Source of the DNA: Lingula anatina
Taxonomy: Eukaryota > Animalia > Brachiopoda
Assembly: GCA_051362555.1 (NCBI GenBank)
Contig: CM120641.1
Coordinates: forward strand, 39,624,401 to 39,688,400
Length of the DNA: 64,000 nucleotides
Reading direction: 5' to 3'
Position numbers and translations under genes: made by a program. Of the stretch, positions 1 to 64,000 are shown piece after piece (the first letter of the stretch is position 1; every line of letters begins with the position of its first letter). The notes below the pieces were generated by a model. That model had not been told where the DNA came from. It saw only the letters and a list, made by a program, of their open reading frames with translations, and ran no database searches.

Positions 1-769
1 AATATTGAAAGACAGCTCTAAGATGTCTGAGGTGTAGAGGGAATTTGGTATTTTGGTATGAAGGTTTTTTCCCATAACCTTTAAATGGCCAACCTGTGAA
101 AGTACAGGGTTTGGTTTGAAAATTGAGACTCTCTACTGTATACATCTTGCAGTCTATTTTTCTTCAATCCTTTCTTGTCTTGATAATGAGCAGGCTTTTA
201 GAAATGAGATCCAAGTAAGTGACATAAACAATGGATTTATTTATACATTGCTGATGCTGGGTTCTTTTAAGTTGAGTAATGTAAGCCAACTTTCTCAAAA
301 GATTTAACTGGAAAGAGGAAAAAAAAGAAAACCTTTTTGTTCTGTCTTCTGAGTTGAAATGCAATCTTTGAGGTCACAGAGAGTCCCGTCTTGATGAGTA
401 TGCTTGTAATGGACGGAAACCAAACTATATGGTTGAAGTGCGCAGTTAACACAATTTCTTCTGTTCTATTTTTTTTGTGTGTGAATTTTGAAATGGAGAA
501 AGGGGAAGACGTAGGGAAGCAAAAGTGGGTCTATTGTATGACATGTCCTTTAATTATTTGTTAAGACAAGAAAGGCGTCTTGTTTTGTATCCGCACCCTA
601 AAACACACTTTCCATACATGTCTACTCATTGCAGTTTCTTCAGTAATACACAAAATCTCACCATTAAAATAGTTCTTACATGTATATTAATTAAATTAAT
701 GAACAAGTAAATAGTCACATTTAGATTTAGCCTTTAGAGCTCATTCCCATTGAAACCATTGTTCTGTGT

Positions 770-950
770 AGATTGCTCCAACCCTGCTGGAACTCTTGCT
801 GAATGCAATCAGGTTAACAGATTAAGTTGCCTCTTCTTGGCGTTGAATAGAATACAGAAAAACTGCTGATTATAAGACTACAATGGAAACAAGAGGAGGC
901 ATGTTAATCTGATTGCGTTCAGGAAGAGTCCGCAAGGAGTGGAATCGATC
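770..950. mobile_element. Degenerate foldback/MITE-like inverted repeat
   Basis: GGAACTCTTGCTGAATGCAATCAGGTTAACA (about 789-819) pairs imperfectly with TGTTAATCTGATTGCGTTCAGGAAGAGTCC (about 902-931); inner GCCTCTTCTTG pairs with CAAGAGGAGGC. Confidence 0.6.
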
Positions 951-1078
951 AGTAGTTTATACAGAATGAATCCTAATGTTGCTCTCATGTTTTATTGTAT
1001 ACTACTGTACATGTATTTTCATCTTTGCATTCATATAAATGAGAAACAGAATTACATCTGGAATTCTATTATTTACAG

Positions 1079-4000
1079 AATGGTACTGTCTGGAAGTCAG
1101 ATAGCTGTCACATCTGCACATGCCTCAGCCCTGTCACAGTGTGCGAACAAGTGACATGTCAGGACCCTAGATGTAACATACAGCAGGTAAGAAAAACACT
1201 GGTGGTTATACAGGATTAGAAACTATGTAGAATGAGAGAGTAGATAAAAAAAAACTTGTAAATTGCACTGTTTTGGCATCGCCGCATGATTCTGATGGAA
1301 CAACATGGTCAAAAAGCTAAGATCATATTGTTTTACTTTGACTCATTTTCTACTTGTCCACTCTTTCCTTTGACTGTTATATTTTTCATTAAAAATGGGA
1401 AACACACTACTATTTGCCCTTTAGCCACTATTATTTTTCTGTTTAGTACCAAATAGGTGAAAAACCATAGGCTAGTATATTCTTTTTAGTAGGTACAGAT
1501 TTCAGACATAAGAGTAGTGTGGGTAGGATACAGGATACATATATCAACTGCTTAGGGACAAATTTTGTTAATGCATTTCCCATATAAAGAGTTTCCAGTG
1601 GCTCTTTACCTATATTATGGCAACAGTGCCCACATGGTTACTGTGGTATATCCAGAAGATAGATTTCAATTTTAGATAGGTTGAACTGCTGTGCTGACAT
1701 CCCCCAGAAGTAAAAGGGATAAATGCCTTGTCATGTCTGATAAATACAGTTATTTTACTCTCCAATTTTCAAAAGTTTTTACACTTTTTCTCTCTAGCTC
1801 TTCCTTTTTTTTTTTTTTTTTTTTTTTGACAGCTCACCAAGAACAAGATCACTATATAGTAATTGCCTTGTCTGTTATCTCTGGGAACTACTATCTGCCA
1901 TGCCCCTCATCAAAGTTCTCTTTCTCTTCTTTTACAGTAGCTGTTTGTTTAAAGTAGATAGTTGTTTCAAGGACAGCACCTTTGATATGTGTTTTTTTAA
2001 AGCTGGTGATTGATAGCTTATGTAGACCCAGAAAACACCCATCAATAAAAACCCAAACCTTTGTAGTTTATGGTCAGACTAAAATGTCAAAAGGCAGTTG
2101 GGCCTCTGAAATTCTCTTTTTGACAGAGAGGTCAACAAGAATTAATGGTTCTTTTAGAAGAAAAAGTTTGCCCTTGATTTATCTGCTATTGTGACTGACC
2201 ACATATACATGTTCTATAAACTATTATTTTCAGGAAAAAAGTTTTGGAGGGGAAATGTTTTGATCCTTTTCAAAGTCTGTAAATGACTGAGGAAATTACA
2301 TTTACCCTATAGATAAATATGTTACTTATATTACATAATTTTTCAAAAAAGAAAAAAAGAGAAAAACATTTTTTAAAAAAAGAAAAAAAAAGAGAAAAAG
2401 TATAAGAGAAATAGTGGATTTTTCTTAATTCACCAATTTGTTTCACATATGCCTGAAAATAAATCATGACCTTAAGGACCTTTTCAGTGCTAATTACTAC
2501 CAGGTGATGTAGTCAGGTCTGCATGTGTTTGTTTTGTTTGTATATACAGGGAGAAGTATACAGAATTCCATCAGGTAACTGTTGTCCGGAATGCTTCACA
2601 CCTGGACCACCATGTGCGTATAAAGGACAGACACGGGAGGTAAGTATATCATATCTCTTCTTTCACACCTTTATGTTTGTGCTCATGCTATCTTTTCATA
2701 AAAAAGCGATAAGATATTTAAGCTGATGGAAAACAAAAATATCAAATTTTCTTCAGCCTATTTTAGTATGTTATGTAAAGTAATGACTGGATCGTTTCAA
2801 TGGGCAAAGTTATCAAACTTTCAGATACATAATTTTATAATCACAAAAATTATTTTTTGTATAGATTTTGTGGTGTTTTTACTGCAAAAAATAGAACTAT
2901 AGAGAAGCCTGCTTTTTAATTTTGTTGCTACCACTCAATAGGAATTTTCTTATCTTAAGAAATTATGACTTAAAAAACTACAGAATCTTTAAAATTCATA
3001 TTTTCCCCATTGAAAAGACCAAGTAAATACCATATACCAAATAACTTCAATAATGTTGGTCTGACACGTGTTGATGTAATGATGGATAAAAGCACATTTT
3101 TGTTCTCACTCCTATTTGTTCTGAATGTTATTTAGAATCACAGACTTTAATTTCAGTTTTAAAGAGCCATTTCTTTCTCTGTAATTCTAAATGCCCATCT
3201 GCAAAAGTAATAATTGTTTGACCTCGCTACTTCTGCCTTGGTAAAAGTTATCTGACCTCCGTGCCTTGACCAGAGCAAGGAAGGATTGAACCTTCTACCA
3301 CAGGTCCAGATTTTTTTTGCAAACATACTGGAATTAAAGGTTCTTAACAGAATTTAGCAGAGAATATAACTAGACTCCACTTATCCATATCTTTATCTCA
3401 GTCGAGGAAAAAGTCGAGGAAAACAATTCAAATGTTATTGTTTGTAATAATCTAAGAATTCTTTAGAGAAAGGACTGAACTTCTGATAATTTGTTTGGAG
3501 GGATGCTAACTCTGCATGGGGAAATAACTATGCTAACTGCACCAAGAAAAGGCAAACACAAAATTGTGATATATTGTAATGACTCACTTTGAGAGGGTCA
3601 TTTAACTTTTTTTTAAAGACAATATAACTGTTGAAAAGATGCAATAAATAGTTTTAAAAATTTCTTAATACAAAAGTTGCATTTGAATGAAGCACCAGTA
3701 TTATCATTCTTATAACCATTATTGTTTTTATTTTTATTTATGTTATTTTTGGGGGTTACACTGCCATTACCCTTATTACTAAATTTCCAGCTTGTTATTA
3801 GCTCAAGGAAATCACTCAGCAGGTAAAAACAATCTACCTGCAATACTACATCACCAATATATCACATATTTAGCCTGCCCCAGCTGACAGACAGGTAGAA
3901 TACATATCCCCCACCTGGGCACTCAGGATTAACAACATATTTAAAGAGGATTAGAAACCTATATAAAGAGCTTCGAATTAACAGTTTGATGAAAGGTAAT

Positions 4001-7000
4001 CGACAGGGGTTTAAGTTTCCCTCCAAGGTGTAGAAACTGTTGAACTTGATATTTAGTTTGAATAGCTGAGCATACCTCGCCTTGGGTATTGAAAATGCAA
4101 CTTATATTTATTAAAGAATTCGATAATTCATTTTACCCTAGAGATAAATCTTTCCCTTCAGTACCTCATGTGTTAGTGTAACATGGGTGCTTTCATAAGT
4201 GTGGATTTGAAAATGTCACAATGGGGCAGTGTTCTCCCTCTTGACCCAAAAGAATACCAAGGCCTGTTAAACTCTACTTTAGCAGAGAACAAACCTGAAG
4301 GAGGCACATTAATAAACTCTCCAGGCAATGAGGGCAGAGTTCTCTAGTAACACTGAAAGGAGATGAAAGAATGCCTTGCTGGTAAGGACTGTGTCTATTC
4401 ATCCCCCCTACTGATTTCTCCGGAGTAACAAAAAGTTGAGGTTGGATGATGATCATGATCATGACCACCAGACTTTTTAGACTAAACAGACCACACATCA
4501 GACCTTGTTATGTGTAACATCTTTGCACTTATATTGCCCTGGTACGTGTGATTTTTAGCAGATGATAGTGAAAACATATCTGTCCAAACATGGCTGCCTG
4601 AAGGCCCATGGTGATTGCTGTTTTTGTTTGATTTAAAAGAAATTGGCTTGAATAATTCTACTCCCCTAAGGATAATGATGATGGATCTTGAGACACTTTC
4701 CACCATGAAGAAAATATTTCAACTGTGTATGCTGTAAACAGAATCAATGAAATGGCAAATATTGGCAAATATTTACTCATTCTCGTGTTGACATTGTTCT
4801 GAAACAGCATCTGAATTTAGTCCAGACTTAGGTCTTGTTCTACAGCATTGTTTAATAAGTTTACATGCCGTAAAAGCAGACTTCCATCAGCTGAAATCCT
4901 GTTTAAAAAGTAACCACATGTAGGCTTAGTAAAACTGTTTCACTCTTATCATTTTACACCCTTTTGTTTTACTTAGTGTCTCAAAACAGTTGTATAAATG
5001 TTGTCAGAGCACATTGCCAAGGAGATGGCATGATATAAACCATATATGTACACACATATCAGCTCAGTAGTGTATAAGATTTTGCAATGTTTTTTCAGAC
5101 AAAAAAATTTTTTTTTCTCTAGTTTGACTCTAAGTGGCATGTCAGCCTGTGTGAGAGCTGCCACTGCATGGAGAAAGGCGTGATATGTACCAATAAGACT
5201 TGCCCAGCTTTACACTGCAAACACGGAGAAGAGAAGCAAAGTTTGCCTCATGTCTGCTGCCCAAAATGTGTCCCAACAGGAAGTAAGTGGACAACATCTT
5301 TGTTTTCTCTGAAATAATTACCATCTGGTAACCTTACACCATAGTGACCTCTGCACTAAAAAAAATGTCTGACTGAGTGATTTTTTTCTTTTATTCAATT
5401 TACCAAATTTTTTATTTATAGCAGTTTTAATTTCATAATATGTGTCTGCAGTGTGATATGACAGTGATAAGATCAGTGTTTATTTATCTTTGTCAGTCTA
5501 TGAAGGTTGAAATTGATTTTTTTGGATACAGACTAGCAGGATGGAAAACAGAGTCAAAACACATGACCCTGTCTGTCAAGCAGAACACTTCATTACAGTA
5601 TTGACACCAGGGGGACTCATTATTTGGCTCTCTCATGGATTTTGCCTTTTTCTTCACTGTTTTGCCTGTCAGATGAAAATAAAATTACTGCTAGTATGTT
5701 GGGCAGTATTGCTGCAATGTATCCACTGGTTGGATCAAATATTGTGGAAATTTCTTGTGTTTTTCTAACCTTCAGGTGACAAATATTGGAAGTATTTACA
5801 AAAAAAATCTTATCTATTTCAGTGTTACAGACTTACATTACTGATCTCTTAGTTGAATTGTGTCAAATGACAACCATACACGGCAAATCTCTTTTACAAC
5901 ATGAAAAAGGGGATTATCTCTTTGGCTTATTTTATTGTGGAATGTGCACAGCTTAGAGGCATCACTGCATCATGCACTAAATGGCTGAGGTAATAGAGTG
6001 TCACTGAATACAGTGCTCAAATAGAGGTGGAAAATTCAACAGGACTTATGCTTTGTTGTGTGACAAAGTATAGAGTTTCACCCTCTAGGTCCTAGTAGTG
6101 CTTTGACTTGAAAAAAGTACACTGTATGATGAGGTTGTATCAGAAACAGTTGTTGACACTCATTAACTAAGAAAGAACACAAGCATGTGCACCAGCTGAT
6201 TGCTAATATGTATGGGGTCCTACACCCTCCTTTGACCTTAGTTATGTGTCACTTCACAAAGAGAATGAAGTTGAAGAGGGCTCCCTGACTTATTATGATC
6301 TAGCAGGATCAACAAATCTTATTGACCTTTAAGTTGAGGAAAAAAGAGACCAAATCAAATGTAGTCGTGGAGTTGTTTATTTTTAGGTTTTACTTTTTCC
6401 TTTTTTGAATTTTTTTATGCTTGTAGGGTATTTCAGTTCTTTTGTTCTGCATGATTAGAAAAAACTTAGAATAAACAAACTTTGAAATCTACAGCGAAGT
6501 ATTTATGTGCAAACTGTTCAAGGCTCAGTTAAGAGAATGTAAACAATTTCCTCAGCAGTTTATACATTTTTTGCTACAAATGTTCTGCTCTTTGGTCTTT
6601 TATCTGTGTTTGGAGGGTGTTGTACGTGGCTATGCAGATAATTGTATTGTCAAGTGTTCGTCTGGGTGTTAGCAGTGTTAAATAAAAAAATCAAATTTGA
6701 ATAATACAGGTAACAAATGCTGAGCAGTTGATGTATTGAATGTTTCACAAGTCTATGAGCAGTTGATGTATTGAATATATAACTTAACAGGTAACATTTT
6801 ATTTTCACTATTTGTTGTAACCCCATCCATTTTAGAATAGTATTTCAGATTTAAAGTAAAAAGCAACATTTTCACCCATAACCTTTTAAACAAAATGATG
6901 TGTATCATATGAAAATTGTTAGACTTTTTGAATATTTTCAATTTTAGGCTCTTGTGTGTATCAAGGTGTTCACTACCTGGACGGTGCTGTCTGGGAGCCA

Positions 7001-9361
7001 ACACCCTGCATCAGGTGCAGTTGTCAAGATGGAGAGGTTACATGTTTCACTGCCCAGTGTCCAGATCTCAGGTGTGATCAGGTGAGTCTACTGTCTATTC
7101 CCATTGTTCAGATCTCAGGTGTGATCAGGTGAGTGCAGTATCCATTGGTAATGTCCAGATCTCAGGCGTGACCAGGTGAGTACAGCATCAGTTGGTAATG
7201 TCCAGATCTCAGGTGTGACCAGGTGAGTCCACTGCCTGTTCCCAATGTCCAGATCTCAGGTATAACCAGGCGAGTGCAGTATCCGTTGGTAATGTCCAGA
7301 TCTCAGGTGTGACCAGGTGAGTCCACTGCCTGTTCCCAATGTCCAGATCTCAGGTATAACCAGGCGAGTGCAGTATCCGTTGGTAATGTCCATTTCTCAT
7401 ATGTGACCAGGTGAGTCTACTGTTTTTCCCAGTGTCCAGATTTCAGGTGTGACCAGGTGAAACTAGCATGATAAGTGTCAAATATCTTTATATCACATGT
7501 TACCAGTTACGTGTAATTTGGCCAATTCATTCAGCTATAAAACAATGAAAAAATTACAGTAGGTAAAACTTTGACCTGTGCCAAACGTGTTGGTATTTCT
7601 AAGGAGCTCAAATATGAATGGTGCAAAATTCAAAATTTGATTGAATTTGATGACTTGGGGAACTTAAGGGTCAACCTTTGCCACCAGTTAGTATGGCTGG
7701 CACAGTTGTACTTGACAGGGAAATTTTTCTACATCTGCTGCCTGTTCCAAAAAACATTCCATAAGAATATATAAAAGAACTCATGTGGAACCTTATTGCT
7801 TTTGTCATTAATTATCTTCCCTGCTAACTTGTTTACCTGGCAAAGGCTTTTAAGTGAATACTTGGACAAAACTATTTTGACATTGATTAATTCAAACCAA
7901 CTGCTTGATTGTAATATCAGAGACCAGTTCACCAAAATACCATTTAGAGCACAAGGCTGGCTTGAACTTATTATTTTTTTTTCTATTTCATTCATTTCTT
8001 CTAATTATTGGATATGCAACATTTCATCTCTGGTGAATTTGAAAGGTGTTCATAATTAATCAACATGACACCTTGAATGCCACCATATCTTTTTTTCATT
8101 GGCAGAAAATGTCTGCAGAAGTAAACATATCATTACTACACAGTGGAGAACATAAAACACTTATTAAGTAAAAGGATATCTCAGTGGGTGTATTATCAGT
8201 AAGGCCATGTGTTTACTGACGTCAGGGTTGTGTAGAGATGCACTGCAGCCAGAGAAACTCCATCTAGTTCGATAAAAAATGCCATGCCATACAGCTTCAT
8301 AGTTTCTTGTTGAGATGAGCAGTGGTTAGAGTTTATTTATGTAAATCTGGAAGTTTTTTTGTACAGAAAACCAATGGTGTAATGGAATTGTTGTTAAGAT
8401 GTACATTTCCTGTAGTTTTAGATTTTATGTGTATAAGTATGTTTAAGTAGCATGATTTTAATAAATATATTATAATAATTATTATTATTTATGACAAGTA
8501 TTTTGCATTTTCATGTGAAAATGGTGTCATTTCAGGGTTCCAGTGTTGTCCAACTTCCGTCCACTTGTTGTCCACAGTGTGTAGAAGACATGTGTTATGT
8601 GGGAGGAAAGCAATACAAGGTAATCACTAGGCCATTAGTAGGAATTTTATGGATTATTTAAGTAAGTCTTTCATAAGTAATAAATTTTCCTAACATTTTG
8701 ACAATCAATGTTTGAGATTATCATCTTTGTTGAGTCTCCATCCCAATGTTTACTGGTCCTATTGTTTACAAAGGGTATTACCTTTAATATTCTAGTATAT
8801 AAGTTCTTAAGATATGAGGCGGCTTAAAAATTATGTTTTAACATCATCAGTTAGCATTGGAGAAGAACTTCATCAGCTGTGTTTTCTTATAAGAATAAAT
8901 ATTGGAGGTAAACAATCTCAATATTTAGCTGCTGATTGAAGAAGAACTTACATCATTCCTATCAGTAAGCATTATTTTGAAATTAAAGATCTTTTTAATT
9001 ATTTGATGAACTCTCTACTAGTCTGGTGATGAGTGGCAAGAAGATAGCTGTACCTACTGCAGGTGCTCCTCAGGCCATAGTCAGTGCAGGAAGGTACAGT
9101 GTGAGGATACAATACAGTGTGAACCAGTAAGTTTTTTATTTATTTTATTTTTCATCTTTTGACCAACGTAGAAATGGTACTTGAATTTGAATACATTAAA
9201 AGCTTTATCAGACTTTACGAAAGGCCAAAAAATCTGTCAGACATTCGGTCTGACAAGCCTGAAAATTTTGTCAGACCGAAACAAAATCTGTCAGACCGAA
9301 GTAAAAAAATGACATTAAATCAAATATCAATTTTTTTATATATATTTATTTGTAGAAAAGT

Positions 9362-9420
<59 letters not shown>

Positions 9421-12400
9421 GGCAAAAAAATACTTGCATAACAAGTTTTTTATTTAATGAAAAAGACGCTGTGGAATGACACAAGGACTTAAAACATTAC
9501 AAGTATGAAGAATGTGTAGCTAGTAATATCAAATGTATGTCCATAAAAACGTCTGTTAATCAAATAACCATTTTACACGTTGTTTTTGGCAATAACATAT
9601 GCATTTTGAAACAGCACAGTAAGACAGTCTCTTTCATCTAATTGAAGCTTTGACAGAGACTGTCCAGTCCGAGTCTAAGTTCCTTCTTCATTTTATTTCT
9701 TTTTTTTTTTTATAAAAAGAAACTCAAACTGCGAGCTTTCATCAAATTCATGTGCACTTTCTCCAACTCGTGATGAACGGTACATGCAAATACGTACATA
9801 TGTTCCATAACTTAAGAACCCGTAATAAAGCTGTAACATTTATGTTGCTATTGATCAAAATGATAACTTTAGCACTCCCGACGCTCGGCACACACTATTT
9901 TCCTCTCCTACAGATCATAAGTCCGCCAGGGCCTACCTTCTTTCCAATTTTATTAAACTTCCGTTTCTCTTCCTCACTTCGTTTTCATTTTTGCCACGCT
10001 TTGCACCAACGAAGTGTTTAAAGTTCAACAACGTCATTTTCTAAGCAAAAGGCTTATCCATGAGTACTGTGTACGACTGATAATGAAGAAACAGAGGATC
10101 AAGTCTGTAAAAACGCAAATAGCACGAGCACATGTGTTGCGGCCATTTTGTTGTGTAGGGTATTACGACAACGAAAACGAGACTGTACATTACATCATTC
10201 AGGAATTCCCCAACATCAGCCAGTCACAAAATAGTATTTGTGAGTGAAACTGAGGTTAATAAATTATGTATAAATAATTATGAATAAAACCTAGATTAAC
10301 TGATGATGCAGTTTTCATATCCCCCTAAATAATAGTTAGTTTAATATAAGGTTTAGTGTAGCCTATTCTAGTTGAATCAGTTTTTTTTTTTTTAATTATA
10401 CCTATATTGATCTTTATTGAGTAGTACATGTACTTTCCCTGCTTTAGTCTAGACATTATATAATGTATATCAAACTGTATATGGTAATCACTCTGCGGAT
10501 TACTTCTTGTATTTGTATTTGATCATGCCCGGATGTAGGGCGATAGTCAATAAACTTCTGATTCTGTATAATTAGCTGGGAACTCCCCGAGATTTTCACC
10601 CCGTCTCTCTTTTCGAATGAAGTAAAATATATCGTCCAGAAAAGAAACAACAACGTATTCCTTATATTTACACATGCCCAGCCAGTTTGAAAACTCGCCG
10701 GACATAAGGTCCGACGATACAGGATTTTTTATCGGACCGAGACGAAATTTGCCAGGCATGTCCGACGGTCCGACGCCTTTCGTAAAGTCTGCTTTATTAT
10801 GAGATATTTGAAAAATTTTTATGATAAAATACTTTACTTAAGAGGTGTTCTAAAAGTATTTCTCAGTCTAAGTCCAGAGTATGATTTCAGGGTGAGAAGA
10901 AGCTGCTGAAGCCTGGAGATTGTTGTCCATCTTGTGTGGCAGAGGAAGGTTGGTGGAAGGCTTTTTCATTAGTATTAATTTAAACAATATAGGTGAATGT
11001 TTCTAGAATCTTAGATATTTTATTCGGTAGTTAATGGTTTACCAGTTTGGAATATCAATTCATTACTCGCCTTACCATTTTTTAATTCTGATTAGTGATA
11101 AATAGTGTAAAATGATGAATAAAGCATTTAAAGTGATCTCTACAATTTCCTCAGCTCCTTGTGTGTACAGTGGAGGGCTATACTATCATGGTGACATGTG
11201 GAATACATCACAGTGTGAGTTCTGTACATGTGACAGAGGGAGAGTGAACTGTCACCAGGCAAGGTGTGAAAGGAGGCATTGTGAACAGGTAGGCTTGGGC
11301 CGACATAGATATTGCTTGCTCTGATGTTTCTTGATTGTGTAAGATCATTTTTACCCATGCTATTACTTTTTTAGTGAATAAACAGTCATTACAAGAATTT
11401 TTTTTTTGGGGGGGGGGGGGTCTGCCTTAGACAGACTCCATACCCAGTTCCCAAAGTATAAGACACCCAAGCCATTTCTTCCTACCTTTCCTTACAACCC
11501 AAATTGAAGTCTGCACCTTGCGCATAGTTACATGTATTTTTTAAGTCTTGTACAGTGTTTTTCTGGTGATTTGCACATCTAGAACAATCTATCTCTATAT
11601 TGCAGGGTGAAATGCTCATTCAGCCAGCAGGTGGCTGTTGCCAGGAGTGTGGTAGTCCTAGAATGTGCAGAGAGGGTGACAGTGTCTATAAGGTTGTTAT
11701 GTGCATAATTCATAATTATGATCTTGTGGAAGAAGATATGAAAATAACATCCCTTAGTAGTTGTCATTACAGTGTCTCTCTGGATAGTATTGAAAAGTAT
11801 GCATTTCTACAAAAGACATTAAATAATTCCAAAATTCTCTGTCACACAAAATTCAAGTTTCAGTGTACAAAATCATATTTTTATCAGTTGTCATGTTAAG
11901 TATCAGTCTGAAAGCAAAAAGCAAGTAAAATTGTTAGGTCCAACAAAATTAGGATTCCAAAAACATCAGATGATTTATGTGTTTTTTCCTAAATTTTAAT
12001 GGTTCATTGTCTTAAATTTCTGACAGATAACATAATGTTTTGTTTTGTAATCTTTACCTCCAAAATATATTAGTTTCATGCTAGCACTTTGGAGACAAAA
12101 GGTAAGCATAGCTGTGATTAAAAATAAACCTTTGGCTTAGGATGTTTATTGTTGTATCCTCCTATTTTCTGATTTTTGTTAAAGCATTTAGAAAATTATT
12201 TAAACCTGTGGAGTATGAAATTCTCAAAAGTGAAATGGTCTCTGAAATATTTTATTACTATAATATATATATTCTCAGGATGGGGAGCACTGGAATCCAG
12301 ACCCATGCAGGTTATGTGTTTGTGTCCAGGGTTCACCATTGTGTTATACCAAGTACTGTTGTGATAGTGGTCACCAGTGTGTGCAAGGTGAGTACTGGTA

Positions 12401-13489
12401 ACATGCAGGTTATGTGTTTGTATCCAGGGTTGACCAGTGTGTTATACCAAGTACTGCTGTGATAGTGGTCACCAGTGTGTACAAAGTGAGTGCTGGTAAC
12501 ATGCAGATTATGTGTTTGTGTCCAGGGTTCACCATTGTGTTATACCAAGTACTGTTGTGATAGTGGTCACCAGTGTGTACAAGGTGAGTACTGGTAACAT
12601 GCAGGTTATGTGTTTGTGTCCAGGGTTCACCAGTGTGTTATACCAAGTACTGCTGTGATAGTGGTTACCAGTGTGTACAAGGTGAGTGCTGGTAACATGG
12701 AGGAATGCTACAAGAGATTTCATAAGTGCCATTTGATGTTTTTGTATAAAAAGAAAGATCTCCATAGACGTAACCTTTATTAAGGCTAAATATATGGATG
12801 TGTATATAAAATTCTGTCTTGGATAACTGCATCATGAAATGAGAAAAAGATGCCAAACACTATTGAAGTTCTTTATTTGTGTATCTTTTACTTCAAAATG
12901 CATGTTTCTGTCATGTTTTCTGCTTGTAAGTAATTGTTGTGCTGCTGTTCAAGGTTTCTTCTCATGCTGGTTTGAAATATGATAATTCAATTTTCTGCTT
13001 GTTTACCAGAAGTATTTCTATACCAATGGAAGTGCTTTCCTTTCCATGAAATTTTATCTTTTCAAAAGAATTTTCCCATTAAAATTTACTGAACCATGAC
13101 ATGTTGGACACCATTCTTATATTTTTTTCCTTTATAATGGTCACTGAGCTTTTGTGACTCTCCTTTTGTTTTCTGATCACGTATCATTTTGGTGCAAGTT
13201 TTAAACATCATTTTTATGTGTGTTCTTTTATAAGTCTGGGGATTAAGTTTGTTCGGCTTGTCAAGTCTAGCGTGAAGTATGAGGGCATATTAAAGAAAAT
13301 ACTGTTATTTGATATCACTAAGTAGATGATGGGTGCAGGTATTTTTATCTTGTTGCAGTTAGTACATATTCACAACTGAGTTGTGTGGCAAGCCAGGTGA
13401 AAATCAGACTACTGAACATTATGGAAGAGGCATTAACTCTTTGAGGGTTTTTTCTATGAGAGTGAGACAGAATTAGATGATGATAATGA

Positions 13490-13520
<31 letters not shown>

Positions 13521-16500
13521 GATGATGATAGTGTGTGTGTGTTATGAAAAATGATTACACCACGATAGGTTTGTAATGGTCGATTGAACATCACACATTC
13601 TTGTTACCATCACGTGGTTTGGATTGCACCATACACAGATGTAATCAGCAGTGGCTTTGTATTGCAGAGAAACTCTTGACCACCAAGGGAACTGTTACAG
13701 TTCTTCCTGCTGGGTTTGTCAACAGGCTGTCCCAAGACTGGCCATCTGATACTTCTGTCAGGGTGATTGAAGGTAAGCTGCAGTAATTCACTTATCCAGA
13801 TATTAAGATATTGTCTCTTTTTTATGATCACAAATTATATGACAAATGTAATTAGTGCTTTTAAAGGTTGCTTGGTACACTGAATAATGTTGATAATGTA
13901 GCATTGTAAAATGATGACATTATTTTGTACTGTGCATACTAAACCCTTTTTTGTATTATGTTAAATATGTGAAATAGTGTTAAATATTAAGTACCAAGCA
14001 ATTGGTTATGATATAGATGTTAAACCCAAATGTAACGGTTACCAAATCTGTAGATTATCAGATGGTAGATGTCTGTCTTTTCCTCTGCAGAGCCTAGACA
14101 CGGCAGTATGATGAGTCAGATGTATGGGCCAGCCAGTACCTTCACTGTGTCCTCTCTGAGGTCTGGGGATATAATGTACAGACATGATGGAGGAGAGGCT
14201 CTGTATGACTCTGTCCTACTCCAGATATCTGATGGAAGAAAAGTGAAGAATGAACTCCTGGAGATAGAAGTCCAGTCCAAGGTGAGGTGACTTGGGTCAG
14301 GTGTGGGTGCACAGTTTGATGGAAATGCAGAAATAAGTGCAAGAATCACCACATATTTGCTTTCTTTTTTTGTGGAGTGAGTACCAAGATTAATGGTCAA
14401 TGTAACTATATTTTTTGTAATTTATTCATAATTTAAAGGTGATTTAACTGAAAATGATTGCATGATAATGCTGTAATCTTGTTGAATTTCAATGTACATA
14501 TATATATCCCCTGAGTATACATTAAGAAAGTAAAGGTAAGACCCAAGGTATATGTGCTGTTATATTGTTATTACTTTATTCCAGGGTAAAAGTGTTCCAG
14601 TAATGGAGGTTAATATGGGAGCAGAGGTAGAGACGGGTAAAATGGTCCTACTGACCAAAGACATGCTGCATTCTGTGTCTGGAGGAAAGCAGAAATCCAA
14701 CTTGATTTACACTATAACTGGTAGTCCGAAAGAAGGTACAAAATCGAAGATACACTGTAATTTTGATGTGAAAAATTTGTCACATGCAGTATATTATATC
14801 TTGAGAATGGTATTTCTCAAAGGCTGGGTTCACAAAAATATTTAACCCTCTACTTCTGACAGTGGTTCAGGAAGTTTATTTTGATGTATGTATGTATCAT
14901 CTTGCAATTATAATGTCACTTTTTATGTGTCAGGAAAATTCTCATCTGCAGTTTATATAGTACTATAAAGAGGTGTGTGTGTGTGTTTTTTTTATTTAAT
15001 ATAGATGAAAACTTGGGTGCTAAATTATTTGTGTTTACTCCAGGGACTTTGTTGATGATAGTCCCCATCCCACCAGAAGGAGCCAGGGGAGGCTGGAAGG
15101 ACCGTGGGGATGGAACTATGGGCGCTACAATGTACAGGTTTCTCCAGAGAGATGTGGATGAGAAAAGACTCTGGTACCAACACAAGGGTAGAGCCAGTAC
15201 AGGAAAAGATAGGTTTATTTTTGAGGTAAATTTTTTTTTTTTGCGATAAAAGAATGAAAGAGATAATGGCTTTAATTTAGTGTAGAAAATCTGTTTAAAA
15301 ATCTCTTATTTTTTATTCAATAAAAAGAGGATGTATGTATTGAAATATATATATTTTTTAATGCAGTACTAATGAAAGCACATTGCTCATTGTTTTGATA
15401 GGTGTCTGAGGGCACTAATTCTCCCAACATTCTGAGAAACCAAGTTTTCCACATCTCAGTCTTGATGCCCCAGGGTGATGCTCCTAGTACTGCCCCCACT
15501 GTGGCACCTGGGGTGGACCTTAGTATGAAGGTGATTACACATATATTTTTGTGGTAAAAAGTTTTATATGGAAAAGCAAGCTGTATAATAATTTATGGTA
15601 TTGATTCATGCTGAAGCATTACCAACAAATATGAGTAATGGATGTGTTTTAATGACATACATATTGGGGCTTTACTGATACTAGTATTGATAATCCATAG
15701 AAGCAATTATTTTCTATGACTATAATCATCTTGGTTCTTACTTTCAATCTGATAACAATATAACATTGGTCTAGGTGTTGGAGAACCAGCTGGTACCCAT
15801 CATGAGTTCCCACCTTGCCTTTGAGAACATTGACTCTGATGACAGGGACATAGTTTATACCATAACCAGACCTCTGCAGTCCACTCGGGGTTCTGTAGAA
15901 CACATCAGGGAACCCTTCCAGCCAGTGTTCAGGTTCACACAAGAAGATATCAACATGAACAAGATTATCTACAGACCTCCTATGACTGAAATTGGACCAG
16001 AGGAGAAGAAATTCACCTTTGATTTTATAGGTACTGGATAAAGGAGCAGCAAGCATAACTTTGATGAAACAAATTTGGAAGTATGATTTGTATAATTTTA
16101 AGTGACATTTTCAATTGCTTTTAGTTTGAAGGAAGAAGTCGATGATGGTTTCCCATAGTGTGCTTTTGCAGTAAGCTTCACACTGTTAGGTGGCATATGT
16201 GGCCTAAGTATTAATGAGATAAAAAGTTAGGATACAATGAATGGTAATGTTAACTGTATCATGATATGCTTAACAATATATACACTGTTTTAGTTCAAGA
16301 TAGAACAAGTGGCTTTGCAATTCCCAAGCAGACATTTTCTATCTATGTGATGCCAGTCAATAACATGCCACCCAGACTGCTTCAAAATGAGCCTTCTGTC
16401 AAGGTACAGACTAGCAATGTCTTATTTTTGTAGACTGAAACAAGAGTGACTTGAACCAAAATTTTCATAAAGATGCATCGTTTCAAATATGTTTTGTATC

Positions 16501-19500
16501 GAATGTCTCTTTATGTCATTATGATGTAATGTGAAACATTGTATTTCTGTCAGAATTGTAGTCAGTGCACCTAACTTGAATAATGAACATGTTATTATGA
16601 TGAAACTTAAATTTGATATTTGGATTATTGTGTTTACTACACACATCTACAGATTGACTTACAAATAAATGCTGTCTCCTAGGTAACCCAGGGTGGCAGT
16701 GTTCTTCTTGGACCTGATGTGATTGCATTGATAGATACTGATACCAGTGTTGATGACCTTAGTTTGACCTTGACCCAGAATCCAGTTGCTGGTAAAGTCA
16801 CGAAGACTTCTAATGGAAGGAGGAGTGAATTAAGAATAGGTATGGAATTCATAAATTTAGATTGTATATTTCATATTTATGTAATTTTATATTTTCTGAC
16901 TATTTACTACGGTACTTTTTAAATTTTTGTTGCAGAGAATTTGAGAATATCAAACAATTTTTATCTGTAGATTTTCATGCCACAATGCGGTTTAATCCAA
17001 CTGCTTCATTACATCTTATTGTTTTAGATGAAGAGATGACATATGCAGATGTTAAGAACAATGCAGTCATGTATCAGCATGATGGCTCCATACGTTTGGA
17101 AGACATGTTGTACTTCAAAGTCAGTGATGGTGTCCACACTGTGCCAGTTGGGGTGAAGGTGTCTGTGACCAGGGCAGACAGAGCGTCTCCCATGGCTGAC
17201 AAGCAGGCTAGCTTTAGTATGACTTTACCAGAAGGTGTGTTTATGATGTTCCAGCCATTCATTTATATCTTTTGAAAATTTATTTTAATATGATTGCCAT
17301 CTTCTGACAAGGTATGAAAATAGTGTGGTACCTGCAGTCATCATATGCTATTAATTTTACATTAATGCCATGGCTACAAGACTTTTTGATATAACTTAAG
17401 TATTCCTGTATGCATTTCAAGGTTTCAAATCATTAGTAACAATTTTTACTTTGGAAAATATGATATTTTACAGGAGATACATCAACCATTGAAAAGAAAC
17501 ATATGGCCTTCACAGATATAGATACAAGTGATGATAAGTTAATAATCAAGGTTGTCATGGACCCCATGCAGGGAACATTAAAGAGGGGGAGGGAGATTCT
17601 TACACGGGGAAGCTCATTTACCCAGCAGGATATAAATAATGACATAATCAAGTAAGACCCATATTTGAGTTACTGAATTTGATGCAGCATATCAGTTAAA
17701 GTGTGTTGCAAATTGAATTTTAAATTTTTAGTGTTAAAACACTAAAATGCCTTTCACAAAGAATATTGTGACAGTAACAGGTCTTGAATGATAACTGAAT
17801 ATGCATCAGTTGTTTAAATTCTGTGGTTAAGAAAGTAGGCTTGATGATGTTAGTTTATAGTTTTAACAGTTATCAAAATCATCTAAACCCCTCCACCAAA
17901 ACATTTCAGATATACTGCTGCCAGTGAGATAGGCAGTCGCCCCATTAACGAGATCCTGTATTTCAATGTGACAGACCCCAATAACCATGTCCTGGCCAAT
18001 CAAATTCTGACCATCACAATTGATCCAGTCAATAACCAAGCACCAGTGGTCACTGTGGGACCTGGAGTAGAGGTAATAATTTCAGATAGCTACACAAATT
18101 ACACGTGTATATGTTTTAGCAGTTATGCTGTTTTTACTGTCAAAGCCATTCTCTGTGTAATCAGTCTACATTAGACTACATCACACTTGTCTTTGTAGAA
18201 TATCTTTAATAATATGGCTATAAGTATTACTGATAAATCTGACACATGTTTTATTGCATTTCTTTGACCAGTAGTATTGGTGTTGAATTTCAGGTAGAAG
18301 AAGGTGGTCGTGTCCAGTTAACTCCCCAACACCTGAGTGCCATGGACATGGACACCCCTGTATCTTTGCTGACCGTGGTCATTGATGGGTTGCCAAGCTT
18401 TGGTGTGGTGAAGAATTCTCTCAGAGGTACAGTTCTGACCATTCTACTGGAGGATTGGAATTACTGGATAATATACTTTTATGAAACTATGACAATATAT
18501 TCCACTATTTTATTGCAGTGTCATTTAACTTACTTGTGGAGTTTGTTTGACAGATATAAAATGTTAAAAGCAAAGCTGGTCTGGTAATGACTAAATTATT
18601 TTATGGTCTGTTTGAAAACACAATTTGAAAGATCCTTTACAATAGGTATATCTGTAACTAATTAACTAATTATCAGCATTCTGGCAGCATGGTATTTTCT
18701 TTCATTACAGGACTAGGTTCAGAGCAAGGGAGGCCATCAGTGGTCACTACCTTCCCCCTGCAGGACCTACTGGATGGTGGGGTATACTATGTCCAGACTG
18801 ACCACAAGAATAAAGAACCAGTGGCAGATGGCTTTTTGTTCCATGTCACTGATGGCACCAATGATTCTCCTTCTCAGAGGTTTAATATATCCATACTGGT
18901 AAGTGATAACATATCTATACTGGTAAGTGATAACATATCCACTTGATAAGTGGTAGCATATCCATTTGCTAAGTGATAACATATCCATTCTGGTAAATGA
19001 AAAAAAAAACAATATTGGTTATTGATAATATATCCATACTGATAAGTGATAATATATCCATACTGGTTAAAAATAACATATCCATACTGGTACATGATAA
19101 CATATCTGTACTGGTAAGTGATAACATATCCATATGACATATATCACTCTTTTAATCTGATATGTTTGGTAACTATTTGCCTTCCCTGTTCCAGTTGACG
19201 AATGATGAGGCCCCAGTGATGGTGACAGAGCAGTTACATTGTCAAGAAGGTCGTGGCGTGGTAATGACCAATGCTACCATGTATGTCATTGACTTTGACA
19301 GCGTGCCTGAGGAATTGTTGTTCACAGTGGAAGCACTGCCACAGCATGGTAAAGAGATAATATTTTGTAGTGAGAAGACTTGTCTTGTATTTGCCATGAT
19401 AAAGAGAGCATATTTTGGTTATGTTTAAAGTGCATATATTTCATGACTTGAAGAATGCATTAACTGTTGAATTGAATGGGAGTAATATTAAAGTTATGAT

Positions 19501-22500
19501 GTAATTTAGGCATGGAATGATGTTTCCTGTGAATTTTTTTTTACTTATTTGAATTTGTATAATATTTAATCAATGTCTCTCCAATTTCTGCAGGCAAACT
19601 TAGAAGAAAGGAGTACATACAGGATATGATATTCTCTGGGAAAGAATTACAGCAAGGAGCCACATTCACTTATGAGGTCAATATAAGTATAACATTTAAT
19701 TTTCGAATGAATATTTTAATAGATATTCAGTCATTGGATGTCACTGACATAATTATTTAGCAAAAATTGTGAATAAAGTCACCCTAAAGATATTCTTTTA
19801 TAATACCATCAATGTATTTCATGCAGCTTAGAGCTGATTTCAGTGTTACTTTGCTTTAATTTATTCATTCTTTGCCTTTTTATGCACCATTAACAAGTCA
19901 CTGTGGGATAGCACATGAGGTTTTTATGTAATGTATCTATTTCAATAGGACATCCTCAATGAGCTGATAGGATACACACATGAAGGGGGAGAGGTGGATG
20001 GGGATGAATTCACTCTGCAGTTAACAGATGGAAAATTCACAGACAGGAAAACCATGAAGGTTGTCATTGGTCTTGTGAATGATGAAACTCCCCGTGTAGT
20101 GGTCAATAGAGGGCTCCAGGTGTCTGCAGGTGAGGAGATGATAGTGTTTTTAAGGGAGATTTACGTTAAACCCACTTCAGACCCGATGTATCGAGCACGT
20201 TATAAAGTAAAATGAATCTCTTCCATTCACCACCTTGGTCGTAGAAAGCCGTTTTCAGACACTTATCCTGGTGCCAGTTCATGAAACTGTTGCCTATAGC
20301 TATGAATCATAATGAACAAAGCTGTTATCACTATCCACAAAACATCATCACTAATGATTTGCAGTAGGTGATTAGTGACCTATGTAATGTAGAAATTGCT
20401 TTGTTCTATTTAGGCTCTACCACAGTGATTGGAAATAACCTGTTGAAAGCAAGTGATGTAGATTCTGAGGACAGCCAGATCATTTATACAATCACTGAAG
20501 ATTTGTCATCAGGCAAACTGAAGTTAATTAAAGGCCAGCTGATAGCAGAAATTACTAAAGATGGCCACCAAAGCAGCTTTACACAGTTGGATATTGATGA
20601 AGGTAAGAATGGGATAAATATTTATGTGCTTTATATTGATTTTATTTATTGGGTCACCAATGTTAGAATGACAAAGCTTATAGATAAGTGTGAGCATTAA
20701 AAAAACGCACAGATTAAGAGAAATGACAAAAATGCAACAAAAAGGATTTAGTTGTGTAGTTTCTGTTAATGCCTAATTCATATTTCTTAGTGTGCAATAT
20801 ATGGACATATTGCATTTAATACTATAAATATATATGATGATATATTTTAATGGTTAGAATTTCTCTTTTGCAGGTCATATCCAGTACGTACATGATGTCA
20901 GTGAACCAGCAGGTCCAACTCTGTTTAAATTCAGACTATCAGACCCAGAGGATAATGTGTTGATTGATCAAAGTTTTGTCATAACTGTTTTAGGTAAGGG
21001 CTAATATTATGATGTGTACTATCAGTACATAAAGTAGCATTAAGTGATGATCCAGAAGTTAAAGAAGTCAAACACCAAGCACTCTCCTGCATTGGATATT
21101 TATCACCACGTTTCATTTCATATTTAACTCGGTAAATTCAATCAGTCTTAAAAATTAGTTCTATACATAGCAATATTATACAATGACAGACATGCATGTT
21201 AGTCGTATTGGGTTTAATACTCATTCTAACATTTTCCACTCTTTTCCTTCCCCAGAGGATAGGATTCCTCCCCAGGTGACAGCCAACAAGGAGTTCAGTG
21301 TAAAAGAAGGTGGAGCTGCTAAGATCACCACACAGTTCTTGTCAGCCACAGACACAGATTCTGAGCCAGCAAACCTCCTGTTTTCTGTCCTCACTCCACC
21401 ACAGCTAGGACATATTGCCTTAGTAGGAGCCAGGGGCAAGTGACCTAGGACACTACCAATTTGTCAATAAAACAGAATTGCTGCAGATCAGATTTTCCAT
21501 ATTTTCATTGCTGTTTTGTAATTTAAGGTGTTTTTTGGCTTTCACATAAACTTTTATGGACTTGGTTTTGAAATGATGCCTAGTTGAATTACACTACACA
21601 CTGAATTCAATTTTCACCAACACATTTGGGGTGTATTTTTGAAAATCAGTATTTGTACTGGGAATGATACAACACCAATACCGATGTGATGTAAGTTCAG
21701 CATATAAGACAACACATTTACATTGATCTGTGTATGTTCCAGGAATGCCAGTGAGTCAGTTTCGCCAGTCAGATCTAGCAGCAGGTCAGGTACAATATGT
21801 ACATACCAGCAGCGAAGAAATTTATATGGATAGCTTTACATTCTCTGTCACTGATGGGACAAATGATGTAAGGATGGTTAAAAAAGACACAGTTGGTTTC
21901 ATCAAATTATTTTCCTGGCAATTTTTATTTGAAGCTGAAAAAGAATTTTTTTTATATTCAGTAATTAGCAATTTTATGTATTAAGTTTTGCAAAGGTTAC
22001 TAGCACAAGTGCAGTAAGTGCAGGAAAGAAAAACCTATACAATATATATATATATAATCAGTTCAAGGGGAATTTTTTTACATCTGTTGAAATTCTATAG
22101 ACCTTTGATAACCTTACTTTTGGATCTATTATTGTTAGTAATTGATATACAATACCAGATTTCAATATTTTGTAATATCTTTCCTGATTTATTATTTCCA
22201 GGTGACACAAACCTTCTACTTGACCATTACCCCTGTTGATGACTCTCTGCCAGTGGTCAGCGTCCATGGACTAAAGGTCCAAGAAGGGGTCAGGAAGGTC
22301 ATCACAGAGTTTGACCTGAAGGCAGTGGACAAAGACACTAAGGTCAGTAATACATTTTTCAAAATATGGGAATTACTTAATCTTTTCAATGGACAAATAT
22401 TATCAAACTTTCAGATACATAATTTTATAATCGCAAAAGCAATTTTTCTGTATAACATTTGTGATGCTTTCCTACACAGAAAATAACTATTAAATGGTCT

Positions 22501-25500
22501 CCTTTTGAATGTTGTTGCTACCACTCAACAGGAATGTTCTGATTTTCAGAAATGATAACTAAAAAAATACAGTATCTGTAAAATTCACTATTTTTCCTCA
22601 TCGAAAAGATTGAATAACTACCATGCTTGTATATGATATGCAATGTATTAACTGTATTTTAGTTATATTTATATTTTAATTATATGTATTATAATTATTA
22701 TGATTGAACTTAGATAATATGTTGTAAGTTCCATATTGTCATTAATTGCGTCTCTTCCTTCCTCTGTCAAATTGGCATTATGTCTTACCTGCTTAAATCT
22801 TTTTACATAATTCTTGTGCATAACTTTGATAATGTTGATTCTGACACTTATAACATCTGTGCATGTAGGAGGACCACATATTCTTCACAGTCATTCAGCA
22901 TCCACGCCATGGTTCGTTAGACCTGCTGTACAATGGCCAGCAGACACAAGCAACAAGATTCAGTATGGCTGATATCTACGAAAACCGTGTTAGTTACCAG
23001 CATGATGGCAGTGAGACACTTCTTGACAGCTTTACTTTCACTACCAGTGATGGCACCAATCATCTCTACATGATGCAACAAGACCAACCTGACGGTGTGC
23101 CCTTGTCAAGACCACTGGTGAGTTATGCTGGACTTTCTTATTCATTTGCAGGAGAATCACTTGTATCTTTACTATTTGAATTAATCAATTAATCTTTTTA
23201 CCTTTGTAACCTTTAAGTGTTTTACTTTTGGCTTAGTGAATGTGAGGTTTAATATTTTGTTGATGCCATTTCCTATGTTATCTTATTCCACATGTTAACA
23301 CATGAAAGGAATTATCATGTATAAACTTAAGTTAAGTTCATATAAATATGAAAAAAAACAAGAAAGTTGATATATTATATACTATCTCTTCAGTTGTTTG
23401 AGATAGCTGTAAGTCCAGTAGATGATGGCAGTCCTATCATAACCACAAACCTGGGTTTACATTACCTGGAATATGTAAATGGCAAGGTAAGAATATGTGT
23501 GCTGTTATCTTGGGTACCCTGTCTGATGTGCAATAATTGAGGGCCAATGTTGGTGTATTGATCCTAACATTTGTGGTAACAGACATTTAAAAAAAAAAAA
23601 ATTACTCCTTCCCTTGAGACTTTATTTGCTCAATAACCCATATAGTGGTGTGTCATTGTTCATTTGCACAAAGCTATTAAGAATCCACATCATCATATTT
23701 AGGCCATGAATGCCATAACATCCAAGGAGCTGAAAGCAGCAGACCTTGACACCCAGGATAAAGCTTTGATCTACCAGATAAAAGAGCCACCACAGTACGG
23801 AAGGATAGAGAACTCTGCCAACCCAGATGTACCAATTTCTTTGTTTTCTCAAGGTATGGGTTAGAACTATTGACCAGGATGCAGTGTTTAAAGTTGTTTT
23901 ATCTGTATGGTGTTATCTTTTCTTGTGGTCTTAAAAATGAAGAAGGGAAAATTTTCTTTTCTTTTTGTCTTGAGGCTTTTGATTGATAACAAATGTGTCA
24001 TGAGACTCATTTCTGGTATACTTTTCCTGTCTTTCAAATGTTCTCTTGTTAAATTCAAATAAAAGATAACCACATTAATTTTCTCTTTGTGTATTTCAGA
24101 GGACATTAACAATGGGGTTATACGGTACGTCTTGTTTACGAGCACCAATGAAACCAAGGACAAGTTCACCTTTGACCTGATGGACAGCAAGCCAAACATT
24201 GTAAAAGATCAGGTTTTTCACATCAGGTGGTCATATATCAACTTTGAATTGCCAGACATGAATATAACAGAAAGTTCAGGGGTCATACGTGTGCCAGTCA
24301 AAAGGATTGGAAACCTCAAACAGGTAATGAGAATGAACTTTGTGCACTGCGATAAAATGATTAACTTGTTGAGGTATTGAAATTGAGCTAAACAGACAAG
24401 GCCCTTGATATTTGTTTTTCTTTAAAATAAAGTATAACTGAATACTTATTACATTTCTCAGCATAGCACTTGCAGTCATAATATCATCACTGGGGTGTCA
24501 TGATATTTTACCTGTCATAAGATGAATATTTGTGTTTTCATATCATGCCTTTTCTCTTCAGCCGTCATATTTTCTAAGAAATACCAGCATGTTTGTGTTT
24601 TTTGAAGTTCATATATTTATCCCTTGATATTCCAGTACTCCATAGTGCAATGTAAAGCCATCCCAGGAAGTGCAGTGTCTGCATCTTCAGCCACTGGGAT
24701 AGTGAGACCAGGGATGAATGATTATGAGGCATTCATGGGCCAGGTAAAAAATAAACAACCTTATTTTTGAGGTGCAAATATTTTGTTACTTCTTGGAAGC
24801 AATGCTGTTTTATAATTGAAAACAGTGGTTTATAGACAGCTTTGATTAATTAAAGTCTTGTTTGATAGAAGTCCTGAACAAAGAAATGTTTACAGAATAT
24901 TTTTCAGATTTAGAATTTGATGAAGATTACATAAAGCTTACATTTATATCCAGGACATATATATAACTACTTGTAATATCACTTGTTTCTGTTTACTTAA
25001 GGTATTATATATAAAAGAGACATTCCTGGTGTTTAGTTTTAAAGATAATGAGTATTTGTTTCCAGGTTCAGTTTGATGAATGGCAAGACACCAAAACATG
25101 TACCATTGTCATTAATGATGACTCCATATTTGAGGGGCCAGAGACTTTTTATGTTGAACTCAGTCAACCTGCTTATGCCTTGTTAGGAACCCCAACAAAA
25201 GCTTCAATAACCATTTATGATTTGGAAGATGGTAAGGGCTATTTGATGAAGAAGTCAACTTATTAGGATTAAACCGTGATTGGTTCAGATTTTAATTGGT
25301 ACATTGTACATTCAATTTTTAATTATCAATTTAATTCAATATCAAACCAGTGTGAAAACAACTCTTTACATATGTAGCAGCACTGATGATAATACTTTTA
25401 ACATGGTGTAATGTATAGTCTCTTTACTGTTTCTGTTTGATACAATCTAATTATTTTGTGCATAATATTAATGTTGCCATTTTTGCTATGTGAACAAGTG

Positions 25501-28500
25501 TTATTTTGGCTTATTCAGAGCCTGTGGTCCAGTTTGAGAAAGGCCTGTACCATGTAAATGAGAGTGATGGCTTTTTGTATGCCACTCTCACAAGATCAGG
25601 TAGGTGTTTGATAAATAAGTTTCAATTAATATGATTGCAGTGATTCATTGTAAGTGACTTGCATGTCCTTCAAATATATTGAAAGTTAATTAATTCTCTT
25701 TCAGTAATGGTTGTCCCTTTTCTTTATATTATTTTTGTGGTTTTTTAACTATTTATTTTATTCAAATACTGTGAGAAGTGAGAAAGTAAGAATGTTTATA
25801 TGACTGATTACAGGTGACCTGAGCAGTAGTTCTTCAGTGGTCTGTTCCACGCTGTCTATGACTGCTATAGGGAGTGATGGCAGCAGACTGGAGTCTGGTG
25901 CCGATTTCAAAACCAGACAGCAGACGGATGCAAACCGGGTCGTCTTCTCTGCTGGGGAGACTGAAGCCTCCTGTGATGTTCAAGTGAGTGCCTCAGTTGA
26001 AAACAATTAGATTTTCAAATTTTTCTTGTACTCCCTCTTCCTATTCCTTTTCAACTTTTTAATGAGAACTGAAAAAAGAGATTGAATTTATATAAGATTT
26101 ATATGGAATGTTGAGCCATTTCTAATGTTCACATTTTTTTGCGGATTTTATTTTCAGATAATTGATGACAGTAATTATGAAACTTTGGAACAGTTTGAGA
26201 TAGTTCTGTCTGACCCATCCATGATGACAAAAGTTGGACCCATATCTAAAGCTATTGTTATTATTGATGGACCAAACGATGGTAAGTTGCAATATTGAGT
26301 TGGGCAAAATGCAAGACTATTATATTATGATTTAACATACGAGTTTCTAAATATTTGGGTCTGGTTTCTTGGTCTTTTAAGATGTTCTGCACTCTAAATT
26401 AAGTGAAGTGCATTCTGACATTTGACACATCTTTTGAAAATTGTGTACAATATTTATGTGAAAATGTGCAAAATATAGCATTGTTTTCATGTAGGATTTT
26501 TTTTATTAAACAGTACTCTGTTTTCAGAATCTCTGATCTCATTCGCTCATGAGAGTGCTTGGTTTGATGAAGATGCAGGTATTGTTGAGATTCCAGTGAT
26601 TCGTGATGGTTCAGACTTATCCCATAGTTCCATGGTGTGGTGTGCTACAAAAATGGTGAACCCACCGTCTGCTTCACCTGGACAGGACTACGTCCCAACA
26701 TCCAATCAGATAACATTTGGTCCTGGACAGAATGTACAGGTAGGAATGACCTTTTGCTTATTTTATACATTTTGTGCAACTGGTTGTTTTATATTTGTAG
26801 TTTATCTGTGCATTTTACCTAAAGTTCTTGGCTAATAGTGGCATACATCTTTAAGTTTTAATAAGAGGGTTTTTAATGAAAATTTTATAATGACCTTTGA
26901 GATGATTTAAATTGAGTTTTTGATTGTTTTGTTAACTGGTGATTTAGTTGTCTTGTTAAGTGAACAACATTCTTCGCATTTTGACAAGCATATATTATAA
27001 TCGCTTTTCCATGTTATTCTTCATTTATAATAAAATGCTTTACAGGTTTGCAAGCTGACAATATTAGATGATAATGCAGATCCCAGGGTAGAGGGAAATG
27101 AAACTTTTATTGTGTTCCTGAGTTCTGCAATGGGCAGCAGTCTGACTGAACCAATCAGTGCTCTGATCACTATTAATGATACAGATCTAGATAGTTAGTA
27201 TTACATTCCATCAATATTTTATTCTTTCCAAAAATGAAAAATTATGAGACTACTTCTAACTACATTTAATGCAAAATTGTGTTTGTTATAAATTTGATTT
27301 TTGAATTGATTTGATTTTTGTTATTTATATAAAATTCTATAACCAAAATTCAAGAAAATCTTTTGACTTGTATAGCTTCTTTCTTGCAAAGTATATGAAA
27401 CATTGGTTTGATAAAGTGCTTCTCCAAGACAAGTTTATATCTTCATTTAAGTGGAACATTATTAATTTCTTAAACAGTTCCAACAATGCAGTTTGAGAAG
27501 CTGTCCTATGTCATAGATGAAGAGGAAAAGTTCCTTGACATTCCTGTCATCAGGACTGGGGACTTGAGCTACTCTTCCTCTGTCATCTGCTTCACAAGGC
27601 AGAAAACTGCCCATGTCATGATGGACTTCCACGAAAGAACGAAGACGCAAGATTCTAGGATCACATTTTTTCCTGGAGAGCAGGTGCATATCAAGGACCA
27701 TCTGTATTACATATTTATTTAAATAGACATGACTTCAAATTTGATTATTGAAAATGATTAAAAAAGTGGTGAGGATATTGATTTGGTTTTTTTTTTTTTT
27801 TTGGGGGGGGAATGTTGCTTTGTAAGATATACACATTCAATTTATGTCTTGGTGTATATTATAAAATGTTCTGAGATAAAGGTGTGAAAGGGTTTCTCCA
27901 ATGCACAGTTTGTTGGGGTTTTTTTCCAAGTGCTACATATGAACATCTTAATACAATTTTCAGATGAAGAATTGTAGAATTGGGATAGTTGATGACACAG
28001 AATATGAACCAGATGAAATCTTTAAAGTCAAGCTGACGGATCCAGAAGGGACTGAGTTGTGTGGTGCAGCTGTAGGGGACAAGGACACTGCAACTATCAC
28101 TATCACTAACAAGGCAGATGGTAAGGATCAGGGCTTTGGTAAACCATAGTTTAAGGTATCCGTTGAAAATCAGCCCAAGCCTATCTTTGTAGCTGCACAA
28201 CACGAGACTCGGATCCCATTTGGCCCCACTGCGTAATAATTTAGCTCCCAAATTATATGTTTCATAATAATTCTTTAGAACTAGGATAAGTTGCTGTTTT
28301 AATAATACAATGATTACAGGGTATTGAAATAATAAGCATTTGGTACATTTGACATTTCTTAGCTCTGAAACATTATTCCTTAAAGTGAACTTATTTTACT
28401 AGGACAATATGATTTCTACCATTGGAAACATATCCAGTTTTGTTCTTCCAAAGGATGGAATGAATTTTGCTTGTTTCAGTTCCCACCATTCAAATAGAGT

Positions 28501-31500
28501 CTGCAGCTTATAGTGTCCATGAACCCAACTCTGTAGACAAGACGGCCATAGTTGTGGTCAAGATTCTCCGGACTGGTGACAACAATGGGACGTCCAGGGT
28601 GAGGGTCAGTACCAGGGATGGGTCAGCCATGTCAGGAATGGACTATAATCCCAAAAGCAAAATGGTGAAATTCAAGCCAGGTTTGTAGTCGCAAAAATTC
28701 TTAATCACTTCATCAAATTTGAGAATGAAGATGTATGATTTGGTTTTTCCATGCATTTGTTTAGCCTCATGGTTAGTGTCTTCTAAAATTAATAATGTCT
28801 ATGAACTTGTGAAATGTATTTTAAGATAATGTGATAAAAATCATGATTTTAAATATAAAAATTCACATTATTTTCAGGAGAGACGTCTGCTGAATTCAGT
28901 ATAGAAGTGCTGTACAATGAAGATGTCGAGTGGCATGAGACATTCATGGTAGTCCTTGGTCCAGAGGAACCATTTAAAGCTGTATTTGGAAAGGTCACCA
29001 TGGCAACAGTGACCATATTGGACCATGAAGTGTCTGGGAGTCTCATATTACCTGCACCACCTGTGGTAATATATCTTGATTTATAAGATTAAAAGGAAAG
29101 GTCATAGTAATGTAGTTTTTGTCCTTAGGTAATGTTTTTATGGGAATCCTTGGGCATCTTCGCAAAAATGTTAAATATTAATGTTTAAAGTTATATTTCT
29201 GCTCTGTTTGAAGTCTCAAAAAAGTTTGATTTTGTGTGAAAATTGTAAATTAGTCATAAACTGATTGTAAATAGTAAAGAGATTAGTGGTACACATTTAT
29301 GCTTGCCAGGTGGTCTCTCTTTTGGATTATGACAATGTAGAGGTTGGAATAGAAAATAACCCTAGTCCTGGTTACCCTATTATCTGTGTGACAGTAAGTA
29401 TACTATATGAGTTAAGAAAGTCTTAAGTACTGGTTATTTTGTGATGTGTGATGTGACTGCATAACAAGAGACAGACTTTTAGCTTAAAATAATTGTACCA
29501 TCTAAACAGAATAAGAAAGGGGTATATGATATAAAGAAATATTTACAGTGCATAGACTTGTCCAGTTTTAGCCAAGCAAGATTATATGTGTAGATATAAT
29601 ATATATAGATATAATATATATTTCCTCAGCCCTGTGACCTGCACTATCCCACCTACAGTATAACAGGCACCATGTGTAACCAAGCAGGAATTAACCAGTC
29701 TGCTGTCCATTATCGTTGGGAGGTTGCCATGCCAGTTGACCTTGATGGCACCACGGCGCCATTTGAGGCCATCACAGATAATACGTTGTTCACCTCCGTG
29801 GAGCACAGTGTGCTGGAGAGCATACACTTCCGTCCAGGGTTCCGCGTACGTTGTCTGGCACAGCCAGTGGACCACACTGGCAGTAAGGGGGTGCCTTTGC
29901 GGAGCGAGGTTGTTGTCATAGGAACCAACAATGGAATATGTCATAGTCCCATATCGACAGGAACTGCTCAGGGGCTGCAGGCACAGTCCTTCATAGCCAA
30001 CCTGAAATATGTCAGCCCTTCCGATGAAGACCATCCAAATCGCATACATATATCTATTCAAATTCCTCATCAGGATGGTATGCTACCTCTCATATCTACA
30101 TACCCATTGCATAATCTAAGGTTCTTATTAACAGAACCAGTCTATAGACAACAGCATGTGTGTTCTAACATGCTGACTAGTGAGGAAAGAAGTTCTCTCA
30201 CTCAATCTGGCTTCTTGGACCAGATGACAATACACAAGACTTTGATAGGGCCTGGTTTTGACAGGCCATACCAGTTTGATCTCAGGGTACGTGAACCAAA
30301 AGCTATCAATTTTTACAAACACTTGAATCTCAAGAGCTGCATCTGGACGTTTGATGCATGGTATCATATGACGGAGTTGATGGATATTTGCGGAGGAGCG
30401 GTTATCTCTGATTTCATGGTCCGTGATGCAGCACAAACCTACCTCACTATACGTGTACCCTTGTATGTGTCTTATATCTATACAATGGCCCCCACTGGTT
30501 GGGGCTCTCTTGAGCATAGGACAGAAATGGAGTTTTCTTTCTTTTATAATACTGTTTTGTGGAGGACTGGTTTGGAGACTGAGGGTCAGCTAAGTGGCAG
30601 ACTACAGGTTCTCAAGATAGTGATTGGTGAAGATGGGAAATTAATAGTGGATTTCAAGACTCAAGCAAAATTTAGAGGTAGTTTTCATGTACTCAATACA
30701 TGTTTGATCACTTGATTAAAATATTTTCTGCACATCCAGATTGAGGTTGCATTTTTGCTTTTATTTGTCAAGCAAAATTTCTTCCTTTTGATTTGTTTGT
30801 CAGTCAATTGATTTTAAATACAATACCATTTTGAAATTCATATTTCCTAAAGCTTGCACACTTCTCTCCAAACTCAAAAATGTTAACATTTTACCCTCAG
30901 AATATTCTAAAAATAAATTTAAACAACCCAAGCAGAGTCACAGATAACTATCAGCTCCATGATTTTTTGTTTGTTTTTTTTCCAGGTCAATATGTTTTAG
31001 AACACCATACTTTGCCAGGATTCAAGAGCCGTGTTTTGCCTCCAGATGATGTAGCCATTGACTTTGATTTGGCCCTAATCTGGAGCCAGCAGACATTTGA
31101 TGCCCCTGTCCAGCTGTGGAGGGCAACAAGCAAGTACAATCTCAAGGTATACTAGCATTGCCTTCTTTTGTGCATTATAAAAGATATAGGCTCTTTAAAA
31201 AAAAAGAAAATTTCTGTCCGTGAATGTTCTGTTTCTTTTCATACTTATCTTCTTCTCATACTTAACTGGTAAAAGCCGGAGAGGTAGTGAAGTGTCTTAA
31301 TATATAAGATTACTATCACTGCAAAATTAACCATTTGAAGTGAAACCCTTTAATAAATAACTGGCTGATCACAGACTTATTATCCTAGCCCTGTGGTATT
31401 CTTTTCTTCTCAGGACTATTCTGGAGAGTACACTATTGATCTCCTCCCCTGTGCAGTGAAGTCCACCCAGTCCTACAGTCACACCAGAGACTTGCCTGTA

Positions 31501-34184
31501 CTCTGCACAGCACACCACCCAGAAAGGTAACAAAAATGTGGTATACTTGGATTTTTTATACATGTTTATATATTTGTTTGTTTGTTTGTTTGTTTGTTTG
31601 TTTGTTTGTTTGTTTGTTTGTTTATGAATTTTTGTATAAAATGAGATCTGAAATGAGTGTCTCATAATAATGAGTTTTGAAATGTGCAGTACATTTCAAA
31701 TACTGCATGCCCACCCTGGATGTATTTTACCATATCATGTGAGTGTTTTTTTTTTTTTCTATTTTTATTTTGCCAACATAGCAAAATAAAGTACAAGATT
31801 CATTTGGTATTTATTTTACTTTTCAGGTTTTTGGTCCCTATCAGTTTCCAGCAGACCAATCGCCCAGTTCCAGTTGCATATTCTCTCAACACACAGTTCC
31901 AGTTGACAAACAATGAGAAAATGTTTCTTCTAGATCCCAAACAACCTGAAATCAATATGAATGAACTGGACTATAATGGAGCTTTTACTAAAGGTAAGCT
32001 TTACCATCCCCAAAAGCTTTTGACAAGTGATCAATATTTTTAAGTTTATCTATGTTACATGAACAAATTTGTATCTTTGTCTCAGTTGAAGGGAATTGTG
32101 ATTTATTTGGTAAATGATTACATTTTTGTACTGCTCACACCATAGTTTCCAAGCTACAGTTCTGTAAGGTTAAAATTCTTTGGAGTATTTGTGTGGTCAA
32201 AATGCATGATCAGTTGATAAAAAAATATGCTCTTTTATATGGATTGTTCAACAGGTTGAATGTCTGGCATACATCTAGGTATACATGACTCATTAGGTCC
32301 TAAATATGTTTTTTAGTGTTTGTTTGCCAGCTTTTCTCTCTTGCTGTAGTATCACATTAGAGACACTTTATGGTATATGAACCTGTATTCTATTCAATAT
32401 CAGCTAAAAGAACATTAGCTGTCTATTTGCCTTTATATAATCCTGGTGACATTGAACTGCAGGTCAGACTATCTATGGGCGTGTGCTGTGGAACCCAGAA
32501 CAAGACTTAGACACTGCATATGAACTCAGAATAGAGAAAGTTTATATCTGCACAGGTGAGTGACCTTCGGATGAGAAGATTTTCTTTTCCAAAACATTTG
32601 ATCAAGATGATGTATATGTTATCATAGGCTCTGTGATTACAGTACTTTTAAGTTTAACTTGAAAGCTTGTGGCTTTGCTTTCTTGAGTTTAAAGCTTAAA
32701 GTCCATTTTGACTTTTGTGTATTTAAACACTCGTTGTTGTTCTCCAGGCAAAGATGGATATGTCCCTACATATGACCCTCTGGGAGATATCTACAATGAA
32801 GGACCACAGTATGGGTGCATCCAACCAAGTCCTTATCTCAAGTATAGATTTTTAATACTGGTAAGTTATCAGGAAATAATACAATATGCCAATACATCAT
32901 CTCATTATTATTTATATAGTGTTCACTGAAATTAATACTCATGAAAAAAGTTTCTAATTTTCTTCCCAGTGATTGTTATAGTTACAGAGAGATGTGTAAG
33001 TTTAGCCATGCAGTTATCAAAATTTCAACAGTTTATCACTTACTCAGTACATACTTAGTTAACATTACAATTCTTTTTATTCATTTAATTTCAAGGACCG
33101 GGGTAATCCAGAGGCTGCAGTGATGTCATTCAATAATGTAGATTTTGGTGCTGAGCTGGCCAGTGAGAACCTCAAGTATATATCACTGGTCAACATGCCT
33201 GGAGTGGATGGCTTCATCCTCAAAGTGGACCCTCTGTACAAAGTAGGTGGAAATACAAAAACATGTTGATCTTTTGTATATGCTTCAAAAATCCTTGATG
33301 TTATTTTGTCATCATAAAATATATTTGTAGTTCTCTGTCCTTCTTATCAGAGTGACTGTAAAATGTTCATAAAGTAAAGTTTATTACCCAGATGTGTAAA
33401 TGAGGCCCAATGCATTGGTTGTTTACACATATACATATATAAAAGGGGCCATGTATTTACTGCTTACAAGATTCCCACTTACTTCTGGTCTTATTTATGT
33501 TGTTCATTTTAACATGACTTTTTTTTTATTCCCCACTTTATGCCTCCCCACCCTTTCTCTCTTTTATTATGCTTTACTGCAGTTTCCCACTGAATATATG
33601 CTGATCATATCTTAACTTGATACTTTCAGGTTGATTCAGGACATCAGTGGTACCTCCAAGTCATTTATGTTATAGGCCCCGCAGACAGGTTACACAGATA
33701 CCAAAGAGATATCACTCCAGCTATTACCAAGAGAGATCTCAGGAAAGCAACAGACGATGTGTGGATGAAAAATAGTCAGCAGAAAAACGGAACGAATATA
33801 ATGTTTCTGAGACTCAATATGAGCGGTTATGAAGCCTTTTCTCTATCTTCTGACGAGGCAGAGTTTAATTATTTGGTTCCAGTTGTACCAGCAGTCTGTG
33901 TGTTTTTACTCATCTTAGTAATATTGATAGTTGTTCTCAGAAGACGTGCAAAGAGAAAGAAGCAACACAGTGAACACTCTGCAAATGCTCAGATTAAGCT
34001 TGCAAATAATGACAATATTGAGAACGTGTACAGAGACCTCCCTAAGCCAGTACATATAAGAAGCAATAATCTGGACAGACCAAGTAATTTAGTACTCACC
34101 TCAAAAGGAGCCCAAGTGAAAATAAAGGACACAAACTTAAAGAAATCTCATAAAAATGTGAACACAGTAGGCACGGAGGTGTGA
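1079..34184 (+). CDS. FRAS1: Extracellular matrix protein FRAS1-like (VWC x6, CSPG repeats, Calx-beta x5, TM, PDZ ligand); 5'-partial, 55 exons in window
   Basis: Phase-compatible exons read manually: 1079-1186, 2550-2639, 5123-5282, 6948-7081, 8536-8619, 9022-9126, 10891-10948, 11155-11288, 11606-11692, 12279-12387, 13668-13772, 14091-14281, 14585-14735, 15044-15225, 15402-15530, 15775-16030, 16294-16403, 16683-16839, 17028-17234, 17474-17651, 17910-18072, 18294-18426, 18711-18898, 19195-19348, 19594-19676, 19949-20129, 20414-20602, 20874-20993, 21256-21435, 21743-21867, 22202-22342, 22869-23117, 23394-23486, 23703-23853, 24100-24323, 24636-24743, 25066-25231, 25519-25599, 25814-25983, 26158-26281, 26528-26739, 27046-27193, 27478-27683, 27964-28120, 28480-28680, 28878-29065, 29310-29393, 29630-30677, 30986-31146, 31414-31526, 31827-31993, 32463-32555, 32748-32860, 33096-33242, 33630-34184. 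N-terminal VWC domains plus the GTEV terminus point to FRAS1 rather than FREM2/ECM3. Confidence 0.93.
2791..3019. mobile_element. MITE copy A (about 230 bp; second copy at 22379-22611)
   Basis: Ends ATCGTTTCAATGGG ... CCCATTGAAAAGA form an imperfect TIR; the interior (TTATCAAACTTTCAGATACATAATTTTATAATC...TTGTTGCTACCACTCAA) aligns with 22379-22611. Confidence 0.75.
7058..7460 (+). repeat. 47-bp minisatellite, 9 copies, spanning an exon end and its 5' splice site
   Basis: Unit TGTCCAGATCTCAGGTGTGAYCAG|GTGAGT...; copy 1 supplies the end of exon 6948-7081; two unit subtypes largely alternate. Confidence 0.92.
9209..10791. mobile_element. Non-autonomous DNA transposon, hAT-like, with 17-bp TIR and 6-bp TSD
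   Basis: Starts CAGACTTTACGAAAGGC (9209-9225), ends GCCTTTCGTAAAGTCTG (10775-10791), flanked by CTTTAT on both sides (9203-9208, 10792-10797); clustered subterminal TCAGAC/TCCGAC motifs; CpG-richer than the host intron; no transposase ORF. Confidence 0.85.
12304..12699 (+). repeat. 98-bp tandem repeat, 4 copies, comprising most of a VWC exon plus its donor site
   Basis: Units start at 12304, 12402, 12500 and 12598; each reads CATGCAGGTTATGTGTTTGTGTCCAGGG...CAAG|GTGAGTACTGGTAA with few substitutions. Confidence 0.93.
13478..13529 (+). repeat. (GAT)n microsatellite
   Basis: Imperfect GAT run in a FRAS1 intron. Confidence 0.85.
18887..19135 (+). repeat. 24-bp minisatellite, about 10 degenerate copies, spanning an exon end and donor
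   Basis: Unit ATATCCATACTG|GTAAGTGATAAC; copy 1 is the end of exon 18711-18898. Confidence 0.88.
22379..22611. mobile_element. MITE copy B (same family as 2791-3019)
   Basis: AATCTTTTCAATG ... CATCGAAAAGATT terminal inverted repeat; interior colinear with copy A. Confidence 0.75.
24230..29030 (+). other. FRAS1 exons encoding five Calx-beta domains
   Basis: Motifs IVINDDSIFEGPETFYVELS, IIDDSNYETLEQFEIVLS, ILDDNADPRVEGNETFIVFLS, IVDDTEYEPDEIFKVKLT, VLYNEDVEWHETFMVVLG. Confidence 0.9.
31573..31623 (+). repeat. (TTTG)n microsatellite
   Basis: Perfect tetranucleotide run in an intron. Confidence 0.9.
33630..34184 (+). CDS. FRAS1: FRAS1 last coding exon: TM helix, basic stop-transfer and PDZ-binding tail
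   Basis: VDSGHQWYLQVIY...; hydrophobic YLVPVVPAVCVFLLILVILIVVL followed by RRRAKRKK; ends GTEV-stop, the GRIP-binding type of terminus known for FRAS1. Confidence 0.9.
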   Translation, partial: VDSGHQWYLQVIYVIGPADRLHRYQRDITPAITKRDLRKATDDVWMKNSQQKNGTNIMFLRLNMSGYEAFSLSSDEAEFNYLVPVVPAVCVFLLILVILIVVLRRRAKRKKQHSEHSANAQIKLANNDNIENVYRDLPKPVHIRSNNLDRPSNLVLTSKGAQVKIKDTNLKKSHKNVNTVGTEV

Positions 34185-34280
34185 CACTGACGTAAGAATG
34201 TCTCTAATTTTACCAGCATGCATTTCAACACAGGGTTAATCCTTCAGGATAGGAGTTCCCCTTGCTTTATATGCATATCT

Positions 34281-34284
<4 letters not shown>

Positions 34285-34317
<33 letters not shown>
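34285..34317 (+). repeat. (GAT)n microsatellite in the FRAS1 3'UTR
   Basis: Perfect GAT run about 100 bp after the stop. Confidence 0.85.
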
Positions 34318-35163
34318 ATTATGCAGAAATTTTCAATACTGATTTGTTCTAGAAATCACCTATCTTTGGTGGAATACTTTCGTTAAAGATAAGAATTTTT
34401 TAGTAAATACACATTTTCAGGTATAAAGCAGAAATTATGTGAGTTTATAATTTACATGCAGCTAGTGACATAATATCTGCTTGTGCATAAACACCAGTGC
34501 AGTATTGTAAATTTGTTCCTCTATAGAATTTTTTTACTGGAACAATTGATGATTTCTTTTTTTAGATTAAAGTTATGGCTGTAGATTTAATTTTACAAAA
34601 CTGACAAGAAAAGCAAAAAAGGAAAAGATAATATTAAAGTCAGTTTTTGAGAACATTGTTTTGTTTTTTTACAGACTCATTTTTTTTCCGTACACTGATA
34701 ACAAAATACATGTATGCAGGATAATAGCACGGTTATCTTTAACTCTTACATGTACTATCCACCTTCCAATTGCAGAGTATAGTTCTTGCTAACTATTTTA
34801 GTATTGTTCAAGTCACATTTGTGACAAGGTCAACTTGTGGATATTTTTACCTTACCACTGAACTTATAGACACTTTTTCTTACAATTATGAATAGCAAAA
34901 CAAAATTTGCATTTCTAAATTACAGAACTTTCCTACAAATCCTCTCTTTTATGTATTAACATTAAGTTATCCCAAAATTGCATTTACTAGCTACAGTACT
35001 CAGATTTTGTGGTTTAAAGTGTATTGTTATTTTAAGAACAGTTGCTGATTTGTTATTATTATTTATTGCTGAGGACAATTGACAAGAATGATTTTTGATG
35101 CAGACTCTGGATATTTTATATTTAATATTTTGTATATTATACTACAAATAATGAATAACATTT

Positions 35164-35169
35164 AATAAA
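35164..35169 (+). terminator. Candidate polyadenylation signal of FRAS1
   Basis: AATAAA about 1 kb after the stop codon, followed by a T-rich tract. Confidence 0.4.
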
Positions 35170-35439
35170 TAGATAAAAACATGGGATTTTTTGTTCTTAA
35201 ATATTGATTAAGATGTCCATTTTAGTAGGGATAATTTTAGGGATTTGTTTTACATATTACTTGTATGAATTTTTACCTTACGCCTTTTCACTCAGTGGTA
35301 TTATGCAGGCTCCAATGCTATTTGCTGTTTTTCAAAGACTTGTTGCACATTTTATATTGAAGCATTAGCAATACATACTCCATGGAAAAACTGAATATAT
35401 TAAGATGTTACGAGCTAAAGCTGTGTAAATCATTATACA

Positions 35440-35820
35440 TACCACGGGGCTGATATCAAAACAAAAGGATTGCAGGGACCGATACAATGAATGAGACGGA
35501 GTGACTGCCACGTGCGGAAGATGGGCAGGAAATCGGCCAATTACTCAGAAAACCACTAACGCAAACGAAGATGATTGGACGGTGACCGCAATTAGGCAGT
35601 AAACGCGGGGAAAGTCCATTTTTTGATATCACCTCATGCGCGGTGATATCAGCGTGTTCTATTCAAAGTTAGGGATTTTGGGTGGAGAACACGCACGATT
35701 TCCCTTTGTATGTATGACAAATAATGCACTGTTACCCCCTCGCCCGATATCCACGATAGCATGCCTCGCTGGCGCTCGGCCTGCTATCGTGATATCGGGC
35801 TCGTGGACAGTGCATTATTT
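35440..35820. mobile_element. CpG-rich interspersed repeat fragment ending in a hairpin of about 100 bp
   Basis: AAATAATGCACTGT...GCCCGATATCCACGATAGCA (35719-35761) pairs with TGCTATCGTGATATCGGGC...ACAGTGCATTATTT (35782-35820); repeated GATATC motifs; non-coding. Confidence 0.55.
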
Positions 35821-36544
35821 ACTACATAATGCATGCTACACTTATGAATTCCTGTGTACTAACACATACAATTTGTTACATATACATGGATCAAGCTATA
35901 CACATATTTTCAGTAATAAAATTCTACTTTCTTTTTACTCTTTTCTAATGAGGCTTCACAGTTTGGCAAAGTTAACTTATGCTAAAGATACTATGAGTAG
36001 AACATAGAGTGAAAAAAATTTTGGAACTCCCTTATTTCCATTTATTGCATGAACCAATATATTTTTATGAAATGTAAAAAATATTTTATTTTAAATTAAA
36101 TTAAGATATTTTAAATTAAATTAAGATAATTCTATACCTCTTTTATTAATTTACAAGAGTGACCTTGACTTCTTAAAAGTTAACAAAAATATCACTGCCT
36201 TTTAAATATTTAAACTGTAAACTTACTCACACACACACACACACACACACGCACACACATGACTTGAGGTTTTAAAAAAGCTTACAAAAAGGGGTGTTGA
36301 CATTTTGTTTTCAGTACTTCGTATATTGCAACCCATTACACGAGAACGCTTATTCAAATCACTCATTTGAAAAGGAATATTCAAAAGATACAGTTATAAC
36401 GACAAAGAAAAAAAGAAATAAAAAAAAGAAAACTAACAGGGAAAAGGTGTGCTGTGAGCATAGGGCTAGATTAACAGTCCAGTTAAGCGGTCACTTCAGT
36501 TTTTCATTTATGTCCAGAATTAATTGCCTTTGTTCTTTGTGTAT

Positions 36545-36785
36545 GCTAAAATGGGCGTGGTCTTTTTATCACTGACCAATGGTGTAAAAAGACTTCGATG
36601 TTAAACTTTTGCCCTTTCTGAAACAAGTATTTGGGTCAAGGTCGCATAATGGTGGTGATCGGTTATGCTAAAGCGCCCAATTTGCAGTATTTTAACCGCA
36701 TTTTCTACCGCATTACAGTCAGATATTAGTCTCACAGTCCCGTGGTGGGGCAGAGATCGAGCATCTAAGCTGACACCAGAGAGAG
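36545..36785 (+). promoter_or_regulatory. Putative promoter and non-coding first exon of the 38479-39642 gene
   Basis: GC-box GGGCGTGG (36553-36560), CCAAT (36576-36580), locally CpG-rich, donor GAG|GTATGT at 36785/36786; matching acceptor TTCTATTTCCAG at 38437, 41 nt before the ATG. Confidence 0.5.
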
Positions 36786-38478
36786 GTATGTAATCCAGAG
36801 ACAGAAAAACGTCTTGAGTTGACCTACTTTGTCCCTTGTTTCTGACGAAGTTAAAACTCGCAATTCTGTGTGGGTTGTTCCTAACAATATTGTTGTTATT
36901 TCACCATTGTTGCCCTATGACTTCTTTTGTCTTGTCTGCCTCGTGATTCATGTTATTATGAAATGCCATGTTATAGAAGAGTCATGTTAGGTAAGAGCGG
37001 AAATAAAGACAAAACAGTATCGAGGACGTAAACATCATTTTCCTGTTATTGGTAATTTGGTTGATGTACATGTAAGTTATGTATAATTACTTAATATTTT
37101 GTCATTTCAACATATTCTGATCTGTGAAAAAGTAACTGTTTATTTTAAAGGCATCAGGAAGTATCTTTTAAATGCTGATGTATCCACCAGATTTTTAGCC
37201 AATTCATGGTTGAAAAAAAATTCACATCACACCTTAAATAAAAATTTATTGCCATAGCCTTAATAAAATCTTCACAAATTTAGATTGGTCACGGACAATG
37301 TGTCTATTAAAAGCTTTCTGAAATACCAAATACCACAATTGCTATAATTGATATTCAGATTAACCCACTGTTGAACAAGTAACAATGAGCCCTACTTTTT
37401 GTAAGTTGATAGAATGAAAATACTACAGAAATGTGCAGAAAATTGATAAGAAATAGATAAGTTGATGTTTTCATATTAGGTGTTTAATGTTACCAGTATT
37501 ATAATTTTTATGTAATTATTCAGTAATGTGTCTATCTTTGTGTTGATTTAAAACAATAAAAATCCCCTCGAATATATAAAATACAGTATCTGCATTTATA
37601 TTTCTTGTTGCAATGTATAAGTATAAGTAACTCTAAGCTTTTGTTATCATATTTACACCTTTCTATTTTGGGGTAAGAGCAATCGGCATGGGGCCTAACT
37701 TCATCCTTGCACAAGATTTTATCACGAAAATTGGCAAAGTTGAGCACAAGTCAGCGGGCTACAATCCTGTGGCGTCATTTTGGTTTAAATGTTTTGTTTA
37801 TGGAGTTATGAGCCCCTAATTACAGATTTTCATTAAACAAAGGGATTTATTTTGCTTTATCAATGTTTTAAAAAATCTGAACCAAGGCTTTTAAGAACTG
37901 CTGGCAGGGTTTTGGAGTACTAAATGGTGTCATTAAATTGGCTTGAAAATGGTGTTCGTGAGTGCGTTGCCCATTAGATGACATGTGTGTAAATGTTAAT
38001 TAATTAAGTCACTGAACACTGAAGATCTATCTATCCATAAGAATGTATGTAATGCTGTAAATAAAGAGTTTTTGTCAAAAGCTAACAATATTCTAAAGTC
38101 ATAGAGGTAATTCACTACATGTACATAAAATTTTGAATTGCGAGTCTTTAGTTTTGGTTGGTTGTGGGATTTGTAGAATAATTTATTTTTTAGGTAGCTA
38201 CAATTATATTATAATGCATAACCCTAATATCAGTTGCAATTAAAACCAATTGGACTACTGTAGTTGTCTGCCAATGCCTTGCAAGCTGTCTTTAATTATA
38301 TAACAAAAAAACCTATCCTATTTTTATGCTACATGTGTTGTTAAACTTTCATTTATGAAGGTACCAGTAAATTCTCGTGTTCTTTATGTATGCCTTATGG
38401 GTGTTTACTATTTTATATCATTTCATTCTATTTCCAGGTTTTCATACAACACATTTCTCATTGAGCAGTGTTCAAACA

Positions 38479-39642
38479 ATGGCCAGTAGTTCAACTCCAA
38501 ATGCAGCCAGCATCATGCTGGAGTTTGCAGCTAACACAGGACTTTACCCAGAGAGACTGCCACCGCGCAGATACCTGTGGACTGATGCTTATGCTGTATG
38601 CAACTTCCTGGGCCTGGCAAGAAGGACTGGGGAAATGAGATACCAGCAGCTAGCCCATCAGCTAGTGGAACAGGTACACACATATCTAGGCAAGCACCGC
38701 CCAGATGATGCCAGGCAAGGCTGGATCAGTGGGCTGTCAGAGGAGGAAGGGAGAGTGCACCCTACTATAGGAGGATTGCGCATAGGAAAGCAGCTGCCTG
38801 AGCGTGGTGCTGGAGATCCAGTTGATGATGATTTGGAGTGGGATAGAGATGGCCAGTATTACCATTACCTCACAAAGTGGATGCATGCTCTAACATGCAT
38901 GACCGTGGCCACAAATGACCCAAAATACAATATTTGGGCAGCAGAGCTTGCAAAGACTGCACATGCAAAATTCACTTACGGCTCAGGGAATCGTAAACGC
39001 ATGTACTGGAAAATGAGCATTGATTTATCCCGCCCCCAAGTGCCTTCCATGGGACACCATGATCCTCTCGATGGCTTAATCACATACAATGTCATCCAGA
39101 AGTACCTGCCCCTGGGACAGGAAGGAATGCCAGATCTGGCTGCAGAGATTGTAGACATGGAAAATATCTGTAAGTGTCGGGACTGGGTCACTACTGATGC
39201 CCTGGGGATGGGAGGACTACTTACAGATGCTTACAGAGTCCTCAAGTTAACAGTGGAAGGGAAGCTAGAACGTGGAGATCTCCTCACTGAGACAATTCTA
39301 GAATCAAGTGTGGTGGGTATGGAAGGATTTGGCAGTAGGAAACTCACAGGGAGTGCAGAGAAGCGTCTCGCCTTTAGAGAACTTGGCCTTGTTATTGGTT
39401 TTAAGGCTGTCCCACAGATGCTGTTATTACTAAAGCAGCATCCACCCCTTGGGTTCAACAGGCCAAAGATCCCCATGGAGATTGATCGGCTGCAGAAATA
39501 CAGTGATGAAATCATGAATTCAGTGGTATACTTCTGGGAGGACCAGAACAACAGGAATGCCTCTACATGGAAGGGGCATCTGGATATTAACATGGTGATG
39601 TGGGCAACCAGCTTGGAACCAGAGGGCTTCTACTCTATCTAG
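38479..39642 (+). CDS. Uncharacterised 387-aa protein of a prokaryote-like family (possible alpha/alpha-barrel, six-hairpin glycosidase-like fold); intronless ORF, HGT candidate
   Basis: Uninterrupted ORF; ATG in ACAATGG context just after a splice acceptor; motifs PPRRYLWTDAYAVCNFL, GWISGLSEEEG..HPTIGGLRIGK, LEWDRDGQYYHYLTKWMHAL, RMYWKMSIDLSRP.VPSMGHHDPLDG, RLAFRELGL.IG, HLDINMVMWATSL.PEG recalled from bacterial/archaeal hypothetical proteins (recall, not a search result). Confidence 0.85.
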   Translation: MASSSTPNAASIMLEFAANTGLYPERLPPRRYLWTDAYAVCNFLGLARRTGEMRYQQLAHQLVEQVHTYLGKHRPDDARQGWISGLSEEEGRVHPTIGGLRIGKQLPERGAGDPVDDDLEWDRDGQYYHYLTKWMHALTCMTVATNDPKYNIWAAELAKTAHAKFTYGSGNRKRMYWKMSIDLSRPQVPSMGHHDPLDGLITYNVIQKYLPLGQEGMPDLAAEIVDMENICKCRDWVTTDALGMGGLLTDAYRVLKLTVEGKLERGDLLTETILESSVVGMEGFGSRKLTGSAEKRLAFRELGLVIGFKAVPQMLLLLKQHPPLGFNRPKIPMEIDRLQKYSDEIMNSVVYFWEDQNNRNASTWKGHLDINMVMWATSLEPEGFYSI

Positions 39643-42019
39643 AAGGGCTCTCAGTGCAGGCAGTCATAACTACTTACAAGACTTGTTACAAGACTGCGAG
39701 TTACATGAGGACTGCCTGTTTTAGGAGAGAGAGTCGAACAAGGATGTGTCCACAGCAGTCACGATACAAGCTGACTGCTTCAAGTCACACTGTTTAGAAA
39801 GACTTGTGTAAATCACCTGATAAAGTCCTGTTCAGATACACAATTGCAGAGGATGGCTTTTTATTGCAGTAACCAGGGAATATTGTTGCTCATGATACCC
39901 TACATGTTGACTACCCTTGGCATCAACTGGCAAGCATTAGGATTTCTGGTGTAACTCCTTGGAAGATCCTCCAAACATGGGTATTTACGGAATATTTGAA
40001 AGGGGGAGAAGGAGCCCTCAGAGATAGTTACAGTGAAGATTTATCTAATGATATTCATTCTAAAAAGATATGTTGAATAGCAGCACTTTGAACAATCTAA
40101 AATTACGAAAAAGAAAATTTCTTTTTCTAAAAGAAATTAGACGTATATGCTGGCATCCATGCAATTATGTATGGTTGTTTACCGTAAGCATTAAAAAGAA
40201 AGAATGAGTATATATATCGGTTTATTGGGTTTTGATTAATTCTAAGAATTACTTGGAAAGAAATATTTCAGGGATTGTCACTTGGTTTGTAATTATATCA
40301 ATAATATGACTAGGTACATCTTTGCAGTAAAGGATCAACTTGCTCTGTTATTGACCCTGATTTTTATAATGGAGAAAGTCCAGAGAAAATATTATGATGT
40401 TTTCTGATTGCAGTTATATCTTAAATTAAATTTACATCTCCATGCAAGGAGTTAAAATGCTATTATATTCAACCTGTCTTTGCAGTCAGAAATCACCTAA
40501 GTATAGTGCAGTTTGTTAGTGAAAAATGTAACATATTATAATTGTGTTAGTTGTGACTAGTGTCACATCTTTGAAATGTGGGTACACGTTTTCATGAGCC
40601 TCTTCTACAGGCCAAGGTAGGGAGAATAATACATCAGAGCATTTACTATTGCTATGTAGGCTGATATTACATAAGAAGTGATCTTTTGTGCTGTATGGCA
40701 TAAAGATCAAGCAAAATACAACAAATTATGTTGAATCTAAGGTACCTCTTGTAATGAAATTTGTTGATTGAAGTGTGGTATTTGTATTATATTGTGTCCA
40801 CTTAAAGTTCACTGTGTCTTTTAATCAATTGTTATTGAAGACAGCGCAGGTTTGCACATATTTTTGTAAATGCCATGAGTAGCATAATGTGTCAAAGCAG
40901 TGCAGTTGGAGGCATTTCAAAGATTGATTCTTTCGATTGGGAAAAAAAGCAACCAGCAAGTCCCCTGAACAATTCCCTAAACAGTTTTTCCACATTTAAG
41001 TGGTATCTGAGTTTTTCTCTTTGATGATAACTGAGCATAATCATAGTCTTTAACTTTTCAGCCCACTAGTCACGCAGACTATTAGGTTTCTAAAAACTAC
41101 TAGTCTAAGTCAAAGTTAACTAGTCCAAAGTTGAAACTTAAAGATTTTGGGGGAAATGGTTGCTATATTACACTAATCCAGTTTGACAAGTAAATTGGGG
41201 GGAAAAATGTAAAAGAGAAAATTCACTCAATTACAGACAAGCAGATACTTCATATACAGTTGCATTATTGTGATACAACTTTATGTCATTAAATTTTGTA
41301 TTATATTATTCTTGGTCATGTTCTTGATGTTCACAATAATTCTGTTGGGAGGATTTTGTTGAGAATTCCCTTCAATAGACCTGCACTTTCCTCAGTTAAA
41401 AGGAAATCTATCACAGCAAATAAACCTCTCTTATGCTACATATCTGAATAATTCCAGCCATTTGGAATGCTTATTTCACTTGCAGATATTTGTATTTTTA
41501 GCGGTTTTGTAAATCATACCGGTGAATACTGTTTTCCATCCATGTTCTGATGGAACAGTTAGAGGTGTAAAATGTAGTTTTGTGAGTTATTATGTAATTG
41601 GATATATTTCTGTTGGTGTTTTATCTGCAAATTAGTCGAGTCATTGTTCATAGTTTTTGTATGCAAAATTCATATATGCACGCAGAAAATTGGGGTTATT
41701 ATAATTATCAAGTCTTGTTTTTTTCCTTTTTTTAAAGTCTGTATATGTGCAAAACACTGACAATTATAATAAAAACAAGACACAAAGAGGTTGAATAAGA
41801 ATTTTTCTGCTACAGATTTTTACATATGTACATATTTCTGTTGTTTATATTGGTAATTACACCCATCCACTTCTTTCCTGCCATCTGTGTGTTTGGAAAA
41901 AAAACTGATAAAGATAAATAAGCAACCCCCATTTAATGTTAAGAAATATCTCCTCTGCATGCTAAAAGTTTTGGCAAGTGTTCACATTATCAGGTGTTGT
42001 CATTATTCAAATATGTACC

Positions 42020-42025
42020 AATAAA
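42020..42025 (+). terminator. Candidate polyadenylation signal for the 38479-39642 gene
   Basis: AATAAA followed by a GT/T-rich tract at the end of a CpG-poor stretch; other AATAAA hexamers occur upstream. Confidence 0.3.
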
Positions 42026-42518
42026 GATATTCTGTACAAACAGTGGATTCTTGTCTGATTTCAAGCTTTCCTTTCTAATCAAATATGCCTATGAGTTTTG
42101 ATTGATTATTAATAAAAAATATGATAAAAATTATAAGAGTCAAATCGGTGCTAGTCATCAAGGGCCCACAGTGCCCCCTTTTTCATCTGACATTTTTTAA
42201 CAATTGTCTATTTTGTAAAATCTGACAATTCTAGTCTGTGCTATGAATCTTTTTAAAACCTTGCTACATTTTCCACATGAGGGCAAGAGCAAGCTTATTT
42301 ATTTATTTTTTTTTTTTTTTGGGGGGGGGGATTTAAAACTAATGCTTAATTTAAAAATATTGAGAACTGCTACACGTATACTTGTATTACCAATGAAAAC
42401 ATTTTTGCTTTGTAAATAACTGATGACTATCTTACTACATAATGGAAAATAATGATTATAAATTTATAAGTTACCTTTATAAATTTGTAAAAACGAAATT
42501 GTAACCAATGTTTTCTAC

Positions 42519-42692
42519 GGGGGCGTCTCGATAGTCCGAAGGTTCATTGGTCCGAAGGTTCATTGGTCCGAAAAGTGGTAACATTTTCATCGATTTTTTA
42601 ATCAAGGGTTCATTGGTCCGAAGGTTCTATAGTGAACCTTCGGACCAATGAACCTTCGGACTATTGAACCTTCGGACTATCGCTACGGCCCC
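42519..42692. mobile_element. 174-bp MITE with 8-bp TSD and inverted 16-bp subterminal tandem repeats
   Basis: TTTTCTAC at 42511-42518 and 42693-42700; ends GGGGGCGTCTCGATAGTCCGAAGGTTCA / TGAACCTTCGGACTATCGCTACGGCCCC; internal unit GGTTCATTGGTCCGAA. Confidence 0.88.
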
Positions 42693-42933
42693 TTTTCTAC
42701 TAATCTAAATACTTTGACTCTGATTTTGAGCGCACTTTTTTCTGTATACACTTTTAAAAGTACGTTATATTTCACTCTCGTACAAAAAAATAAGACCGTT
42801 GTCTATCCATTATCGGACAGATAAGGTCACTTCGGCCGCTTTATTACGGTCCGATTCAAGTCCAGTACATTATTAACAGATTCCAGCTGCAACTTCCGTC
42901 ATCTTTTGGTTGATTGCGATAGTTGTTACTTTT

Positions 42934-45637
42934 TCACAACAGTATCACATCCGGAAACTCGAGTATTCCGAAGCCTGCAAGGCATACGAGTATTATAAAA
43001 AGGAAGATCACGGTTGTCAATATCCCTGCAAGCGCAACGTTTCGAGACCGTAGTCCGTTCCTTTTAGCGGCTGCCACGTTGCCTCTTTTCCACTCGAATT
43101 TTGACACAACTGAAAAAGTGAAAGTTATGCACATGAATTTCCTATATCAAAATAAATTAATCAATTGGCGGATAAATAAATAAACTGATCACTACAAAAC
43201 GCTGGGTTTGAACAATGTCACAGCAGTAGGTAAGACAAGTATTCAAAACGATGAGGCTACAGTTTCTTCCTGGCTACCGATATATATTGGCCTCAGTGGC
43301 GGATGGGGGGGGGGGGGGGTCAGGGGGTCCTCACTCGGTCTTTAATTTCTGAAAAAAAATCACACCGATGATCCCCACTTGAAATTAGAATTTTGACTAG
43401 CTGAATCATAGTTCTAAACCGTACCAAAAATTTTGGAGCCCTCCAGCAGGCCCCGAACCCCACGCCAAGGAAGGGGGGAAGGTCAGCTTTGTATCTGCGG
43501 ACCCCCCCCCCCCCTTTCAAATAATCCTGGATCCGCCCCTGGGCCTAGTCTATGTATTAAGACCCTTTGTATTAATACTATGTATTAATCTAAACGAAGT
43601 CTATGTTATAATAAACAAGGCTTACGACCGACTGCGAACGAATTTTGACCTATTCTCACAAGCATGAGGCACGAAATTCATGCGTTATCACTCGTACTAA
43701 TAAGCATGTAACAAAAGAAAAGGCTGCGATAATCCAGTAACACTGATGAATGAATTTGATGTTGACTACCAAATACTGTCGTTGTCCCAACTTTGAAGGG
43801 GTGAAAATAGAGAAAAATTTCGTTCTCCAACAAATCCATGTAAGGGCGTGTCCTAACATCCGCCCATCCAACCACAGTCACAAAGATAAATCACATTAGG
43901 ATGTTCGCGGTAAAGTGAGGCCACGTTATGGGTCAAGCGTCCGGTGTGCGACATGTGTATGATGTAGACAAAATTGCAAAGATTGTATTTTAGTTTCGTA
44001 GCCCCTCCCTCTAAAACTGGGCGAGGTACGGTTCACTAGCCTATCTATTCGTGTTATCTCTTTTTGAAATGAACTCCCTGGAAAAAGTATGTAGGCCTAA
44101 GCGTGTGCTTTCGAATTCTTCTTTAATTAATTATATAAATGATACTAATCATGAATAGTCGCAAAATACATAACATTTGAAAAATAAGTGCCACACACTG
44201 GACAAATATCTATGTAATATTATATTGGGACAAAGCAACAAGGTCACTCGAGTTGCAAATAACCTCTAAAGAAAACATTAAATTTTTTTTTTTTTTTTGC
44301 CATAATCGAATTTTTCTAGATAGTAAGACCCAAAAGAATTTCCCAGGGTTCTGTTTACTAGAAACTTTGATCAAGAAAAAAAACACGGTCTCCATCAGAG
44401 ATGTTAAGGCAGTTACATTGAGCTCAAAGCAACAAATATTCTAATGTCAATACTGAAATCCGACTAGTTTTAAACCCGTGTAATGCTAAGATTTGTGTAA
44501 AGCATCATGTCACTAAAAGGTCTTTATAATGTGAGATAGTAAAACCAGTGAACTTTCAAAAGTGGTTTGTTATTTTTTCTCCTCTTCCAAAATATAACCC
44601 CTGCTAACCCGCTATGTCAGCTGACGTCGCTGTCTACTCTACGGCGATGAAAATAACATTCGTTAAATTCTTACTTAAATAAAATTGGCATTAAAATAGA
44701 TATATACGGACTTTTATTGCAATATACTTACGCGAAAAATGAATTGCTATCAATCCAAACAGTACATTGAAGACCATGGCCACTATAATGGCAAACCACA
44801 TGTAGCTTGCAGGTTTCGGAGGTGGGCACTTGAAGAAAAAAGGCATGTGCGGCGGTTGCCATGGCATATCTTTGGGAGGCGCTGTTATGACAACAGGAGG
44901 TACAACTATTGGTCGTTGAAAACTAGAAGCTCTAGAAGACCAAGTATAGTACGGGAAAGATTCTAAACTTTCTGGTCGCATCCCACTGTAGCGACTGTAG
45001 TCGGGCGTTGCCGTGCGATACGACGCCCTTTCGTCCTCATCGTGGTGAAAAATGAGACCTCTGGTGTAGGTATGACTCCCACTAGGTCGGCCAAAGTATA
45101 TTTCCTCCCCGTACCTTAAGTCATTGCCATGCGTCCCCTCCTCGTAAATGGGGTTCAGAATCACGGAAGACCGGTAGCCTTTCCTCGTACTATATGTGTT
45201 CCTATGAGGAAATGGATTTGGTATAAATGTCGGCGCGTAGTTGAGACTGTAAAACCGCCGGTGTTTCGATGAGGGGTCTGCGTGATGTGTTGGGCTCTCT
45301 GATTCACTTGGGTGCTCTTCTTGGGAGTCGTGGACTGCCCTTGGTGTTTCAATGTCGGAACTTAGAGGATGTTCAGACTGTAGGTCGTCATGCACGGAAT
45401 CACCACGAGGACTGAAATGGAGTTTTCGGTCACTTAATATCTGAATAGTATTAACATTTACAAGCAAGAGACAATCTTCAAGGTATCCGAATATAAGGGA
45501 AATTTAAAAACTTTAAACTGCCCAGTGCATGACAAAAGAAATATTTCACAATGAACACAATTTTGCTCTTTTAAGAAATGAATCAGCAGCAATACTTACG
45601 GTGACATATAGGAGTGAGCGGAACTAAAAGTCGACAT
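42934..45637 (-). CDS. CD225/dispanin family membrane protein (PRRT/IFITM-like), about 297 aa, 3 coding exons
   Basis: Exons 45637-45600 (MSTFSSAHSYMSP), 45411-44732 and 43109-42934 join in frame via GT-AG; C-terminus PPPKPASYMWFAIIVAMVFNVLFGLIAIHFS-LVSKFEWKRGNVAAAKRNGLRSRNVALAGILTTVIFLFII matches the CD225 pattern (hydrophobic helix, G..A..FS, G(D/N)...A, TM helix). Confidence 0.82.
43294..43541. mobile_element. hAT-like MITE with 5-bp TSD in a dispanin intron
   Basis: Starts CAGTGGCGGAT, ends ATCCGCCCCTG; GGCCT on both flanks (43289-43293, 43542-43546); subterminal G-run and C-run. Confidence 0.78.
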
Positions 45638-48600
45638 TTTCGGTTAGTTTCTCAGCCAAATGTCCTTATATCCAAATCACTATCTGAATACACGAAAGGT
45701 CCATGCGCCCCGTTTTCCCTAAATTCGATCAGGAAGCCAGTTGAAACCTGCCCGAATCCGTGCAATCGTCAACAAAGGCAAGGAAGCTAATGGCACTGTA
45801 ATATAAACAGTGGCCACAGAATCTACCCTCATTCCAACCTTTTCTGCAAGGGAGTACCCCGCAGCGATGACGGCGGCATGTAATAGTAGCGAACGAATGC
45901 GAACATGGGGTGACGCCTTTGTTAGTCGCGAAAAGATTTTCGGACAGATAGATGAAGCTTGTGGCAACCTTTAACAATAAACCATAATTACCATAAATCA
46001 TAGGTGTTGAGGATCTATATCGCACACTACATCTCTTGGTGAAATGTCAGCTTGAGAGGTTCAGACTTCAAGCAAAATATCCGTCAAATATTCAGTGATG
46101 GAAGCGACCCAAAAAGGATTTTTCTTGCACTTCAGTGTTTTGCTCATTGTAGTTCAATGTTTCGCGGGGTTTGTAGTGTTTGGTGTTGAATAAAAGTGTC
46201 ATCTGAGACAATTGGTTATATACAAAAGGTTGGACCACTAAAATGATTTATTTCTAAATCATCTGCGTCTTTCTTTGGAGAAAGAGATTGTTACCCCTCA
46301 GACCAGCAATGTGTTAAAATTATATTTTTGACAACTACCCCCCCTCCCCCCCCCCCCCCCCATACACACACACACACACGCATACATCCAAACATACCTT
46401 TACAAGAACCTAAAAGAAATCGGTTGTACTACATCAATCTTGATTAAAAATAATAGGGATTGTTTATTTGAGATTCTGCCTTTGAAGCAGGACTTTATAT
46501 AGCTTATTATCGCCTTCATATATTTTTCATCAAAAGTGTTCTCAGATATAAGATAACATTAGATCATTGTTCAGAACCAGTATGCGCAAGTTTATTATTA
46601 ATTGTAGCAGTTCTTCTCGCCAAGCAAATCAGACAGCAATCGAGTTAGTCATACGTTTTTATATTCAAAACTAATTAGTGAATTTGACTTTTCTTGACTA
46701 CTCAATACACTTTCGAGACGTTTGGAGAATCGTTATTAAAGCAAATGCGACACACGAACAGAATGGCTTGAACGGTGCACATCCTTCAGAAAATGTGTCA
46801 TACCAAATCATTTTCAAAGTTCGAGCTCGTTATGTAAATATGGAGCTTTAAAAATGCATCCTTTTCGCTAGGCCTGAAGGTTATTGAGCTACGGGGTCAC
46901 GTTAAAACATACGTAAATGTACGTGTGCATGACTGACATGATGGCCAATCGTGTCACAGATAAGGGTGAGTCATTTCAGTTCAGAGAGCATTGATCGAGT
47001 TGCCTAATTTGATCACTACATCGTATTGAGCTGTCATTTATGTTCCCGTAAATATCGATATTGCAAGATAGCTGTTATTACATGTAAAGCAATCGTCTCA
47101 AACACTTACATAAACTGCCGTATCACCTTAACTTAGTACTTAGGACACTTGCCACTACTATTAAAATCAACAGGTTTGTTCTATCAAGAAGATCTCTCAA
47201 ATTTTGAGGGGCGGGACATTTTTCATTTCATCGAATGACGATGGTGCTATCTATCGCGCGATCGTGCACGGTGTGAAAAATATAAACTACTTCATTCACT
47301 TTGTGTTAATTGCAAACTTCGAAAATGGTCGATTTACATCCGGTATCTGTCCGATCTCGACAGTAACCTACTAACAAAAAGGAGCCTTGGTCGACACGAT
47401 GAAAGCAAGCTGTCAAATTTAGCTTACATAATTATAAATACGTCTCAGTGAATGCATTCTAAAGATGGAAGATAATTTAATGATTAAAGTAAATGCATTT
47501 ATGTAAATTCCTTATATTTGGCCGTGCGATGCTGTCCGTAAATTAACACAGGCATGTTCAAATCATATTAAAAATAGAAATGGGGCCCATAAATTCATTA
47601 TTGTACTTTATTCATAAGATTGTTTTTCTACTACTAACTAGTGGTTATCAAACGTGTGTTTTCTATCCGGTGTCATCATGCCTGGTTCTTCAGATTTGTA
47701 GATAAGGCTGGTCAAACACCCTAACTGCCCTTTTTTTCGGTAAATCAGTTATCGCACAGTATGTATGTAAATTATCCAGGTGCTAACTCGTAACTGAAAA
47801 AGTTATATAGTCTTGACCGCTAAACGTGACTATGATTAAGTTAAGAGTGTTTTTAATTAACATTTTGAAGATAAATCTAAAGACAAAGCCGTTACTTCTC
47901 AAAAGTGTCTCAACGAATTACTGCCTGACTTGCAATTACAATGTACTGCTTCCGCTCGTCTGCTCAGAGTATAAGTCGAAGAACACCGAAACATGATTTT
48001 TCTTAAATGAATATCACGGGGAGAGCTAAAAACAAGAATTAATGTATTTTACACTCAATATTGGAAAGCTGGCGTCATCTTTGAACCATCGTCGCTTTGC
48101 GTCATAAAAAGCTACTCGCAGTTACTAAAAACTTGTTGATCACGTTCTCACTTCTCTGCACTTGATCACTACACCTAGGATTTCAGGATTTGATTTTGCA
48201 CAAGTGGGGCTATAAGATATTTTTTGTCGTATTTACACTATGCTACAGAATTAATTTAGACTGTGAGAAATACATCTCGGAACATTTAATTTTTCAATCT
48301 TGGTACAGGACAAACATTTGCAGTGATTTTTGTTTTCTAGTCTGTGCAGGGCAGGCGTTACTGTTTTTGTATACCACATGTCAAAATTTATCAAGCAATG
48401 ACGTATATCCATTCATTCTCTCGGCCAAACTATCAGCAGTTAAGGACAATTTCATTTATTTTCCAGCTCTGTAAAATGTTTCCAAACCCCGTGAGCATCG
48501 CCATGATTTAAACAGCAGAGACTGAGAAGCGATAACCTAATAGATTCCACCAAATCAAATAACCCATCGGAGGTCAATGCGACTAAAAGAAACAAAACAA

Positions 48601-49281
48601 AACAAAACCTAAAAGTGCACAAACCACTTATTTTTGACCATATCTAAGGGAAAATCGGAGATGCAGAGACTTTTTAAAGTCACTTAGAACTAGAATAGCA
48701 GACTGTGCATAATAAACTATGTTCGCTGACATTAATTTATCGTCTAAATCTTAATGTATCAGTTATAAATTCTAGAAAAGCAGTTTGAATCCTGAGCGAT
48801 ACCTTTCCTTACCTTTGACTTATAAACAAAGAAATGTGCAATCAAACTTATGCTTCTCAAGTCATGCACTATTGATCGGGAAAGGCCATTATATAAAAAT
48901 TGTCTCATACTTGACATTCGCATAGTAGAGGACGAAATGCATTATCTTATATGTCCCTTGTATAACGAATTAAGAATGAAATACTAAAGAACTGAATGGA
49001 AAGCTCGCTTTCCAGATAAGTATTTGTTTAGAACTAGAATGTGTAAAGAGAACAAGGAGAGCATATCCTTACTGACAAAATTTTCATCGAACGCTTTTGC
49101 ATTAAGGAGTGATAGTTTGGATGATAACGGAAATAGTCAAAGTAACCGTCCAGATAGATAAATGCAATAGTCGTATGATACATTCATGCTTGAACTATTG
49201 CGTACACAAAACCTTGGAAGTTTATATTTCTTCTGTACAAGTACAGATTGTTATGTATTTTAGGTCAGAGGTCTTTAACTA

Positions 49282-49319
<38 letters not shown>

Positions 49320-51688
49320 TGATTGATTGAGTAATACTCTTTGATATTTTTGACAGATAAATGCTGTGATTAAATGTCGCCAAAAATAATCTAATCTATT
49401 ACGTACTAACGAATCTCGTATCAGCATTCTTGACACAATTTTGAATCGCGCGCAACCCAATAGTCAATGCTCGAATGCATGTCGGATTTTGAAAAACCTT
49501 CGCCTAAGTATGGGTGAAGGTTTTTTAATTTCCCACATTGCTACAGAGTTATGGCAAGCGTCAGGAAAAGTGGATCATAGGAAATTTGCTAAGTATTAGT
49601 TTTTCGTGAGAAAATCTTACGATGGGCACCTTTAAGGTTAACCAAAATGCAACAGTTTACCTTAGTGCAAACATGATGTGCATAACCACCTGGGACATCA
49701 ATTTTGCACGCTTGTTAGCTCCTTCATGCTACACGTTTTTTTCTTCAAGTTGATGGTCGTTACCATTAAATGGAATGAACTTGAAAGTCTAAAAGCACAT
49801 CTGAATAATCACACAGAGATAACCCAGACAAACAATAAAACCTAGATGTGTATTTACGTCATGTGTATTTATATCATTATTAAATTCTATTGAGCAATGG
49901 TTTTTGATTATTTCGCTTTTGTTACAACATAGGGTTTATTTAAAAAACAATTTGAAAGAAAAAGATACCACTATGTCTCGCGATAAGAATTTATTTCATC
50001 ATTATTGTGATGCCCTTCCCAATGTAAATTCTTCACGTACGCTTGTCTTATTTTGATCAGTGAACAATACATCTTTCGGCGCCACACCATCACGCGTTAT
50101 GGAAAACTTAGTGGCAGTATATTGTTCATATTTAATGAGAATAGTAAAGAAAAATAGTGCGTGAAATAAAGTATAAATATATAAATTAACTGACAGCACA
50201 AAACGTATATTTTTTATCAGTGTAAATTAGCAGCATTTGTCTGGTAGACAAAGCGTAGAAGTACATTTGTTCCGAGTCATTTCACAAATGGATTGGTGCA
50301 CAAGTGATGTCGTTTTGAAACCACAGAACATGCAGAAAAGAAACGCAGCTCCCTCTAGTCAACTTCCCAAAGGATGCAAATAAACTAAACATAGTTGCCT
50401 TGTCCCGGTGATTGTTTTGAAGGCCACGCAGCGCTGTCAATATCAACAGAAACGGGGCTGTAATTTGTCGTTAATGAAAAGTAATGAGAATGCATGACCA
50501 CAATTACTAATTATAGTGCTATAGAAATATTTATGTGTGGACGAAAACTCCCGAAACACCTATATTGCATTCTACAGTATTGACATGAACCAATCCTCCA
50601 GACAGACACCTCAAATTATAAAACATTATGTTTGCCTTGTTGACATGGGTCAATTTCTCTTCATTAAGTGGAAAAGCCATTGTTGCATAAACCTTCCATA
50701 TTGAAAAAGATGTCTAAAAACCAATGTGAAACATAATCGGGGTTTTAAGTAAACTGTGCAATTAACTAAGACTAAGGGTATGTTCAAGGAGGATTGACCA
50801 AACGTGTACTATAACAATTCAGAATAATATTAAACTTAAAACTTTCAGCACTGTCTCCTGTTGACCTATGTCATTATTTCCAAAAAGGAGATATCAGTAA
50901 AATTTCCAAATTTGGGAGTGATTTTACTGATATTTACTTCGGGGAAATAAACGTTTTTACAGTATGTAAAGTTACCAACAGAAAGAAAGAAAGAAATAGT
51001 GGAGCCTAAAATTCACACCCCAAAACGGTTTTTATAAACGATACACAAGTGTTTGACGCAGTTAATCAAAATTAGGGTACGATTTACACGTAATAGTAAA
51101 TCACTAAATATCAATGGAAGGCTTTTTTCTTTTTTGGGGAAGAGAAAAAAGCAAGATACACACTGTATTCGTGCCAAAAGATGTTTCAGCCCAAAAGCTC
51201 TGTTCTTTAAACAGATGCAGGTGCTCTGGAGAGTCGGATCAGCTGCACGTTGTTTTGCTGCGTTGTTTCACTATTGATTTTCAGCAGTGGTAGTGGGCCA
51301 TAACGTTTTCTACACAAAACTGTTTAAGAAGACATTTACAAGCAAAGAATGTGAAGCTGACCAAAAGCTGACAGATGTGATGACTTTCAGTTATGATAAG
51401 TAAATGTGTCAATTACCTGTCAAAAGTAATCGCTGATTCTATTCTATATCTTAACTAACCAATTTCATTTGAGAAAATAACGCATAAGTGAAAGAAGCTG
51501 CAATTCGCAATTCAACATTGAAATCGTCTCCTGGATTTCAATGGAACGTATTGACTTACAAACGATTATGACCTTATGTCAAGAAATCAAAATCACCATC
51601 TACTTAAATGTACTGTAAATATTTAATGTTTCGTTCTGGAGTACCAATCAATAAAAGTGAATATGTGTTGCAATCCATTAATGTCGCG

Positions 51689-52321
51689 TCACTGGCCCAT
51701 GGTCGCCTTCGTGTGGCCAGTATACCAGACAAGCCAAGCGATAACAGCAGACATTGTCAGTATGACAACAACCAGGGACACAGCACACGACAATTTTCCA
51801 CGCAGTTTTGCTCCCTTAATGTCACCCCGTTTATACGCAGCCACAGAAGACAGCGAGCAACAAATCCCTATAAAACCAAGGGGAATATTCATGAAGATTG
51901 TCACCGCCAATGCCATTGCTAGGTATGTCTGAGGCATATTTTCGTAGAGATTTGGGTTGGAATATATGTCGCCGAAGCACCATGCACAGTTGCAACACTC
52001 GCAACAATCTGACTGTTGGATATCTATCACGCTCCCAGTATCCTTCTCTTTCTCATGAGATTCTAAACTGTTTTCCGAGCGGATGCCTTGTTTTTGTGGC
52101 ATTTTCCCTGCAGCTTGAGTGTTGTCACTTTTGTCTACTTCCTCCTCCAGCAAGCCCTGTTTCTCTGCATGAGCCTCCATGGACGCTGGTCGATGTTCTT
52201 GATAAAATTCACTAGTTGTCCTGTTGACTTTGAAATCAGCGTTTTCTCGGCCTCCGCGCTGATCTCCAATGCTAAGAAAACATTGAAGACTGGGGTCTCT
52301 AGTGCCGTTATTAGATTCCAT
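51689..52321 (-). CDS. CD225/dispanin family membrane protein, 210 aa, single coding exon
   Basis: MPQTYLAMALAVTIFMNIPLGFIGICCSLSSVAAYKRGDIKGAKLRGKLSCAVSLVVVILTMSAVIAWLVWY is a CD225 domain; it is preceded by a low-complexity N-terminus and a CCECCNCAWC cluster. Confidence 0.85.
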   Translation of the reverse strand: MESNNGTRDPSLQCFLSIGDQRGGRENADFKVNRTTSEFYQEHRPASMEAHAEKQGLLEEEVDKSDNTQAAGKMPQKQGIRSENSLESHEKEKDTGSVIDIQQSDCCECCNCAWCFGDIYSNPNLYENMPQTYLAMALAVTIFMNIPLGFIGICCSLSSVAAYKRGDIKGAKLRGKLSCAVSLVVVILTMSAVIAWLVWYTGHTKATMGQ

Positions 52322-53427
52322 TATTATAATCTTGACACTTGGCAGTTCGTAATTTTCAACGATTCCCGTCTTGTCTCTTTATACAAACCACGTTGCATTT
52401 AAAGCATCAACATCTAACGCCCCTTTAGTCGACTGCAAATAAGTAAAACCATAGAGGAAATTTTGAATAGTTTCACTTTTCTGTTGTTGATGGTGTAATG
52501 CCTTCTCTCTCTCCTGCGTCACTAGACGCGGGAGCGCCTGAATGCTGATGACGCTGACAACATGAAAACAAAGCAGGGTCTTGCGCAAAGTCTCTTACAC
52601 AAAGACTACAATTCGAACGCATTTGCTTGTTACTTCAGTTCCAGAGTTCAGGTGCATTTGGCGTCTGAGAATGATTAATTTCGCGTCAAAACTAACCTTA
52701 TAGAGCTTGGAAACTAATCAATTATACCCGATAGAGATATGTAAATTGCCCACATATGAATGGAGTCATTCCCGAGAGACTTTCAAAGCTGAGAAAAGGA
52801 ATATAAGAGACACCGTGGGTTACTGTTTACTTTCAGTGAGTATTTAATTTGACCACCGATAGGTGGGGTTTAAATCAATTTAATTTGCAGTGTTAAGTAC
52901 GCATTACCAATTGTAAATCACAAGTCACCATCGACTTCGTATTGGTAAAAATCTCCACCATGACAATCTATCATGATTCTATTAAATAAATATCTTACTA
53001 AATCTTTGTTTCTAGTCTTCCTAATAATTGTTGTTTTTATTTGGCAAAGAAATATCAATAGCTCAAATAAGTATGTAATTACTTAAGTCGAAATGTTTTG
53101 AGAATGACAAGATCAAGTTATGTAAAAAAGTTATTTTGGCACAAGAATATCCCACTCAAGGTTTTATTCTCATTTGCAAAACAACTGTATCGTATATTGT
53201 ATTTGAAAGAATCGATAGCAGTGTTAAAAGTTCACAAGCGTTGGGTTTCAAGTTTCTCCAGATTTCCCTTGATCGATGAAATACTTGAGGTCAAGTAAAA
53301 AATACTTCAAATCGTGCTCACGTATTATTTCCAAATAATCACTTTATAGACTCGGGAACGCAGATAGAACCTAATTATTCCAGGAAAAACATAATTGGAA
53401 AACTGTCAGCAAAAATTTCTCATGTGA

Positions 53428-53463
<36 letters not shown>

Positions 53464-54267
53464 ACAGCTATGTCTACAAGTTGTGTGTGGGATATGTTTT
53501 GCGCATCAATTATTCCAGCAATAGTCAATTCAGCGGAAAAAAACACGTTATGCTTGTCTTCGCACACTATTGATTAGGACAGTAAGAACAAAGTTAGGCT
53601 AATCTCTATTGATCCGCGGTCTTATGCTGGATAGAAACATTATCTTGTGACTATTGAGATAGGTCACGTTCTGCGGTTCTTAAGCTTGCCGGTCACCATA
53701 TCTTTCTAGAAATGATTTTCTAAAGACAAAGAGAAATAATGAACAATAACCATTTCCAGAAGTCAAAACATTTATGATCATATTGCTTGTCCCACTGAAT
53801 GTGCGGTTACTCAACAATATCGTATTGTTTGACGTAAGTATTTTTTAACATTAAAATCTGCATGTTATGATGGTCTGCCCTATCTTTAATTAATTGAATA
53901 CCACTTAAAGCACGGTGTATGGAAGGAATATCATTCATTCTGAATGTAAAATTCTTCACCTTTGAAATTGTGGTATTGATACGTCAAACGCCCATATTAT
54001 ATAGGCCCTATATATTCTTTATTCCTCGTAAAAGCCTATTTTGCTTACCATTAAAGTTCTTAAGTTTAAAGAATAGCCAACATATGTCTTTGGGAAGTCT
54101 GCTGCTAGTTTACGTGTGCCTTTAAATAATTTGTCTAAGTCTAATTTATTGTTCTAGCCAGCCTGCATTTTTTTTATTATTATTAATCCAGAGGAATGCT
54201 ATTTTTACCAGACTGACCAAAATATAACTGAAATATTCAGTTGCATGTCATTTTGTATATTCAAAAA

Positions 54268-54268
54268 A

Positions 54269-54303
<35 letters not shown>

Positions 54304-54315
54304 AATAAAATAAAA
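54268..54315 (+). repeat. (TAAA)n/(TAAAA)n microsatellite
   Basis: Direct reading. Confidence 0.85.
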
Positions 54316-56279
54316 TATTGAAATTTCAAGCAACTGGAAGAACACTGGTTTTGTCTTCAAAATCTTTAGAAACTCGTTGATTGCGTTTGCTCAACTAACG
54401 CAATGTTGGTCGCCAGTTTCCGAAGCAACGATAGAGAACAACGTCGCGTTAGAAAGTTGAAATTGATAAAATTATAATTTTGAGTAAATTTTTTCCATCT
54501 TAGAGCCTAACAATTTTTTACCGGTTGAAGTTAGCCAGCTGATGATTCTACTTGTCACAAGTTTACATTTTTAACTTGTGCACTATTTTAAAATCTCATC
54601 CCATTGATAAAGCTGATGAGTGTCATCTGTTGCTAGTAGACATGTATAGTAGATGCATGTCGGTAGATTGATCATACCTTGTATAAGTTATTGTCTACAT
54701 CAATAAGTTCCTTTGTATCTCCGTAGGCCTATTGTCTATTTATTCTACCCTGGGGATATCATAATTGCTCTTGCCTAGAGAGCATATTATCGATCTTCTT
54801 ACATAATAGGCCTATACATTGTTTTTCTCAATTGCCTGTAATAATGTAGATTTAAAAAACCGACATAAGTAGCTGATAGCTTTTTGGAAAATGCCTTCCA
54901 GATATCAAAATAATGTGGCAATGTGTTGGATGGTAGATCTCATCTGTTGCAATCGTTCAGTGTATGGGGTGGGGGGGCTAGAGGAGAGGCGGTTTTATTG
55001 CATAACTTCATTTATTTTAATGTTCAGTGCCCATCCTAGAAAATGGTCTTAACATTTCAACCATAAATATATATGTTTATGTTTAGGCCACATAACCTCT
55101 GTTGACTTGTGACTTGTTGACTTGTATATTTGGTTTAAACAAATCAAGGAATTAGCCTTAAGTTAGACTTAATTCCATGAAACAAATGCACAGAATAGAC
55201 CACCTAAGAGACGTCAAGAACGCAATATAATACGTGTTGGCATGATATTGGTGCAAGCCTATCTGAACTTTAATTTTTTTTTATTATCTAATGTGTGCAA
55301 CCCCAAACTGCCAGTCAAAACTAAGGCCCAAAAACTGAAACCCTGGATTTATGTGTTATGTAGGCTAATATTTTATGAGTAACTTTTGATTTATTTGAAT
55401 CAAGGTAAACAATGTAAACAAGGTAAACAATGTGTCATCTTGATGCTTAATATCAAGGGGGGGGGGGCTGAACACTTTTTCATAATTGAAAATCTATATA
55501 TGGCATGAATATCCATGTTTTAATTTTCCTAACAATTAATAAAACATTTGAGCTCATGTTCGAAGGATTATAATGGTGTGAAGTGGGGACAGCAAAGATT
55601 AAAATAATAATCTAGAAAAAAAGACGTTTGAATTCATTTTTTAATGTTGAATACTGAAATTGGAACGGACTTTTAAAAAATGACATTTGACATGGAGCAA
55701 AAAGGGACTGCGGGGAAACGTTTTTGGTTCCGTTTCATGTAGCCTAGTGTGCCTTTTACTTTTATTTTTGGCTTCTTTTGTATTTTAGAGTTAGCCTAGA
55801 TTCATGTAAAAGGAGTTGTTAAATATCAGATTCTTACAGGAGTTTTCTTTGACTCTTCTTTGGGATGGGGTGTTTATGTAGGCTACATGTAGGCCCTAAC
55901 AGCGGTAACATGGGCAAATACGAACAGTTCGGTCTTTTTTTTTTTTTGTACCGTTTGAACGTTTTGATTAATACCAAATGGTTGATAACTGCACAAGGAA
56001 CGGCGGGTATTTTTCGTAGTTGAATTCATACACTATCTGTCTGCTATCTACTGCCCGTGCTATCTGTACATATGTGCATGTGTTCTTTTGTCGTTGGGCT
56101 ACGTATGTAGGCCTACGTTACGTGACACCACTCATGAGTTAGGCATACATACATACATGTGTACTATATAATAGTTGAAAGTCGTGATTAATATTACTTT
56201 GGTAATCAACAACACTTGTTTTTATTCATACGGATGGAAGAGTTCGCATGTACTAATATTGTTAACCTGAACGGCATAT

Positions 56280-56460
56280 TCAGGGAAAAGAAACCCTAGT
56301 TTTTCTTTATCCTTTTTATCGAATCATTGACCTGAATGTCATTCTCTGCGGATCACGTGACCTTGTCTACCCGGTCAACTCATTTGCATACCGGAGTTGC
56401 TGTTTGCTTGGGTGCACCACGAAACAACGAATGTTTACAGATGATGTGGTTACCTTTTAG
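56280..56460 (+). promoter_or_regulatory. Putative promoter and non-coding first exon of TET
   Basis: TCACGTGAC E-box near 56354, octamer ATTTGCAT near 56382, strong donor TAG|GTAAGA at 56460/56461; the next clear acceptor TTTCATTTCAG at 58086 precedes the ATG. Confidence 0.4.
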
Positions 56461-58109
56461 GTAAGAAAATAATTTTGAAAAATAGAGTAATGTATGTAGA
56501 TCTTTAAAAGGTGTATTTTAATTTTGAAGAAACGATAAGTATCAGTAAAATGAGCGTAGTATAAGTGTATGTCTGGGTCAAAATGGACGTCGACTATAGT
56601 AGTTTCTGATTAAATGGCCATGTCCATTTAAAGCTGGATGGAGTGCATGTCGGCTCTAGCTCATTATTATGCGTGAGGAAAATCGGTTAGGCAGTGTTCA
56701 AGAAGAAACTTAAATCTCATTTACATTCATGTTGAACACTGCAACATGCTCGCAGATTGTGTTTGGAAACAATGGAAAGTTGACAAAATATATCGACTGG
56801 AGTTAAATGCCTGGTTATGGCAATGCCTTTTTACGCGTTCCTCGGCGCGAACCTAGGGCTTGAATAAACACTAGACCGAACAATTTATACAGAACATATG
56901 CAATACTTCAGGGTCAATATGCAGTAACTGGCTACTTGTTAAAAGTGTGTCCGCCGTGTGCTATACTTTGACGTAGGCAGATAGCCGCGTTTTGATGGTA
57001 GTTTTATAATTTTTTTTGTCACCATGTCGCAATTATTATCTTTCTGTAGGCTGCTTGTGAGTATCACATTATGTTTTATAATAATGTCACAACTCTGTTT
57101 TGATCTCTGATATAATTAACTTTATAAAAATTACCAAATGTTTTCAGGTAAAAGTCTTTGGGATTTGGGATAGTCTGAATGTATGGTATATTTTTATGTT
57201 GCAAATTTATAGTGTTGCATATTGTAAAGATTATTTTTCTTCACATATAAACATGATTTACTCTAAATTTGACTAAAGTTTTCTTCCAAGATTGGTTTAT
57301 TTAAAAGAAGGGAAATCCCCTCTGAACTGTCTAGCTACAGAATTTATTTTTATTTGGTGTGTCAAACTAGAACAGAAGTAACATAAAGACACCAAAAAGA
57401 CAGTGATGTAATATTTAGTAAGATCCGTGTTATTTACTGGCTAAAAGCAATTGAAGAACATCCCATCATGTTGTTTAAGTCCCTGTCACATCGCATTTGG
57501 TGCACTGTCATGCCCGAAGCAGATTCACCTCAGAATAAAGTCTGCGCAAGTTCATGCGGTTTGTAAACATGGATTATGTAGGTCATTCTAAAAATAGACC
57601 ATCCGTTAACTGTATGCATACTCACAGTTGATTGCATGTTTATTCATTATAAGAACAGTGTATTTTATATTGTATCCTAATTTCAAAGAAATATGTATTG
57701 ATAACATATTTCAAATACCACAAATATGTGATGTCATGAATGGTAATGTAATAAAAAAAAAGATGAGATAAATTCTTACAGATGTCGATATACACAAAAA
57801 TCTAACATTTACGATATGAAGGTTGAATGAGAAAATGAAAAAAATTGAAGGATTGTATTTGAAGATGACTGTTTTAATATAATTTACTTTTAGAAAAAAT
57901 AGACATATTGTCTGGACATTTCTTTAACATATTATTCTATATTCATTACGGTCATCAATTCCTATCAATTCCTATATCAAGAGAAGGCATTTGCATATTT
58001 TTGTGTTTTCTAATTTAAATGGTTTTCAATCCGAAAGTGATGTGACAAATATGAGACAAAATAGTTGTACCTTGTTTTCATTTCAGAATGTTTGTAGTGG
58101 GGAACTAAG

Positions 58110-61100
58110 ATGGATTCCAATGCCCATTTAAGGAGTGGGCATAAAACAGAGCCTCCCTGGGACCCACAAGTTCCCCCTTATAACAGCTACCCACAAGTAG
58201 GAACCCCCTGGCCAAGCAACCCACTAACAGACCCCTGGAAGCAAAACAGCACTCCTAAACCTGACCCCTGGAAGCAAAACAGCACCCTTATAACTGATCC
58301 CTGGAGTAGCTCCCAAGCAGACAGCCAATCCTGGGCCAGCAAAAGCAATGAGAACAACCACGGTAACAAAACCGTGGCCCCAAATGTGGACCTCAGGAAT
58401 GTCATGGCACATGTAGCAGAGAGGGATCTTGCTTCCAAAACCTCTCTTCCATCCAGCCAATATTCCTTCAATCATTTATCTGAGCAACTGCGCCAATCTT
58501 CACGACCAGTTCACCAAGTGCCAGGAGAAGCTACGGAAAAATTATGCTCTGATTGTGAAAATTGTCGCCAAGGGGACTCAGATAGATGTGTGAAGCGTCA
58601 TGTAGTCCACTGGAAGAAGGTAATGGTATAAATGCATATGTATGGTGTATGTATGAAAGCGTATTGCGATTATTGATATGAGGTGTACGTAATGTAGAGG
58701 GAAGTTAACCTGATGTCTGCATATTGGTGTGATATAGCACATAATCTAGAGTGAAGTGTATTTCAGACCTAGTTAAGAGGTACTCAGCTGTCAGTTAAAA
58801 GCGGGTGATATTTCTGCGCTGCCTAATGGTATTAAGCCATGTGACTTGGCCTGTGTATAAACATTACGCACACTGATAATATAGGTCAGGCTATTTTTAG
58901 AATAAAACACGTGCGCGTGGTTTGAATGCACTTCTGAGGAGTTGTTGTAATTTCATCGCAAATTGGTATGATTTAAACAAGATAGTCCTGTTGAATTAGG
59001 CAGAAGACCAGAGGCACACTGTCCTGACTGGATTAAGCAAGTAACATACCGTAAATGATAACATCTCATGAAACTGTATTGAGCGAGAAAAATAAGCTGC
59101 AACGAAACATTTTTAAGGAAAAACAATAAAAGATTTTTTTATGATGAGTGCAGGCAGATTTTGATGTTTTGAGGATTTTTATTTTAAATTACAAAGTTGC
59201 TAGTGCATTTAATTTGACCAGATGGCAGTGATGCTAAATTTGATGATTATATGAGGCTTTACAGTAAGACTTGTGTCTTGGACTCTGTAGGTATCTGTCT
59301 GGCATATATTTGACCTTTAATATCCTTGGCTTTACCTGTAGGCTGGGGCTACATGCTACATAGCATGTCAATATTGGTATAGTTTTCCTGTTATTTTACA
59401 CAAGCTGCAGTTCTATATGGATTTTATATTTTCCTCTGCGTCATGCAATCTTGATGCCTTTGTGCTGCAGGTGTTGTTTTAACTTGTAGTATAAGTGCAG
59501 CCACAGAATAAGCAGACCTCAAGTGTGAAAATGCAATTAGTATTCGTATAATGGAATAAATGCAGTGTTTTATAAGAAATTTACAGTTTTGCTTTTCCAT
59601 ATTAATGCTGTTGTTGAATGTCCCATTTAACAAGTAAAAAAGTTACACATGCAGGTAGTATAAGATTTCCTGTATAGCAAAAGGAGGTCCAATCAAATCT
59701 CAGTTCTATAAACTTAATATTTTAATGAAATGACATTCTTAATTGGTTAAGAAAAATCATACCTTTATTGACAGAAGTCATGTCTTGAAACACCAACCAT
59801 CTATGGTAGATATTAGCTTTTAAACTTACATCTACCATAGATATTAGCTTTTAAACTGAATCAGCCCAAACAAAGATTTTTGACATATCTGGTTTTAAAG
59901 GAACATGTCCTCCAGGGTTTATTTGTGGCTCTTTTGCACTTATTGCTCAGTTCCAGTGAGTGGAATATGTTTTTAATCAGTAGAGCACTAAATAGGATTT
60001 ATGTCTGGCACAGTACAAGGTAGACCCTTTCTTTCCTTCCCTTGACGTGTCTGGCTAGGCCCCATGTAAATAGGCCAGTCACTGTCTGAGTCACTTCTGG
60101 GTCATGGGTGCACATGCACATGTACAGGATGCAGTGAAATATTACCTTAGGAGCTAAGATTCAACTCTGGGATAAAAATCAATAAGCAAACACTGTATAA
60201 CCCATATATTGGCTTGGGTATGGAGTTGTATTATAATTACATTTATCATTGTGATAAAGGTAAATCAATAATGCATTCAGGTCATGTATTAAAAGGTCTG
60301 TATGTATTTGCAAAGAATGGTTCCAGCCTTTAGCTGTCTTGTTATCAGTAGGTGTTGTCCTACTTACCTAAGCACTTGTCAAATATCATCAAAGGGACTG
60401 ATATCCAACCAGCTCTTTCTAAGGCTCTTTTTCTTCTAAAATGTTATTCTATACTTATTCCTTTTAAAAAGATTAAAACTACTGAAAGCTGGTATGATAA
60501 TAGTTCTGTTGATACCTAATATTGAATTAAACAGGTGTCTTGATATACATTTACACCTGAAGTCAGGACACCGCTGCTACAAAACCATTCTTACACCTTA
60601 AAATTCCAAGCAGTCCTATTCGTTTTGGTGTTTACTTTGTGACGGAATGAGAAAAGACAGGCTTGATACCAGAGTGCAGTGGTAATCCTCTTAACTCTAC
60701 CTACTATTTGTCTAGGTAGTCTGATATTAATGCTTCCAGGCGATTGTACTGCAATTCAGTGGTACACAAAACTGAGAATGTATTGTTGATGTAGACTGCG
60801 TTTGACCTTGATTGCTATCATACTTCTGTTTGGGTGCCCATTTTCCCTTGCTTGACTCACATAATGTTTTGTACATGAAACTTTTGAGAAGACTGTAATA
60901 CGCTGTATAATATTTCACCATTATATAATGATTAGAGTTCTTGGAAATATTAAGTGTAAAGACAAAAGTACATATGTTTGATACATCTTCATCCTTATAG
61001 GTGAGTTTATTATAGTAATATGATAATATATTTTTTTAAGGTCTAAAATCCATAAAATGTTCAGTAGATTTTGCACTTTAAAAGTTGATTAAAGTTTATA

Positions 61101-63553
61101 AATAAGAATGATTAATATAAATATAAATTGATTTACTGTAAGCTCCATTTAACAATAATTTTGGTTGTAAATACATGTGACTAATGAAAACTGAAGAGAA
61201 ACACCAATTGAGAAAACAATAACTAGTTATTCCATAGTGGCATTCAATTATGTCATTCATCTGTTAAGTGGATTGGTAATTCAGTGCAATGCCTACACAG
61301 TAACACCTACTGAAAATTGGCATTACTAAAGCTAGTTGATCAGCAGGCTGATTAGCAAGTATACTTGTCTGCGTAATAACAAACATGCACAACCAGTTTT
61401 TCATTCATACCAAATACTATATATAAAAACCCTTGAACAGGTAGAGAGCATGTTTCTGTTGCTTTATTTTCTCTATGTATGCAATAAACATTGAGTGCAT
61501 TATTCAGTTTTTAATAAACATAGCTGGTAGAGGTTGTAAAATAGAACATCCCCACTAGATAAATGAAGAATCAGATAATTGAACTATATACTGTTTTATC
61601 TTAATGATGCAAGTTTAAGCTCATGTAAACATTATTAATTTTGATTCAAATTATATTTCAGGCTAGCGAGGAGTTTGTGCCTGGTCAACAGCAACCACCA
61701 GAGAAAAAGGTGTGTGTTCATCATTTTATGTTTTTGTATGCATTGCTGTGAAGACTGTTAACAATGAATTTGATGTTACATATCACAGCTCATGAACATG
61801 TCCATACATTAAAATTGTGTAACCTAGATCAGGTTGATAATTATTTTGTGTAGTAGTAAATGAGAAATGTAATGTATTGACTGAAGTGAATGTATGGGTG
61901 AAGTATTGTACTGACGGATATACATCAATCCTACCTCACAGGTAAGACAAGCACACAAGTGTCCAGAACACCTGCCAGGGATGAATGGACATTCTGTGGA
62001 GCTGACTTCAAGTTTTCCCCTCCAGAGGGCAGAACCCCCTCAGTTACTTTCAGAAATGTGGCCACATTTCATAGCTAAAAATATAGAATTCAAGCTTCAA
62101 CAACAGTTGGGAGATGGAGGTAAAGAGCATATTAAATTACAGTCAGGTTTTCCTACAGGTATACATGAAAACCAAATTGCTATTTTCCCAAGAGACGCTA
62201 ATAGAAACCGTGAACAGCTTCATGAAGCTTTTAAGAATGGAGATGACAAAAACATAAACCATGTAAATTCCTTTTCTCAACATTTACCTGGGAACAAAAA
62301 AGGATGCACTGAAAATCAGAATCTATCAGGGAAAGGTGTCCATTCAAAGGATTTGGTAAGGGAAATTGTTCAGAAAAGAATTGAGTCCAGAACCCCACCT
62401 AGAGCTCAGATGAACAGTGTGTCACCAGTAATAGACAAGGAGGGGGCTCCAAATACTAGTTACATGAACAAAATTGAAGCAACTCCCCCCTGTGTGGTAA
62501 CTGAGGGGGTAAAGGAGGGGACATTCCATCAAGCACAAACGCAGAGAGAAACTCTGTACAACAACTGGATAAATCCTCTGAATAGCTTTCATCCAGGGAC
62601 TCCAAAAGATTCCAGGAACTCATTTACAGGAAACAACGCTGTTCCTGGAATAGATGGATTAAAAGCAAGTATTGAGAATGGACCTGGTCATTTATCTCAG
62701 ATGGCCTCTCTTCCAGGGTTCTCTGGGAGAGAGAACAGCCACCAGGTGGAACCTTTGTCAATCCGAGCCAATCCTGGAGACTCTGCAAACACCAACTTCT
62801 CCGGTAACAGCAAAGATCAATTTATGTCAGATCACATTCAGCCTGCTTCGACATCCACCCCTCACTGTGATACCACCACACAGCAGGCTGACAACACAAA
62901 AGGAAACAATGTTTTAACAACTTCTGGTCCACAGGCACTGTCCTCCTCTGTGCCACCAATGCCAGTCCAGCCCAATGCTTTCATACCGCAGAAAGTGCTC
63001 CAGCCAGCTGATCTGGTCAATGGTGTGCAGGGGTCAGCTGGTGACCAGACTGGACATCTGACCACTGATGCAGTGGCCGATACCCTTGAGGAGCATGACG
63101 AGCTGTTTGAGAGACTGAAACTTAACCAACCTATCAAGGTGCCTGAGTGTGGGTGCCTGGGACCAGAAGGTAGGTTTTACTGTGGTGGAAAACAAAGTTT
63201 TTCTCCTCTAAATGCTTTGAATGTTGATGACTTTTTAGGATGTGTTGAAAGGTCCTTTTTATGGGTTTTCAAGTAGGCACAGTTCCTGTAATATATTTCA
63301 ATACGCTGATTATTACAAATGCAAATTATATAGCAATACCAAAAATAAAGGTAAAAATTTCAACAAAAGCTTACTTCTTTCCTTTTAAGTCTCACAGTAT
63401 TTTGTAAACTGCAACATTTTATGAAGTTTTTAACTTTCTATATGTACCCATGTCTCCACTTGTAGGTGTTAAAGAGAAGGATGAGGGACCATACTACACA
63501 CACCTGGGGGCTGGGTCTACAGTCCAGGCTGTAAGAGAACTGATGGAGAGGAG
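58110..63553 (+). CDS. TET: TET methylcytosine dioxygenase, 5' portion (3'-partial)
   Basis: Exons 58110-58619, 61662-61709, 61942-63169 and 63466-63553 join in frame; ...[39 protein letters not shown] is the hallmark start of the TET Cys-rich domain (cf. EKDEGP(F/Y)YTHLGAG in TET2/3); the first coding exon carries a partial CXXC-like motif. The catalytic DSBH lies beyond the window. Confidence 0.9.
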
Positions 63554-64000
63554 GTAGGTAATAATTGATGGGAGACAGGTAGGCAGTACTCACTTAATGA
63601 GAACAAAAAATCATAGTTATGTCTTTATATGTCATTTCATATGAAAAAAATTGTATCTTTACGGTGCTTACTCTCTGTTTGATGTTTAATTGACATGTCA
63701 ATGTTGTATGAAATATCTTAATGGTTTAAACTCTAAATATATTGTTTCACTGATGGGTCACGTGTTACATGATAATTTTGCCACCAGAATGATATCACTT
63801 TATTGACATGAAGGTTACTTATAACTGGTGGTATATGAATTTGGTTATTTGATACAATTTTCTTTCATATGAATGCTTAAATAAAGAACAAGGGTTTCAA
63901 AATCAAGGTACAGGTAACGAAGTCACCTTTAAATTCATTATGAATCATTTTATAAACCAGGTAGAAATTTCTGCAGGTAATAGTAAAATGCATAGCTTTA

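Follow-up and report, generated by a model that had tools for sequence, protein, structure and literature searches.

A spliced Lingula anatina gene shared with sea anemones belongs to an undescribed family of predicted barrel enzymes

The 64-kb window analysed here (one continuous stretch of Lingula anatina DNA, to which all positions refer) contains an intact 387-codon open reading frame at 38479..39642 (+), as had been predicted. This frame is part of a real Lingula host gene that is integrated, spliced and expressed. The gene is most probably an old one that has survived in scattered lineages: it likely predates the cnidarian-bilaterian split, probably goes back to a lineage shared with amoebae, and has likely been lost in most animals. 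Its product is predicted to be a soluble (α/α)6-barrel enzyme, probably acting on a small anionic substrate of sugar type. The chances that this account holds in all its parts are roughly even.

The Lingula gene belongs to an undescribed family of barrel enzymes, with thousands of proteins in bacteria, archaea, fungi, protists and a few animals, and with neither a Pfam or NCBIfam model nor a sequence-related solved structure. A literature search by accession found no paper. The words “horizontal” and “lateral” do not occur in the main text of the Lingula genome paper, the supplements of which might list the gene (PMC4595640). The family provides a new case for the question of retention with heavy loss versus repeated transfer, posed by genes common to amoebae, anthozoans and brachiopods. 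Other genes already provide examples of this pattern, so the result is less surprising than a recent domestication would have been.

A spliced host gene between FRAS1-type and dispanin genes

Every motif named in the original prediction is present in the reading frame, the product of which matches the last 387 aa of L. anatina XP_013410277 (LOC106173635; 441 aa, annotated “uncharacterized protein”) at 100%. The gene had also been described as intronless, and this is contradicted by RNA. Four runs from three studies were mapped onto 33000-46500 (6-25% of each run read), and a 1652-nt GT..AG intron at 36786..38437 (+) was spliced in all of them, with 5, 9, 10 and 10 reads crossing the 36785->38438 junction. 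The part of exon 1 from an upstream ATG in the same frame as far as the donor site (36665..36785, +) is defined by RNA depth and the joining of frames; RNA depth is present in the bin 36608-37058 and absent in 36157-36607, and reads cover 36670. Translation from this ATG, relative to which the intron is in phase 1, yields 441 aa, and 440/441 residues are those of the RefSeq model. If Met 36665 is used the intron is a coding one, and if Met 38479 is used it lies in the 5' UTR. The conserved domain is encoded wholly within exon 2. A high-copy repeat lies in the intron, where DNA depth reaches ~20,000 (bin 37438-38004).

The context of Met 38479 (CAAACAATGG) looks stronger than that of the upstream ATG, so two isoforms, one from ATG 36665 and one from Met 38479, are possible. 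The long form would carry an N-terminal extension of 54 aa, 40 codons of which are in exon 1, with 6 Lys/Arg and 3 Asp/Glu and a best 12-residue hydrophobicity mean of 1.2. With no strongly hydrophobic stretch this is not a classical signal peptide; it is possibly a mitochondrial presequence. The predicted cytosolic location without a signal peptide may accordingly be kept for the short isoform only, the long one having this possible targeting extension. An out-of-frame upstream ATG opens a 26-codon uORF (36649-36729) that overlaps ATG 36665 and could tune the choice of isoform.

In three stranded libraries the frame is transcribed from the + strand, as FRAS1 is, with coverage to ~42,000. A 3' UTR of ~2.6 kb (39643..42286, +) is drawn from stranded RNA depth to ~42019 and from one spliced contig spanning 38436-42286; it contains several AATAAA/ATTAAA sites, of which those at 42020 and 42111 lie furthest downstream. 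The RNA variants listed in the reading frame are synonymous in 9/9 cases (8 codons), against 22% expected at random. They fit purifying selection, only suggestively because they were drawn from the 40 best supported of 416 variant rows.

The predicted placement between FRAS1-type and dispanin genes was borne out. Upstream lies a FRAS1/FREM-type gene with Cadherin_3 in 6/10 tested exon pieces and Calx-beta in one, the last coding exon of which, encoding a transmembrane segment and tail, is at 33621..34184 (+; splice 33242-33630). Downstream, CD225/dispanin matches were found at 51689-52378 (E 6.5e-9) and, weakly, at 44691-45503 (E 0.058). The nearer dispanin (CD225)-like gene occupies 43109..46046 (-), is spliced (CT..AC joints 43109-44732 and 45411-45600) and is expressed in some runs. 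The dispanin/CD225-like genes at 43109-46046 and 51689-52378 (-) stand in tandem and have long low-complexity N-termini.

Bacterial contamination or a chimeric assembly might be suspected from the fact that no single contig bridges FRAS1 and the reading frame, the pieces ending at repeats. The spliceosomal intron, polyA-selected expression and 2.6-kb 3' UTR argue against it. So does DNA depth at the host level in three runs from two studies (~90, 115 and 79 over the frame versus 95-112, 37-132 and 60-114 over FRAS1 exons), as well as a DNA contig (37997-41718) that runs from the intron through the frame into the 3' UTR. Such an artefact is extremely improbable.

A large, mostly prokaryotic family with few animal members

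The protein has no match above cut-off in Pfam or NCBIfam, and among PDB sequences none was found at E 1 with the protein itself or at E 5 with profile A1. At least 8000 candidate homologues, all with E <= 0.001, were collected, with 1565 family representatives at 50% identity. The family is mostly prokaryotic, and the best prokaryote-type matches are 53-58% identical to the Lingula protein. The best 80 of 530 genome loci (50-56% identity) come from Thermodesulfobacteriota, other deltaproteobacteria, Nitrospirota, Spirochaetota, methanogens and similar organisms. Across 401 genomes drawn evenly from the phylum to which one carrier genome (G001) belongs, the family is rare, with members in three, the centre included. 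Among 92 pattern matches on viral contigs there were no relatives, so no viral carrier is seen.

A short subfamily (~300 aa, 28-31% identical to Lingula) is found in rhizobia and soil metagenomes. Three plasmid records carry family members, all of Rhizobium and with ~28-30% identity; a plasmid copy is annotated as two genes in Rhizobium SRDI969 (L081, 5962-6864) and as one in Rhizobium Q54 (L082, 5968-6894). Some short-subfamily members bear the NCBI label “GH76 protein”, which lacks Pfam support.

Eukaryotic homologues were found in the sea anemones Nematostella vectensis and Actinia tenebrosa (53-58% identical to Lingula), in the amoeba Arcella intermedia (47%; transcriptome-derived), in the green alga Picocystis salinarum and in the heterolobosean Pharyngomonas kirbyi. 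The Nematostella homologue is also present on a 17.9-Mb sequence. An Atlas cluster of 128 members is 61% eukaryotic, with Ascomycota commonest. The family had been described as prokaryotic with fungal relatives, and both parts stand in that it is mostly prokaryotic with an Ascomycota-rich cluster; the description needs to be widened to anemones, an amoeba, an alga and a heterolobosean. Lingula and the two anemones are the three named animals with a family member among the matches listed. A profile built from four animal-like rows found no further named animal in its top 120 rows, and no vertebrate or insect name came up in the top 120 rows per search or among 28 proteins looked up.

P0186 (with P0363-P0367) stands closest to the Lingula protein, at 59-61% identity and on contigs of up to 1.7 Mb. 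Together with P0122 and P0038 it is called animal-like from tree position only. P0186 starts near residue 140, and its first residues look as if the end of an intron had been translated, so its gene may have a coding intron at this point.

Origin of the Lingula gene

Lingula groups with the sea anemone rows in every tree, and with Arcella in 4/5; the trees are unrooted and include no fungal sequences. Its sister is the P0186 cluster, with 97-100% support. When Lingula and P0186 were constrained to join the nearest bacteria without the anemones, the tree was rejected (p-AU 0.0014). Trees and AU tests thus indicate, from sequence comparison, that the Lingula gene and the anthozoan genes have a common origin.

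The transfer domesticated in the brachiopod lineage that had originally been proposed does not survive this result. In favour of such an import, the conserved domain sits in a single exon, the top matches are mostly prokaryotic, and GC3 of the frame (0.50) is slightly above that of neighbouring host exons (0.39-0.47), a measure that, like GC, fails to discriminate host from donor. Acquisition by brachiopods alone is nonetheless highly unlikely given the consistent union with the anemones, the rejected constraint, and a strongly supported sister found on contigs of megabase size. Since anemones and an amoeba also carry the family, the gene appears to be an ancient one kept by few animals and not a fresh bacterial import. 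A bacterial origin of the family further back in time is still likely. The opposite outcome raised at the start, a broad distribution with a species-like tree, is seen in part: the animal range found is narrow.

The animal-like rows lie with Arcella and P0140 on one side of a branch in a FastTree of 342 rows (0.985), a quick IQ-TREE of 65 rows (SH-aLRT 99), a careful tree of 36 rows in which Picocystis joins them (87/100, the bootstrap not fully settled) and a careful tree of 30 rows (100/100). The last omits the long rows P0369, P0147, P0157, P0195, P0156 and P0146, which were chosen after seeing the trees. In a quick 36-row tree, the six animal-like rows stand alone (100) beside a gammaproteobacterium (85), apart from Arcella. 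Arcella itself is a long branch, nested inside the animal group in both careful trees, which is not species-tree-like, and it has few diagnostic residues in common with the animals (3/12 columns). Pharyngomonas falls among prokaryote-like rows in free trees. A tree with all eukaryotes as one clade was not rejected (p 0.18). Rooting on the short subfamily (branch 2.7) placed the root among the eukaryotes and was discarded as long-branch driven.

Of the possible origins, we favour presence in eukaryotes older than animals. The family, probably prokaryotic in origin, would have made a single old entry into eukaryotes; the Lingula gene would then be inherited from a lineage common to amoebae and animals, with loss in most animals. 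Because only three named animals are seen, vertical descent needs very many losses.

The entry would be later if the animal stem had received the gene in a single transfer, from an anaerobic prokaryote living in sediment, ahead of the cnidarian-bilaterian split. Arcella, Picocystis, Pharyngomonas and the fungi would then have acquired their genes independently, and the union with Arcella would be an artefact of long branches. Prokaryote-type matches (53-58%) lie no further from Lingula than the anemones do and nearer than Arcella, the animals are nested among bacteria in the quick 36-row tree, the remaining eukaryotes are scattered through the trees, and a tree joining animals and bacteria without Arcella was not rejected with 36 rows (p 0.19). 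The same arrangement was marginally rejected, post hoc, once the long rows were dropped (p 0.039, 30 rows). Arcella and P0140 are moreover joined to the animals in the four other trees, and there is no firmly supported single bacterial sister group. We regard the animal-stem transfer as unlikely, if a serious contender.

Alternatively, the gene may have entered eukaryotes once and then passed from one eukaryote to another, between animals and protists of the sediment. The very patchy animal range of three named species and the nesting of Arcella beside the anemones (91/84 in the 30-row tree) would be explained in this way. There are precedents in two reports: GH13_1 amylases show the amoeba-anthozoan-brachiopod pattern, with transfer proposed in brachiopods (PMC7003070), and rquA is described as transferred from a protist to a sponge (bioRxiv 10.64898/2026.04.08.717022). 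Identity between Lingula and the anemone-side rows reaches only 53-57%, as an old split would explain, and this weighs against such exchanges, which seem improbable as the main explanation. Because the internal branches are short and have weak support, they do not reveal a direction of transfer.

Descent from a eukaryote older than animals, the favoured origin, has its nearest parallel in the GH13_1 (“Dictyo-type”) α-amylases. These likewise occur in amoebae, anthozoans and Lingula and sporadically in other bilaterians, and whether they were retained or transferred is debated (PMC7003070). They differ in being an unrelated protein with known activity and much wider sampling, whereas the family described here is mostly prokaryotic.

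Predicted fold and relation to known barrel enzymes

The Lingula protein was modelled from a 142-row alignment (141 distinct rows) with pLDDT 96 and pTM 0.94. This model replaced a first one from 50 close rows (pLDDT 80), in which the loops were unresolved. It is an (α/α)6 barrel, the twelve-helix double barrel of the six-hairpin fold aligning over the whole domain, and the prediction of this fold, made earlier from helical pattern, agrees with the model and with structural matches of up to Z 21.5. That the fold is an (α/α)6 barrel is, on the strength of the model, nearly certain. The top 25 matches (Z 17.7-21.5 over 272-315 residues) are nearly all sugar-active barrels. Two are tied at the head, cellobiose 2-epimerase (5zig; Z 21.5, rmsd 3.9, 305 aligned) and a GH76-like protein (4mu9; Z 21.0, rmsd 3.8, 292 aligned). 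Other GH76 and AGE chains score Z 19.4-20.5; identity is 5-12% throughout, and Foldseek agrees.

The AGE superfamily (cellobiose 2-epimerase, N-acylglucosamine 2-epimerase and YihS; PF07221; 5zig, 4z4j and 1fp3) has the same barrel, colinear over model residues 5-382, and a similar size, but only ~10% identity to the Lingula protein. PF07221 gives 13.7 bits (E 0.039), below its gathering score of 23.4. When profiles were compared, 25 aligned AGE rows matched only weakly and in the wrong register (30% probability), and this match was set aside. AGE enzymes are described as needing a histidine centre, with a catalytic His pair and a third His (PMC5726027). At the position of the mid-barrel catalytic His (CsCE His247/RmCE His259), placed from the colinear fold alignment and not by residue-level superposition, no His column reaches 30% across residues 195-366 of 125 long-subfamily rows. 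The control AGE alignment has His at 185, 257 and 386. For the C-terminal catalytic His (CsCE His377/RmCE His390), His367 before the last helix is at most a tentative counterpart: conservation is 96% in the long subfamily, but the short subfamily has Arg at this position.

GH76 enzymes are mostly secreted. The α-1,6-mannanases of this family (PF03663; 4mu9, 6shm and 4d4a) have the same barrel and are tied with the epimerases at Z 20-21, but the Lingula protein has no clear signal peptide. It has no match to PF03663 at E 0.1. GH76 catalysis relies on consecutive carboxylates, exemplified by BcGH76 Asp124/Asp125 (PMC4321491), and no carboxylate pair of this type is conserved in the barrel core here. 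The only conserved adjacent acidic pair, D76-D77, is in an insert missing from the short subfamily. GH76 gave one strong match in the 401 genomes, too few for a control alignment.

The original description as “glycosidase/epimerase-like” is therefore apt for the barrel, which is near both groups, and fails for the PF07221 and PF03663 models, neither of which matches above cut-off, and for the catalytic signatures, which are not reproduced. As the mid-barrel AGE His and the GH76 carboxylate pair are both absent, model and sequence point to a six-hairpin enzyme of sugar type that is a member of neither family. LanC-like cyclases have a zinc-binding Cys/Cys/His set. A relationship to them was considered and rejected: no Cys column exceeds 66% in the long subfamily and none is common to both subfamilies.

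Conserved residues and a putative active site

Ten polar or aromatic residues are invariant in both subfamilies (R31, W34, D36, R101, Q126, Y127, H129, W134, K178 and D195) and six nearly so (Y32, D124, Y130, D182, D198 and R296). Many of these residues sit where barrel enzymes of six-hairpin fold form their pocket, namely where helices 33-50, 128-145 and 195-209 begin and in the intervening loops. R31, Y32, W34, D36, R101, D124, Q126, Y127, H129, Y130, W134, K178, D195, D198 and R296 would line a central pocket. Arg31, Arg101, Arg296 and Lys178 could hold a carboxylate or phosphate of the substrate, with the pocket aromatics packed against a sugar ring. Acid-base catalysis, in a hydrolysis or elimination and not a His-His epimerisation, may fall to Asp36/Asp195 together with His129.

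A substrate of sugar type is reasonably probable. The more specific proposal of a buried pocket, in which three Arg and a Lys bind an anionic substrate and Asp36/Asp195 and His129 act as acid and base, is put forward tentatively. The transaldolase AprG, a lower-ranking structural match (Z 16.0, rank 36), prompted a conjectural Schiff-base analogy for Lys178. With a common fold and a catalytic set unlike those of epimerases or GH76, the family is a concrete target for new enzyme chemistry.

Bacterial gene neighbourhoods and a possible cellular role

In the short subfamily, an erythromycin-esterase-like domain is encoded within 400 bp in 35/82 loci; where both flanks extend to 1 kb or more the adjacency holds for 17/35 loci, and for clusters at 90% identity for 26/55. 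The neighbour is oriented head-to-tail or tail-to-tail, both arrangements being seen, and wherever the flank is sufficient its esterase-like domain is fused to PCMT (protein-L-isoaspartate methyltransferase). By way of background, the esterase-like family occurs in 38/401 genomes with about one copy each. Both new long-subfamily carriers in this sample have an esterase-like gene, adjacent in one.

The PCMT and erythromycin-esterase-like fusion is itself a protein of ~660 aa, widespread in environmental bacteria (loci L081, L082, L084, L104, L116-L121 and L133-L164). A literature search found no description of it, and a search on the esterase/PCMT context returned one paper, an unrelated one on RiPPs (PMC8939145).

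Usp, P-type cation ATPase, CBS and PfkB genes are also found near bacterial homologues. This recalls the hypoxia-induced operon Rv2028c-Rv2031c, in which Usp and a PfkB-type kinase are described together with an esterase-like gene (PMC4410610). The likeness is one of neighbourhood only, and the esterase-like domain is here fused to PCMT and not to PRTase. It is also weak near the closest prokaryotic relatives of Lingula, with an esterase in 4/82 loci. Around these relatives PCMT is present in 8/82 loci, and the esterase is adjacent in two; several of these loci come from related Nitrospira-group genomes. An operon for these nearest relatives was rejected, since 100 of 142 adjacent genes were scanned and proved heterogeneous, with no recurring family.

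A housekeeping role in a low-oxygen stress or damage-repair module is proposed as the cellular function, though only loosely and as less likely than not. The PCMT/esterase link is strong only in the 28-31% identical subfamily, so a role in stress or repair is a lead.

Lingula and Nematostella burrow in low-oxygen sediment. A far-reaching synthesis would make the family an undescribed (α/α)6-barrel class with a new Arg/Asp/His/Lys site, working next to PCMT in a stress module of prokaryotes at low oxygen, where it would repair or remove metabolites or proteins damaged by sugars. It would have entered eukaryotes once and survived mainly in dwellers of sediment or low oxygen (burrowing Lingula and Nematostella; amoebae), and in Lingula the gain of an intron would have supplied an upstream exon and with it a second, mitochondrion-targeted isoform. 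Taken as a whole this scenario is a long shot.

Other features of the window

A 174-nt element at 42519-42692 contains 16-nt repeats between inverted ends of 54 nt, which are 91% complementary. Its copy depth is >100,000, and some haplotypes lack it, as a joint 42510-42693 in four runs shows; it is a polymorphic MITE-like insertion. Further downstream, 61915-63276 (+) is a 453-codon open stretch without a Pfam match that has a Cys-x-Cys motif at its end, presumably reminiscent of the Cys-rich region of TET dioxygenases.
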